Source: a virus (lineage: Duplodnaviria; Heunggongvirae; Uroviricota; Caudoviricetes). From it: 40,199 nt of DNA. Under the pieces are notes generated by a model. That model was not told where the DNA came from, searched no databases, and saw only the letters and a program-made list of their open reading frames with translations. Both the position numbers and the translations under genes were made by a program. How positions within the stretch are numbered: position 1 is the first letter of the stretch; each line of letters opens with the position of its first letter. The stretch lies in IMG/VR virus record IMGVR_UViG_2681813201_000021. One strand, written 5' to 3'. Below are positions 1 through 40,199 of this stretch, piece by piece.

Positions 1-8400: not shown

Positions 8401-8889
8401 ATGAGTCTTTTGAATGAAGTTCAGAAATTCATTGAAGCCCATCCGGGCTGTACTTCCGGAGATATTGCGGATGCTTTTGCAGGTTACTCACGGCAGCGCG
8501 TTCTGCAGTCAGCAAGCAAGTTACGTCAGAGTGGGCGTGTGGCTCACCGTTGTGAAGGGGATACACGCAGACATTTCCCGCGCCTGACTGAGAGAGCGCA
8601 GGAGCCGGAACCACAACCAGTTCGTGAAACCAGACCTGTGCGCAATTTCTATGTCGGCACTAACGATCCACGGGTGATTTTGTGCCTGACCCGCCAGGCT
8701 GAAGAACTGGAGTCCAGGGGCCTATACCGTCGTGCTGCAACGGTGTGGATGGCGGCATTCCGTGAAAGCCACTCCCAGCCAGAACGAAACAATTTTCTGG
8801 CGCGTCGTGAGCAGTGCTTACAGAAAAGCAGCAAGCGCGCTGCATCGGGTGAAGAGTGGTATCTGTCAGGGAATTACGTGGGGGCTTAA
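8401..8889 (+). CDS. Hypothetical regulator (PerC-like C-terminal segment, tentative)
   Basis: ATG 8401 with RBS AGGGGGTG; LESRGLYRRAATVWMAAF segment resembles PerC-family proteins (recollection only). Confidence 0.35.
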   Translation: MSLLNEVQKFIEAHPGCTSGDIADAFAGYSRQRVLQSASKLRQSGRVAHRCEGDTRRHFPRLTERAQEPEPQPVRETRPVRNFYVGTNDPRVILCLTRQAEELESRGLYRRAATVWMAAFRESHSQPERNNFLARREQCLQKSSKRAASGEEWYLSGNYVGA

Positions 8890-9542
8890 TGAGTAATAAA
8901 TATTGCCAGGCGCTGGTGGAACTGCGGAACAAACCAGCCCATGAACTGAAGGAAGTGGGCGATCAGTGGCGCACGCCGGACAACATTTTCTGGGGAATTA
9001 ACACCCTGTTTGGCCCGTTTGTTCTGGATCTGTTCACTGACGGTGATAACGCCAAATGTGCTGCGTATTACACGGCGGAAGACAACGCGCTGGCGCATGA
9101 CTGGTCAGAACGTCTTGCGGAGCTAAAAGGTGCTGCCTTTGGTAATCCCCCATACAGCCGCGCCAGTCAGCATGAGGGGCAATACATCACCGGCATGCGT
9201 TACATCATGAAACATGCCAGTGCCATGCGTGATAAGGGCGGGCGCTATGTTTTCCTGATCAAAGCTGCCACCAGCGAATTGTGGTGGCCGGAAGATGCAG
9301 ATCATATTGCTTTTATTCGCGGGCGTATTGGTTTTGAACTGCCTGCCTGGTTTATCCCGAAGGATGAGAAGCAGGTGCCGACAGGCGCTTTCTTCGCTGG
9401 TGCTATTGCTGTTTTCGACAAGACCTGGAAGGGACCGGCAATCAGCTACATCGGGCGCGATGAACTTGAGGCATGTGGTGAGGCGTTTCTGGAGCAGGTT
9501 CGTCAGCAGGCGGAAAAACTGGTCAGGGAGATGGCGGCATGA
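8889..9542 (+). CDS. Phage DNA N6-adenine methyltransferase (Dam-like)
   Basis: NPPY catalytic motif (GNPPYSRA); start ATG 8889 overlaps upstream stop (TAATG). Confidence 0.8.
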   Translation: MSNKYCQALVELRNKPAHELKEVGDQWRTPDNIFWGINTLFGPFVLDLFTDGDNAKCAAYYTAEDNALAHDWSERLAELKGAAFGNPPYSRASQHEGQYITGMRYIMKHASAMRDKGGRYVFLIKAATSELWWPEDADHIAFIRGRIGFELPAWFIPKDEKQVPTGAFFAGAIAVFDKTWKGPAISYIGRDELEACGEAFLEQVRQQAEKLVREMAA

Positions 9543-9865
9543 CGACGTTAACTCAATGCCAGCAGCAGGTGCTGGATATGCTGATTTCTTATCAGAAAGA
9601 ACGTGGTTTCCCGCCAACCAATCAGGAGGTGGCAACCATGCTGGGATACCGTTCGGTGAATGCAGCGGTGGAGCATCTTCGTGCGCTGGAGAAAAAAGGC
9701 GTCATCACGATAAAGCGTGGCGTGGCCCGGGGGATAACGCTTCATACCGCGGTGAAGGACGACGACAGCGAGGCGGTCGGGATTATCCGCTCACTGCTTG
9801 CCGGTGAGGAAAACGCCAGGCTGCGTGCAGCCCACTGGTTACATGAGAGGGGCCTGAAAGTATGA
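9539..9865 (+). CDS. LexA N-terminal DNA-binding-domain protein lacking the peptidase domain
   Basis: 108 aa; QQQVLDMLISYQKERGFPPTNQEVATMLGYRSVNAAVEHLRALEKKGVI matches the LexA winged-helix pattern; no Ser/Lys S24 domain follows. Confidence 0.7.
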   Translation: MTTLTQCQQQVLDMLISYQKERGFPPTNQEVATMLGYRSVNAAVEHLRALEKKGVITIKRGVARGITLHTAVKDDDSEAVGIIRSLLAGEENARLRAAHWLHERGLKV

Positions 9866-10251
9866 AGCTGATTCTGCCTTTTCCGCCCAGCGTGAACACG
9901 TACTGGCGACACCCCAACAAAGGGGCGTTTGCTGGTAAGAGCCTGATAAGCGCGGCGGGGCGAAAATTCCAGAGTGCGGCGTGCGCAGCAATAGTTGAGC
10001 AGCTACGTCGTCTGCCGAAACCAACGTCGGCACCTGCTTCAGTGGAGATCGTGTTGTTTCCTCCGGATAACCGGATCCGCGATCTGGACAACTATAACAA
10101 GGCGCTGTTTGACGCCCTGACCCACGCGGGGGTGTGGGAAGACGACAGTCAGGTGAAAAGAATGCTGGTGGAGTGGGGACCGGTTATCCCGGAAGGGAAG
10201 GTCGAGATCACTATCAGTAAGTACGAGAAAACGGCGGGTGCAGCTGGCTGA
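9862..10251 (+). CDS. rusA: RusA Holliday-junction resolvase
   Basis: 129 aa; LPFPPSVNTYWRH ... RDLDNYNKALFDALTHAGVWEDDSQV matches RusA catalytic core. Confidence 0.9.
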   Translation: MKLILPFPPSVNTYWRHPNKGAFAGKSLISAAGRKFQSAACAAIVEQLRRLPKPTSAPASVEIVLFPPDNRIRDLDNYNKALFDALTHAGVWEDDSQVKRMLVEWGPVIPEGKVEITISKYEKTAGAAG

Positions 10252-10270
10252 GCAAAAGGAGAAACGAAGT

Positions 10271-11080
10271 ATGAATAATCTGATGGTCATTGATGGTATT
10301 GAAGTTCGTCGTGATGCTTATGGGCGTTACAGCCTGAACGATCTGCATCGCGCAGCAGTAGCATCTGGTGCAAATGCCAGAACCAAGGAGCCAGGAAAGT
10401 TTCTTTCCAGCCAACAAACTGTTGAACTTGTTCATGAATTGACCAACACCCAGAATTTGGGTGTTGACCCGGTGAGTGTGATTCATGGGGGAAATGAACG
10501 GGGAACTTATGTCTGCAAGGAACTGGTGTATGCCTATGCAATGTGGATCAGCCCGTCATTCCATCTGAAGGTGATCCGTACTTTCGATATGGTAACCAGC
10601 GCACCGGAAAAATTATCCGGGCAGGCTGCTGACAAGATGCAGGCTGGAGTGATTCTGCTGGACTTTATGCGCAGGGAGTTAAACCTGTCTAACTCTTCAG
10701 TGCTTGGGGCCTGTCAGAAACTCCAGGAGGCTGTTGGCTTACCGAATCTGGCACCGCGCTATGCCATTGATGCTCCTGCTGACGCGCCTGATGGCTCAAG
10801 CCGCCCCACGCTGTCACTGAGTGCATTGCTGAAGCAGTATGGTATCCGCCTGACAGCTAATCAGGCATATCACCAGATGGTGAAGCTGGGGATCGTCGAG
10901 CAGCGCGAACGATACAGCCGTACCGCGATTAACAACATCAAAAAATTCTGGTCACTGACAGCGAAAGGCTGCATGTTCGGCAAGAACATCACCAGTCCCG
11001 CAAATCCGCGCGAGACGCAGCCGCATTTCTTCGAATCCCGATTCCCTGAGCTGTTAAAGCTGCTCGATACCGTACATTGA
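10271..11080 (+). CDS. KilA-N domain protein / putative antirepressor
   Basis: RBS AAGGAGA before ATG 10271; N-terminal KilA-N-like region; C-terminal part unassigned. Confidence 0.6.
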   Translation: MNNLMVIDGIEVRRDAYGRYSLNDLHRAAVASGANARTKEPGKFLSSQQTVELVHELTNTQNLGVDPVSVIHGGNERGTYVCKELVYAYAMWISPSFHLKVIRTFDMVTSAPEKLSGQAADKMQAGVILLDFMRRELNLSNSSVLGACQKLQEAVGLPNLAPRYAIDAPADAPDGSSRPTLSLSALLKQYGIRLTANQAYHQMVKLGIVEQRERYSRTAINNIKKFWSLTAKGCMFGKNITSPANPRETQPHFFESRFPELLKLLDTVH

Positions 11081-11081
11081 G

Positions 11082-12077
11082 GTGACCGTGAGAGCACTAC
11101 TGACCCCTGAAATTGCCCCGCGTATGGGGATCGTATTGTTCAGACCAGGTTCAGAGCTGATGCCCCTGTTTATGCAGGGGCGTGTCCTGCTGGAGCCTGA
11201 GCCGGAACGTTATTCATCTTTCGCCAGTGGTGCCGTTCCGGCGGCATCACAACCGCTGGCGGATGATCCTACCGTTCGGGCCGTGTTCCGCAATGAGGCA
11301 GTGATCCGTCGTGCTGGTGGCGTGGAATGTCTTGAAAGCTGGTTACTTCGTGAAAAAGGCTGCCAGTGGCCTCATTCCGACTGGCACAGCGAGAACATGA
11401 CCACAATGCGACACGCTCCGGGTGCAATCCGTCTGTGCTGGCACTGCGATAACCAGCTGCGCGATCAGTTCACGGAACGGCTGGAATCAATGGCAACGGA
11501 TAACTGTGCCCGCTGGGTGTTGTCTGTTGTGCGTCGGGATCTCGGTTTTGATGACAGTCACGTTGTGACAATGCCGGAACTGTGCTGGTGGCTGATTCGT
11601 AATGACCTGGCGGATGCCTTACCGGAAAGTGCAGCCCGTAAGGCACTGAGATTACCGAAGCCTGTTGTGCCGTCTGTCACCCGGGAAAGTGACCTTGTGC
11701 CTTCGGTTCCTGCCACCAGCATCATCCAGGATAAGGCGAAAAAGGTGCTGGCGCTGAAAGTGGATCCGGAGTCGCCGGAGTCTTTTATGTTACGCCCAAA
11801 ACGTCGCCGCTGGGTTAATGAAAAGTACACGCGCTGGGTTAAGACACAGCCGTGTGCATGTTGTGGAAAGCCCGCTGATGATCCCCACCACCTGATAGGT
11901 TACGGTCAGGGTGGAATGGGAACAAAAGCGCATGACCTTTTTGTGTTGCCTTTGTGCAGAAAGCATCACGACGAGCTGCATGCGGATACCGTGGTATTTG
12001 AAGAAAAGTATGGCTCTCAGTTGGAGCTGATATTTCGTTTTATCGATCGTGCGCTGGCAATTGGCGTGCTGGCCTGA
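11082..12077 (+). CDS. DUF968-like phage protein with C-terminal HNH-like Cys/His motif
   Basis: 331 aa; C-terminus CACCGKPADDPHHLIGYG...CRKHHDELH; start uncertain (GTG at 11082). Confidence 0.55.
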   Translation: MTVRALLTPEIAPRMGIVLFRPGSELMPLFMQGRVLLEPEPERYSSFASGAVPAASQPLADDPTVRAVFRNEAVIRRAGGVECLESWLLREKGCQWPHSDWHSENMTTMRHAPGAIRLCWHCDNQLRDQFTERLESMATDNCARWVLSVVRRDLGFDDSHVVTMPELCWWLIRNDLADALPESAARKALRLPKPVVPSVTRESDLVPSVPATSIIQDKAKKVLALKVDPESPESFMLRPKRRRWVNEKYTRWVKTQPCACCGKPADDPHHLIGYGQGGMGTKAHDLFVLPLCRKHHDELHADTVVFEEKYGSQLELIFRFIDRALAIGVLA

Positions 12078-12095
12078 TTTTTGTGGGGTAAGTTG

Positions 12096-12440
12096 ATGCG
12101 TGATATGTATGAAGTATTGGACCGCTGGGGAGCATGGGCTGCAGCAGACAACAGTGGTGTGGACTGGCAGCCGGTAGCAGCAGGCTTCAAGGGGCTTTTA
12201 CCTCATGGCAAAAAGTCACGGATTCAGTGTGATGATGACGAAGGCATTATGATAGACAGTTGTGTGGCTCGGTTGAGAAAGTATAAACCAGAGGAATATG
12301 AGCTCATCATAGCCCACTTTGTTATTGGTATCTCATTACGCACTATTGCCAAAAGGAGAAGGTGCTCTGATGGCACTATTAGGAAGGAGTTGCAAACCGC
12401 AATCGGTTTTATAGAGGGGGTTGTAAGTATACTTGTGTAA
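12096..12440 (+). CDS. Putative late-gene regulator in Q position (C-terminal HTH, sigma-70 region-4-like)
   Basis: Last regulatory ORF before the late region; C-terminal ISLRTIAKRRRCSDGTIRKEL helix-turn-helix; start at ATG 12096. Confidence 0.4.
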   Translation: MRDMYEVLDRWGAWAAADNSGVDWQPVAAGFKGLLPHGKKSRIQCDDDEGIMIDSCVARLRKYKPEEYELIIAHFVIGISLRTIAKRRRCSDGTIRKELQTAIGFIEGVVSILV

Positions 12441-12467
12441 AATAATAAAAGGCGGTAGTACCGCCTT
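12438..12467 (-). terminator. Rho-independent terminator of the minus-strand three-gene operon (also ends the plus-strand Q-like gene)
   Basis: Stem AAGGCGG / CCGCCTT with 5-nt loop (12449-12467); on the minus strand it is followed by UUAUUAUUUUA. Confidence 0.65.
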
Positions 12468-13080
12468 AATGATCGAATCGTTGTATGTTTTCATGGAATC
12501 TACAAAAGTGAATAGATATTTTGAATAGTAAAATGTAGAAACCAACTTGACTTAAAGTTATGGCTTTGCATTTATCATTCAAGAGTTTTTGTAATTCTTC
12601 CGTTGGTAATTGGTATACATCATCAAGAAAAACGATGCATTCTTCTAAGTTGTCTGATTCAGGAAGATAAAAAATATTAGTAATTAACTGCTTCCTTATA
12701 GCATCAATTTTGCTATCTATTGAAGTCTTAGAAACTCCGTTGGAGAGAAGAATAGCTTCGAACTTAGATAAACTTACTAACGGAGCAAAGACTGCACGCA
12801 TTGGCACATCACGATTATTACTTGTATCTATATCGCAACTGTTGCTTAATATAATGCCTCGTGTTTTTTTAGTCCCTTTAATTGAATATACTGTAAGCTC
12901 CTTAAATATATCTCCCTGAAGTGCAGCATTTTTCAGATCATCATGATAATTGCTAAGGTAGTAGTTAGTGTTTTCAGGGAAATCTCTAAGTGCATTTATT
13001 AGCCCTTCTTTTTGATGAGCTGTTAAATAATATGGAATTTGATCTTTGAATTTCTCGATATCAAAAATGTTATTACTCAT
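12466..13080 (-). CDS. Hypothetical protein C of AT-rich operon (204 aa)
   Basis: ATG 13080 lies one codon after the stop of gene B in the same frame; low GC; no recognisable catalytic motif. Confidence 0.6.
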   Translation of the reverse strand: MSNNIFDIEKFKDQIPYYLTAHQKEGLINALRDFPENTNYYLSNYHDDLKNAALQGDIFKELTVYSIKGTKKTRGIILSNSCDIDTSNNRDVPMRAVFAPLVSLSKFEAILLSNGVSKTSIDSKIDAIRKQLITNIFYLPESDNLEECIVFLDDVYQLPTEELQKLLNDKCKAITLSQVGFYILLFKISIHFCRFHENIQRFDH

Positions 13081-13083
13081 CAC

Positions 13084-13428
13084 TTAATCCAAGTATAAAT
13101 CCCACAGTGAAGCATGAACGACTTTATTTATTTCACTGCCTAAAGACACCTGGTTTGTCGATAATTTTTCATAAAAGTTTGTCATCGAGACTGCAAGTCT
13201 TTGATCAACTGAGATTGTGCTCCCTGCTTTATATGTTTGTGTGATGGAATGAACTGAATCGGTAGTTGAAGACTTATACTCCAAAGCGTGATTTTTGACG
13301 ATTAAACTTTGTTGAGGACCATGCTGTTGATTTTGGGCAATGTCTGTTAATGCAGTTATATGCAGACCATATAAAACCAAAGTTAATACTTGAAGTTGAG
13401 CTCGATAAACATGATGAGACGGATACAT
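13084..13428 (-). CDS. Hypothetical protein B of AT-rich operon (114 aa)
   Basis: ATG 13428 preceded by GGTGG RBS, 15 nt after stop of gene A; no recognisable motif. Confidence 0.55.
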   Translation of the reverse strand: MYPSHHVYRAQLQVLTLVLYGLHITALTDIAQNQQHGPQQSLIVKNHALEYKSSTTDSVHSITQTYKAGSTISVDQRLAVSMTNFYEKLSTNQVSLGSEINKVVHASLWDLYLD

Positions 13429-13443
13429 ATCATACCACCATTT

Positions 13444-14193
13444 CTATTTGTAGGATGGTTCTAGTTCTTGAATTGTTGACTCTTTAAGGCAACTAAAGAA
13501 AGCTAATTTATTACAGGAGTGAAGATCATCAAGAATTTTTTTTGGTTCGTTTTTAAACTTATCTATTTCATCAGTATTAGTGATTTGCCTAATGCTGTCT
13601 ATGTCTAGGATTAGTCCTTTTTTATTAAATTCTCCATTATCTGACATGACTAAAGCATGAGATAATATTTGAATTATATTTAGAAATGCGCCTTCATTTT
13701 TATCGATTCTGATATTGATCGGATAATTAGACATAGACTCGCCAGCCATATTTAAGCTGACGTTTAGCTTATCAAATAAATTAGAATCGTCTTCTTTTGG
13801 GAAAAAATCTACATACTTTAATGAGTAGCGGATGATGTTGTCATTTAAATTTAATTTGTTAAGCTCATTTAATACATGAATGATTTTTTCTCTAAAATGA
13901 CTCCACCCTTGATATTTGGTGCTGGTGGATACAACAACACCATGGTCACTTAGTCCAATATAGTACCCTTCGATTTCGAGGCGACTGACAACTGCGTAAT
14001 GTAATTGTTCATCTCCCTCACGAACATTTTTAGGTATTTGACTGGGTGGTAAACTAATTACTGGTTTTGTACAACCTAGAGCGTGAAAAAGAAACCCTGG
14101 AACTATTTCCGATATTTGTGTTTCTTTAGAAAAACGCATTTCGAAAGCAGCTTCGATTACTGGTTGTTTTGATAGAGATGTTGGAATGAGCAT
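13444..14193 (-). CDS. Hypothetical protein A of AT-rich operon (249 aa)
   Basis: First gene of the operon; N-terminal PVIEAAFEMRF recalls an uncharacterised family (possibly TIGR04255-like; recollection, unverified). Confidence 0.6.
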   Translation of the reverse strand: MLIPTSLSKQPVIEAAFEMRFSKETQISEIVPGFLFHALGCTKPVISLPPSQIPKNVREGDEQLHYAVVSRLEIEGYYIGLSDHGVVVSTSTKYQGWSHFREKIIHVLNELNKLNLNDNIIRYSLKYVDFFPKEDDSNLFDKLNVSLNMAGESMSNYPINIRIDKNEGAFLNIIQILSHALVMSDNGEFNKKGLILDIDSIRQITNTDEIDKFKNEPKKILDDLHSCNKLAFFSCLKESTIQELEPSYK

Positions 14194-14420
14194 TTAAAAC
14201 CCATAGTATGTTTTATGAGCTGATTGGATTTTGAGCATAGCTACCGCACGAATCTTCGAGGAAGATCCAAACATGTGCCTAATGTCGCATCATGCTCAAG
14301 GCGGCATAAATTTTGTTTACTGAGTATAAGATTAACAACCATTAACTTCCATCAAAAATGCTAACGCGTACGCAAAAACTATTGTATCGTGTTAAGAGTG
14401 GTCACTTCGCCACACAGCTT

Positions 14421-14451
14421 AAACCCGCCGTCGAGCGGGTTTGTCGTTTCT
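14421..14451 (+). terminator. Hairpin terminator in late leader region (tR'-like)
   Basis: Stem AAACCCGC / GCGGGTTT, loop CGTCGA, tail GTCGTTTCT; sits between the Q-like gene region and the holin. Confidence 0.5.
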
Positions 14452-14593
14452 GGCCCCGGCTATTTGTTGAGCCTGGTCTATACCGCAGTTATCCATTGGC
14501 TCGGCCTCTTTTACGTTTCCGCTTCTGATTTGCGGTACATGATGTTCCCTCAATTTGCACCTCCTGTATTGGCGAGGTGAGAGATAACTACAA

Positions 14594-14920
14594 ATGCCTC
14601 ATAACCCAAATACCTGGCTGGAGTTGGTCCAGAGCTGGTGGCGTGGAGACACACCGCTGGGCGCAGTGATTATGTCGATTGTTATGGCTGGTTTACGTAT
14701 TGCCTATTTTGGCGGTGGTGGCGGCTGGAAGCGAAAAACACTCGAAATTCTACTCTGTGGCGCTCTGACGCTGACTTTTGCATCCGCTCTTGAGTATGTC
14801 GGATGGCCTAAATCACTATCTGTTGCCATTGGTGGTGGGGTGGGGCTGATCGGTGTCGATGCTATTCGTGGGGCTGCAATGCGAGTAATCGGTAACAAAT
14901 TTGGTGGCTCTAAGGAGTAA
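14594..14920 (+). CDS. Holin
   Basis: 108 aa with hydrophobic transmembrane segments and charged C-terminus, immediately upstream of the endolysin; RBS GAGGTGAGAG. Confidence 0.7.
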   Translation: MPHNPNTWLELVQSWWRGDTPLGAVIMSIVMAGLRIAYFGGGGGWKRKTLEILLCGALTLTFASALEYVGWPKSLSVAIGGGVGLIGVDAIRGAAMRVIGNKFGGSKE

Positions 14921-14923
14921 TTT

Positions 14924-15400
14924 ATGCAGGTACTAAATTCCCAGCGTAAAGCTTTCCTCGATATGGTGGCTTGGTCAGAAGGAACGGATAACGGACGACA
15001 ACCGACACGTAACCACGGTTATGACGTTATTGTTGGTGGTGAACTCTTCACTGATTACTCCGATCACCCTCGCAAACTTGTCACGCTAAACCCGAAACTC
15101 AAGTCAACAGCCGCCGGACGTTACCAGCTTCTTTCACGCTGGTGGGATGCTTACCGTAAACAGCTTGGCCTGAAAGATTTTTCTCCAGAAAGCCAGGACG
15201 TTGTAGCTCTGCAGCAGATTAAAGAGTGTGGCGCTTTACCGATGATTGACCGCGGCAATATTCGTCAGGCAATCGACCGTTGCAGCAATATCTGGGCGTC
15301 ATTACCTGGTGCAGGTTACGGTCAGTATGAACATAAAATCGGTGACCTGATTGCACGGTTTGAAGAGGCTGGTGGGGTGATAAATGAAGTTGAGCTATAA
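14924..15400 (+). CDS. R: Endolysin, lambda R-like lytic transglycosylase
   Basis: 158 aa; QRKAFLDMVAWSEGTDNGRQ...HGYDVIVGGELFTDYSDHPRKLV closely follows the lambda R sequence as recalled; RBS AAGGAG. Confidence 0.9.
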   Translation: MQVLNSQRKAFLDMVAWSEGTDNGRQPTRNHGYDVIVGGELFTDYSDHPRKLVTLNPKLKSTAAGRYQLLSRWWDAYRKQLGLKDFSPESQDVVALQQIKECGALPMIDRGNIRQAIDRCSNIWASLPGAGYGQYEHKIGDLIARFEEAGGVINEVEL

Positions 15401-15776
15401 GCTGGTTATCGCTGCTTTCTTCGTTACTGTCATTGGTTCTTTCATCTGGTCAGCCAACCACTACTACAGCAAATATCAGTACGAAAAGAAACGTGCTGAT
15501 GAGTCTGTACGAAATGCTGGATCAGCAATGGCCATTACCAATAACGTCCTGCAATCACTGCAAATCGTCAATACAGTTCTGGAGGCTAACCAGCATGCAA
15601 AACAGCAGATCGCACTGGAGTCACAGAGAGCCCAGGAAGATATCAAAATGGCCGTTGCGGATGATGATTGTGCTTCACGTCTTGTGCCTGCTGCCGCTGC
15701 TGAGCGGTTGCGGAAGTACGCGGACAGTTTACGTGAACACTCCGACGGCACCACTGCCAGCCAGCCTGACGGTTGA
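15384..15776 (+). CDS. Rz-like inner-membrane spanin (i-spanin)
   Basis: N-terminal transmembrane helix then charged coiled-coil-like region; overlaps endolysin 3' end; position after R. Confidence 0.7.
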   Translation: MKLSYKLVIAAFFVTVIGSFIWSANHYYSKYQYEKKRADESVRNAGSAMAITNNVLQSLQIVNTVLEANQHAKQQIALESQRAQEDIKMAVADDDCASRLVPAAAAERLRKYADSLREHSDGTTASQPDG

Positions 15777-15930
15777 AACCCCTCAGCCTGATTTACCTGA
15801 TCATTTTACGTGGGGCTCGAGCTTAGATCTGAATGCCGCCTTGTTGTCTGCATTGGCGCAGTGTAATACCGATAAAGCTGACATCAGAAGGATTGAAGTT
15901 GAGCGTGGTCACATCATGCAAAAAAAATGA
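15661..15930 (+). CDS. Rz1-like outer-membrane lipoprotein spanin (o-spanin), overlapped architecture
   Basis: Alternative frame starting inside Rz; signal peptide with lipobox LLSGC then Pro-rich segment; extends past the Rz stop. Confidence 0.55.
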   Translation: MMIVLHVLCLLPLLSGCGSTRTVYVNTPTAPLPASLTVETPQPDLPDHFTWGSSLDLNAALLSALAQCNTDKADIRRIEVERGHIMQKK

Positions 15931-16022
15931 TGTTCACTTTATTTTGTTCCTTGATTTGATATGTGATGACCCAATAGATACAAAGCACCTGATTTGGGTG
16001 ATTTTTTTGAAGGACTATACAC

Positions 16023-16343
16023 ATGAAAGACGGCATTTATTTTGTTGTGTTCAGAAGCGGTCATAATGATGTTGGCAATGGCACGGTCGTTGTGAAGGAT
16101 AATGCGGTTAATGGTGGTGATTTTGGGTTTACCTATCAGGGGCGTGTACAAGATGGGGTATTGAAACTTCATGTATCCCGCCACAACCCTTCAGCACAAA
16201 ACGTTATTGCAGGCCTTAACGATTATGTGATGGATCTCTCAGTGAGAGATATTGGGGATGGTTATTACCTTGAAGGTGGAATTGCTGGTGTTCCTGGTGC
16301 GACTCTGTCTGTACAGGCGAAATTTATCGGCAATTTGATTTAA
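16023..16343 (+). CDS. Hypothetical protein (moron after lysis cassette)
   Basis: 106 aa; RBS AAGGA; AT-rich upstream region; followed by its own terminator. Confidence 0.5.
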   Translation: MKDGIYFVVFRSGHNDVGNGTVVVKDNAVNGGDFGFTYQGRVQDGVLKLHVSRHNPSAQNVIAGLNDYVMDLSVRDIGDGYYLEGGIAGVPGATLSVQAKFIGNLI

Positions 16344-16357
16344 ATCGATTCTCTCCT

Positions 16358-16388
16358 AAACCGCCCACTTTCCACGGGCGGTTTTTTG
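16358..16388 (+). terminator. Rho-independent terminator
   Basis: Stem AAACCGCCC / GGGCGGTTT with 9-nt loop then TTTTG. Confidence 0.8.
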
Positions 16389-16438
16389 TTGCCATTACGA
16401 TGGGTAGACCAGTAGTAATGATTGAAGGAGAAATTTAA

Positions 16439-16789
16439 ATGCCCCCACGAACCCCAAAAGCCTGCCGTGTTCGCGGCTGCCGCCATACCACCACTGACCC
16501 GTCAGGCTATTGCGAAAGCCACAAAAGCGAAGGCTGGAAGCAATACAAACCTGGACAATCCCGTCATCAGCGCGGCTACGGTTCGAAGTGGGACAGTATC
16601 CGCGCGCGTGTCCTGAAGCGTGACAAAGGCCTGTGTCAGTTATGTCTGCGTGCCGGTGTGGTGCGTGAGGCGAAAACTGTTGACCACATCATCCCTAAAG
16701 CGCATGGCGGCACTGATGCTGACAGTAATCTGCAGAGTCTGTGCTGGCCGTGTCATAAGGCGAAGACGGCCCGTGAACGGTTAAAGTGA
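16439..16789 (+). CDS. HNH endonuclease (terminase-associated)
   Basis: 116 aa; Cys-rich N-terminus and DHIIPKAHGG...N...CWPCH HNH motif; sits upstream of terminase as in HK97-type packaging modules; RBS GAAGGAGA. Confidence 0.85.
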   Translation: MPPRTPKACRVRGCRHTTTDPSGYCESHKSEGWKQYKPGQSRHQRGYGSKWDSIRARVLKRDKGLCQLCLRAGVVREAKTVDHIIPKAHGGTDADSNLQSLCWPCHKAKTARERLK

Positions 16790-16815
16790 TAATAATTCTC
16801 AACTGTCTGAGGGGA

Positions 16816-16876
16816 GGGGCGGGTCAAATCCCTGTGACCTGACGTCTTCCGGACTGCCCGCCCCATCGTTTTTTTA
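16816..16876 (+). other. GC-rich inverted repeat GGGGCGGG...CCCGCCCC with T-run; candidate cos region and/or terminator
   Basis: Arms at 16816-16823 and 16857-16864, then ATCGTTTTTTTAT; located between HNH and terminase small subunit. Confidence 0.4.
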
Positions 16877-16914
16877 TACCCGCGAAAAATGAAATTTAAC
16901 CAGGAGTGCCGCAT

Positions 16915-17409
16915 ATGGCTGGAACGGCGGGGCGTTCCGGGCGTCGCCCCAAGCCAACGGCGCGCAAGGCGCTGGCCGGAAACCCCGGCAAGCGAGCCCT
17001 GAATAAAGATGAACCTGTTTTTACGCCCATCAAAGGTGTTGAGCCACCGGAGTGGTTCGCTGAAGAAGATCTCCCTCTCGCTACGATCATGTGGCAACTG
17101 ACAACTAAAGAACTCTGCGGTCAGGGCCTGCTGTGCGTGACTGACCTCGCGGTGCTTGAGCGGTGGTGCGTGGCCTACGAGTTCTGGCGACGTGCCGTGA
17201 AAAATATTGCCAGACAGGGCAACACCATCACCGGTGCAATGGGCGGTATGGTCAAAAATCCGGAGCTGACCGCCAAAAAAGAACAGGAGTCCGAGATGAG
17301 CAGTACGGGGGCAATGCTCGGACTCGACCCCAGCAGCCGCCAGCGTCTGATTGGCCTGGCGGGGCAGAAGAAAGCCACTAACCCGTTTCTGAAAATCATC
17401 GAATCATGA
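16915..17409 (+). CDS. Terminase small subunit
   Basis: Basic N-terminus; immediately upstream of and overlapping terminase large subunit; RBS CAGGAG 8 nt before ATG 16915. Confidence 0.8.
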
Positions 17410-19139
17410 GCCGGAAATCTTACCCCAACGTAAATGCTGCCAATCAGTATGCCCGTGATGTCGTGCGCGGAAAGATTGTGGCCTGCCAGTTTGTGATTCA
17501 GGCCTGCCAGCGCCATCTTGATGACCTGATGGCGGAAAAAAGTAAGTCGTTTCGTTACCGCTTCGACAAGGACCTGGCTGAACGGGCCGCGAAATTTATT
17601 CAGCTGTTGCCACACACCAAGGGGGAGTGGGCATTCAAGAGGATGCCCATCACGCTGGAACCGTGGCAGCTCTTTGTGATCTGCTGTGCGTTTGGCTGGG
17701 TCAATAAAGGCTCCCGGCTGCGCCGCTTCAGGGAGGTGTATACCGAAATCCCCCGTAAGAACGGCAAATCGGCAATCTCTGCCGGTGTTGCCCTGTATTG
17801 TTTTGCCTGTGATAACGAGTTTGGCGCGGAAGTGTATTCCGGTGCCACGACAGAGAAACAGGCGTGGGAAGTCTTTCGCCCGGCGCGACTGATGTGTAAA
17901 CGCACACCCATGCTGACGGAAGCGTTCGGGATTGAGGTTAACGCCTCAAACATGAACCGTCCGGAGGATGGCGCGCGGTTTGAACCGCTGATCGGTAACC
18001 CCGGTGATGGTTCATCACCCCACTGTGCCGTGGTGGATGAATATCACGAGCACGCCACCGATGCGCTTTATACCACGATGCTTACCGGGATGGGCGCGCG
18101 ACGTCAGCCACTGATGTGGGCCATCACCACCGCCGGGTACAACATTGAGGGGCCGTGCTACGACAAGCGGCGGGAAGTTATCGAGATGCTCAACGGTTCG
18201 GTACCCAACGATGAACTGTTCGGGATCATCTATACCGTTGACGAAGGCGATGACTGGACCGACCCGCAGGTGCTGGAAAAAGCTAACCCGAATATTGGCG
18301 TGTCGGTTTATCGCGAATTTTTGTTAAGTCAGCAGCAGCGTGCGAAAAATAACGCCCGTCTGGCAAACGTCTTTAAAACAAAACACCTCAATATCTGGGT
18401 GTCGGCGCGTTCGGCGTATTTCAACCTGGTGAGCTGGCAGAGCTGCGAGGATAAATCACTGACCCTTGAGCAGTTCGAGGGGCAACCGTGCATTCTGGCC
18501 TTTGACCTGGCGCGTAAGCTGGATATGAACAGCATGGCGCGACTTTATACCCGCGAGATTGACGGTAAAACGCATTACTACAGTGTGGCTCCGCGCTTCT
18601 GGGTACCGTATGACACGGTGTACAGCGTCGAGAAAAATGAAGATCGCCGGACAGCCGAACGCTTTCAGAAATGGGTGGAAATGGGCGTTCTGACCGTTAC
18701 CGATGGTGCGGAGGTGGATTATCGCTACATCCTCGAGGAGGCCAAAGCGGCGAACAAAATCAGCCCGGTCAGTGAGTCACCCATCGACCCCTTCGGGGCG
18801 ACCGGGTTGTCACATGACCTTGCTGATGAAGACCTGAATCCCGTCACTATCATTCAGAACTACACCAACATGTCCGACCCGATGAAAGAGCTGGAAGCGG
18901 CAATTGAATCGGGGCGCTTTCATCATGATGGCAATCCCATCATGACCTGGTGTATCGGCAATGTGGTCGGCAAAACCATTCCGGGTAACGATGATGTGGT
19001 GAAACCCGTCAAAGAGCAGGCGGAAAACAAAATTGACGGTGCAGTTGCGCTGATTATGGCGGTTGGCAGAGCCATGCTGTACGAGAAAGAAGACACGCTG
19101 TCTGACCACATTGAGTCCTATGGGATCCGCTCGCTTTAA
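17406..19139 (+). CDS. Terminase large subunit
   Basis: 577 aa; N-terminal ATPase region and C-terminal nuclease region, typical length and position. Confidence 0.95.
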
Positions 19140-19150
19140 CTGAGGTAATT

Positions 19151-19333
19151 ATGATCATGCTGATTCTCGCGCCTCTGGTGGGCGTGCTGGGGGCGCTTTT
19201 GCTGGCGTATGGTGCCTGGCTGATTTATCCCCCGGCGGGGTTTGTTGTTGCCGGGGCGTTGTGCCTGTTCTGGTCGTGGCTGGTAGCGCGATATCTCGAC
19301 CGTACACAGCTGTCTGTTGGTGGAGGTAAATAG
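19151..19333 (+). CDS. Small membrane protein, hypothetical
   Basis: 60 aa, two hydrophobic helices; between terminase and portal. Confidence 0.4.
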
Positions 19334-20574
19334 TGTTCTTTTCGGGATTATTTCAACGAAAAAGTGACGCACCGGTGACCACGCCAGCAGAGCTGGCGGA
19401 TGCCATCGGGTTGTCCTACGACACCTATACCGGAAAGCAGATCAGCAGTCAGCGGGCCATGCGACTGACGGCGGTTTTTTCCTGCGTCAGAGTGCTGGCA
19501 GAGTCGGTCGGGATGTTGCCCTGCAATCTGTATCACCTGAACGGCAGCCTGAAGCAGAGAGCCACCGGCGAACGTCTGCATAAACTGATCTCCACGCATC
19601 CCAATGGCTATATGACGCCGCAGGAGTTCTGGGAGCTGGTGGTCACCTGTCTGTGCCTGCGGGGAAACTTTTACGCCTACAAAGTGAAAGCATTTGGCGA
19701 AGTGGCTGAACTGCTGCCCGTCGATCCCGGCTGTGTGGAACCGAAGCTTAACAGTAGCTGGGAGCCGATCTATCAGGTCACATTCCCGGATGGCTCCACG
19801 GATGTACTGAGCCAGGAGGATATCTGGCATGTGCGCACGCTGACGCTGGACGGACTGGTGGGGCTGAATCCCATCGCCTATGCCCGCGAGGCAATATCGC
19901 TGGCAGCTGCGACCGAAGAGCACGGGGCCAGACTGTTCAGCAATGGCGCGGTGACGTCGGGTGTGTTGCGTACAGAGCAGACGCTGTCAGATCAGGCTTA
20001 TGAGCGCCTGAAGAAAGATTTTGAGGAGCGTCACACCGGGCTTGGCAATGCTCACCGCCCGATGATCCTTGAGATGGGGCTGGACTGGAAGTCGATGGCG
20101 CTGAACGCCGAGGACAGCCAGTTCCTGGAAACCCGCAAGTTTCAGCTTGAAGAAATCTGTCGTCTGTTCCGGGTGCCGTTGCACATGGTGCAGAACACCG
20201 ATCGCGCCACCTTCAACAATATCGAAGAGCTGGGGCTGGGATTTATCAACTATTCACTGGTGCCGTATCTGACCCGCATCGAACAGCGGATCAACACCGG
20301 ACTGGTACGAAAAAGTAAGCAGGGCGTTTATTACGCCAAATTTAACGCCGGGGCGTTACTGCGCGGGGATATGAAGTCCCGTTTTGAAGCCTACGCCACC
20401 GGGATCAACTGGGGAATTTACTCTCCCAATGACTGCCGCGACCTGGAAGATATGAATCCGCGTCCCGGTGGTGATGTCTATCTCACACCGATGAACATGA
20501 CCACGAAACCCTCCGATGGCAGTAAAGCCGGTAAGCAGAAGGATAACGCCAATGCAGACGAAACAACGTCTTGA
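19333..20574 (+). CDS. Portal protein (HK97 family)
   Basis: 413 aa; GTG start with GGAGG RBS; position after terminase. Confidence 0.9.
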   Translation: MFFSGLFQRKSDAPVTTPAELADAIGLSYDTYTGKQISSQRAMRLTAVFSCVRVLAESVGMLPCNLYHLNGSLKQRATGERLHKLISTHPNGYMTPQEFWELVVTCLCLRGNFYAYKVKAFGEVAELLPVDPGCVEPKLNSSWEPIYQVTFPDGSTDVLSQEDIWHVRTLTLDGLVGLNPIAYAREAISLAAATEEHGARLFSNGAVTSGVLRTEQTLSDQAYERLKKDFEERHTGLGNAHRPMILEMGLDWKSMALNAEDSQFLETRKFQLEEICRLFRVPLHMVQNTDRATFNNIEELGLGFINYSLVPYLTRIEQRINTGLVRKSKQGVYYAKFNAGALLRGDMKSRFEAYATGINWGIYSPNDCRDLEDMNPRPGGDVYLTPMNMTTKPSDGSKAGKQKDNANADETTS

Positions 20575-21202
20575 TGTACCGCTGAGTCTGAAATCTGTCA
20601 GTGACTCCGGTGAGTTTGAAGGGTATGGCTCCGTCTTTGGTGTAAAGGACAGCCACGATGATGTGGTGATGTCCGGGGCATTTGCTGCTTCCCTGCGGGC
20701 GTGGAGTGACAGAAAAGCGTTACCTGCGCTGCTCTGGCAGCACCGCATGGATGAACCCATCGGTGTTTACACCGAAATGAAGGAAGACGATGTCGGGCTT
20801 TACGTCAGGGGACGGTTGCTTATTGATGATGATCCCCTCGCAAAACGCGCACATGCACACATGAAGGCCGGTTCGTTAACCGGCCTTTCTATTGGGTACG
20901 TCCTGAAAGACTGGGAATACGACCGGAGCAAAGAAGCCTTTCTGCTGAAAGAAATCGACCTCTGGGAAGTCAGCCTGGTGACGTTCCCGTCTAACGACGA
21001 GGCGCGGATCAGCGACGTCAAGAACGCACTGGCCCGCGGGGAAATCCCCGAACAGAAAAAAATCGAAAGAGTCCTGCGTGATGTCGGACTCTCCCGTACC
21101 CAGGCCAAAGCATTCATGGCCGGGGGCTATGGCGCACTGTCCCTGCGCGACGCTGAGGATGTGGGCTCTGCACTGAATGCACTGAAAAATCTGAACTTCT
21201 AA
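20552..21202 (+). CDS. Prohead protease (HK97 family)
   Basis: ATG 20552 with RBS AGAAGGA; position between portal and major capsid. Confidence 0.8.
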   Translation: MQTKQRLDVPLSLKSVSDSGEFEGYGSVFGVKDSHDDVVMSGAFAASLRAWSDRKALPALLWQHRMDEPIGVYTEMKEDDVGLYVRGRLLIDDDPLAKRAHAHMKAGSLTGLSIGYVLKDWEYDRSKEAFLLKEIDLWEVSLVTFPSNDEARISDVKNALARGEIPEQKKIERVLRDVGLSRTQAKAFMAGGYGALSLRDAEDVGSALNALKNLNF

Positions 21203-21216
21203 TCAGGAGAAATACG

Positions 21217-22422
21217 ATGGCGGTTGATATTAAAGATGTCGAACAGGTCGCGCAGGAGCTGCAGCAGAAGTTTGACGACTTCAAAGCAAAGAACGACAAG
21301 CGCGTGGATGCGATTGAGCAGGAAAAAGGCAAGCTTGCCGGGCAGGTGGAAACCCTGAACGGGAAACTCAGCGAGCTGGAAAATCTCAAAAGCGACCTTG
21401 AAAAAGAGCTGCTTGAGCTGAAACGTCCGGCTGGTGGAGCGCAAAATAAACTGGCCACCGAGCATAAAGAGGCGTTTGTGGGCTTCCTGCGTAAAGGCCG
21501 TGAAGACGGTCTGCGCGATCTGGAGCGTAAGGCATTGCAGGTGGGTACCGATGAAGACGGTGGCTACGCCGTGCCGGAAGAACTGGATCGCAACATTCTT
21601 AACCTGCTGAAAGATGAAGTGGTGATGCGTCAGGAAGCCACGGTGATCACCGTTGGCGGTTCCGACTACAAAAAACTGGTGAATCTGGGCGGTACGGCTT
21701 CCGGATGGGTGGGGGAAACGGATACGCGATCCCAGACTGCCACCTCCAGACTGGAGCTGATTGAACCTCTCATGGGGGAAATTTACGGCAACCCGCAGGC
21801 TACCCAGAAAATGCTGGACGATGCCTTCTTCAACGTGGAGGCCTGGATCAACAGCGAGCTGGCAACCGAATTTGCCGAACAGGAAGAAATTGCCTTTACC
21901 TCAGGCGATGGCACCAAGAAGCCGAAAGGGTTCCTGGCGTATGAATCCACTGATGAAACCGACAAGGTCCGGGCGTTCGGCAAACTTCAGCATATTGTAT
22001 CCGGCGAAGCGACCGCGGTGACCGCAGACGCCATTATCAAACTGATTTACACGCTGCGTAAGGCACACCGCACTGGCGCGAAGTTCATGATGAACAACAA
22101 CAGCCTGTTTGCCATCCGTCTGCTGAAAGACACCGAGGGTAACTATCTGTGGCGTCCGGGGCTGGAACTGGGGCAGCCGTCCTCTCTGGCGGGTTACGGT
22201 ATCGCTGAAAACGAACAGATGCCGGATATCGCCGCTGATGCGAAAGCCATTGCATTTGGTAACTTCAAACGGGGTTACACCATCGTTGACCGTATCGGCA
22301 CCCGCATTCTGCGTGACCCGTACACCAATAAACCGTTTGTCGGTTTTTATACCACCAAGCGCACCGGCGGGATGCTGGTCGATTCGCAGGCCATCAAACT
22401 GCTGAAGATTGCAGCGGCGTAA
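21217..22422 (+). CDS. Major capsid protein (HK97 fold, with N-terminal delta/scaffold domain)
   Basis: 401 aa; coiled-coil-like N-terminal about 100 aa then capsid domain; RBS AGGAGA; followed by hairpin 22430-22449. Confidence 0.9.
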   Translation: MAVDIKDVEQVAQELQQKFDDFKAKNDKRVDAIEQEKGKLAGQVETLNGKLSELENLKSDLEKELLELKRPAGGAQNKLATEHKEAFVGFLRKGREDGLRDLERKALQVGTDEDGGYAVPEELDRNILNLLKDEVVMRQEATVITVGGSDYKKLVNLGGTASGWVGETDTRSQTATSRLELIEPLMGEIYGNPQATQKMLDDAFFNVEAWINSELATEFAEQEEIAFTSGDGTKKPKGFLAYESTDETDKVRAFGKLQHIVSGEATAVTADAIIKLIYTLRKAHRTGAKFMMNNNSLFAIRLLKDTEGNYLWRPGLELGQPSSLAGYGIAENEQMPDIAADAKAIAFGNFKRGYTIVDRIGTRILRDPYTNKPFVGFYTTKRTGGMLVDSQAIKLLKIAAA

Positions 22423-22429
22423 TCACTCA

Positions 22430-22449
22430 GGGGCGCGGAACCGCGCCCC
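22430..22449 (+). terminator. Hairpin after major capsid gene (attenuator/terminator)
   Basis: GGGGCGCGG aa CCGCGCCCC then CTGTTCTG; weak U-tract. Confidence 0.45.
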
Positions 22450-22471
22450 CTGTTCTGACGGGTGAAGAATC

Positions 22472-22672
22472 ATGATCCTGAAACAAGATCTGAAATGGTC
22501 ACCGGACGGTATGCGTGTTGAGGTCATTCGGGCCGGTGAGTATGACGACGGGGCGCTTCCTGCCCGGGTGCAGGAGATTGCACTTCAGGCCGGGTTAGCA
22601 GAGCGCGGAATCAGTGCAAAAAGCAGTAAAGCGGCAAAAGAGAAAAAAGCCACGACCAGTAAAGAGGGCTGA
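22472..22672 (+). CDS. Hypothetical small protein
   Basis: 66 aa ORF between capsid and connector genes. Confidence 0.35.
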   Translation: MILKQDLKWSPDGMRVEVIRAGEYDDGALPARVQEIALQAGLAERGISAKSSKAAKEKKATTSKEG

Positions 22673-22674
22673 GT

Positions 22675-22998
22675 ATGCTTCTGACAATGGAAGAGATTAA
22701 AGCCCAACTCCGGCTGGATGAGGATTTCGATACTGATGACCGCCATCTGCAACTGCTGGCATGTGCGGCACAAAAGCGGACGGAAACGTATCTGAACCGG
22801 AAGCTCTATGCACCGGATGAAACCATTCCGGACAGCGATCCGGACGGGCTGCACCTGCCGGATGATATTCGTCTGGGGATGCTGATGCTTATCAGCCATT
22901 TTTACGAAAATCGCTCGTCGGTTACAGACGTTGAGAAAATGGAGTTGCCAATGAGCTTTAACTGGCTTGTCGGCCCGTACAGGTATTTCCCGCAATGA
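22675..22998 (+). CDS. Head-tail connector (gp6-like)
   Basis: 107 aa; position and size typical. Confidence 0.7.
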   Translation: MLLTMEEIKAQLRLDEDFDTDDRHLQLLACAAQKRTETYLNRKLYAPDETIPDSDPDGLHLPDDIRLGMLMLISHFYENRSSVTDVEKMELPMSFNWLVGPYRYFPQ

Positions 22999-23405
22999 AA
23001 ATTCGTCAGGCGCAGACCAGCGCAACCTACATTCTGCCGGACCCCGGTGAACTGAATAAACGCGTCCTGATCCGCCAGCGGGTGGATATGCCCGCGGATA
23101 ACTTTGGCGTGGAGCCTCAATACCCGGTTACGTTCCGGACATGGGCGAAGGTTATCCAGACCAGTGCCACCACCTGGCAGGAAACCGCGCAGACCGGGGA
23201 CGCCATCACCCATTACATCACCATTCGTTACCGCCGGGGGATCACCGCTGATTATGAGGTGGTCTGCGGTGACAGTGTGTACCGGGTGAAACGTCAGCGC
23301 GATCTGAACGGGGCGCGGCGCTTTCTGCTGCTGGAGTGTACGGAGCTGGGCGAATGTAGGCAGAGTCACGGAGGCAACAATGACGACTTCCTTTTTGCAC
23401 GTTGA
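22995..23405 (+). CDS. Head closure / head-tail adaptor protein
   Basis: Overlapping start with upstream gene; position. Confidence 0.55.
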   Translation: MKIRQAQTSATYILPDPGELNKRVLIRQRVDMPADNFGVEPQYPVTFRTWAKVIQTSATTWQETAQTGDAITHYITIRYRRGITADYEVVCGDSVYRVKRQRDLNGARRFLLLECTELGECRQSHGGNNDDFLFAR

Positions 23406-23886
23406 TTTTCAGCAGCCCGCGGAGATGCGCTTTAACCGCGCCCGTGTCCGGCGGGCGTTTGTCACGATTGGTCAGCGTCATATGCGTGATGCCCGTCGGC
23501 TGGTGATGCGCCGTGCGCGGTCGGCACCGGGTGAAAACCCCGGTTATCAGACCGGACGCCTGGCTCGTTCAATTGGTTACATGGTACCCAGAGCCAGTAA
23601 ACATCGCCCTGGTTTTATGGCACGTATAGCCCCTAACCAGCGTAATGGAGAGGGAAACCGCCGTATCACCGGTGATTTTTATCCGGCTTTTTTGTTCTAT
23701 GGCGTGAGGCGAGGGGCAAAGCGTCGTCGCGGCCATCATCGTGGTGCATCCGGTGGCAGCGGCTGGCGACTGGCTCCACGTAATAACTTCATGGTGGAAA
23801 CTCTTGAAAAGAACCGCAGCTGGACACGCTATTTTCTGGCGCGGGAATTGCGTAAATCACTGAAGCCGGAGCGACGACACAGATGA
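23380..23886 (+). CDS. Tail-component protein (HK97 gp10-like)
   Basis: RBS GGAGG before ATG 23380; position in head-tail joining module. Confidence 0.55.
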   Translation: MTTSFLHVDFQQPAEMRFNRARVRRAFVTIGQRHMRDARRLVMRRARSAPGENPGYQTGRLARSIGYMVPRASKHRPGFMARIAPNQRNGEGNRRITGDFYPAFLFYGVRRGAKRRRGHHRGASGGSGWRLAPRNNFMVETLEKNRSWTRYFLARELRKSLKPERRHR

Positions 23887-24443
23887 AACTGACGCCCGTT
23901 ATTGCTGCACTGCGTGCCCGCTGTCCGTATTTTGAAAACCGGGTGGCAGGCGCGGCACAGTTCAAAAATCTGCCGGAGGTCGGAAAGCTGAGACTCCCGG
24001 CGGCGTATGTGGTACCGGGTGATGATTCTCCGGGAGAAAACAAAAGCCAGACCGACTACTGGCAGGAGCTGAAAGAGGGTTTCTCCGTGGTTGTCATACT
24101 GAGTAACGGGCGTGATGAGCGCGGTCAGTTTGCCTCGTATGATGTGGTGGACGATGTCCGGCAGATGCTCTTTAAGGCTCTGCTGGGCTGGAACCCGGAG
24201 GCGTGCGGTAACCCGATTACCTATGACGGCGGCACGCTGCTGGATCTGAATCGTCATGAGCTGATTTATCAGTTCGATTTTTCGGTCATCAGCGAGCTGA
24301 CCGAAGACGATACCCGCCAGCAGGATGACCTGAACAGTCTGGATGAACTGCGAACGCTGGCGATTGATGTTGATTATCTCGATCCCGGTAACGGGCCTGA
24401 CGGCGATATCGAACATCACACCGAAATAACCCTTCCTACCTGA
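23883..24443 (+). CDS. Tail protein (possible tail terminator/completion)
   Basis: 186 aa, position before sheath. Confidence 0.5.
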   Translation: MKLTPVIAALRARCPYFENRVAGAAQFKNLPEVGKLRLPAAYVVPGDDSPGENKSQTDYWQELKEGFSVVVILSNGRDERGQFASYDVVDDVRQMLFKALLGWNPEACGNPITYDGGTLLDLNRHELIYQFDFSVISELTEDDTRQQDDLNSLDELRTLAIDVDYLDPGNGPDGDIEHHTEITLPT

Positions 24444-24451
24444 GAATCTTC

Positions 24452-24622
24452 ATGTTTGTGAAACCTGTTAAAGGGCGGTCAGTTCCTGACCCTGCCCGCG
24501 GCGACCTTTTGCCCGCCGAAGGGCGAAATGTTGACGAGAACAACTACTGGCTGCGCCGTGAAGCAGCGGGTGATATCCGGCGCGTGAATAAAAAGGTGAA
24601 TACCGATGACGATAAGCTTTAA
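24452..24622 (+). CDS. Small protein upstream of sheath (56 aa; below the ORF-track length cutoff)
   Basis: Translated by eye: MFVKPVKGRSVPDPARGDLLPAEGRNVDENNYWLRREAAGDIRRVNKKVNTDDDKL; overlaps sheath start. Confidence 0.4.
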   Translation: MFVKPVKGRSVPDPARGDLLPAEGRNVDENNYWLRREAAGDIRRVNKKVNTDDDKL

Positions 24623-26102
24623 CACCATTCCGTCGAATACGCTGGTTCCGTTGTTTTATGCGGAAATGGATAACCAGGCGGCGAATACTGCACAGGACAG
24701 CGGAGCATCGCTGCTGATTGGTCATGCCAATAACGGTGCAGAGATTGTTGCCAACAGTCTGGTACTGATGCCGTCGGCAGACTATGCACGCCAGATTTGT
24801 GGTGCGGGAAGTCAGCTGGCGCGTATGGTCGAGGCTTATCGCCAGACTGACCCGTTTGGCGAGCTGTATGTGATTGCCGTTCCTGAATCCACAGGCGCGG
24901 CGGCAACAGTTACGCTGACGGTGACCGGGGCAGCAACCGAAACCGGCACGGTGAATGTTTATGTGGGACGTACCCGCGTGCAGGCACCGGTGACCAACGG
25001 CGATAACGTCGCGACGATTGCCAGCAGTATCAAAGATGCCATCAATGCCGTTCCGGCCCTGCCGTTTACGGCCTCATCTTCGGCTGGTGTGGTTACATTG
25101 ACCGCTCGCCATAAGGGGCTTTGCGGGAATGAAATTCCTGTCAGCCTCAATTACTACGGCTTCGGTGGGGGCGAAGTGCTGCCAGCGGGCGTACAGATTG
25201 CCGTGGCGACGGGGACCGCCGGAACGGGCGCTCCGGTTCTCACCGGCGCGGTGGCTGCAATGGCGGATGAGCCGTTTGATTATATCGGCCTGCCGTTCAA
25301 CGACACGGCCTCCGTTAACACGCTGGTGACCGAGATGAACGATACCAGCGGTCGCTGGAGCTATGCGCGTCAGCTGTATGGTCATGTGTATACGGCAAAG
25401 ACCGGTACGCTGTCAGAACTGGTGACCGCAGGTGACCAGTTTAACCAGCAGCACATTACCCTGGCGGGGTACGAAAAAGAGACCCAGACGCCTGCCGACG
25501 AACTGGCGGCAAGCCGTACCGCCCGCGCAGCGGTGTTTATCCGCAACGATCCGGCTCGTCCCACGCAGACCGGTGAGCTGGTGGGTATGCTGCCTGCGCC
25601 GAAGGGGAAACGGTTCACGATGACCGAACAACAGACCCTGCTGTCTCATGGCGTGGCAACGGCGTATGTCGAAAGCGGGGTACTGCGCATTCAGCGTGAT
25701 GTCACCACGTACAGGAAAAACGCTTACGGGGTTGCGGATAACAGCTACCTCGACAGTGAGACACTGCATACCAGCGCGTATGTACTGCGCAAACTGAAAT
25801 CCGTCATTACCAGTAAGTACGGGCGTCACAAGCTTGCCAGTGACGGTACCCGCTTTGGTCCCGGTCAGGCGATTGTCACCCCGGCGGTGATCAAAGGGGA
25901 ACTGCTGGCAACCTACCGTCAGCTTGAGCGTGCGGGGATCGTGGAAAACTACGAACTGTTTAAGCAGTACCTGGTTGTGGAGCGTGATGCCAGCGATCCG
26001 AACCGCCTGAACACGCTGTTCCCGCCTGACTATGTTAACCAGTTGCGTGTCTTTGCCGTGGTTAACCAGTTCCGTCTTCAGTATTCAGAGGAGTCTGCAT
26101 AA
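24606..26102 (+). CDS. Contractile tail sheath protein (Mu L-like)
   Basis: 498 aa; position before tube; RBS AAGGTG. Confidence 0.9.
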   Translation: MTISFNTIPSNTLVPLFYAEMDNQAANTAQDSGASLLIGHANNGAEIVANSLVLMPSADYARQICGAGSQLARMVEAYRQTDPFGELYVIAVPESTGAAATVTLTVTGAATETGTVNVYVGRTRVQAPVTNGDNVATIASSIKDAINAVPALPFTASSSAGVVTLTARHKGLCGNEIPVSLNYYGFGGGEVLPAGVQIAVATGTAGTGAPVLTGAVAAMADEPFDYIGLPFNDTASVNTLVTEMNDTSGRWSYARQLYGHVYTAKTGTLSELVTAGDQFNQQHITLAGYEKETQTPADELAASRTARAAVFIRNDPARPTQTGELVGMLPAPKGKRFTMTEQQTLLSHGVATAYVESGVLRIQRDVTTYRKNAYGVADNSYLDSETLHTSAYVLRKLKSVITSKYGRHKLASDGTRFGPGQAIVTPAVIKGELLATYRQLERAGIVENYELFKQYLVVERDASDPNRLNTLFPPDYVNQLRVFAVVNQFRLQYSEESA

Positions 26103-26458
26103 TGGCCCGTATCGGGGGAACCTGTTATTTCAAAATTGACGGTCAGCAGCTATCGCTGACCGGCGGCATTGAGGTGCCCATGAACAGGACGGTCAATGAT
26201 GACATCATCGGCCTGGACGGTTCAGTGGACCGCAAGGAAACTCACCGTGCGCCTTATGTCAAAGGGATCTTCAAGGTGCCGAAGAATTTTCCGGTGAGCA
26301 AAATCACCTCGTCTGATGAGATGACCATCACTGCCGAGCTGGCAAACGGTCAGGTCTATGTACTGTCGTCTGCCTGGCTGCACGGCGAAGCGAACCATAA
26401 TGCCGAAGAAGGCACGGTCGATCTTGAGTTCCACGGTGAAGAAGGGGATTACCAGTAA
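26102..26458 (+). CDS. Tail tube protein
   Basis: 118 aa directly after sheath; RBS GAGGAG. Confidence 0.85.
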   Translation: MARIGGTCYFKIDGQQLSLTGGIEVPMNRTVNDDIIGLDGSVDRKETHRAPYVKGIFKVPKNFPVSKITSSDEMTITAELANGQVYVLSSAWLHGEANHNAEEGTVDLEFHGEEGDYQ

Positions 26459-26727
26459 TGAAAGAGCTTGAGTTAAAGAAACCGATTACCGCTCATGGCG
26501 AGACACTCTCCGTACTGGAGTTTGATGAGCCCACCGGGAAAGATGTCCGCGAGCTGGGATATCCCTACCAGATGAATCAGGATGAGTCCGTCAGACTTCT
26601 GGCGCATGTGGTATCGAAATACATCGTGCGGCTGGCGAAAGTGCCGCAAAGCTCTGTCGACCAGATGTCTCCGGCAGACCTGAATGCAGCGGCGTGGCTT
26701 GTGGCCGGTTTTTTCCTCCAGGCCTGA
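26458..26727 (+). CDS. Tail assembly chaperone (short form)
   Basis: 89 aa between tube and tape measure. Confidence 0.7.
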   Translation: MKELELKKPITAHGETLSVLEFDEPTGKDVRELGYPYQMNQDESVRLLAHVVSKYIVRLAKVPQSSVDQMSPADLNAAAWLVAGFFLQA

Positions 26728-26876
26728 CGGCTGAATACCTCACTGATCGCTTCTTTGACTGCGCCAGTTACTGGCGCATTAATCCCTTCGAATTGCTGAA
26801 TATGCCGATCAGTGAAATTCCCTTGCTGGTCAGTCAGGCAAACAGGATAGAGCAGGAGAAACGCACACATGGCTGA
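26458..26876 (+). CDS. Tail assembly chaperone, long form by -1 programmed frameshift
   Basis: Slippery heptamer T_TTT_TTC at 26709-26715 in the zero frame; the -1 frame stays open to 26876, overlapping the tape-measure start. Confidence 0.55.
26709..26715 (+). promoter_or_regulatory. Slippery site T TTT TTC for -1 ribosomal frameshift
   Basis: X_XXY_YYZ heptamer read directly in frame. Confidence 0.6.
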
Positions 26877-28704
26877 ATTTGAGCTTAAGGCGTTGATCAC
26901 CGGTGTCGACAGGCTTTCTCCCGCGCTGTCGAAAATGCAAAAGAAAATCCGGGGATTTAAACGCCAGGCGGAAGAAGCGTCACAGGGTGGGCTGGCGCTT
27001 GGTGGCGGACTGGCAGCGGGTCTGACGCTTTCCCTGAAATCTTATGCCGATCAGGAAAACGCCGCCACCGGGCTGAAAGTCGCCATGATGGATGCGAACG
27101 GCGAGGTTGGAAAGAGCTTTCAGGACATCAATAAACTGGCTATTGGCCTGGGTAACCAGCTACCCGGTACAACGGCTGATTTCCAGAACATGATGCAGAT
27201 GCTGGTGCGTCAGGGGATCCCGGCAGAAAACATTCTTGGTGGTGTGGGTAAAGCGACAGCTTATCTTGCGGTACAACTGAAAAAAACACCGGAAGCGGCT
27301 GCTGAGTTTGCTGCAAAGATGCAGGATGCTACCGGAACGGCGTCAGAAGACATGATGGGGCTGTTCGACACTATCCAGAAGGCGTTTTATCTGGGCGTTG
27401 ATGATACCAACATGTTGTCCTTCTTCACTAAAACCAGTTCTGTTCTGAAAATGGTGAATAAGGACGGTCTTCAGGCTGCACAGAGCCTTGCCCCTATCAG
27501 CGTCATGATGGATCAGATGGGGATGAACGGGGAGTCGGCAGGTAATGCCCTGCGAAAAGTTATCCAGTCCGGATTAAGCGTTAAGAAAATCAGGGACGTC
27601 AATAAAGTCATGGCCCGCCAGAAACTCGGAGTGCAGCTCGATTTTACTGACGGCAAAGGGAGTTTTGGCGGTCTTGATAACATGTTTAAGCAACTGGCAA
27701 AGCTGCGAAAACTGACCGACGTTAAGCGAACAGGTGTACTTAAGGCAATATTTGGTGATGATGCCGAAACCCTTCAGGTGGTCAATGCTCTGATCGATAA
27801 AGGAAAGGATGGTTACGATCAGATCCAGCAGAAGATGAATAAACAGGCCAGCCTGAATAAACGTGTTCAGGCACAGCTTGGTACGCTGTCCAACCTGTGG
27901 GAGGCAATGACAGGGACCGCAACTAACGGCCTTGCGGCTATTGGCGGCGCATTTTCTGGTGACGCCAAAAATATCACGCAATGGCTGGGGGAGTTGGGGG
28001 AAAAATTCACGAAGTTTGCGGATGAAAATCCCCGGGTTATTCGCGGCGTCGTCGGGCTTGCTGCCGGTCTTGCGATTCTGAAACTGGGATTGATGGGCGT
28101 GGGCAGTGCCATCAGTATCGTCAGCAGGATCATGTCGATGACGCCGATTGGCATGATTGCGACGGCGATTGCCCTGGCTGCGGGATTAATTATCACTAAC
28201 TGGGATGTTGTCGGACCTTATTTTAAGAAACTCTGGGAAACCATTAGTCCTTATTTTGAGGCTGGCCGGGAACTTCTGAAGAAGGTTTTTGCCTGGTCGC
28301 CGCTGGGGATGGTGATCAATAACTGGGGACCGGTTGTTAAGTGGTTTCAGGATATGTGGGATAAGCTGAAGCCGATTATTGAATGGTTTACCGACAGTTC
28401 CGGTGACACGGTCGATGCCATTAACTCTGCGCAGTGGGGCGCGGGTGCTTATGATGCTTATGGGACGGGAATACCGGCGCGGGGATACACACCTTATCCG
28501 GCGGTGGATCCGGCTCAGTCAAACAACGCCTCCGATGCCACAGGCCCGAATCCCTTCATGATTAACAAAGCTTCTGCGCCAAAAGTTGATGGTGAGATCA
28601 AGGTCTCTTTTGTGAATTCGCCTCCGGGGATGCGGGTTATGGAAACGCGATCCAGCGGTTTTGATGTCAGCCATGATGTTGGCTATACGCGCTTTGGCAG
28701 GTAA
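26869..28704 (+). CDS. Tail tape measure protein
   Basis: 611 aa, helical N-terminal half, Gly-rich hydrophobic segment; position. Confidence 0.9.
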   Translation: MAEFELKALITGVDRLSPALSKMQKKIRGFKRQAEEASQGGLALGGGLAAGLTLSLKSYADQENAATGLKVAMMDANGEVGKSFQDINKLAIGLGNQLPGTTADFQNMMQMLVRQGIPAENILGGVGKATAYLAVQLKKTPEAAAEFAAKMQDATGTASEDMMGLFDTIQKAFYLGVDDTNMLSFFTKTSSVLKMVNKDGLQAAQSLAPISVMMDQMGMNGESAGNALRKVIQSGLSVKKIRDVNKVMARQKLGVQLDFTDGKGSFGGLDNMFKQLAKLRKLTDVKRTGVLKAIFGDDAETLQVVNALIDKGKDGYDQIQQKMNKQASLNKRVQAQLGTLSNLWEAMTGTATNGLAAIGGAFSGDAKNITQWLGELGEKFTKFADENPRVIRGVVGLAAGLAILKLGLMGVGSAISIVSRIMSMTPIGMIATAIALAAGLIITNWDVVGPYFKKLWETISPYFEAGRELLKKVFAWSPLGMVINNWGPVVKWFQDMWDKLKPIIEWFTDSSGDTVDAINSAQWGAGAYDAYGTGIPARGYTPYPAVDPAQSNNASDATGPNPFMINKASAPKVDGEIKVSFVNSPPGMRVMETRSSGFDVSHDVGYTRFGR

Positions 28705-28764
28705 TGAAAAATTAATCTGTTAATGAGTCCCACTCCGATGGGATTTTTTATGTACGGAGTTTAT

Positions 28765-30093
28765 ATGACGTGGAAAGACAGACTTCAGGACGCGTCATTT
28801 CGCGGTGTGCCGTTTAAGGTTGAAGAAGAAAGTGCGGGAACCGGCCGTCGTGTGGAAACACACGAATATCCGAACCGCGACAAACCCTATACCGAAGATC
28901 TGGGAAAAGTCACTTTCCGCCCGTCCATCACGGCTTATGTGGTGGGCGATGACTGCTTTGACCAGCGCGATCGCCTGATTGACGCGCTGAATAAACCCGG
29001 TCCCGGCACGCTTGTCCATCCGACATACGGTGAGCTGAAAGTCTGTGTTGACGGGGAAGTTCGGGTCAGCACATCGAAGAATGAAGGGCGTATTGTCCGC
29101 TTTGACCTGAAGTTTGTCGAAGCGGGAGAACTCTCTTACCCCATATCAGGTGCGGCGACGGCGCAGACGCTGATGTCATCCTGTTCTGCACTGGATGACT
29201 GCATCAGTGACAGTTTCAGAGGTTTCAGTATCGATGGCGTGGCGGATTTTGTGCAGAACGACGTCGTCGGTAATGCCAGCACAATGCTGGGGTATGTTTC
29301 TGATGCGATGAAAGTGGTGGATTCTGCCGTATCGGATGCCGCCAGGCTGTTGCAGGGGGATATCTCGGTACTTCTGCCGCCGCCATCGTCAGGCAAAAAT
29401 TTCGTTGAGCAGGTGCAGAAAATGTGGCGTACCGGGAAACGCCTTTATGGTAACGCCAGCGACCTGGCCACCATGATCAAAACGCTTTCCGGTGTCAGCC
29501 TTGGCAGCGATCTGCAACCGCGCGGCGTCTGGAAAACGGACAGTAAAACCACCGCCACGGCGACACAGCAGCGTAACGTGGTTGCCAGCACCCTTCGTAC
29601 GACCGCAATCAGCGAAGCGGCGTATGCCGTCACCCGATTGCCTGCGCCAACAACTTCCGCGGTGATGCAGAATGCCGCAGTGGGGCAGGCAACAACAGCT
29701 GCGCAGAGCACCGGCTGGCCTTCCGTTACGCATCCGGCACTGAACAATGCACCTGCGGTGAAAAACACGGTTGATCTGCCGACGTGGGAAGAACTGACTG
29801 ACATTCGCGACACACTGAATACGGCAATTGATAAGGAGTTGTCCCGTACAACCAGTGATGCGCTGTTTCTGGCGCTGCGCCGGGTGAAAGCAGATCTGAA
29901 TGCGGATATCAACACGCGCCTTGAACAGTCTGCACGGATCATTCAGCGCACGCCGGATGAGGTTTTACCCGCGCTGGTGCTGGCGGCGACCTGGTTTGAT
30001 AACGCGGCGCGTGACGCGGACATTATCCGGCGTAATGCCATTACGCATCCCGGCTTTGTGCCGGTGATCCCTCTGAAGGTGCCAGTGCAATGA
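28765..30093 (+). CDS. DNA circularisation protein (Mu N-like)
   Basis: Start ATG 28765 with RBS ACGGAG; position after tape measure in Mu-type tail module. Confidence 0.75.
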   Translation: MTWKDRLQDASFRGVPFKVEEESAGTGRRVETHEYPNRDKPYTEDLGKVTFRPSITAYVVGDDCFDQRDRLIDALNKPGPGTLVHPTYGELKVCVDGEVRVSTSKNEGRIVRFDLKFVEAGELSYPISGAATAQTLMSSCSALDDCISDSFRGFSIDGVADFVQNDVVGNASTMLGYVSDAMKVVDSAVSDAARLLQGDISVLLPPPSSGKNFVEQVQKMWRTGKRLYGNASDLATMIKTLSGVSLGSDLQPRGVWKTDSKTTATATQQRNVVASTLRTTAISEAAYAVTRLPAPTTSAVMQNAAVGQATTAAQSTGWPSVTHPALNNAPAVKNTVDLPTWEELTDIRDTLNTAIDKELSRTTSDALFLALRRVKADLNADINTRLEQSARIIQRTPDEVLPALVLAATWFDNAARDADIIRRNAITHPGFVPVIPLKVPVQ

Positions 30094-31169
30094 ACGATAA
30101 CGTCACGCTACGGGTAAATGGCCGGGAGTGGAATGGCTGGACATCGGTGCGCATCGGTGCCGGTGTTGAACGACTGGCGCGGGATTTCAGTGTGGAGATC
30201 ACCCGCCAGTGGCCGGGAGATGAGGGTATCACCACGCTTCAGCCGCGCATTAAAAACGGTTCAAAAGTGGAGGTGCTGATTGGTGATGAGCTGGTGATCA
30301 CCGGCTGGGTGGAGGCGACGCCCGTTCGTTACGATGCCCGTTCGGTCAGCACCGGTATTGCCGGACGCAGTCTGACCGCTGACCTGATTGACTGTGCAGC
30401 CGAACCGACACAGTTTAACGGACGATCGCTGGTACAGATTGCGCAGGCGCTTGCTGCGCCTTTCGGCATTGAGGTGGTGAACAGCGGTGCGCCGTCGGGT
30501 GTTATTCCTGATGTCCAGCCTGATCACGGTGAAACGGTGATTGAGGTAATCAACAAAGTACTCGGTCAGCAGCAGGCGCTGGCTTATGACGATCCGCACG
30601 GCAGGCTGGTGATTGGCGGTATTGGCTCAACGCGGGCACATACCGCGCTGGTACTTGGGGAAAACATCCTTTCCTGTGATACGGAGAAGAGTATCCGGGA
30701 GCGGTTTTCTGTTTACCAGGTGGCGGGGCAGCGTGCCGGAAACGACGATGATTTCGGTGAGGCCACCACCACCGCGCTGCGGGCCCGCACAGAGGACGCA
30801 TTTATTGCCCGTTACCGTCCGATGTATATCAGGCAGACAGGGCAGGCTACGGGGGCAGGCTGTATTGCGCGTGCTGACTTTGAAGCCCGGCAACGGGCGG
30901 CGCGGACGGATGAAACCACCTATGTGGTGCAGGGCTGGCGACAGGGTAACGGTACGCTGTGGCAGCCCAACCAGCGGGTGATTGTCTTCGATCCGGTCTG
31001 TGGTTTCGACAATACCGAACTGCTTGTCTCGGAAGTCACGTTTACTCAGGACCAGAACGGCACCCTGACGGAAATCCGTGTCGGCCCGCCTGATGCTTAT
31101 CTGCCTGAACCCGAAGATCCCGGCGCGCGGAAAAAGAAAAAAGCCAGAGTACAGGAGGACCCGTTCTGA
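30090..31169 (+). CDS. Tail/baseplate hub protein (Mu P-like)
   Basis: 359 aa; position. Confidence 0.75.
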   Translation: MNDNVTLRVNGREWNGWTSVRIGAGVERLARDFSVEITRQWPGDEGITTLQPRIKNGSKVEVLIGDELVITGWVEATPVRYDARSVSTGIAGRSLTADLIDCAAEPTQFNGRSLVQIAQALAAPFGIEVVNSGAPSGVIPDVQPDHGETVIEVINKVLGQQQALAYDDPHGRLVIGGIGSTRAHTALVLGENILSCDTEKSIRERFSVYQVAGQRAGNDDDFGEATTTALRARTEDAFIARYRPMYIRQTGQATGAGCIARADFEARQRAARTDETTYVVQGWRQGNGTLWQPNQRVIVFDPVCGFDNTELLVSEVTFTQDQNGTLTEIRVGPPDAYLPEPEDPGARKKKKARVQEDPF

Positions 31170-31717
31170 TGAGGACGATTGAAGCAATGCAGCGACAACT
31201 TCTCGGCCTGATTGGGCGGGCAGTGGTGAAAAGCATCAGTGCCGCCACGAAATGTCAGACCGTGGATGTGTCCCTGATTGCCGGTGAACCCAAAGCCGGG
31301 ATTGAACATCTTGAACCCTACGGTTTTACCGCAAGGGCAAACAGCGGTGCGGAAGCGGTGGTGTTGTTTCCGGATGGCGACCGTTCTCATGCGGTGGTTG
31401 TTACGGTGTCGGACCGGCGCTACCGCCTGAAAGGGCTGCAGACGGGTGAGGTGGCTGTCTATGACGATCAGGGGCAGTCTGTGACGCTGACCCGGGAGGG
31501 GATCGTGGTGGACGGTGCAGGTAAAACGATCACGTTTCGCAATGCGCCCAGAGCACGTTTTGAAATGGACCTGGAAGTGACCGGACAGGTGAAAGACCTG
31601 TGCGACTCCGGCGGTACCACCATGTCAGCGATGCGGCTTGCCTATAACGGGCATCGTCACAGAGAGAACGGTCAGGGCAGTAACACCGACAAACCGGATA
31701 AAGCGATGGAGGCATGA
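31169..31717 (+). CDS. Baseplate spike/assembly protein V-like (Mu gp45-like)
   Basis: 182 aa; position. Confidence 0.75.
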   Translation: MRTIEAMQRQLLGLIGRAVVKSISAATKCQTVDVSLIAGEPKAGIEHLEPYGFTARANSGAEAVVLFPDGDRSHAVVVTVSDRRYRLKGLQTGEVAVYDDQGQSVTLTREGIVVDGAGKTITFRNAPRARFEMDLEVTGQVKDLCDSGGTTMSAMRLAYNGHRHRENGQGSNTDKPDKAMEA

Positions 31718-32142
31718 TGGAACTGTGGCTGACGGTGAACGGTAAACGCACCTGCGCCAGCGCACCGCTGGATCCGCTGACCCGCGCCGTGGTGATTTCC
31801 CTGTTTACCTGGCGGCGGGCGGAGCCTGATGACAACGCCGACGTCCCGATGGGATGGTGGGGGGATACCTGGCCTGCGGTACAGAATGACCGTTACGGCT
31901 CCCGACTGTGGCTGCTTCAGCGCAGCAAACTGACCAATCAACTGGTGCAGACGGTAAGGGGATATATCCGCGAATGCCTGCAATGGATGATTGATGACGG
32001 CGTGGTGTCCCGTATTGATCTGGATATCCGCCGCACCGGGATTAATGAACTGGGTAACAGTATCACTCTCTGGCGTCGTGACGGACCGGTAATGATTTCT
32101 TTTGATGATCTGTGGAGTGCGATAACTCATGGCGGACAGTGA
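31714..32142 (+). CDS. Baseplate protein (Mu gp46 / GPW-like)
   Basis: 142 aa; position. Confidence 0.7.
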   Translation: MMELWLTVNGKRTCASAPLDPLTRAVVISLFTWRRAEPDDNADVPMGWWGDTWPAVQNDRYGSRLWLLQRSKLTNQLVQTVRGYIRECLQWMIDDGVVSRIDLDIRRTGINELGNSITLWRRDGPVMISFDDLWSAITHGGQ

Positions 32143-33187
32143 ATTTCAGCGCCCGACGCTGGCAGAAAATATCAGTATGCTCCGTAACGATTTATTCGCC
32201 AGGCTGGACGTCAGCGACACGCTCCGGCGCATGGATGAAGACGTGCGGGCAAAGGTGTATGCGGCGGCGCTGCATACGGTTTACGGGTACATCGATTATC
32301 TGGCAATGAATATGCTGCCTGACCTGTGCGATGAGTCCTGGCTGGCGCGACATGCTGCGATGAAACGGTGTCCGCGCAAGGGGGCCACGGCTGCCAGCGG
32401 GTATATGCGCTGGGAAGGTGTCAGCGATGGCCTGAAGGTGACTGCCGGGAGCGTGATTCAGCGCGATGACCTGGTTCAGTACACGGCAACTGCCGATGCA
32501 ACCAGCTCCGGTGGTGTCCTGCGTGTGCCGATCACTTGCTCAACTACAGGCGCGGTCGGTAACGCTGACGACGGTACGGCATTAATCCTGGTCACGCCGG
32601 TGAATGGTCTGCCGTCTTCCGGTGTGGCTGACACCCTGACAGGCGGATTTGATACTGAAGAGCTGGAAACGTGGCGCGCCCGCGTCATTGAGCGGTATTA
32701 CTGGACGCCTCAGGGCGGGGCTGACGGGGACTATGTCGTCTGGGCTAAAGAAGTGCCAGGCATTACCCGTGCATGGACATACCGCCACTGGATGGGAACG
32801 GGAACTGTCGGTGTGATGATTGCCAGCAGTGACCTGATTAATCCCATTCCGGAAGAATCAACGGAAACGGCAGCAAGACAACATATCGGGCCACTGGCCC
32901 CGGTGGCAGGCTCTGATTTGTATGTATTCAGGCCGGTGGCACATACGGTGGATTTTCATATCCGCGTGACGCCGGACACACCAGAAATACGGGCTGCCAT
33001 TACCGCGGAGTTGCGTTCGTTCCTGCTGCGTGATGGTTATCCGCAGGGAGAACTGAAGGTGTCACGTATCAGTGAAGCGATTTCCGGTGCGAACGGGGAA
33101 TACAGCCATCAGTTGCTTGCACCGGCGGACAATATCTCCATTGCAAAAAATGAACTGGCGGTACTGGGGACGATTTCATGGACGTGA
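32129..33187 (+). CDS. Baseplate J-like protein (Mu gp47-like)
   Basis: 352 aa; position. Confidence 0.8.
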
Positions 33188-33762
33188 CAAACGATGATTA
33201 CATCCGTCTGTTGTCGGCACTGTTGCCACCCGGTCCGGCGTGGTCAGCCAGAGATCCGGCGATTGCCGGTGCGGCACCGTCATTAACCCGCGTTCATCAG
33301 CGTGCGGATGCCCTGATGCGGGAGCTGGATCCGCGCACCACCACTGAACTGATAAACCGCTGGGAGCGTCTGTGCGGTCTGCCGGATGAATGTATTCCCG
33401 CAGGGACACAGACCCTTCGCCAGCGTCAGCAACGACTGGATGCGAAGGTTAACCTGGCGGGCGGCATCAATGAGGATTTTTACCTTGCACAGCTTGCTGC
33501 CCTGGGCAGACCAGACGCTACCATCACGCGATACGACAAAAGCACGTTCACCTGCTCATCTGCCTGTACTGACGCGGTGAATGCGCCGGAATGGCGGTAT
33601 TACTGGCAGGTCAACATGCCAGCCGCCACCAACACCACCTGGATGACATGTGGCGATCCCTGTGATACCGCGCTGCGTATCTGGGGCGACACCGTCGTCG
33701 AATGTGTGCTTAACAAACTCTCCCCTTCGCATACCTACGTAATTTTTAAATATCCGGAGTAA
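33178..33762 (+). CDS. Tail protein (Mu gp48 / DUF2313, YmfQ-like)
   Basis: 194 aa, precedes tail fibre. Confidence 0.75.
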
Positions 33763-33765
33763 TCC

Positions 33766-34398
33766 ATGCATCGTATAGACACGAAAACCGCGCAGAAGGA
33801 TAAGTTCGGCGCGGGTAAGAACGGTTTTACCCGTGGTAACCCCCAGACTGGCACGCCTGCCACCGATCTGGATGATGACTACTTTGATATGTTGCAGGAA
33901 GAACTCTGCAGCGTGGTGGAGGCATCCGGTGCCAGTCTGGAGAAGGCGCGGCACGACCAGCTGCTTACCGCGCTTCGTGCGCTGCTGTTAAGCCGCAAGA
34001 ATCCGTTTGGCGATATCAAATCGGATGGCACGGTGAAAACGGCTCTCGAAAACCTTGGTTTGGGAGAAGCCAGATATGTCATTCAGCGAGGAGCTAATGC
34101 CAATGGTGCGTGGATACGCTGGTCAGATGGTGCAATAGAAGTCTTTGGAACGGGGGGTTCTAATGATAATGGACTGGCTAAAGTCGTTTATCCAATTGCG
34201 CTACCTAAGCTTTCACGTTTTATCAGCATAGCGGAAAGAATAGGAACGGATTATGGGGGCACATCTAATAACGTTCACGTTTCAATGATCGTGGATGACC
34301 AGGTCACTAATACCGGTTTTTATGTCCGCTGCCAGATGTACGACGGAACACCATCAACAAGTGCTTTTTCCTGGAGGGTTTATTGTGCGCCTGTTTAA
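33766..34398 (+). CDS. Tail fibre protein (constant N-terminus plus currently expressed variable C-terminus)
   Basis: 210 aa; crossover site lies inside at codons for ENLGLGE (34043-34068); RBS GGAG. Confidence 0.8.
34043..34068. other. Invertase crossover site (left), CTCTCGAAAACC TT GGTTTGGGAGAA
   Basis: 26-bp hix/gix-like site; its right half plus core is repeated in inverted orientation at 35648-35673. Confidence 0.75.
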
Positions 34399-34582
34399 TC
34401 CTGTTACTTTGACTGAAGTAATCCCCGGTCTTCATGACGTGACCGGGGCTGTTGAATTACCAGAAGATAACTGGTTTTTTACTGCATCTGAAATCCCTGA
34501 AGGAATGGAAATATCTGTTAACGAGAAGGGAGAACCCATTCTGATTGAGATTAAACCGTCTCAGGAGGAACTGGCCAGATGA
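34385..34582 (+). CDS. Tail fibre assembly protein (short; GTG start)
   Basis: GGAGGG RBS 8 nt before GTG 34385; N-terminal RLFNPVTL typical of Tfa proteins. Confidence 0.5.
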
Positions 34583-35156
34583 CATCTGGCGCGGTGCTGG
34601 TATCTGTTGCCATCACCGCGTCAGTGTAATCCAGCACGGCGTTAAGTCGGGTGTTTTCTGCCTGCGTCAGCTTCCGCCCGGCCTGCAATTTCAGTTGAAT
34701 CAGACTAATGGAAACCATTGCAGCATCAATCAGCGACTGCCGCTGTGTTTCTGCCATGTCTACTGCTGCTCTATGCTGTGCCTCGGTATCCGTCACCCAT
34801 TTCTCACCATCCCATTTATCGTATGGCGTTAACGGGGCGATAGTGGTTGTCTTTTCAGGGTAATCACCCGGAGCTGTGATTTCTTTTGATTCTCCTGTTT
34901 CGGTGCTATAGACGATTTCACCGCGATGGTCTGGCACATATTCCCATGAGTTAAAATCTGCAGAACGGCAAATTGCATAACCAGCTTTATATGAGCCAGG
35001 AGCATCTAAACAGGAACATGCCGGGATACCGACACCCACAGCAAGATATTCAGTTGATGTGGAAATATATTCCCGCGTTTCACCATCATAATTATAAATG
35101 GTAATGTCTCCCGCTTTTATGGCAATGAGTTCGTTATTTAATACGGCTTTATTCAT
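34551..35156 (-). CDS. Tail fibre assembly protein (alternative, in inverted orientation)
   Basis: 201 aa; C-terminal ...[16 protein letters not shown] Tfa signature; convergent with plus-strand tfa. Confidence 0.8.
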   Translation of the reverse strand: MNKAVLNNELIAIKAGDITIYNYDGETREYISTSTEYLAVGVGIPACSCLDAPGSYKAGYAICRSADFNSWEYVPDHRGEIVYSTETGESKEITAPGDYPEKTTTIAPLTPYDKWDGEKWVTDTEAQHRAAVDMAETQRQSLIDAAMVSISLIQLKLQAGRKLTQAENTRLNAVLDYTDAVMATDTSTAPDVIWPVPPETV

Positions 35157-35661
35157 CAGGCAGCCCTCACGATATAATTAAAGGCAATGTTACGAGGTCT
35201 GTTTTCTGTCGCTGTAGGAACAACTCTTGAGACATCCAAATTAGCGTAAATATGACGATCTGTTATAGAAACTGATGACTTACCTGTAGATTCAGCTTTT
35301 ATCACAACGGAATCATACATTCCCTCATCATTCCCAAAAAATGCACCAGAGCCATTGCCAAAAAAATACAGTGCTGATATTTCATGCCTTGCACCAATTG
35401 TCCCCGTGATATTTCTGATTGCATCTCCCTGAGAGTTCAATATAGTTCGGCCCGAATCAACCCCACGCCCGTCATCCCAGCCGCGAATAAATTCACCGCG
35501 TAAATCAGGCAATTTATTTGTCGGGTAAGCCTTTGCCAGTTCCGGGTATTCTTCAGCAGAAAAAGCCGCACCATTGCATTTCAGCCAGCCTGTCGGCGGA
35601 GTGGCGGAAGGCCACGGAACAGGCACACCGACAGGTAATGCAGAGCCTTCTCCCAAACCAA
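35156..35661 (-). CDS. Alternative tail-fibre variable C-terminal segment (no own start; expressed only after inversion)
   Basis: Reads from crossover site: ...VGLGEGSALPVGVPVPWPS...GWLKCNGAAFSAEEYPELAKAYP...NIAFNYIVRAA, typical fibre C-terminal domain; stop overlaps tfa' start (ATGA). Confidence 0.7.
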
Positions 35662-35673
35662 CGTTTATGAAAA
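35648..35673. other. Invertase crossover site (right), minus strand reads TTTTCATAAACG TT GGTTTGGGAGAA
   Basis: Matches hixL at about 20 of 26 positions as recalled from memory; shares 15 identical bp with the left site in inverted orientation. Confidence 0.75.
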
Positions 35674-35727
35674 TGAAGAAATAACAAGCAAATGGCATCA
35701 TTCCTGCTTTTACCAGGGGGATTTAAC

Positions 35728-36282
35728 ATGCTTATTGGCTATGTACGTGTATCAACAAATGACCAGAATACCGATCTACAACGCAATGCGCTGAACTGTG
35801 CAGGGTGTGAGCTGATTTTTGAAGACAAGATAAGCGGTACAAAGTCCGACAGACCAGGACTGAAAAAGCTGCTCAGGACATTATCGGCAGGTGACACGCT
35901 GGTGGTCTGGAAACTGGACCGACTGGGGCGCAGTATGCGGCATCTTGTCGTGCTGGTGGAGGAGTTGCGCGAACGAGGCATCAACTTTCGTAGTCTGACG
36001 GATTCAATTGATACCAGTACCCCAATGGGGCGCTTTTTCTTTCATGTGATGGGTGCCCTGGCTGAAATGGAGCGTGAACTGATTGTTGAACGAACAAAAG
36101 CTGGACTAGAAGCAGCTCGCGCACAGGGACGAATTGGTGGACGTCGCCCCAAACTTACACCAGAACAATGGGAGCAGGCCGGACGATTAATTGCATCAGG
36201 CGTTCCTCGCCAGAAGGTGGCGATCATCTATGATGTTGGTATATCGACACTGTATAAGAAGTTTCCGGTCGGAGATAAATGA
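35728..36282 (+). CDS. pin: Serine DNA invertase (Pin/Gin/Hin/Cin family)
   Basis: MLIGYVRVSTNDQNTDLQRNAL... with catalytic Ser in the YVRVST motif; close to e14 Pin as recalled; C-terminal HTH. Confidence 0.9.
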   Translation: MLIGYVRVSTNDQNTDLQRNALNCAGCELIFEDKISGTKSDRPGLKKLLRTLSAGDTLVVWKLDRLGRSMRHLVVLVEELRERGINFRSLTDSIDTSTPMGRFFFHVMGALAEMERELIVERTKAGLEAARAQGRIGGRRPKLTPEQWEQAGRLIASGVPRQKVAIIYDVGISTLYKKFPVGDK

Positions 36283-36323
36283 AACCGTAGCACGTCGTAT
36301 GCAAGAAGATCGTGCTGCGGTTT
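36283..36323. terminator. Bidirectional hairpin between convergent pin and GIY-YIG genes
   Basis: AACCGTAGCACG ... CGTGCTGCGGTT stem with one mismatch; T-rich flanks on both strands. Confidence 0.5.
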
Positions 36324-36342
36324 ATGCTTATCACTTAAAGAC

Positions 36343-37161
<819 letters not shown>

Positions 37162-37522
37162 TCATTGCAAGGGCTCACAACCAGTAGTGTTGAGAAAACC
37201 ATCGGAGAAATGAGGCTAAGCCTTTGAATTTACATAGTACAAAAAAGATACTTTTCCTCATAATGTGAGCTAATTTTATGTTTCGTTTGATGATTGGACC
37301 GGTCTCGAAAACCGTAGACACATAGTATGCGTTAATTTATGAACAAACTACTTGTCTGCTGTTTTTCTGTCATTAGTCGTATATAGAATGATTCTCTATG
37401 CCTAACAAAGCATCACCAGTGCTAGATTACGTTGTAGTCACTGTTTAAATATCCAGATAAAACATTTCCTTCTGGGTTGAATGAGTGATAAAGTTTCACC
37501 CATTAGACCCCTTGGAGGAATT

Positions 37523-38956
37523 ATGTCTGAATTTGAAGTGTTGGCACAGCATCTGCTGAAGGAAGCCGAGGCGGAAGAAAAGCTGCGACAGGAAAATGAT
37601 AAAAAGCTTATCGAGAAAGTGCTGGAAATCTATGATCAGAAGTATGTGGCTGAATTACTGAGAAAAGTCGGAAAAAATGAGTGGAGCCGTGAAACCATTA
37701 ACCGCTGGATTAATGGCAAGTGTTTACCAAAATCGTTGACTTCAGTAGAAGAGTCTCTTCTGCGTAAGATGCTACCAGAACCACCTGCAAACCATCCGGA
37801 ATATGCTTTCCGCTTCATTGACTTATTTGCTGGAATTGGAGGGATACGGAAAGGTTTTGAGGCCATTGGAGGCCAGTGTGTTTTTACCAGTGAATGGAAT
37901 AAAGATGCTGTGCGTACATACAAGGCCAACTGGTTTAACGATGAACAGGTGCATAAATTCAATCTCGATATTCGGGAAGTCACGCTGAGTGATAAAACCG
38001 ATGTATTGGAAACGGATGCTTATGCATATATTGATGAGCATGTGCCGGATCATGATGTGCTTCTTGCGGGGTTTCCGTGCCAGCCATTTAGCCTTGCTGG
38101 TGTTAGTAAGAAAAACTCACTTGGTCGTGCGCATGGTTTTGAATGTGAAGCACAAGGAACACTTTTTTTTGACGTGGCACGTATTATACGAGCAAAAAAA
38201 CCGGCAATTTTTGTGCTGGAAAATGTCAAAAATCTGAAGAGCCATGATAAGGGTAAAACTTTCAAAGTCATTATGGAGACCCTTGACGAGCTGGGCTACG
38301 AAGTTGCCGATGCTGCAGAAATGGGAAAAAACGATCCAAAGATTATCGATGGGAAGCATTTTTTGCCTCAGCATCGTGAACGCATTGTTCTGGTCGGATT
38401 TAGACGAGATCTGAATATTCACAAGGGGTTTACCTTGCGTGATATCAGTCGTTTTTATCCGGAACACCGCCCATCATTTGGTGAATTGCTGGAGCCTGTA
38501 GTCGACAGTAAATATATACTTACGCCAAAACTATGGGAGTACCTTTATAACTACGCCAAAAAGCATGCAGCCAAGGGGAATGGTTTTGGCTTTGGGTTGG
38601 TCAATCCTGAGAATAAGGAAAGCATTGCACGCACACTTTCTGCCAGATATCACAAAGACGGATCAGAAATTCTTATTGATCGTGGTTGGGATATGGCAAC
38701 GGGAGAGGCTGACTTTATGAATGAGAGTAATCAGGCTCGTCGACCACGCAGGCTGACTCCCCGAGAGTGCGCACGCCTTATGGGATTTGAAAAACCTGGA
38801 GGGAAACCATTCCGTATTCCGGTTTCAGATACTCAGTCATATCGGCAGTTCGGTAACTCAGTTGTGGTGCCAGTATTTGAAGCTGTTGCCAGACTTCTGG
38901 AACCCTATATCCTCAAAGCTGTTTCTGCTGATGCTGGTAAGACTGGGCAGCCTTGA
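37523..38956 (+). CDS. ecoRIIM: DNA cytosine-5 methyltransferase, M.EcoRII-like (CCWGG family)
   Basis: Motifs [10 protein letters not shown] (I), GFPCQPFS (IV), ENVKNL (VI); sequence closely follows M.EcoRII/Dcm as recalled; RBS GGAGG before ATG 37523. Confidence 0.9.
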
Positions 38957-38962
38957 GAACAT

Positions 38963-38985
38963 CTCCCGGCCTTTTAAGCCGGGAG
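38963..38985. terminator. Bidirectional hairpin between convergent M and R genes
   Basis: CTCCCGGC cttttaa GCCGGGAG. Confidence 0.6.
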
Positions 38986-38990
38986 TCAGC

Positions 38991-40199
38991 CTATGATAGT
39001 TCAGCGTAAAGCTCTATCAGCTCAGTAATGAATGCTCCGAGCGTTATTAATTCTTCTCTAACTGCTTCTGGGTATTTTTTATGTAAAGTTGATGGTACAA
39101 CGAGTCTGACACCAGCATCTTTCATTTCTCGGTATTGTGCTGAAGAAACACCTTCTTGCAGTGTAAATAAATGTACCTGATGGATTTTATCTGCTTCATT
39201 CAGTATCTGACGCCAGCGATCTTTGCAGGTGGTCTTTACTGCCAGCATACGTAAGTTTTCTACAGGAAATTCAACGTTATGATATGCCTCTGCTGAAGGA
39301 AACAGGAAATCTGGTTTTTTATTACCTTCAGTAACTGCCTGAGTGGAGAAATGCCGTAGTCCGTGCTCGATAAAAAGCTTCTCTAGGTGAAGTTCAAGTG
39401 ATTTGCCTGCCCTTGATTTACGTCGATTACTGACAGAGTTGGCTAATGCAATAAACTCATCTACAGAATCGAATCCTTTCTTAATAATATCAAGAACATG
39501 TAATTCCTCGACGAGTAGAAAAATATCATACTCGACACGCCGACGGTCAATCAGTTGCTCATCTGGATCCTTGGAGTTTTTAGCATAATGGCCAGCAGCA
39601 TATTGAATAATTTCGTTTCCAGAAGGAAAACGCTTCTTCCAGTCTTCAGGAATAACATATTTATGATTTACTGGAGTTTGCTGAAGAGACAATCCGCCCA
39701 AAATTTGTCCGGCAGGGCCGGAAATTAGGGTTCCAGGTATGATTTCGCCAATAGCAGACTCGATGATATCCTCTTCATCGGGATTGACGCAGACCCATAT
39801 ATCTACCTCGGAACAGTCAGTGTTCTGTTCGTTTAACCTGAAAGCAAGAATTGTGAGGGCTCCTGTATTTTCAGGGTTCTGTAATGGACTTCCTCTCCCC
39901 CAGCGCGTAATTCTTTTTTCGTTTCGGGTCTTACCAAAATAACGGTTGTTGTAATAAATTGCGCGTGCTTGGGTATCAGGGCAATCATGGGATGATACAT
40001 GCGCAGTAAGGAAGACTGAAGGGTTCAGTTCGCGAGTATGATTGATAGATGGAAAAAGCTTTTCAACGATATTTGAGGGGATATAAAGTCCGACCTGATG
40101 GCCACCTGTTGCGCCTGTGTCGTTTGCAGAAAGGCGTTTGATGTAGATAAAGTAATTCCCGCTTGCGATATCAAGCAGCCAGTTATGAAAAACCGACAT
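38991..40199 (-). CDS. ecoRIIR: Type IIE restriction endonuclease, EcoRII-like
   Basis: 402 aa; N-terminus MSVFHNWLL...YIKRLSANDTGATGGHQVGLYIP and most of the length follow R.EcoRII as recalled; start codon is the last 3 nt of the window. Confidence 0.9.
   Translation of the reverse strand: MSVFHNWLLDIASGNYFIYIKRLSANDTGATGGHQVGLYIPSNIVEKLFPSINHTRELNPSVFLTAHVSSHDCPDTQARAIYYNNRYFGKTRNEKRITRWGRGSPLQNPENTGALTILAFRLNEQNTDCSEVDIWVCVNPDEEDIIESAIGEIIPGTLISGPAGQILGGLSLQQTPVNHKYVIPEDWKKRFPSGNEIIQYAAGHYAKNSKDPDEQLIDRRRVEYDIFLLVEELHVLDIIKKGFDSVDEFIALANSVSNRRKSRAGKSLELHLEKLFIEHGLRHFSTQAVTEGNKKPDFLFPSAEAYHNVEFPVENLRMLAVKTTCKDRWRQILNEADKIHQVHLFTLQEGVSSAQYREMKDAGVRLVVPSTLHKKYPEAVREELITLGAFITELIELYAELS

Follow-up and report, generated by a model that had tools for sequence, protein, structure and literature searches.

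The window, i.e., the whole 40,199-nt stretch of viral DNA analyzed here, is an SfIV/mEp460-like temperate phage, and the gene considered in this report, which we call mini-LexA, sits in the midst of its rightward genes (Table 1). These form an unbroken series encoding, in order, a CII-like protein, an HTH_36/DnaD-like replication protein, a PerC-like protein, Dam, mini-LexA, RusA, a KilA-N protein, a DUF968/HNH-like protein, and Q, the antiterminator that provides late control. Genes for lysis, head, and contractile tail lie beyond Q. The position of mini-LexA directly upstream of rusA, as in the early-right (nin-like) operon of lambdoid phages, was confirmed for the window. The stop codon of dam and the start codon of mini-LexA share the sequence ATGA, as do the stop codon of mini-LexA and the start codon of rusA; an overlap of this kind is the usual sign of translational coupling. 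On the plus strand, no promoter-like site other than the pR-like one was found from the cI-like gene to position 13406. Since nothing promoter-like intervenes on that strand between 6296 and 13406, mini-LexA would most simply be a delayed-early gene that is silent in the lysogen, and it presumably belongs to a cI-controlled pR operon.

Table 1. Features of the mini-LexA locus and of the phage regions discussed in the text (positions are those of the window).
Feature	Position	Strand	Details
Integrase	1-1164		
cI-like HTH + S24 repressor	5599-6225		
pR-like promoter, TTGACC-17-TAGCAT	6268..6296	+	Consensus match only; likely operon start
Phage Dam N6-adenine methyltransferase	8856..9542	+	Pfam PF05869, E 3e-45; upstream of mini-LexA
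mini-LexA Shine-Dalgarno, AGGGAG	9525..9530	+	8 nt before ATG; read from the sequence
mini-LexA CDS	9539..9865	+	ATG start, 108 codons, TGA stop; from ORF list, PF01726, and PHROG 362
mini-LexA winged helix-turn-helix, LexA-type	9539..9745	+	aa 1-69
Recognition helix region	9653..9694	+	aa 39-52 = SVNAAVEHLRALEK; E. coli LexA = SPNAAEEHLKALAR
mini-LexA linker	9746..9760	+	aa 70-74; low-confidence, variable columns; pLDDT <50 at residues 71-73
mini-LexA two-helix hairpin, putative dimerization element	9761..9844	+	aa 75-102; helices 75-87 and 93-102
RusA Holliday-junction resolvase	9862..10251	+	Pfam PF05866; downstream of mini-LexA

The first-pass annotation had described the 108-aa product as the N-terminal winged helix of LexA, and profile and sequence searches agree. 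Residues 1-65 matched all 65 positions of the Pfam LexA_DNA_bind profile (PF01726; 69 bits, E 2.9e-19), and a phmmer search of PDB sequences aligned residues 2-69 with the DNA-binding domain of E. coli LexA (E 7e-16). Counted from that alignment, 34 of 68 residues (~50%) are identical to the E. coli domain. The mini-LexA domain has helices at residues 6-22, 28-35, and 40-52 and strands at 56-58 and 66-68. Over its full length, the protein fits PHROG 362 (residues 1-108 on profile positions 1-106 of 106; E 1.4e-59), whose members are ~106-108 aa long and combine a LexA-type domain with a conserved C-terminal hairpin. The family, already catalogued and very common in prophages, has a function assigned by annotation only, and mini-LexA, though a real gene, is one of its ordinary members. 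PHROG 362 is named "transcriptional repressor," NCBI uses "LexA family transcriptional regulator," and the homologs in SfIV and mEp460 are gp43 and mEp460_046 ("LexA DNA binding domain protein"), respectively; all of these names are annotations by similarity. A search of the full-text literature found no experimental study of the enterobacterial mini-LexA and no expression or binding data.

The absence of the S24 autoprotease domain, likewise pointed out previously, was borne out. A Pfam scan found no S24 domain (PF00717) in the chain, which ends at residue 108, and the score of mini-LexA against the NCBIfam lexA equivalog TIGR00498 (70.8 bits) did not reach the cut-off of 110.95, with only profile positions 1-91 of 203 covered. 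Neither a counterpart of the LexA catalytic dyad, Ser119/Lys156, nor a functional Ala84-Gly85 cleavage loop is present. Since the S24 domain, the catalytic Ser and Lys, and a functional cleavage loop are all missing, RecA* cannot inactivate mini-LexA. We consider it likely that mini-LexA is a RecA-insensitive regulator that binds DNA in a sequence-specific manner. It differs from E. coli LexA (PF01726; PDB 1LEA/1LEB, 3JSO) in lacking the S24 domain for proteolysis and dimerization, in carrying an unrelated two-helix tail, in being phage-encoded within an early lytic operon, and in not being autoregulated through an SOS box of its own.

The two-helix tail was overlooked in the first-pass annotation, and residues 70-108 are no ragged end. 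In the structure model, the hairpin at residues 75-102 is confidently helical (block pLDDT of 86-87), and the tail persists in relatives with an overall identity of only 39-49%. Large hydrophobic residues occupy positions 82, 83, 86, 87, 100, and 101 in 11 of 11 lineages, and A97 and L101 are invariant. Helix 75-87 bears two adjacent hydrophobic stripes, a larger surface than packing against the second helix would cover; we read it as a surface for dimerization or docking. PHROG 362 was the sole match when the tail was searched alone (E 1e-13). The hairpin is probably a replacement dimerizer, and mini-LexA would dimerize through its tail. Repressors of the BlaI/MecI type (PDB 1okr), which have no sequence relationship to mini-LexA, use a three-helix dimerization domain and are inactivated by proteolysis.

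Of 5426 complete E. coli genomes, 2233 (~41%) carried mini-LexA, in up to four places per genome; its PGAP annotation there reads "LexA family transcriptional regulator" or "LexA family protein." Fifty phage records carry the gene at a DNA identity of at least 90%, including those of SfIV, mEp460, and Stx2c-converting phages. The 25 of these 50 records that were listed had DNA identities of 97.6-98.2%, with the SfIV and mEp460 copies at 97.9-98.2%, and a 100% match exists in an E. coli chromosome. Two protein clusters that are 97-98% identical to mini-LexA comprise 2527 and 782 sequences. More distant family members, 44-67% identical, were seen in Citrobacter, Kosakonia, Buttiauxella, Enterobacter, Cedecea, and Klebsiella prophages. 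A scan of viral contigs for related loci returned only copies that were 99-100% identical, and a scan of genomes yielded six useful enterobacterial loci followed mostly by apparent host lexA genes, which matched in their N-terminal part only. In all six divergent loci examined, including those of Citrobacter, Kosakonia, and Buttiauxella, rusA directly follows mini-LexA, and across the same six loci mini-LexA has diverged further than RusA or the DUF968 protein. Among comparable full-length LexA-type proteins, the most similar (e.g., those of Halomonas and Marinospirillum loci and P0146) reached 55-58% domain identity; considering that identity to E. coli LexA is only ~50%, the gene is not a recent capture of its host's own lexA.

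This distribution also bears on the earlier suggestion that the protein might occupy SOS boxes in a non-inducible way. Since ~41% of complete E. coli genomes carry mini-LexA, a constitutive block of the SOS response is doubtful, and with no promoter-like site of its own and an operon that would be repressed by cI, such occupation in the lysogen is unlikely.

Published secondary sources list S39, N41, A42, E44, and E45 as DNA-contacting residues of E. coli LexA (PMC3091678; PMC13416735). When mini-LexA was aligned to E. coli LexA, four of these five contacts (S39, N41, A42, and E45) proved to be kept, and E44 was replaced by V. The wing residue R64 is invariant in the mini-LexA family, R28 of E. 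coli LexA corresponds to N, and the helix-3 pattern, RSxNAAxEHLxAL, is of the gamma/beta-proteobacterial LexA type. Position 44 is E in 16 of 18 longer proteobacterial LexA-type relatives sampled, in which position 45 varies (E, D, Q, S, or M). By contrast, it is non-acidic in all 11 divergent mini-LexA lineages, being V, A, T, F, Y, or L. Indeed, positions 42-45 as a whole vary by lineage (NAAVEHL, NTITGHL, NAATDML, NAVLLHL, and others), and the Citrobacter allele, which is 67% identical overall, reads NTITGHL where the window protein has NAAVEHL. The proposal of a "non-cleavable SOS-box binder" is thus supported in part, by the non-cleavable domain and four of the five contacts, and weakened by the loss of E44 and the drift at positions 42-45.

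The named sources of the mini-LexA lineages (E. coli/Shigella, Citrobacter, Kosakonia, Buttiauxella, and Enterobacter/Cedecea/Klebsiella) are all Enterobacterales, a group that uses the E. coli-type SOS box. Since these hosts share one box, variation at helix positions 42-45 is not expected of a strict SOS-box reader. With host LexA as the yardstick, the mini-LexA helix appears less constrained than that of a host SOS-box reader should be, which suggests that its target can co-evolve with it and so may be phage-borne.

Operators were sought in the window and in related phages. The exact box CTGT-N8-ACAG, which the first-pass annotation had proposed searching for in the prophage and host, does not occur in the 40,199-nt window. 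The looser motif CTG-N10-CAG was found 25 times there against 9.9 expected; however, every spacing from 4 to 17 gave 16-36 matches, and the excess therefore reflects the abundance of CTG and CAG codons. A position weight matrix was also built from 27 sites of E. coli LexA; on its scale, the known sites had a median of 20.3, the 95th percentile of shuffle maxima was 15.5, and the top of 200 shuffles reached 20.0. This matrix detected a single strong SOS-like site in the window, at 37439-37458 (CACTGTTTAAATATCCAGAT; 19.2 bits), and none in the early region. The site, which lies in front of a gene for an EcoRII-like cytosine methylase where the prophage ends in its cargo genes, is identical, base for base, in a homologous IncF plasmid locus, where homology starts almost exactly at the box. 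It may be a site for host LexA or the methylase's own operator, and it is without evident tie to the mini-LexA gene.

Boxes were also found in related phages. In SfIV, one box (23.6 bits) lies 438 bp beyond the end of the mini-LexA gene, and the annotated start (32756) of the KilA-N gene gp44 follows 98 bp further on. In both mEp460 and 1720a-02, one box lies inside the cI-like gene and another at the start of the post-Q DNA methylase gene, and a pair of boxes lies by a small integrase-adjacent gene, which is annotated as DinI-like in mEp460 and as hypothetical in 1720a-02. Considering these near-consensus boxes in gene-carrying phages, LexA-type operators are part of the regulation of this phage group; the survey covered gene-carrying phages only and was uncontrolled, and we draw no association from it. 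The Citrobacter locus retains a box at the position of the cI-like gene (locus position ~996) despite its altered mini-LexA helix. Since the box was kept while the helix changed, those boxes probably serve host LexA. As for an operator borne by the phage itself, an inverted-repeat scan of 4800-14700 gave only the origin iterons in the replication gene and scattered short palindromes, and no palindrome is shared across the intergenic gaps of the window and the six divergent loci.

Judged from these sequences, it is plausible, if tentative, that the operators of mini-LexA are canonical SOS boxes, and among the readings of its function the most likely, which we hold with similar reserve, is that it re-represses such boxes. 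According to this mechanism, the hairpin would replace the LexA C-terminal domain as dimerizer and set two wings on a palindromic operator. Translationally coupled between dam and rusA, the gene would be transcribed from the rightward promoter under cI control, along with the other delayed-early genes, so that the protein would be made only after induction or infection, when host LexA undergoes destruction. It would then bind LexA-like (CTGT-type) operators as a RecA-insensitive repressor, and during lytic growth part of the SOS regulon, or other elements under LexA control, would be silenced again. Among the candidate targets are colicins, SOS toxins such as TisB, which reduce prophage induction, and those antirepressors of rival prophages that LexA controls.

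The DNA-binding domain of LexA is a poor repressor on its own. In LexA-based bacterial two-hybrid systems, however, repression of sulA-lacZ, which carries a wild-type SOS operator, by fusions to this domain reports dimerization of the fused partners (PMC10761746). Such fusions share the architecture of mini-LexA, i.e., a LexA DNA-binding domain joined to a heterologous dimerizer, if the tail does have that role. They differ in being artificial and in using the true E. coli domain, to which that of mini-LexA is only about half identical. The two-hybrid precedent indicates that a domain-plus-dimerizer architecture is workable as a non-cleavable SOS-box repressor. In Salmonella, the SOS toxin TisB lowers prophage induction by depleting ATP (PMC12626290), and this effect gives phages a selective reason for keeping SOS genes silent.

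If SOS boxes are re-repressed in this way, a very common prophage gene would reshape the SOS response of induced cells, with consequences for mutagenesis, for persistence toxins, for the release of colicins, and for how co-resident prophages are induced, the Stx2c-converting phages that carry the gene among them. The fullest form of the idea is that mini-LexA, made only by a prophage that has fired, re-imposes SOS-box repression and that many lambdoid prophages thereby actively terminate the very SOS response that induced them; this we regard as speculative and rather unlikely. Were it true, functions harmful to the phage would be turned off, e.g., ATP-depleting toxins of the TisB type, error-prone polymerases, colicin lysis genes, and LexA-controlled antirepressors of rival prophages.

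An operator specific to the phage is nearly as likely a target as canonical SOS boxes. Here mini-LexA would be a phage regulator that uses the LexA fold with its own non-SOS operator to repress or activate phage or host promoters, and we consider this a real possibility that falls slightly behind SOS-box re-repression. There is precedent in gp6 of the Bacillus phage GIL01, the one LexA-domain-only phage protein that has been characterized, a 66-aa truncated LexA homolog that is ~44% identical to the LexA domain of its host; this protein recognizes a palindrome of its own, GaCACAC-GTGTGaC, rather than the host LexA box, and activates the late promoter alongside host LexA (PMC6182141). Both gp6 and mini-LexA are phage-encoded, consist in essence of a LexA DNA-binding domain, lie among early genes, and are insensitive to RecA. 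However, gp6 goes back to a LexA of Firmicute type and lacks a C-terminal hairpin, whereas mini-LexA has one and its phage already has the Q antiterminator. A local BLASTP comparison of the two proteins gave no alignment at E <= 100. In the absence of detectable similarity, they are independent recruitments of the LexA fold that resemble one another in architecture and logic only. The loss of E44 in every mini-LexA lineage fits an operator of this kind, as does the exchange of positions 42-45 in blocks between otherwise similar alleles, exemplified by that of Citrobacter. The faster divergence of mini-LexA relative to RusA and DUF968 points the same way, since specificity modules often behave so. 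On the other hand, searching for palindromes, both in the early region and between the genes of the six loci, produced no candidate operator, the late-gene switch is already covered by Q, and the E. coli allele retains four of the five LexA contacts. If mini-LexA does have its own operator, it would add to GIL01 gp6 a second, independent example of the LexA fold being taken into the service of phage regulation.

It is improbable that mini-LexA is instead a DNA-binding accessory factor for recombination or replication that, for example, loads or targets RusA or the DUF968/HNH-like protein. The adjacency of rusA is invariant across lineages, and similar winged helices occur in DnaD and in replication initiators. 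In addition, the database protein P0158 joins a mini-LexA-type domain to the C-terminal domain of DUF968, and in P0213 a LexA-type domain is fused to a segment that, judged by eye, resembles an HNH nuclease. However, the entire order Rep-PerC-...-RusA-KilA-N-DUF968-Q is conserved, and the adjacency of rusA is therefore not special. P0158 is a singleton from one contig, and since the mini-LexA and DUF968 genes are neighbors in the same orientation, it is most simply explained as a deletion artifact. Moreover, the signature of the recognition helix speaks for sequence-specific reading.

Two further explanations are very improbable. That mini-LexA is the decaying, now functionless remnant of a captured lexA has in its favor a frameshifted copy in Shigella flexneri (L083) and several chimeric or truncated database proteins, but this reading is largely refuted by conservation. 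The ribosome-binding site of the gene is good, its start and stop codons overlap those of its neighbors, its length and tail are kept across lineages that are only 40-50% identical, and 2222 of the 5426 complete E. coli genomes have intact copies, defined by a gene coverage of at least 80%. In close pairs, dN/dS was 0.07-0.18, and the protein is therefore under purifying selection and no remnant.

The RecA* filament engages the C-terminal domain of LexA, which mini-LexA lacks, and this argues against its being a decoy or competitive substrate for the machinery that cleaves LexA or cI. The phmmer alignment does extend to residue 90 and sets A88-G89-E90 over the Ala84-Gly85 site of LexA (LLAGE over VAAGE), but this AGE segment is not conserved among family members, being replaced by VERES, LTRKE, IDDQP, or ACSVG in other lineages, and it lies within a predicted helix, whereas the LexA site lies in a beta-hairpin loop. 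We therefore rejected the idea that residues 88-90 are left over from the cleavage site of LexA.

Several database entries call for care in annotation. P0001, P0121, P0052, P0077, P0080, and P0166 were rejected as functional clues because they look like chimeras or frameshift products. Since the protease domain is absent, the label "SOS-response repressor and protease LexA" in KF030445 is wrong, and the "LexA repressor and protease" label that some records carry should not be propagated.

To locate potential LexA operators, we scored the window with a position weight matrix built from 27 E. coli LexA sites. Only one strong SOS-like box was present (CACTGTTTAAATATCCAGAT), lying upstream of an EcoRII-like C5 methylase and scoring 19.2 bits as compared with a median of 20.3 bits for the known sites. 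The box and the sequence downstream of it are identical in an IncF plasmid homologue, homology to which begins almost at the box, and the region starting at this point has matches in more than 2000 plasmid records. The true start of the methylase is probably the ATG at 37525, which is preceded by GGAGG and is also the start used in the plasmid annotation. The box could be a LexA operator on the promoter of a restriction-modification methylase, or it could serve as the methylase's own operator. A literature search found no paper tying an SOS box to EcoRII-type methylases.

Near-consensus boxes (17-25 bits) were also found in related phages, where the tally covers those that carry the gene for mini-LexA, the 108-aa protein with a LexA-type DNA-binding domain and no S24 protease domain. 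SfIV, mEp460, and 1720a-02 each have between one and seven. Sites lie within the cI-like repressor gene, ~165 nt from the gene start, and at the start of the DNA methylase that follows Q, and paired boxes occur by a small gene adjoining the integrase (DinI-like according to the mEp460 annotation). In SfIV-type genomes, a box is located in the intergenic gap between rusA and KilA-N.

Coordinates of SOS-like boxes and of accessory genes in the window and related phages
Feature	Coordinates	Strand	Remarks
Insert ORFs (three)	12466-13083, 13084-13428, 13444-14193	-	
Tail-fibre-assembly gene	34551-35156	-	Near invertase
Tail-collar gene	35156-35701	-	Adjoins invertase
Gin/Hin-type serine invertase	35692-36282		Resolvase + HTH_7
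PD-T4-3 homologue	36343-37116	-	PADLOC E 2.4e-140; Pfam LEM-3-like GIY-YIG
SOS-like box	37439-37458, core 37441-37456		Upstream of EcoRII-like methylase; 19.2 bits
EcoRII-like C5 methylase ORF	37481-38956	+	DNA_meth_N regulatory domain present
EcoRII-like endonuclease	38991-40199	-	Convergent with methylase
Near-consensus SOS box, SfIV	32639-32658		
Near-consensus SOS boxes, mEp460	31970, 41021, 23255, 23283		
Near-consensus SOS boxes, 1720a-02	39531, 31556, 1292, 1320, 46952, 47033, 47056		

Certain copies of the mini-LexA module are decaying. In Shigella flexneri CP182557.1 (211-533), frameshifts break mini-LexA, rusA, and KilA-N, each of which aligns as two pieces whose frames differ, while in SfIV (32198-32593) a stop codon interrupts rusA and the mini-LexA gene is intact. 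The 108-aa protein of phage 1720a-02 (GenBank KF030445.1, 34757-35083) is labelled "SOS-response repressor and protease LexA", a mis-annotation, since it has no protease domain. Other LexA-fold proteins without S24 were encountered as well. Eight of them (P0132, P0133, P0152, P0153, P0156, P0160, P0163, and P0164; ~140-220 aa) carry a tandem pair of LexA-type DNA-binding domains and are single-chain pseudo-dimers, and in at least one protein, P0213, the domain is apparently fused to an HNH/AP2-like nuclease segment, as judged by eye. The tandem proteins and the nuclease fusion look like further routes to S24-free LexA-fold proteins.

Elsewhere in the window, tandem palindromic iterons (GTCAGATTCTGAC / GTCAAAATCTGAC / GACGCATCAAAATCTGAC...) at 7759-7821 lie within the replication gene (7457-8398), overlapping the stretch that encodes a repetitive PSKSD peptide. 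The phage origin is probably located here, inside its initiator gene, an arrangement shared with lambda O. An AT-rich insert (12441-14593; 33-39% GC vs 52-55% in the flanks) separates Q from the lysis genes, a position typical of moron or defence hotspots. PADLOC matched none of its three ORFs, and a Pfam scan of the first and third gave no match in either. Further downstream, the serine invertase gene and the tail genes beside it (34551-36282) appear to form a Mu G-type invertible tail-fibre segment. Defence cargo, namely the PD-T4-3 homologue and the EcoRII-like methylase and endonuclease pair, sits at the prophage's right end, in the place that SfIV uses for its gtr O-antigen genes.

Follow-up and report, generated by a model that had tools for sequence, protein, structure and literature searches.

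Organization of the Operon and Its Genomic Setting

The window that was analyzed is the whole 40,199-nucleotide stretch of IMG/VR record IMGVR_UViG_2681813201_000021. It includes three consecutive minus-strand genes, designated A, B, and C and referred to together as the triad. They belong to an SfII-like Escherichia coli prophage, in which the Q antiterminator is on one side of them and the late promoter on the other. The features of the region are as follows.

12081–12440, plus strand: Q-family antiterminator, flanking the triad
12439–12467, minus strand: intrinsic terminator of the operon, with an 8-bp G+C-rich stem and a T-run (terminator scan and sequence)
12466–13080, minus strand: gene C, 204 residues counted from the ATG
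13084–13428, minus strand: gene B, ORF of 114 residues
13429–13443, minus strand: 15-nt spacer between A and B containing a GGTGG ribosome-binding site, read from the sequence
13444–14193, minus strand: gene A, ORF of 249 residues
14194–14331, minus strand: region upstream of the operon with its leader and promoter, facing away from the late promoter on the plus strand
from 14594, plus strand: holin, lysozyme, and spanin genes, flanking the triad

The three ORFs of 249, 114, and 204 residues are present and tightly linked, as the original prediction had described them. The stop codon of A (TAG) is separated from the ATG of B by the 15 nucleotides aaatGGTGGtatgat, in which the predicted GGTGG ribosome-binding site is found, and the TAA of B is followed in frame by a GTG and then by the ATG of C, which was likewise expected to lie one codon beyond the stop; initiation at this GTG, one codon 5' of the ATG, would give an alternative C of 205 residues. 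The terminator with a U-tract that had been attributed to the operon was recovered both by the terminator scan and in the sequence, as the hairpin AAGGCGGTA-CTA-CCGCCTT at 12467–12449 followed by TTATTATTTT. The sharp drop in GC content is also borne out: the triad has 33.3% GC as compared with 51.3% for the rest of the window, of which it is the lowest-GC stretch, and GC ranges from 0.30 to 0.38 across 12450–14400 as against 0.50–0.58 on either side. Foreign composition and a self-contained three-gene operon carried as cargo, the core of that prediction, are thus supported.

The segment 14194–14400, which had been described as the upstream noncoding region of the operon, fits this description as a leader up to position 14331, but from approximately 14332 it contains the late promoter of the plus strand, together with the terminator block of that promoter, a block conserved in SfII and in many lambdoid phages. 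Within the leader, a 36-nt block upstream of A (14230–14265) is conserved in the Klebsiella version of the locus, with 30 of 34 positions identical, whereas the adjoining DNA cannot be aligned with that locus and the encoded proteins share only about 65% identity. A consensus scan of the minus strand upstream of A revealed no convincing sigma-70 promoter, and a scan of the whole window identified no Rfam family and no tRNA.

Gene A Encodes a TIGR04255 Family Protein

The original prediction noted only a faint resemblance of the N terminus of A to an uncharacterized family. This understated the relationship: A matches the NCBIfam profile TIGR04255 with 96.2 bits (cutoff 30, E = 2.6e-27), the match spanning residues 7–244 of the protein and positions 2–251 of the 252 in the profile, so that A is classified from its sequence as a full-length member of the family. 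The identical RefSeq protein, WP_000907077.1, is labeled TIGR04255 family protein, and A falls in PHROG 5464, a family of unknown function. TIGR04255 comprises approximately 2,000 protein clusters at 50% identity, and membership of A in this uncharacterized family is the sole family assignment in the triad.

The AF2 model of A has a pLDDT of 89.9 and predicts a duplicated α+β sandwich similar to those of TBP and AdoMetDC. The best Foldseek match is AdoMetDC, with an E value of 2e-4 but a TM score of only about 0.3, and searches of PDB sequences with the single protein and with a profile of 70 sequences gave no meaningful match; A has no close relative of known structure. Residues Glu18, Arg20, Arg58, Asp83, Tyr94, Trp97, Arg122, Ser124, Lys126, Tyr127, Asp199, and Lys229 are each retained in at least 90% of the 70 sequences. 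At 14 viral loci, a gene of the A family is located beside the P2 portal gene with different downstream genes, and at least two sets of downstream genes other than C occur beside the portal gene of P2-like phages. Such an arrangement is compatible with a sensor or regulator that is conserved while its effectors are exchanged, and we propose that A is a sensor or regulator and possibly an enzyme.

Gene C Encodes a Protein with a Predicted MazF/Kid/CcdB Fold

Gene C is the most strongly conserved of the triad, with 466 clusters of homologues. In its AF2 model (pLDDT 84.7), the core of the protein (approximately residues 55–193) is predicted to have the MazF/Kid/CcdB toxin fold, an SH3-like β-barrel with the topology of MazF, preceded by an N-terminal helical extension that carries an invariant IPYYLT motif. 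The earlier view that none of the three proteins has a recognizable catalytic or structural phage motif holds in that no structural or lysis protein is matched, but it did not anticipate this toxin fold. Other invariant motifs in C are LQGD, LSNSCD...N.R, and the C-terminal S-x-HFCR-(F)HE. In total about 30 residues are invariant, among them Gln55, Gly56, Asp57, Asn80, Cys82, Asp83, Asn88, Arg90, His191, Cys193, and Arg194, and they cluster in the β2-β3 loop and the C-terminal tail. Cys82, His191, Cys193, and His196 might together bind zinc.

No Pfam family, including PemK_toxin (PF02452) and CcdB (PF01845), was matched by C at E values up to 1, PDB sequences gave no meaningful match to the single protein or to a profile of 54 homologues, the latter recovering no MazF or CcdB chain, and hhalign of this family with a bona fide PemK toxin gave a probability of 0.1%. 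Position 74, the equivalent of the catalytic Arg25 of MazF, is Lys, Arg, Thr, Leu, or Gln in the C family, and position 103 (Thr48) is variable; these equivalences come from informal matching of sequence patterns to Bacillus subtilis MazF and not from a structure-based alignment. The catalytic Arg/Thr pair of MazF therefore appears not to be conserved and, if the matching is correct, C may act differently or be inactive. C is proposed to be the toxic effector.

Gene B Encodes a Small Acidic Protein

The 114-residue product of B has a short hydrophobic stretch at its N terminus, which a variable linker joins to a C-terminal segment of about 40 residues; this segment is conserved, acidic, and aromatic and has a net charge of −6. 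Its conserved motif is FY..L...QEPLG.EFE.vL..NLWDLYES, and the conserved part of the N terminus is only about 25 residues long. A word-index homology search with B gave one match only, and after HMM iteration a B-like ORF was found between A and C in all 85 loci. The best Kyte-Doolittle hydrophobicity in a 19-residue window has a median of 1.53, which is borderline for a membrane helix, and the N-terminal segment exceeds the usual membrane-helix threshold in 33% of sequences; the stretch is ambiguous and may be a membrane anchor, a signal-like segment, or a docking strand. B has no match in Pfam or, with the single protein or a profile of 75 sequences, in the PDB, and these searches found in it no DNA-binding domain, unlike the case of classical type II antitoxins. 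From these sequence features, B is proposed to be an antitoxin or adaptor. A single ORF in which B and C are fused (L040) was considered as Rosetta-stone evidence for an interaction between them and was downgraded, because the end of the B motif is missing immediately ahead of the junction and the ORF derives from a MAG, which makes an indel artefact the probable explanation.

Conservation and Distribution of the Triad

About 85 loci, distributed over no fewer than seven bacterial phyla, have genes A, B, and C in the same order and with similar sizes (approximately 250, 112, and 205 residues), on one strand and overlapping or nearly abutting. A first pass found strict synteny in 78 of the 85, A is present in all but one of the 85, the exception being a truncated contig, and the arrangement is found in 77 of 98 loci on viral contigs. 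The taxa represented are Alpha-, Beta-, and Gammaproteobacteria, Desulfobacterota, Cyanobacteria, Bacteroidota, Acidobacteriota, Gemmatimonadota, and Myxococcota, and many of the sites across these phyla are chromosomal and not associated with phages. Identity to the proteins of the window is about 44–50% for C, with medians of 32% for A and 21.5% for B, an order of evolutionary rates that is typical of toxin-antitoxin pairs.

In E. coli, the triad is present in 92 of 5426 complete genomes (about 1.7%), in the Q-holin slot and with at least 99% identity, and the 65% identical version is widespread in Klebsiella pneumoniae. The triad is richer in AT than its flanks in 70 of 71 loci (median difference, 12.4 GC points). 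Among plasmids, a C homologue is present in two of 72,556 PLSDB records. A Pfam and PADLOC scan of 150 flanking ORFs identified no conserved fourth gene; integrases are the commonest neighbors, with scattered matches to RM, AbiL, HipA, and MADS. The immediate neighbors in chromosomal loci are often housekeeping genes, and defense genes also occur there.

Location in Phage Cargo Slots

The original prediction regarded the Q-to-lysis junction as an insertion point for accessory genes. Consistent with this, SfII carries a complete PADLOC candidate system, PDC-M53A/B, in its Q-to-late-promoter slot, and other phages with the same Q module have different antisense ORFs between Q and the lysis genes; the slot is a variable cargo site. 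The temperate phages that hold the triad in cargo slots are unrelated to one another. Klebsiella lambda-like prophages also carry the triad in the Q-holin slot. In Pseudomonas phage VW-6S it is immediately downstream of cI, and in Symbiobacter it lies beside toxin-antitoxin, reverse transcriptase, and Wadjet genes. In Pseudomonas phage Dobby, the circular record begins with the triad, and the P2-type portal gene is its direct neighbor. [quoted passage not shown] When eight loci of unknown function from the defense hotspots of P4 satellites were tested, six gave protection against phages (PMC13586616).

A, B, and C match no Pfam family and, at E values up to 1, no model of PADLOC-DB v2.0.0 (2023), in agreement with the suggestion that they form an undescribed system, and they show no homology to phage structural or lysis functions in Pfam, PADLOC v2, or PHROGs, where only families of unknown function were matched. 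In Table S3 of DefensePredictor, an adjacent "TIGR04255 family protein" has a mean SHAP value of +1.62 (n = 9), similar to that of AAA ATPases (1.43); TIGR04255 appears there only as a neighbor feature, and the A, B, and C sequences are not among the supplement rows listed. Neither "TIGR04255" nor the three RefSeq accessions were found in a search of main texts, and no paper describing A, B, or C was found in the literature searched, which did not include the Cell Host Microbe article by Brenes & Laub (2025) on defense systems of prophages in E. coli.

Proposed Function and Alternatives

The anatomy of the operon and the conservation, folds, mobility, and cargo-slot locations of the triad described above are best explained by an accessory module that is self-contained, moves horizontally, and is carried by the prophage as cargo expressed in the lysogen. 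Genomic context and fold suggest, with what we consider an even chance of being correct, that this module is a three-component, toxin-antitoxin-like system for abortive infection or phage defense. In this proposal we infer a toxic C, its neutralization by B, sensing by A, a defense phenotype, and antisense silencing. C would be the effector and, once released, would arrest the cell by cleaving RNA, as do MazF and Kid, or by poisoning an essential enzyme, as does CcdB. B would be a labile acidic neutralizer or adaptor of C, whose conserved C-terminal acidic and aromatic helices may fill the substrate groove of C in the manner of the tails of MazE, Kis, and CcdA and whose hydrophobic N-terminal stretch may anchor it to A or to the membrane. 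A would be the conserved component with a sensing or regulatory task, linking a cue of infection to the loss of inhibition by B, possibly through a ligand-binding or catalytic site on the face of its β-sheet. Because the operon is antisense to the Q gene, N-antiterminated early transcription during lytic growth of the prophage would run against it and could silence it. A wider proposal, which we hold to be possible but rather unlikely, is that TIGR04255 proteins constitute an unrecognized modular defense family in which a conserved, stand-alone TBP-like sensor (possibly an enzyme) is linked by a small adaptor to interchangeable effectors that include C; such a family would extend over the approximately 2,000 clusters and many phyla, and lambdoid and P2-like phages would carry it in their cargo hotspots.

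The proposed defense module has to be weighed against other readings of the same loci. The triad is not a chance cluster of ORFs, since the same three-gene arrangement is conserved across phyla; that they are instead accidental or decayed reading frames without function in a spacer rich in AT, for which the missing Pfam annotation is the only support, is refuted by the conservation of all three proteins in the same order in at least seven phyla and by the identity of at least 99% in 92 E. coli genomes, as well as being at odds with the confident AF2 models (pLDDT 85 for C and 90 for A), and it retains practically no probability. A tripartite toxin-antitoxin module that serves addiction or stress responses, stabilizing the prophage or island or inducing dormancy with no defense against other phages, is a more serious contender, to which we assign roughly one chance in five; in this case C would act as toxin and B as its antitoxin, while A would serve as an accessory that regulates the module or stabilizes B, much like the third components of omega-epsilon-zeta, pasABC, or toxin-antitoxin-chaperone systems. 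The MazF/CcdB fold of C, the small coupled genes with the fast-evolving, acidic B upstream, the mobility and AT-richness of the triad, and its frequent association with integrases and other toxin-antitoxin genes are all consistent with such a role. However, classical addiction modules of the MazF/CcdB fold, such as ccdAB and kis-kid/pemIK, are borne on plasmids, from which the triad is nearly absent (two of 72,556 PLSDB records with a C homologue), and it has repeatedly been found in phage slots that are known or candidate defense hotspots. Many toxin-antitoxin modules also defend, and the two roles are not mutually exclusive.

An accessory module that is not toxic, in which the barrel of C is a binding scaffold only, is somewhat less probable again; it might regulate gene expression of the host or phage, mediate superinfection exclusion at the envelope through a membrane-anchored B, or act as a counter-defense device shielding the prophage against systems of the host or of rival elements. 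The apparent lack of conservation of the canonical MazF catalytic residues in C, as judged by the informal sequence matching, would fit a scaffold, as would the lack of a sequence link from C to PemK or CcdB, the borderline hydrophobic N terminus of B (above the membrane-helix threshold in 33% of sequences), and the position next to cI in VW-6S, which also suits exclusion genes. On the other hand, the clustering of about 30 invariant residues in C is more suggestive of an active site or a metal site than of a passive scaffold, and the presence of the triad at many chromosomal sites unrelated to phages would be odd for a phage-specific counter-defense function.

Comparison with Known Systems

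The triad resembles MazEF, Kis-Kid (PemIK), and CcdAB in that the small, acidic, fast-evolving B is directly upstream of C and translationally coupled, as are the antitoxins of those systems. It differs in that C is twice the size of their toxins, has the N-terminal helical extension and invariant motifs of its own, and is outside their sequence families (no match to PF02452 or PF01845; hhalign probability, 0.1%). In comparison with MazF, the Arg/Thr catalytic pair appears, by informal sequence matching, not to be conserved; no DNA-binding domain of the AbrB or RHH type was detected in B, unlike MazE, Kis, and CcdA; the triad has A as an obligatory third gene; and, unlike ccdAB, kis-kid, and pemIK, the triad is rare on plasmids. 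With the tripartite systems (toxin-antitoxin-chaperone, omega-epsilon-zeta, pasABC, and MqsRAC) it shares three co-transcribed small genes comprising a toxin-like member, a labile partner, and a third protein, but A is not SecB-like, has no helix-turn-helix domain, is first in the gene order, and also occurs with unrelated downstream genes. The type III systems ToxIN, AbiQ, and CptIN require a tandem-repeat RNA antitoxin upstream of the toxin. A type III assignment was rejected because there are no such repeats at the triad: no families of direct repeats were found in 12000–14700, where the sole tandem-repeat match is trivial (a 10-nt unit in 2.1 copies), and the upstream partners of C are proteins.

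Type II Gabija, like the triad, has a MazF-like fold as the presumed defense effector and is found in E. coli (PMC13069673). It consists of GajB, a UvrD-like helicase, and GajC, in which a MazF-like domain is split by a five-helix insertion; this domain is required for immunity and was proposed to be a nuclease effector (PMC13069673). The triad, in contrast, has no helicase in or next to it, the barrel of C is continuous, and the partners are different. In the sister phage SfII, the identical slot is taken by PDC-M53 (SfII_50/SfII_49), which also lies antisense in the interval from Q to the late promoter but has two genes encoding unrelated proteins, and A, B, and C match no PDC model. The new P4 hotspot systems described in PMC13586616 (Crouga, Bandua, Aernus, Toga, Reve, and Hailong) do not resemble the triad.

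Implications

If the proposed role is confirmed, the triad would be a phylogenetically broad defense or toxin module borne by prophages, with proteins that are outside Pfam and PADLOC v2, and it would provide the first function for the TIGR04255 family. It would also represent a new form of control of an effector with the MazF/CcdB fold, by an obligatory third protein together with an antitoxin-like partner in which no DNA-binding domain is recognizable, and it would support the Q-to-late-promoter slot of SfII-type and lambdoid prophages as a defense hotspot comparable with those of P2 and P4. Since about 1.7% of complete E. coli genomes carry the triad and its 65% identical version is widespread in K. 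pneumoniae, it could affect the host range of therapeutic phages.

Organization of the Operon and Its Insertion Site

The three genes A, B, and C are antisense and are bordered on one side by the antiterminator gene Q (12081-12440) and on the other by a block on the plus strand (approximately 14332-14452). The features of the operon, with the genes as ORF calls, are as follows.

13444-14193, minus, gene A, 249 aa
13084-13428, minus, gene B, 114 aa
12466-13080, minus, gene C, 204 aa from ATG
12467-12439, minus, terminator: hairpin AAGGCGGTA/TACCGCCTT, then a T-run

The three ORFs agree in size and strand with the original prediction, and its description of the junctions also holds: as read from the sequence, a 15-nt gap that includes GGTGG lies between A and B, and C starts with GTG-ATG in frame directly after the TAA of B. 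The GTG, one codon 5' of the ATG, is an alternative start that gives a protein of 205 aa. The terminator with a T-run that had been proposed for the operon is plausible as an intrinsic terminator from its sequence. The sharp drop in GC content noted previously was recovered, with values of 0.30-0.38 in the operon as compared with 0.50-0.58 on either flank; in a scan of the whole window, the operon is the stretch of lowest GC (33.3% for the triad versus 51.3% for the remainder).

Within the plus-strand block, a promoter-like site (TTAACA, 16 nt, AAAAAT) precedes a highly conserved segment and a terminator-like hairpin (14420-14443). The block recurs in SfII, phage 434, and further lambdoid phages, in a Klebsiella prophage, and in >2,000 E. 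coli genome records. By analogy with lambdoid architecture, we interpret it as the region of the Q-dependent late promoter and its first terminator, divergent to the operon. The operon itself is found at ≥99% identity in 92 of 5,426 complete E. coli genomes, and the content of the slot between Q and the late promoter varies between phages with this Q module. In SfII (comparison locus L136), the slot is filled by a two-gene antisense cassette, SfII_49/SfII_50 (1843-3457, minus), whose genes match the two components (B, E 2.8e-54; A, E 2.1e-32) of PDC-M53, a candidate defence system in PADLOC, and PhiR40_1 and mEp460, which have the Q module in common with the window, contain other antisense ORFs there. 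Lambda-like prophages of Klebsiella pneumoniae carry a 65%-identical version of the triad in the same Q-holin slot; this version is indexed in >1,200 blocks of the assembly collection. Upstream of A, a 36-nt block (14230-14265, minus) is identical at 30 of 34 positions between the E. coli and Klebsiella versions, whereas the adjoining DNA is unalignable. This block, in which no good fit to the sigma-70 consensus was found, could serve as an operator or as an element of the 5' leader. Klebsiella prophages with the triad variant (L139 and L141) have, on the opposite strand of the early region, a gene (12737-14524) for a 595-aa DUF7380/EMARD_N protein that may be further cargo; in L142, this gene is interrupted by an IS element.

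Distribution and Conservation of the Triad

Homologues of C form 466 clusters, and a scan of one genome per species gave 80 loci in at least seven phyla. Two genes, of 249 aa and 114-118 aa, lie ahead of the C homologue in Allochromatium, Symbiobacter, and a magnetotactic Desulfobacterota MAG. HMMs built from the first examples detected A in 84 of 85 loci, the sole exception being a 1.7-kb contig; B was detected in 78 loci at first and, once its HMM had been iterated, in every one of the 85. The three genes are always on the same strand in the order A-B-C, the median gaps being -8 and +8 nt, and in 70 of 71 loci the triad has a lower GC content than its flanks (median difference, 12.4 GC points). 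Among 150 flanking ORFs compared with Pfam and PADLOC, there is no conserved fourth gene; phage integrase is the commonest Pfam family, and RM, AbiL, HipA, and MADS genes are occasional neighbours. Only 2 of 72,556 plasmids carry a C homologue. The triad is a conserved, mobile unit, and this conservation rules out the possibility that A, B, and C are chance ORFs. In one alphaproteobacterial MAG (L040, 7668-8615), a single 315-aa ORF joins B and C; since the end of the B motif is missing just before the junction, a frameshift or assembly error is likelier than a natural fusion.

C is encoded on 49 IMG/VR contigs. Of the 98 viral loci, 77 contain the full triad, 5 have A and C separated by an unassigned spacer of ~300 nt, 14 have A alone, and the other 2 are truncated. 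In Pseudomonas phage Dobby (Peduoviridae), the triad is at the start of the circular record and directly adjoins the portal gene. The published P2 defence hotspot is flanked by primase GpA and portal GpQ (PMC13586616); the position in Dobby is read from its portal side. The triad of Pseudomonas phage VW-6S follows cI on the same strand and precedes int, that of Trinickia is flanked by an inovirus with an integrase and by a P4-like element, and that of Symbiobacter lies amid reverse transcriptase, toxin-antitoxin, and Wadjet genes.

Properties of the Three Proteins

By sequence, A is a bona fide member of the NCBIfam family TIGR04255, which comprises 2,036 clusters at 50% identity, all of stand-alone proteins of ~250 aa. 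The conservation over 70 diverse sequences of the polar residues Glu18, Arg20, Arg58, Asp83, Arg122, Ser124, Lys126, Asp199, and Lys229 suggests a ligand-binding or catalytic site. Scanning viral contigs with the A profile identified, besides triads, the 14 A-only loci (IMG/VR contigs L165, L166, L179, and L182-L192), in which a strong A homologue (E ~1e-70) is followed by genes other than B and C, generally for a 174-230-aa protein and in some cases for a second one of 150-166 aa; in one locus, the partners are of 117 and 145 aa instead. The next gene typically overlaps the A stop by 8 nt, as does B in many triads, and several of these loci adjoin a portal gene of the P2 type with 59% identity to that of Dobby. 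The C terminus of the partner protein weakly matches the PADLOC candidate PDC-M32A. On this sequence evidence, the A-only loci are apparently sister cassettes that have only the A module in common with the triad, and A is a module shared between different gene sets.

C, the best conserved of the three proteins, is assigned by structural modelling to the MazF/CcdB fold class but is outside the MazF/CcdB sequence families; no link to PemK or CcdB was detected by any sequence method (Pfam, PDB-sequence profile, or hhalign). Its invariant residues are Gln55, Gly56, and Asp57 at β1, Asn80, Cys82, Asp83, Asn88, and Arg90 in the β2-β3 loop, and Ser189, His191, Phe192, Cys193, and Arg194 at the end of the last helix, where His196 and Glu197 are nearly invariant; an N-terminal helical extension carries an invariant IPYYLT-type motif. 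In informal pattern matching to a MazF sequence, the canonical Arg/Thr pair of MazF appears not to be conserved in C, the chemistry of which may therefore differ. More speculatively, Cys82, His191, Cys193, and His196 might form a zinc site. B is the fastest evolving (median identity to the window B, 21.5%). Its N-terminal part is a short hydrophobic segment, of borderline strength as a membrane helix, and is followed by a variable linker and a conserved acidic/aromatic C-terminal segment, FY..L...QEPLG.EFE.vL..NLWDLYES, with a net charge of -6.

Possible Other Cargo in the Window

At its right end, the prophage has three ORFs that were identified by translation alone: one that is GIY-YIG-like (36343-37116, minus), a Dcm-like cytosine-5 methyltransferase with GFPCQPFS and ENV motifs (37481-38956), and an EcoRII-like restriction endonuclease that reaches the window edge (38991-40199, minus). 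The region 36343-40199 looks like a second cargo locus with a restriction-modification system. A Gin/Hin-type serine DNA invertase (35692-36282) adjoins oppositely oriented tail-fibre-like ORFs (34551-35701, minus), an arrangement that suggests an invertible host-range segment (34551-36282). In an AT-richer patch just past the lysis genes, a small ORF (16023-16343, plus), a GrlR family regulatory protein in RefSeq, is probably another moron; an HNH endonuclease (16439-16789) separates it from the terminase genes.

Relationship to Known Systems and Proposed Function

No system modelled in PADLOC v2 matches A, B, or C, and identification of the triad as a type III toxin-antitoxin (in repeat searches), a toxin-antitoxin-chaperone system, or a type II Gabija was rejected. 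The literature searched contained no description of the triad, a prior description in Brenes & Laub 2025 being possible. The DefensePredictor supplement includes none of the three sequences; there, "TIGR04255 family protein" is listed solely among the neighbour features, where it contributes positively (mean SHAP 1.62, n = 9). We class the triad as a candidate MazF/CcdB-fold toxin module, the new part of which would be its obligatory partners.

A pure addiction-type toxin-antitoxin module and a non-toxic accessory module are rival readings of the triad. The best-supported model, set beside the folds, gene order, order of evolutionary rates, mobility, and hotspot locations found here, is a three-component toxin-antitoxin-like module for abortive infection or defence, to which we would attribute toxicity, neutralization, sensing, and a defence phenotype. 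In such a module, C would be the effector, B would act through its acidic C terminus as a neutralizer or adaptor, and A would be a sensor or regulator. Early rightward transcription runs antisense to the operon and could, speculatively, silence it during the prophage's own induction.

Follow-up and report, generated by a model that had tools for sequence, protein, structure and literature searches.

The 40,199-nt stretch of viral DNA analyzed here (hereinafter the window) contains a 125-nt spacer that separates a gene for an HNH endonuclease from the small terminase gene terS, both of which lie on the + strand. Pfam matches and open reading frames together give the order HNH, terS, terL, portal and S78 prohead protease on one strand, and the positions of these genes and of the features of the spacer are collected in Table 1. 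In translation, the HNH protein carries an N-terminal zinc-ribbon motif (CRVRGC...CESH), CxxxxC...CxxH, in addition to a CxxC...HNH...CxxCH core. Its closest solved relative in a PDB profile search is the HNH protein of phage GVE2 (5H0M, E = 3e-12, full length), and BLASTP aligns it with HK97 gp74 at 38% identity over 65 aa (E = 8e-11). The protein is nearer to the zinc-ribbon type represented by 5H0M than to gp74 and, judged from its sequence, appears to be a nickase of the terminase-associated type. In 77 of 83 related loci, terS has an HNH homologue upstream of it on the same strand; of the six exceptions, three are truncated by a contig or record end. The TerS protein is 99.4% identical to that of SfIV and 100% identical to that of phage vB_EcoM-689R6, and TerL matches the HK97 TerL structure 6Z6D (E = 4.1e-25, residues 112-556).

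Table 1 The HNH-terS spacer, its sequence features and the neighboring genes, in window coordinates
Feature	Position	Strand	Basis or remark
HNH endonuclease, 116 aa	16439..16789	+	Pfam PF01844, E = 2e-16
Palindrome TGATAATAATTCTCA (7-N-7), Fur-box-like	16787..16801		Overlaps the HNH stop codons, just 5′ of the G-box
HNH-terS spacer, 125 nt	16790..16914		
G-box GGGGAGGGGCGGG + TCAAATC (whole block GGGGAGGGGCGGGTCAAATC)	16811..16830		Conserved in about 80 loci; includes the left dyad arm
Left dyad arm GGGGCGGG	16816..16823		
GAC directly 5′ of the overhang	16852..16854		Forms AC-Y-G together with 16855-16856
Bottom-strand cut (putative)	between 16854 and 16855		Carried over from SfI
cosN cohesive-end 10-mer TGCCCGCCCC	16855..16864	+	Identity to the SfI virion-end 10-mer
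Right dyad arm CCCGCCCC	16857..16864		
Top-strand cut (putative)	between 16864 and 16865		Carried over from SfI
T7 run	16869..16875		
Right-hand block TTTTTTTATACCCGCGAAAAATGAAATTTAA	16869..16899		+5 to +35 from the top-strand cut; T-run, ACCCGCGAAA, more A/T tracts
Small terminase TerS, P27 family (Terminase_4), 164 aa, basic N-terminal arm	16915..17409	+	Pfam PF05119, E = 2e-21
Large terminase TerL, ATPase and nuclease domains, HK97-like	17406..19139	+	Pfam PF03354 and PF20441
Portal	from 19333	+	Pfam
S78 prohead protease	from 20516	+	Pfam

Positions 1-16847 of the window are colinear with phage SfV through the integrase, early genes, lysis genes and HNH gene; to the right of the spacer, the window is again colinear with SfV from terS on, and colinearity with SfV and SfI reaches the tail genes. 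The right part of the window aligns with the first 17.2 kb of SfI and SfII at about 98% identity (98.2% for SfI), and the DNA around the spacer is 97-99.7% identical to SfI, SfII, SfIV and SfV. These comparisons identify the window as an integrated temperate prophage of the SfV/SfI/SfII/SfIV kind, with the prophage order permuted in such a way that the spacer comes to lie mid-window. Of 5426 complete E. coli genomes, 1162 (about one in five) contain the same 125 nt, which carry no annotated feature in the five complete E. coli genomes among the matches listed. Many such prophages are cryptic and the window itself contains no proof of inducibility, as would be expected if the prophage were a defective remnant with a relic packaging site that is never cut. 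This is unlikely, given that every packaging ORF checked is intact and nearly the same as its counterpart in plaque-forming phages, that colinearity with SfV and SfI begins at int and reaches the tail genes, and that the conserved blocks of the spacer carry no substitutions relative to functional SfV, bar one or two spacer bases.

Between its lysis and HNH genes, the window contains an extra segment of about 0.5 kb compared with the SfV/SfI group, comprising an ORF and a terminator. The ORF (106 aa, 16023-16343) scores 24.1 bits for Pfam GrlR, below the cut-off of 26.8, and a classical terminator hairpin, CCGCCC-N9-GGGCGG followed by T6, lies 3′ of it at approximately 16361-16389. Because in SfV the HNH gene comes only 27 nt after Rz1, the segment 16023-16390 looks like a moron inserted between the lysis and HNH genes.

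The initial annotation had proposed a candidate cos site between the HNH and terS genes, and the spacer bears this out, since the 10-mer that forms the cohesive ends of SfI is found there with near-identical proteins and flanks. The 10-mer, TGCCCGCCCC, occurs once in the 40-kb window and consists of the right arm of a GC-rich dyad (described below) and the preceding TG. In SfI, run-off sequencing of virion DNA is reported to have found the 10 nt 5′-TGCCCGCCCC-3′ missing from both termini as compared with the prophage (Sun et al. 2013, PMC3636060). The SfI GenBank record agrees with this, its last bases being ...GGACTGCCCGCCCC and its first base matching window position 16865. The 10-mer and its left flank are identical in the window and SfI, and the spacers differ elsewhere by a few substitutions, such as C in the window and T in SfI at 16831 and A in the window and G in SfI at 16865. 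On the strength of this published end mapping on a near-identical phage, the segment between the HNH and terS genes very probably holds a cos site with the cut positions of SfI virions, which would place the left end of the virion genome at 16865 and a 10-nt overhang at 16855-16864. With the 10-mer, flanks and proteins all matching, the site belongs among the cos sites of the SfV/SfI group, whose cut positions have been mapped in SfI; as the same 125 nt recur across E. coli genomes, the finding is correct yet already known.

The SfI run-off reads leave a gap between them rather than an overlap, which implies recessed 5′ ends and therefore 3′ overhangs. This polarity agrees with the 10-nt 3′ overhangs at the ends of HK97 DNA (PMC9410871, PMC11331095), and 3′-protruding overhangs of 10 nt are accordingly the likely configuration, if slightly less secure than the location of the site. 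The spacer could also be a cos site that is cut differently from SfI, for example with ends between 16847 and 16848 or with a 5′-protruding overhang, and the GenBank records appear to favor this, as their starts within the same spacer disagree (window 16790 for SfII, 16848 for SfV and SfIV, 16865 for SfI and 16900 for ST64B), and one base differs between the SfI and SfV cos fragments according to Sun et al. (PMC3636060). We consider such a difference very unlikely. The SfV start lies 7 nt further left, and the SfV cos is described by Sun et al. as only 'postulated'; the SfII, SfIV and SfI authors state that prophage-derived sequence was linearized by convention (PMC3636060; for SfIV, Jakhetia et al. 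2013, PMC3851460). Among the records and passages covered, direct end sequencing is reported for SfI only, Allison et al. 2002 (SfV) lying outside this comparison. As only the SfI start matches a mapped end, GenBank record starts are unreliable evidence of termini in the SfV/SfI group. The identity of the 10-mer and left flank to SfI, the invariant GAC/AC-Y-G boundary described below and the end of the HK97 record all agree with the SfI positions.

To assess conservation, relatives were collected by tblastn of phage records and by a contig scan of one genome per species with TerS alignment. The genome scan yielded 80 loci with TerS identities from 99% down to 48%, in Enterobacterales, Xenorhabdus, Gilliamella, Pseudomonas, Burkholderia and Comamonas. 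A scan of viral contigs with TerS returned only copies that were 99-100% identical, and conservation was therefore taken from the genome scan instead. When the spacers are anchored on CGCGAAA, the rest aligns almost without gaps, giving an alignment of 67 sequences (A2).

Three blocks of primary sequence recur at fixed, ungapped spacing in about 80 loci (TerS 99% to 48% identical). The first consists in the relatives of the G-box and TCAAATC or a near variant. The second is GAC with the C-rich 10-mer that follows it (window 16852-16864), in which A16853, C16854 and G16856 are invariant in all 67 sequences; at position 16855, 43 sequences have C and 23 have T. No other part of the spacer is conserved as strongly as the third, the right-hand block; within it, CCGCGAAA is nearly invariant from Enterobacterales to Pseudomonas, Burkholderia and Moraxella, and the T-run keeps a constant distance from ACCCGCGAAA even where the stem of the dyad is missing, as in HK97, Burkholderia and Psychrobacter. 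A motif of the form GAC-N10-N4-T-run-ACCCGCGAAA would mark cos in many prophages, as an aid to locating phage ends and cos-dependent mobilization.

Some related loci depart from this arrangement. In three loci of Phytopseudomonas and Pseudomonas sp. PA15 (L144-L146), GACCGCC lies about 8 nt farther from the ACCCGCGAAA block, with a G-rich GAACGACGGGGGGAGCC in between, and the 1.2 kb upstream contain no HNH homologue; these loci represent a variant cos layout. In Vibrio phage H2 (L089, KY658673), the 6 nt between the HNH end and the TerS start hold no cos blocks, so that cos must lie elsewhere in this branch of phages with P27-family TerS.

The GC-rich dyad followed by a T-run that had first drawn attention to the spacer is present as described, as a perfect 8/8 inverted repeat with its arms 33 nt apart and a run of seven T 4 nt past the right arm. 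When the 125-nt spacer is shuffled 2000 times with its dinucleotides preserved, 141 of the shuffles also contain a perfect inverted repeat 8 nt or longer with a gap of 3-60 nt. All-G/C 8-mer dyads are rare, with two in the 40-kb window, and the stability of the fold is ordinary compared with shuffles (z = -0.87 as RNA and -1.6 as DNA). Across the 67 sequences of A2, standard pairs fill 68.5% of the cells of the dyad columns, compared with 71.4% when the 3′ letters are shuffled among sequences; all 500 of 500 shuffles pair at least as well as the observed alignment, and sliding the partner by -2 columns gives 75%. RNAalifold finds no consensus structure in the 67 relatives (-0.37 kcal/mol). The left box lacks the C of the window in Citrobacter, Kluyvera, Burkholderia, Psychrobacter and HK97, which breaks the stem in those relatives. 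The complementarity of the arms is incidental, a by-product of a G-rich box opposite a C-rich cosN, and there is no functional hairpin.

It had been suggested that the dyad and T-run may be cosN/cosB rather than just a terminator. This holds in so far as the DNA is cos DNA and the right arm falls within the SfI 10-mer; it fails for the dyad as a unit, since the left arm belongs to the separate G-box and pairing is not kept. The T-run likewise turns out to be part of the conserved right-hand block and not the tail of a terminator. A Rho-independent terminator of the lysis/HNH transcript, with cos elsewhere or incidental, would draw on the perfect 8-bp G/C stem that the MFE fold closes, on the T7 within 4 nt of it and on the several Rho-independent terminators predicted on the map of SfIV by its authors (PMC3851460), yet it is extremely unlikely, because there is no small loop between arms that far apart, the stem is separated from the T-run by 4 nt, a consensus terminator scan makes no call at the dyad, the stability is ordinary, pairing in the relatives falls below column shuffles with no consensus fold, the T-run is kept as DNA in HK97, Burkholderia and Psychrobacter where the stem is absent, and the terminase genes downstream must be co-transcribed late. 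A known RNA family was also considered and discarded: an Rfam scan of 16200-17100 finds nothing in the spacer, and its one hit, a chance match to NsiR4 (E = 0.1) at 16346-16384, falls on the genuine terminator that follows the 106-aa ORF. As for direct repeats, the spacer has just short two-copy chance matches, with no R-site-like repeats. The dyad itself is weak, and the weight of the cos reading of the spacer is carried by the relatives and by the published end mapping.

Immediately upstream of the G-box, a palindrome extends over the end of the HNH gene. Among 82 related loci, 31 match its form TGAGAATnATTCTCA at 11 or more of the 14 positions, as do none of 405 control pieces, which were taken from TerL-side DNA downstream of the anchor. 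In the window, 13 of the 14 positions of the palindrome agree with the Fur core TGATAATnATTATCA; the corresponding place in HK97 reads CAAATGAGAATGAATCGCATCA, and near-perfect Fur boxes are found there in Enterobacter soli (L106) and Rosenbergiella (L115). The palindrome may be an optional fourth element of cos and is a candidate site for a host factor or for terminase. In three Burkholderia loci (L149, L176 and L087) and one Pseudomonas locus (L160), a long hairpin whose perfectly paired arms measure 10-14 nt, for example CCCGCCCGGCG-GATG-CGCCGGGCGGG, ends exactly at the start of the G-box; it occupies the position of the enterobacterial palindrome with a different sequence.

Salmonella phage F1055 (L094 and L179, OP745618) differs from the window in one half of cos. 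Its left half is identical to the window at 50 of 54 positions and its HNH gene is close to that of the window, as opposed to 25 of 50 identical positions in the right half and amino acid identities of 32% for TerS and 58% for TerL. The right half thus tracks TerS, since F1055 and HK97 change both while the left half stays. F1055 is a natural mosaic with its junction at cosN, which suggests that modules recombine with cos itself as their boundary.

We propose the right-hand block as a candidate TerS recognition site, similar to cosB. In HK97, TerS binds +15 to +29, CTAACCCGATTTTTT, which comprises ACCCG and an A/T tract, as established by EMSA and cryo-EM (Chechik et al. 2024, PMC11331095); the window reads ACCCGCGAAAAA at +14 to +25. 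No relationship between the two small terminases was detected: BLASTP of the window TerS against HK97 gp1 gives E = 7 and hhalign a probability of 0.2%, HK97 gp1 falls outside Pfam Terminase_4, a PDB profile search yields no link between TerS and gp1, and Foldseek of a monomeric AF2 model of TerS (pLDDT 79) against the PDB returns nothing with E < 2. With all of these links negative, the grounds for the TerS site are co-variation with TerS type and analogy, and the analogy is correspondingly weak because TerS is unrelated to gp1 and its fold has no match in the PDB.

Taken together, the blocks can be arranged into a mechanism of cleavage. The concatemer would be cut with a 10-nt stagger at TGCCCGCCCC, leaving complementary 10-nt 3′ overhangs, and the terS side would become the left, first-packaged genome end. 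The zinc-ribbon HNH protein would make the bottom-strand nick, at the invariant AC^YG (AC^TG in the window, or 5′-CA^GT-3′ on that strand), and the TerL nuclease would nick the top strand 10 nt further on. TerS would dock on the T-run/ACCCGCGAAA block from +5 to +35 and thereby position the complex, and the G-box/TCAAATC, 28 nt before GAC, would provide a further element for recognition on the HNH/TerL side. The division of labor in this scheme, with HNH nicking the bottom strand, TerL nicking the top strand and TerS binding the right half, is in our estimate as probable as its opposite.

The proposal of HNH as the bottom-strand nickase follows from the invariance of AC-Y-G and from the behavior of related zinc-ribbon HNH proteins. 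Terminase-linked zinc-ribbon HNH nickases, including those of GVE2 (N.phiE2) and N.phiGamma, nick CG^GT, on the strand opposite AC^CG (Xu & Gupta 2013, PMC3592412), and a nickase engineered by fusing Zif268 to N.phiGamma has been seen to cut CA^GT off target (PMC3592412). These nickases share with the HNH protein of the window their size, the zinc ribbon and HNH layout and the place beside cos/terS, and differ in coming from Gram-positive phages and in their site, ACCG as opposed to ACTG in the window. In vitro, HK97 gp74 and Skunavirus HrdP act as non-specific nucleases when purified on their own, so sequence-specific nicking by the HNH protein of the window is not assured. That one nick is made by HNH and the other by TerL is an idea already published (PMC11331095), of which the correspondence between AC-Y-G and the HNH type would be a specific refinement.

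More broadly, and tentatively, Proteobacterial phages with HNH-dependent cos sites, HK97 included, might share a rigid cos of about 115 bp that is composed of an optional Fur-box-like palindrome, the G-box/TCAAATC, 28 nt, the invariant AC^YG, a 10-nt overhang and a module specific to the type of TerS. In such a cos, HNH would be a sequence-specific nickase of the bottom strand and TerL the nickase of the top strand, the HNH/TerL side would read the G-box as a new cosQ-like element, and the palindrome would possibly be a site for a host factor (Fur). We hold this possible, at rather less than an even chance. A shared cos layout of this kind was not found described in the literature covered, outside of which lie Kala et al. 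2014 (HK97 gp74) and Allison et al. 2002 (SfV genome), and a literature search by sequence strings returned unrelated papers only. The multi-block architecture and the correspondence between AC-Y-G and HNH may be a useful generalization, and the comparative layout bears on HNH-dependent packaging in general, namely on which nuclease cuts which strand and on what HNH recognizes.

Among known systems, SfI, SfV, SfII and SfIV are the nearest, sharing with the window TGCCCGCCCC, the order HNH-cos-terS-terL, near-identical flanks and a TerS that is 99-100% identical. The cos site of phage lambda (cosQ-cosN-cosB) has 12-nt 5′ overhangs, works with a small terminase of the gpNu1 type, involves no HNH protein and receives both nicks from gpA. 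Its logic is nonetheless shared by the window: a staggered nick site, a small-terminase site on the packaged side and an auxiliary element on the other side. The sequences are unrelated, and the window differs from lambda in having an HNH protein, a 10-nt overhang and a TerS for which Terminase_4 is the only Pfam family reported. A cos of the lambda type is ruled out for the window by the Terminase_4 TerS, the presence of HNH and the 10-nt overhang known from SfI.

In HK97, cos cleavage is carried out by an HNH (gp74)-dependent terminase (Fung et al. 2022, PMC9410871; Chechik et al. 2024, PMC11331095). The initial annotation had likened the gene order to HK97-type cos packaging modules, a likeness that extends to TerL, HNH and the left half of cos and stops at TerS. 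The HK97 record ends in GGGCAGGGGGGGGGATCAAATC-N21-GAC-CGCCGCCAAA, and TCAAATC is 28 nt from GAC in HK97 and the window alike; the 10 nt that follow GAC and close the HK97 record, CGCCGCCAAA, align with TGCCCGCCCC of the window. HK97 and the window therefore have in common a TerL homologue, an upstream HNH homologue and a left half made up of a G-run, TCAAATC, 28 nt, GAC and a C-rich 10-mer, although gp74 lacks the N-terminal zinc ribbon. Both right halves start with A/T tracts around ACCCG, but they differ in sequence and register, with ACCCG at +14 in the window and +18 in HK97, and the small terminases belong to different families, Terminase_4/P27 in the window and that of gp1 in HK97. By analogy, and TerS apart, the site between the HNH and terS genes would work like the HNH-dependent cos system of HK97.

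Follow-up and report, generated by a model that had tools for sequence, protein, structure and literature searches.

The 40,199-nt stretch of viral DNA analysed here (IMG/VR record IMGVR_UViG_2681813201_000021, hereafter the window) carries a short tail-fibre ORF and an oppositely oriented second fibre cassette next to a serine invertase, which raises the question of whether the DNA between fibre and invertase is an invertible segment exchanging the fibre tips, to which inversion system it belongs, and what such a switch would do for the phage or for its lysogen. The analysis identifies the locus as the P-inversion system of e14, Pin/e14 being a member of the Hin/Gin/Cin/Pin inversion family, and the e14-type Pin switch is already known and characterised in Escherichia coli K-12. 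The features discussed below are the following, in coordinates of the window:

33766-34054, plus strand: constant part of the fibre (Sc), outside the segment; the full expressed ORF spans 33766-34398 (210 aa)
34043-34068: left 26-bp crossover site (= e14 pixL), CTCTCGAAAACC TT GGTTTGGGAGAA, with core TT at 34055-34056
34057-35659: invertible segment, 1603 bp between core dinucleotides
34057-34398, plus strand: variable tip A, GLGE plus 109 aa, currently fused to the constant part
34385-34582, plus strand: orf65, 65 aa, partner of tip A by position
34551-35156, minus strand: tfa of cassette B, encoding a TfaE-like tail-fibre assembly protein of 201 aa
35156-35659, minus strand: variable tip B, StfE-like with a phage tail Collar domain, at present not joined to the constant part
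35648-35673: right 26-bp crossover site (= e14 pixR), plus strand TTCTCCCAAACC AA CGTTTATGAAAA, with core at 35660-35661
35662-35701, minus strand: pin-proximal leader, outside the segment, with start codons at 35701 and 35698, encoding MMPFACYFFIFINV
35728-36282, plus strand: pin, an intact serine DNA invertase of 184 aa
35746-35817, plus strand: predicted recombinational enhancer (Fis-binding, sis-like), inside the 5′ end of pin

The gene order of the e14 P segment, i.e., ymfQ, fibre constant part, invertible segment and pinE, is found here with orthologous invertase and sites, and it is common to K-12 and many RefSeq genomes; in RefSeq relatives the system is annotated as pinE flanked by tail genes. 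The fibre ORF follows a Mu gp48-like baseplate gene (33178-33762) that corresponds to YmfQ and is 96.9% identical to its K-12 counterpart, and the upstream baseplate genes as a group resemble Mu gp46/47/48. The window also holds an integrase, a lambdoid early region, terminase, portal, capsid, sheath and tape measure genes along with this Mu-like baseplate, a gene set that points to an apparently complete, e14/SfV-like prophage with a contractile tail. The prophage resembles the myovirus-tailed SfI/SfV/e14 group. Its downstream cargo consists of a GIY-YIG protein and an EcoRII-type restriction-modification pair, at the place where K-12 e14 has mcrA.

The original prediction placed two inverted, hix/gix-like 26-bp sites sharing 15 identical bp at the ends of the segment, and both were found exactly where it had put them. 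Written as its reverse complement, the right site reads TTTTCATAAACG TT GGTTTGGGAGAA; left and right sites agree at 21 of 26 positions, with the central TT in both, and the identical half-sites point into the segment while the outer half-sites differ. The window contains exactly two copies of the 15-mer TTGGTTTGGGAGAAG, one on either strand, and a repeat finder returned longest arms of 20 nt with 95% complementarity, 1577 nt apart. Each site is identical to its counterpart in K-12 e14 (L005, positions 3779-3804 for the left and 5606-5631 for the right), and both contain TTGGTTTGGGAGAAGG, the reported inversion repeat of the 1797-bp e14 P segment (PMC12529663). In a comparison of family sites that covered P1 cix and Mu gix, the half-sites fit the consensus TTnTCnnAAACC, which was derived from P1 cix, Mu gix and these sites and is common to all of them, and the pair has the form typical of the family, namely two 26-bp imperfect palindromes that are inverted relative to each other and have the same 2-bp core. 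A 15-nt inverted repeat is by itself unremarkable in 40 kb, since an exact inverted repeat of at least 15 nt turned up in 15 of 30 dinucleotide-shuffled versions of the whole window; when the 2.6-kb region was shuffled, 5 of 500 versions had one. The significance of the sites therefore comes from their position, the reading frame, the fit to the consensus and the identity to the e14 sites. Additional crossover sites of a Min- or shufflon-like kind were considered and rejected, as only two sites in the window match, the one-mismatch AAACCNNGGTTT at 23535 being at chance level.

The left core falls in the Leu codon of ...ENLGLGE, and the inner half-site therefore encodes GLGE at both ends of the segment, so that either orientation yields a complete fibre and the two fibres differ in their C-terminal tip. 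This in-frame fusion of ENLGLGE to either variable C-terminus, which had been proposed from the position of the sites, was borne out by in-silico inversion of 34057-35659: the 210-aa ORF became an in-frame ORF of 264 aa having the same first 101 residues (...ENLGLGE) and a Collar-domain C-terminus, with tfa directly 3′ of the fused fibre via an ATGA overlap. Neither cassette is interrupted or shifted out of frame. Between cores the window has 1603 bp and K-12 e14 has 1825 bp, which makes the segment 222 bp shorter here.

Constant and variable parts of the fibre differ sharply in their relation to K-12. The first 101 residues of the constant part are identical to K-12 StfP at 99 of 101 positions, and matches to PHROG tail-fibre families cover residues 1-108 of the 210-aa fibre. 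Tip A, in contrast, is not significantly similar to that of K-12 StfP (E=0.53); it covers 79 of the 84 profile positions of the Pfam family Gp53-like_C (PF21882) with E=0.0024 and 18.8 bits, below the cut-off of 24.9. Tip B matches the Pfam Collar domain (1.2e-15) and shares 57% identity with the StfE tip of K-12, the first ~60 and last ~15 residues being identical and the middle ~75 residues diverging. Its partner, the 201-aa Tfa, matches Pfam Caudo_TAP (7e-30) and is 88% identical to K-12 TfaE, which is the one element of the K-12 cassette content (StfP tip with TfaP; StfE tip with TfaE) that is conserved here. Relative to K-12, both tips are allelic variants, and the same cassette alleles are present in other E. 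coli genomes.

The minus-strand pair had been described as silent. A Collar-domain tip with a Caudo_TAP Tfa is indeed encoded there; the tip, however, sits in an ORF with start codons of its own outside the segment, the stfE-type ORF at 35156-35701 (181 aa, minus strand), in which the leader MMPFACYFFIFINV continues in frame into the tip on the pin side of the segment, in either orientation. RefSeq annotates this pin-proximal ORF as a CDS in relatives with either orientation, and its K-12 counterparts StfE and StfE2 have been described (PMC12529663).

The two alternative variable-region/tfa pairs of the original prediction are there by position, with the qualification that the partner of tip A is not a recognisable Tfa: orf65 lacks the Caudo_TAP domain, having no Pfam match at all, and lacks profile similarity to TfaE or TfaP, so that "two tfa pairs" is true only by position. 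In direct comparison orf65 had no match to TfaP, and hhalign gave a probability of 0.2% against the TfaE-like protein of the window and K-12 TfaP. Its AF2 model is small and beta-rich (pLDDT 86.8), and a Foldseek search of the PDB with this model found no significant fold match (best E 0.99). On these three grounds (Pfam, hhalign and PDB fold), orf65 was rejected as a demonstrable Tfa. A truncated TfaP was rejected as well, since DNA homology to K-12 starts only at ~34573, antisense of the tfaE 3′ end, and a truncation is also contradicted by the consistent length of the homologues, of which 141 with 57-86 aa and invariant motifs were found across several genera of Enterobacterales. The protein matches PHROG 5400, whose function is unannotated, at 2.6e-23, and weakly PHROG 188 (3.6e-4). 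The family thus indicates that orf65 is a member of a conserved group of short proteins, not a truncation.

The invertase beside the segment had been said to resemble e14 Pin closely, and it is identical to K-12 PinE at 176 of 184 positions (95.7%). It has the size (~180-190 aa) and the layout usual in the subfamily, an N-terminal catalytic domain (Pfam Resolvase, 1.3e-51, residues 3-135) and a C-terminal HTH (HTH_7, 3.9e-13, residues 138-180), matches the PHROG "DNA invertase" (1e-97) and aligns over its full length with the Gin structure 3UJ3 (E=1e-95). The catalytic Ser9 is present, and MLIGYVRVSTNDQ aligns one to one with Gin (conserved YxRVS motif); 3UJ3 itself carries Ala at residue 9 where Pin has Ser. 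Inside the 5′ end of pin, the usual place of the Fis-dependent enhancer in invertase genes of this subfamily, a motif scan found two 15-mers resembling the Fis core (G-N13-C) at 35749-35763 and 35798-35812, 49 bp apart. The stretch around them, coding nucleotides 19-90 of pin, occupies the positions at which P1 cin has its annotated enhancer and is identical to that enhancer at 55 of 72 positions, to the Mu gin stretch at 55 of 72 and to K-12 pinE at 66 of 72; since these nucleotides also encode protein, which confounds conservation, we treat this element as a predicted enhancer.

Comparison of natural genomes bears on inversion directly. CP178707 and CP116044 (L001 and L003) carry the same cassette pair, and their 1594-nt segments are identical at 1576 of 1594 positions (98.9%) only when one of them is read as its reverse complement. 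Since the flanking DNA is colinear and the outer half-sites have stayed in place, the breakpoints lie inside the shared TT+GGTTTGGGAGAA. Among complete E. coli genomes with at least 80% query coverage, three have the arrangement of the window and six the arrangement obtained by in-silico inversion. Tip A adjoins the constant part in 5 genomes and pin in 70, a count that is biased and gives no ratio, since many carriers of tip A have a different constant region. In K-12, both orientations of the P segment coexist in clonal cultures (PMC4272514), and the e14 repeats invert under PinE and PinQ, as determined by qPCR and sequencing (PMC12529663). The two orientations among relatives thus indicate that e14-type segments invert in nature, and the copy in the window, assembled in one orientation, would be expected to flip in the same way. 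The original prediction of a Pin-type invertible tail-fibre segment is accordingly supported by the e14-identical sites, by the near-identity of the invertase to PinE and by the relatives with both orientations.

Two crossover sites, frames kept open on either side, an intact invertase, identity with an invertible K-12 element and the occurrence of both natural orientations lead us to regard the locus, with high confidence, as a P-inversion system that belongs to an e14/SfV-like prophage and swaps its fibre tips. In the mechanism that we propose, Pin dimers would bind both 26-bp sites and synapse on the Fis-bound enhancer, Fis activating Pin from the predicted element inside the pin 5′ end by analogy with Hin, Gin and Cin; the general Hin/Gin/Cin/Pin mechanism has been reviewed (PMC3798978). 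Pin would then cut both sites at the central TT, half of the tetramer would rotate by 180 degrees, and religation would leave the 1603 bp between the cores inverted. The baseplate-proximal constant part (residues 1-97) is located outside the segment. The present orientation encodes a 210-aa fibre with the weakly gp53-like tip A, together with orf65, and the flipped orientation a 264-aa fibre with the Collar-domain tip B, together with a canonical Tfa. If the analogy with the G segment of Mu and the C segment of P1 holds, the exchange of tips would act as a host-range switch, and a lysogen population should release two types of particles differing in receptor specificity; a host-range role of the virion is plausible given that the prophage is apparently complete.

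Other explanations of the locus fare less well. The inverted repeat could be a product of chance, with convergent ORFs unconnected with recombination, as might be argued from the shuffled windows and from an unrelated 16-nt inverted pair at 16705/31232. This repeat, however, flanks convergent fibre cassettes beside an invertase, keeps the frame on both sides, matches the half-site consensus and is identical to the validated e14 sites, and the inversion breakpoints of the relatives map to it; the comparative data refute the chance reading, to which we give practically no credence. It is also very unlikely that the architecture was inherited as a frozen relic whose segment no longer inverts and of which one cassette is an unused remnant. 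The single orientation of the assembled sequence would be in line with such a relic, as would the length of orf65, much shorter than K-12 TfaP, and the shorter segment. The Pin ORF, on the other hand, is full length and has its catalytic serine, both sites equal functional K-12 sites with matching cores, neither cassette is closed or out of frame, orf65 belongs to a conserved short family, and close relatives occur in both orientations; moreover, other Pin-type invertases, encoded at separate loci, are able to work in trans in K-12 (PMC12529663).

A further alternative concerns the function of the switch rather than its existence, i.e., that it serves, instead of or besides host-range variation, as a recombinase-activated anti-phage device of the lysogen. 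The MMPFACYFFIFINV-GLGE leader is at present attached to tip B and would be attached to tip A after inversion, and it would then be the chimera of leader and gp53-like tip that blocks adsorption. In favour of this idea, the window has the stfE-type ORF, whose ATGs lie outside the segment and which fits the frame of either tip, and the annotation of relatives includes it in both orientations; for e14, a 2025 paper reports that P inversion creates StfE2, that StfE2 reduced the adsorption of T2 and that inversion became more frequent during infection (PMC12529663); tip A is weakly gp53-like, as is the active part of StfE2. Against this stand the absence of significant similarity between tip A and the K-12 StfP tip that forms StfE2, a published mechanism based on over-expression and docking (PMC12529663), and a promoter scan that found no site for the leftward ORF, the scan being a simple and uninformative one that returned no sigma-70-like promoter near either pin or the leader ORF. 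The prophage also looks intact, and a virion function is thus the simpler reading. Because the sequences of tip A and the StfP tip are unrelated, the StfE2 phenotype of K-12 is not transferable to this locus. Defence therefore ranks as a minor rival, not exclusive of the host-range role, and we consider it improbable as an account of the switch. Also less likely than not is the possibility that orf65, a member of a widely conserved family, replaces the canonical Tfa as a tip-specific assembly or adhesin partner for this type of fibre tip, and/or that the leader ORF gives a receptor-masking defence with a specificity unlike that of StfE2.

Set beside known inversion systems, tip exchange by P inversion has its closest parallel in the K-12 e14 P segment (stfP-tfaP-tfaE-stfE-pinE), with the same sites, gene order and pin-proximal leader ORF; there, a 137-aa TfaP follows the StfP tip, whereas here the 65-aa orf65 follows the unrelated tip A, and K-12 e14 is defective while the present prophage looks complete. 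The G segment of Mu with Gin has the same layout (Sc | Sv-U / U′-Sv′ | invertase) with convergent cassettes and the same half-site consensus, but the core is TC in gix and TT here, the G segment is ~3 kb with much longer fibres, and in Mu each of the two cassettes has a canonical Tfa (U, U′), as only cassette B does here. The C segment of P1 with Cin shares the TT core and an inner half-site identical at 10 of 12 positions (GGTTTAAGAGAA versus GGTTTGGGAGAA); it is 4.2 kb long and, unlike the present locus, has cixL overlapping the 3′ end of cin. Hin with the H segment of Salmonella and Min of p15B belong to the same invertase subfamily and follow the same Fis/enhancer logic (PMC3798978), although Hin flips a promoter where the system described here exchanges protein C-termini, and Min and the shufflons use more than two sites where the window has two only.

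As a textbook Pin/e14 switch, the locus matters little beyond its correct annotation. It does, however, combine non-K-12 tip cassettes, one of them paired with the small and conserved orf65, with an apparently complete e14/SfV-like prophage, in which host-range switching by P inversion could be tested, unlike with the defective e14 of K-12.

Immediately behind the variable fibre C-terminus that is currently expressed (tip A, 34057-34398, +), the window carries a short ORF that begins 14 nt before the end of the fibre gene, so that it overlaps the stop.

Features discussed here (window coordinates, strand, description)
1-1164, -, tyrosine integrase (387 aa), first gene of the window
34385-34582, +, 65-aa ORF
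35156-35701, -, ORF holding the non-expressed tip (tip B)
36343-37116, -, LEM-3-like GIY-YIG protein
37481-38956, +, C5-cytosine DNA methyltransferase with DNA_meth_N
38991-40199, -, EcoRII-type restriction endonuclease

Judged by its position, the 65-aa ORF partners tip A of the fibre. It belongs to a family of small conserved proteins (57-86 aa) with members in E. coli, Enterobacter, Salmonella, Cronobacter, Yersinia, Hafnia and Kosakonia, in which the motifs RLFNP, ELPxDNWFF and GEP are invariant. No Pfam domain was identified in it, and its AF2 model is confident and beta-rich, with no fold match in the PDB.

The start of the ORF holding tip B lies beyond the invertible segment and encodes a hydrophobic leader of 14 aa (MMPFACYFFIFINV), which would join whichever tip faces it in frame. 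This ORF corresponds to stfE/StfE2 of K-12, for which a recent paper claims a block of T2 phage adsorption (PMC12529663).

To the right of the serine invertase gene pin, cargo genes occupy 36343-40199 (GIY-YIG, methyltransferase and EcoRII-type genes), a position held by mcrA in the cryptic prophage e14 of K-12, and this prophage end looks like a defence-gene hotspot. The ORF at 7457-8398 contains, at 7745-7867, a tandem array of five to six 15-bp iterons (TCAAAATCTGACNNN), an arrangement typical of lambdoid phages, whose replication origin is embedded in the initiator gene. There is a related copy at 2097-2128. In the early region, an inverted repeat spans 4566-4654, its two 25-nt arms being 84% complementary and 39 nt apart.

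In the closest relative (CP098192; L007 11911-13119), the homologous prophage adjoins the tRNA-Thr downstream of proA. This is where the serotype-converting Shigella phages SfI/SfV attach, whereas K-12 e14 uses the icd site. The fibre locus of this relative (NZ_CP098192; L007 44428-45770) is degraded, with a truncated constant part, an IS1 nearby and no pin. Degradation is also seen in NZ_CM128595 (L004 3067-3588), where the fibre is an annotated pseudogene missing its C-terminus. The fibre switch therefore decays in some lineages.

Follow-up and report, generated by a model that had tools for sequence, protein, structure and literature searches.

A predicted EcoRII-family restriction-modification system in the accessory cargo of an e14-like Escherichia coli prophage

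EcoRII is among the oldest studied restriction enzymes. Two genes resembling this system lie at the right end of the window analyzed here, a stretch of 40,199 nucleotides of viral DNA, and their presence raises three questions: whether they form an intact restriction-modification (R-M) pair, whether they belong to the prophage at whose edge they sit, and what they can still do in a host that methylates the same sites. The preliminary description of this DNA had called them a complete EcoRII-like R-M system, and the full two-domain architecture of the endonuclease, the conservation of all functional residues, and the strong purifying selection described below support that view. On the sequence evidence, we interpret the locus as an intact type II (subtype IIE) R-M system of the EcoRII family, carried as accessory cargo by a tRNA-Thr-integrated, e14-like prophage, with a probability of about 0.87.

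The methyltransferase and endonuclease genes

The M gene (37523-38956, plus strand) is a complete open reading frame encoding a Dcm/M.EcoRII-type C5-cytosine methyltransferase of 477 amino acids, identical to RefSeq WP_001288444.1, which has the same length. Pfam identifies a DNA_meth_N domain at residues 28-84 (PF18284, E = 7e-27) and the catalytic part at residues 96-457 (PF00145, E = 4e-78), the NCBIfam model PRK10458 for the Dcm subfamily scores 927 bits with a cut-off of 710, and the Dcm-type enzyme of PDB entry 3ME5 is matched with E = 4e-209. The C5-methyltransferase motifs are found at residues 102 (FAGIG), 185 (PCQ, with the catalytic Cys186), 233 (ENV), 283 (QHRER), and 444 (GNSV). 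Alignment with the M.EcoRII-type protein of an IncN plasmid shows 432 identical residues out of 474 (91%), ungapped and with the variable/target-recognition region included; based on this gap-free identity, the predicted target of M is the inner cytosine of CCWGG. Initiation at the in-frame ATG at 37481 is unlikely: a GGAGG ribosome-binding site (37512-37516) is located 6 nt before 37523, and a stop codon closes the upstream extension in the homologue from Enterobacter ludwigii.

A methyltransferase of this type could also be a housekeeping Dcm. The chromosomal Dcm-Vsr system (PDB 3ME5-type) shares with M the NCBIfam subfamily, the N-terminal domain, and the predicted CCWGG target. Nevertheless, chromosomal dcm is only ~69% identical to the M gene at the nucleotide level and M is mobile; furthermore, dcm has an overlapping vsr gene, whereas no vsr-like open reading frame is present after M and a convergent endonuclease gene follows 34 nt on instead. 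Because of this missing overlap and the convergent endonuclease gene in its place, we assign M to the R-M type rather than to housekeeping dcm.

The R gene (38991-40199, minus strand) is likewise a complete open reading frame, encoding a type IIE restriction endonuclease of the EcoRII family with 402 amino acids, identical to RefSeq WP_000110239.1. An N-terminal effector DNA-binding domain is followed by a C-terminal PD-(D/E)XK catalytic domain, and Pfam places EcoRII-N at residues 16-163 and EcoRII-C at residues 227-391, both far over the cut-off. Residues 1-401 align without gaps to crystallised EcoRII (PDB 1NA6), with 346/401 identical (86%, E = 1e-242). Frameshifts relative to functional EcoRII, which would have undermined the initial reading, are absent, as are internal stops. 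As had been reported, the stretch ends at the R start codon, its last position being the A of that codon. From this annotated start R has 402 amino acids, compared to 404 for EcoRII; a second candidate ATG two codons upstream, beyond the stretch, would yield the 404-residue EcoRII numbering.

We compared R with the published list of catalytic and CCWGG-contact residues of EcoRII (PMC2770665). All four active-site residues (Glu271, Asp299, Lys324, and Glu337 in EcoRII numbering) are kept at the aligned positions, the CC:GG half-site readers Lys328, Asp329, and Arg330 together with Arg262 are unchanged, and 13 contacts of the N-terminal domain are identical (Asn28, His36, Gln37, Tyr41, Arg81, Tyr85, Lys92, Thr93, Arg94, Glu96, Arg98, Thr100, and Arg101). 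The 55 positions at which R differs from 1NA6 include no CC:GG reader and no effector-domain contact. This residue conservation suggests that R would cleave CCWGG, that cleavage would need a second bound site, and that it would be blocked by C5-methylation of the inner cytosine. The C-terminal domain also shares its fold and a weak similarity with Ecl18kI and PspGI, which could point to a specificity other than CCWGG, e.g. CCNGG or CCSGG as in the SsoII/Ecl18kI relatives. We give this possibility a negligible chance, given that the matches to Ecl18kI and PspGI have E = 1e-4 versus 1e-242 for EcoRII, that the EcoRII base-contact residues are unchanged in both domains, and that the 91% identity of M to the IncN M.EcoRII type extends across the variable region.

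The EcoRII system of IncN plasmids (PDB 1NA6/3HQF/3HQG; M.EcoRII) resembles the prophage version in its convergent gene order, 34-35-nt spacer, hairpin stem, and ~80-nt leaders before each start codon, as well as in the ungapped protein identities (86% for R and 91% for M) with identical catalytic and recognition residues. In contrast, the nucleotide sequences are ~80% identical with synonymous sites near saturation, and the prophage version therefore represents an old, separate lineage. It is chromosomal and found on prophages and a P4-like satellite, whereas the IncN version is carried by a conjugative plasmid. Compared to diverged EcoRII systems, dN/dS is 0.03-0.05 in M and R alike, again with synonymous sites near saturation, a pattern indicating that both genes are under strong purifying selection.

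Gene layout and the spacer hairpin

M and R were confirmed as two complete, convergent open reading frames, with 34 nt between their stop codons (38957-38990). The hairpin previously proposed between their 3' ends is present at 38963-38985 (CTCCCGGC-CTTTTAA-GCCGGGAG) and consists of an 8-bp GC stem and a 7-nt loop. In a 56-nt context it folds with -19.3 and -20.4 kcal/mol on the two strands, the corresponding z-scores of -1.5 to -1.8 being modest. When three diverged systems were compared, the stem was found to be kept in the IncN-plasmid and E. ludwigii EcoRII systems, whereas the flanks and the loop differ; it is because of this conservation of the stem, and not because of the folding energy, that we retain the hairpin as a feature. 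The spacer hairpin has no T-run and the terminator scan made no call for it. It is conserved, yet it is not a canonical intrinsic terminator, and its role is probably that of a two-way transcription stop common to both genes or of an RNA 3'-end stabiliser.

No open reading frame of plausible size for a controller (C) gene was found in 37117-37523. The locus has the layout of an EcoRII-type operon, in which M and R converge on a common 3' hairpin and a C gene is absent. The M leader and promoter region (37441-37522, plus strand) is conserved with plasmid EcoRII systems: homology to these systems (~80% nucleotide identity overall) starts 82 nt before the M ATG, and the sequences are unrelated further upstream. 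This region is a candidate autorepression site, M.EcoRII being known to repress itself via its N-terminal domain (reviewed in PMC3874152). In autoregulated methyltransferases of the M.EcoRII and M.SsoII class, the N-terminal domain binds an operator that overlaps the M promoter. An inverted-repeat search of the M upstream region found no operator, and scanning for consensus promoters yielded none on the forward strand ahead of M. The R promoter is located outside the stretch.

Position on the prophage and spread of the block

The inner edge of the slot that holds the R-M pair is formed by a pinE-type serine invertase gene (35728-36282, plus strand; Pfam Resolvase and HTH_7), annotated as pinE in homologous genomes. 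Its crossover sites are inverted repeats at 34050-34069 and 35647-35666, and both orientations of the segment inverted by pinE are found among genomes. Between pinE and M lies a GIY-YIG gene (36343-37116, minus strand) that we identify as the type IV endonuclease PD-T4-3/CMoRE: the PADLOC model PD-T4-3 covers residues 1-256 of 256 (E = 2e-140), and CMoRE of E. coli O157:H7 (PDB 9U75) is matched over residues 1-257 (E = 4e-172). The likeness to characterised CMoRE is full-length and includes the GIY-YIG domain and the C-terminal sensing domain. CMoRE is a type IV endonuclease acting on 5hmC and glucosyl-5hmC DNA (PMC12923530). The suggestion that the pair is part of a defence island is thus borne out, since its neighbour is a validated defence gene and related prophages have further defence genes at this position. 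Among otherwise homologous prophages, the content between the Pin invertase and att differs, being CMoRE alone, CMoRE with R-M, CMoRE with R-M and AbiTii, Ppl, RnlAB, or McrA (e14).

Prophage e14 of E. coli K-12 belongs to the same family (ymfQ, ymfR, an invertible tail-fibre segment, and pinE) and its slot between pinE and att likewise holds a restriction gene, mcrA. The mcrA product is a methyl-directed type IV enzyme that stands alone, whereas here CMoRE, of another type IV family, is found together with a full type II R-M system. Moreover, e14 sits in icd, whereas the prophages with R-M are found at tRNA-Thr or ssrA. The orphan Dam-like methyltransferase mentioned in the preliminary description is real: a phage-type N6-adenine methyltransferase gene is located in the early region of the same prophage (8889-9542, plus strand; Pfam PF05869 Dam, E = 3e-45), PADLOC MTase_II matches it over its full length from residue 12 of the longer open reading frame, and in the annotation of a homologous prophage its flanking genes are regulators and RusA, with no nuclease partner.

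The pair had been described as lying on or abutting the prophage; the first holds and the second does not. Since the stretch stops at the R start, the att position was read in near-identical genomes. In three of these, attR is a partial tRNA-Thr repeat of 48 nt located ~2.1 kb past R, and the true prophage end therefore lies past the window. The R-M pair is within the att repeats and therefore rides on the prophage. In a tandem prophage array, every unit is bounded by its own tRNA-Thr repeat, and in sister prophages at ssrA the pair is located between two ssrA cores. The R-M pair is accessory cargo, located in the right arm of an e14-like E. coli prophage integrated at tRNA-Thr.

Of 5426 complete E. 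coli genomes, 244 contain a 3.9-kb block with the pair at ≥99% identity. The R-M cassette has been taken up in at least three element contexts: tRNA-Thr prophages, the sister prophages at ssrA, and a P4-like satellite. Its GC content is 43% versus 51% for the prophage, which marks it as acquired DNA. The left border of the mobile R-M block (37297-37330, plus strand), located from the divergence point between strains and a motif search, comprises a remnant of a tRNA-Ser anticodon arm (37297-37315) overlapped by a hairpin-repeat motif (37307-37330). Strains with only the GIY-YIG gene part from R-M carriers at ~37317 and then run on as the 3' part of a tRNA-Ser gene, and the match of the P4-like satellite copy starts at 37300. 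The right flank consists of a 28-nt ssrA 3' end and ~156 nt resembling the sequence after ssrA. The terminator and these ~156 nt, which precede the R leader, are not counted as cassette; we consider them an arm of the attachment region, because they resemble the post-ssrA sequence of most E. coli. An ARAGORN scan of the window and the flank was negative for tRNA and tmRNA genes, and Rfam gave only a weak tmRNA 3'-end match on the fossil core. The 24-nt border motif, partly similar to a Pin crossover half-site, was also considered as a mark of Pin-mediated capture and rejected; it is part of a hairpin repeat that ordinary intergenic regions of the chromosome contain as well, and the real pix sites have a different sequence.

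These borders bear on whether the pair is instead an independent islet of the chromosome, or what is left of some other element, beside the prophage. The fossil attachment-site pieces flanking the cassette (tRNA-Ser on the left, the ssrA 3' end with ~156 nt on the right), a GC content below that of the prophage, and the occurrence of the R-M in a P4-like satellite would all fit such an origin. We nevertheless give it a slim chance, as the pair is inside the att repeat in tRNA-Thr prophages, with each tandem unit bounded by its own repeat, is between the two ssrA cores in the sister prophages, and is accompanied by pinE and CMoRE in almost all carriers.

This frequent association does not make CMoRE and the R-M one system. 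In an even sample along the ranked list of 1022 matching records, ~60% have the GIY-YIG gene without the R-M, and the P4-like satellite has the R-M without the GIY-YIG gene, the two being separate, independent modules. It is fairly unlikely that CMoRE and the R-M form a deliberate pair reading the chemical state of cytosine, with the R-M block also relocating as a unit, time and again, between the cargo slots of prophages and satellites by attachment-site recombination. That reading is based on the co-location of the genes, on the block being common to three contexts, and on the fossil tRNA-Ser and ssrA att pieces. According to it, unmodified CCWGG would be cut by R and hydroxymethylated or glucosylated DNA by CMoRE, whereas 5-methylated DNA would be spared.

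Outside chromosomal elements, we rejected a plasmid location for this R-M variant: one of three near-identical "plasmid" matches was inspected, and since it carries paoABCD and ecp genes, we regard it as a mislabelled chromosomal piece. A nucleotide search of the phage collection for the R-M returned nothing. The protein search retrieved only distant homologues, from Burkholderia phage KL3 (catalytic half) and two faecal contigs, and no sequenced phage of the collection has a full-length EcoRII-type enzyme. Phage KL3, a P2-like phage (PMC3091744), carries an EcoRII-C/Dcm pair; its nuclease is EcoRII-related but comprises the catalytic half only (residues 169-395, 39% identity), without the effector domain.

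Restriction in Dcm-positive hosts

By analogy with the characterised members of the family, M would methylate the inner C of CCWGG, and R would be auto-inhibited, with cleavage 5' of the first C starting only once its N-terminal domain has bound a second unmethylated CCWGG. DNA that enters the cell with several such sites would then be destroyed. M would probably repress its own promoter via its N-terminal domain, and the hairpin would probably separate the convergent M and R transcripts. A lysogen could benefit by restricting DNA from Dcm-negative sources, while the adjacent CMoRE would attack hydroxymethylcytosine phages, and only DNA with 5-methylated CCWGG would get past both systems.

How much of this benefit is realized depends on the host, since a dcm-like sequence is present in 5367 of 5426 E. 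coli genomes. Two R-M carriers among the matches listed each have a second dcm-like locus; as the carriers checked also have host dcm, M is redundant for self-protection. Furthermore, the DNA of the host and of most coliphages grown in E. coli is already methylated at CCWGG, and the defence benefit is therefore limited. We also performed the count of CCWGG sites suggested in the preliminary description. The prophage contains 86 sites, where 76 are expected from base composition, 68 ± 8 from dinucleotide shuffles, and 122 from a third-order Markov model; there is no clear avoidance, and these counts show no footprint of past restriction pressure on the prophage. The R-M block itself contains 2 sites versus 3.5-6.8 expected, numbers too small to interpret.

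These observations make it possible, if somewhat unlikely, that Dcm-positive E. coli carry the R-M as a largely neutralised passenger that provides little defence or addiction and is kept mainly by hitch-hiking with the prophage and CMoRE. In addition to the near-universal dcm, the two loci in the listed carriers, and the lack of CCWGG avoidance, this explanation is favored by the report that killing upon EcoRII loss is attenuated by Dcm (PMC3874152) and by the ≥99% identity of every copy, which fits recent spread rather than long residence. However, the dN/dS of 0.03-0.05 in both genes indicates that the lineage has long been under functional constraint, the six copies of R examined are all intact, the cassette was acquired by at least three element contexts, and DNA from Dcm-negative donors would still be restricted.

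A related explanation is that the main role is addiction, with post-segregational killing stabilising the prophage, rather than anti-phage defence. EcoRII is a documented post-segregational killer (PMC3874152) and the pair is at the very end of the element, adjoining att. Nevertheless, this killing is reported to be cancelled by resident Dcm, which methylates identical sites (PMC3874152), the carriers checked have dcm, and the adjacent cargo consists of defence genes, not stability genes, such that we consider this role very unlikely. An intact EcoRII-family R-M system carried as prophage cargo remains our preferred reading.

In summary, neither the R-M system nor the type of location in which it is found is new: the pair is real, ordinary, and already annotated. 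RefSeq entries identical to its two proteins are found across hundreds of genomes, and the R-M would be labelled by standard tools for finding defence systems. The slot between pinE and att in e14-family prophages is documented as a defence-gene slot, holding McrA, CMoRE, EcoRII-type R-M, RnlAB, Ppl, or AbiTii, and one R-M block is common to a P4-like satellite and to prophages using two different attachment sites. The occurrence of this R-M alongside host Dcm illustrates, in nature, a proposal from the literature, namely that a selfish R-M is disarmed by a solitary methylase, and it raises the practical question of what such an R-M still restricts in Dcm-positive hosts.

The methyltransferase and endonuclease genes and their control

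The right end of the window holds two complete, convergent open reading frames separated by a 34-nt spacer, a plus-strand gene for a 477-aa methyltransferase (M, window 37523-38956) and a minus-strand gene for a 402-aa endonuclease (R, window 38991-40199). Pfam places DNA_meth_N (residues 28-84) and DNA_methylase (residues 96-457) domains in M and EcoRII-N and EcoRII-C domains in R. M scores 927 bits against NCBIfam PRK10458, the Dcm subfamily (cut-off, 710 bits), and residues 1-401 of R align without a gap to the crystallised EcoRII chain 1NA6 (E = 1e-242; 346/401 identical); against PADLOC models, each protein exceeds 760 bits. These results bear out the complete EcoRII-like restriction-modification (R-M) system of the preliminary description. 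As the start of M we prefer position 37523, probably used rather than the in-frame ATG at 37481 because GGAGG lies 6 nt upstream of it, the Enterobacter ludwigii homologue has a stop codon within the upstream extension, and the RefSeq annotation gives 477 aa. The window's last position corresponds to the A that opens the R start codon, as had been stated; in a near-identical genome, a further ATG two codons upstream would yield a 404-aa form (EcoRII residue numbering).

The structural work on EcoRII (PMC2770665) names Glu271, Asp299, Lys324, and Glu337 as the active site, Lys328, Asp329, and Arg330 as the CC:GG readers, Arg262 as the backbone clamp for the flipped base pair, and thirteen residues as effector-domain contacts. 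R keeps every one of these unchanged, with 0 of its 55 substitutions relative to 1NA6 falling on them, and has the wild-type arginine at position 88, where the 1NA6 crystal form carries a mutation. The FAGIG, PCQ (with Cys186), ENV, QHRER, and GNSV motifs are all found in M, which is identical to an IncN-plasmid methyltransferase at 432 of 474 positions, gap-free; the endonuclease remnant of that plasmid has a start identical to the EcoRII crystal sequence. In comparisons with the plasmid systems, M gives a dN/dS of 0.033-0.041 and R one of 0.046, at a pS of ~0.63-0.67; selection has therefore preserved the function of both genes across a long divergence. We infer with high confidence that R would be a CCWGG-specific, methyl-sensitive, two-site-dependent enzyme and M its cognate C5-methyltransferase.

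In plasmid pA1.S1.126.c2 (IncN), the gene for the canonical EcoRII endonuclease (comparison record L007, 4550-5757) has a frameshift, and the methyltransferase gene is intact. This plasmid system exemplifies decay toward an orphan methylase.

The hairpin that the two genes had been said to share, CTCCCGGC-CTTTTAA-GCCGGGAG (window 38963-38985), is present between their 3' ends by sequence and folding, and its stem is preserved in the EcoRII systems of the IncN plasmid and E. ludwigii, with variable loop and flanks. It has no T-run, however, and the intrinsic-terminator scan makes no call there; position and conservation are thus what point to a possible transcription stop. Similarity to the plasmid EcoRII systems covers a leader of 82 nt ahead of the M start codon and one of ~80 nt ahead of that of R; sequence beyond these leaders is unrelated. 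The functional unit thus measures ~2.84 kb and runs from window 37441 to a point ~80 nt outside the window. Modification enzymes of the M.EcoRII class repress their own promoter via an N-terminal helix-turn-helix domain (review PMC3874152, citing M.EcoRII work), and the N-terminal domain of this class is found in M. Judging from this literature, M may be autorepressed through that domain; an operator repeat and a consensus promoter were sought in its upstream region and neither was found. The system contains no controller-protein gene.

Prophage borders and neighbouring genes

The window opens on a tyrosine integrase stop codon; the integrase region shares 99% nucleotide identity with that of prophages directly adjoining a tRNA-Thr gene downstream of proA. 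The prophage is e14-like, with ymfL, ymfQ, ymfR, an HK97-type head, a contractile tail, an invertible tail-fibre segment, and the serine invertase gene pinE (window 35728-36282, plus strand). Inverted repeats of 20 nt, 95% complementary (window 34050-34069 and 35647-35666), flank the 1.6-kb invertible segment served by pinE, which in other genomes occurs in reverse orientation or with other fibre-tip cassettes. In three genomes with this prophage, an attR-type repeat, a copy of at least 48 nt of the tRNA-Thr 3' end, lies right of the cargo region and immediately precedes a truncated LysR gene and paoD. The position of attR in near-identical genomes thus indicates that the R-M system is cargo within the prophage borders and that the prophage extends beyond the window end; of the earlier wording, "on or abutting" the prophage, the first part stands and the second does not.

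In strain 40EC, attR lies ~2.1 kb past R, following the gene for a 379-aa protein just past the window (comparison record L001, 24460-25599, minus strand; also in record L009). This protein has no Pfam or PADLOC match and, judged by the slot that it occupies, is a candidate uncharacterised defence gene product. In TUM10008, genes for a DUF6650 protein and AbiTii intervene before attR, and in ACN002 a Ppl-type ATPase stands in place of the entire GIY-YIG and R-M block.

The GIY-YIG protein (window 36343-37116, minus strand) matches PADLOC PD-T4-3 over its full length (E = 2e-140) and has a handful of differences from the crystallised CMoRE of E. coli O157:H7 (PDB 9U75; E = 4e-172), recently described as a type IV endonuclease that degrades T-even phage DNA containing 5hmC or glucosyl-5hmC (PMC12923530) and active in a native host (PMC12409345). 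In a sample drawn evenly from the 1022 matching records, many genomes have this gene without the R-M system; the two are therefore independent modules, CMoRE being in many more genomes. Since e14 of K-12 has mcrA between pinE and the attachment site, and a further prophage, linked to the tmRNA gene ssrA, has rnlAB there, the stretch from the Pin invertase to the attachment site is a defence-gene slot of this prophage family, in keeping with the defence-gene neighbourhood proposed beside the invertase.

The orphan Dam-like methyltransferase reported for the same prophage was also recovered (PF05869, window 8889-9542); annotation of a homologous prophage shows no nuclease partner and places early-region regulators and a RusA gene around it. 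Between the Q antiterminator and holin genes, a classic moron position, lie three opposite-strand genes for 205, 114, and 249 aa (window 12466-14193, minus strand) with no Pfam or PADLOC match; a homologue of the last is labelled TIGR04255 family protein in RefSeq. A 331-aa early-region protein (window 1732-2727, minus strand) partially matches PADLOC SspD (PAPS-reductase-like; E = 2e-14), its counterpart in homologous prophages is annotated as a PAPS reductase family protein, and no phosphorothioation-system partner genes were seen.

Copies at ssrA and in a satellite

O103:H2 strain FWSEC0007 and strain CE10 contain a sister prophage that shares its tail, pinE, GIY-YIG, M, and R genes with this one and differs in its integrase. 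It is located at ssrA, with 235 nt from the R start to the ssrA 3' end and a second ssrA core of 32 nt at the opposite end of the element, and the R-M genes are its last. In the R-M-bearing tRNA-Thr prophages, a 28-nt fossil ssrA 3' end (L001 24135-24162, 235-262 nt outside the window) and ~156 nt like the post-ssrA sequence of most E. coli (L001 23980-24134, with the strong terminator AAAAGCCCGCTTATGCGGGCTTTTTGTTTTT) sit upstream of the R leader, between it and further cargo. The right arm of these prophages is thus a mosaic derived from an ssrA-type relative. The mosaic flank is found in ~108 genomes; other carriers have the system directly at ssrA.

At the left border, strains with the GIY-YIG gene and no R-M system diverge at ~window 37317, where they run on into the entire 3' portion of a tRNA-Ser gene (comparison record L004, 7985-8060), apparently a further fossil attachment site. 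R-M carriers retain just an anticodon-arm piece of that tRNA gene (window 37297-37315). A P4-like satellite of E. coli DS26-1 has the R-M block at 99.5% identity over a stretch that begins at window 37300 and runs 242 nt beyond the window; there (record L006, 8001-11146) it lies, without CMoRE, between a decayed SOS-peptidase gene and a primase-helicase gene, a known type of satellite defence hotspot.

The hairpin repeat CCGCAGCACG-TCGTATGCAAGAA-CGTGCTGCGG follows pinE and the ssrA fossil and precedes M; copies also lie in ordinary intergenic DNA of the chromosome, close to ykgJ and ykgR (all sites: window 36282-36330 and 37307-37330; L001 24156-24200, 32997, and 42373). A family of small dispersed repeats or of terminators may account for it. 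Of three near-identical matches in the plasmid collection, H26 (L009), the one inspected, is labelled a 30-kb plasmid and was rejected as such, being a chromosomal piece with the ecp fimbrial operon, paoABCD, yagU, and ykgJ; the other two are H27 and H28 (44 kb). H26 at least has to be left out of any tally of plasmids with this R-M system.

Prevalence and host Dcm

M and R are identical to RefSeq WP_001288444.1 (DNA cytosine methyltransferase) and WP_000110239.1 (type II restriction endonuclease), and 244 of 5426 complete genomes contain the 3.9-kb GIY-YIG, M, and R block at an identity of at least 99%. A literature search found no paper on this prophage-borne EcoRII variant, and a full-length EcoRII homologue was absent from the isolated phage genomes in the collection searched. 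Nothing in the R-M system, in its layout, or in the type of place where it lies is new, and the finding is ordinary; the original observation is confirmed and its interpretation supported, with refinements on the prophage location, the ssrA and satellite copies, and the neighbours.

A sensitive nucleotide search with M as query detected dcm-like sequence (~69% identity) in 5367 of the 5426 genomes, and two listed carriers of a 99.9% M copy have two loci each; self-protection by M is therefore redundant with host Dcm. Dcm is reported to attenuate killing after EcoRII loss (PMC3874152). The site count proposed as a check gave 86 CCWGG sites in the prophage (2.4 per kb), not below composition or dinucleotide-shuffle expectation and lower only than a third-order Markov estimate. 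The prophage thus shows no sign of CCWGG avoidance and relies on methylation. Phages raised on ordinary E. coli have their CCWGG sites already methylated, so the practical targets of this R-M system are DNA of Dcm-negative origin.
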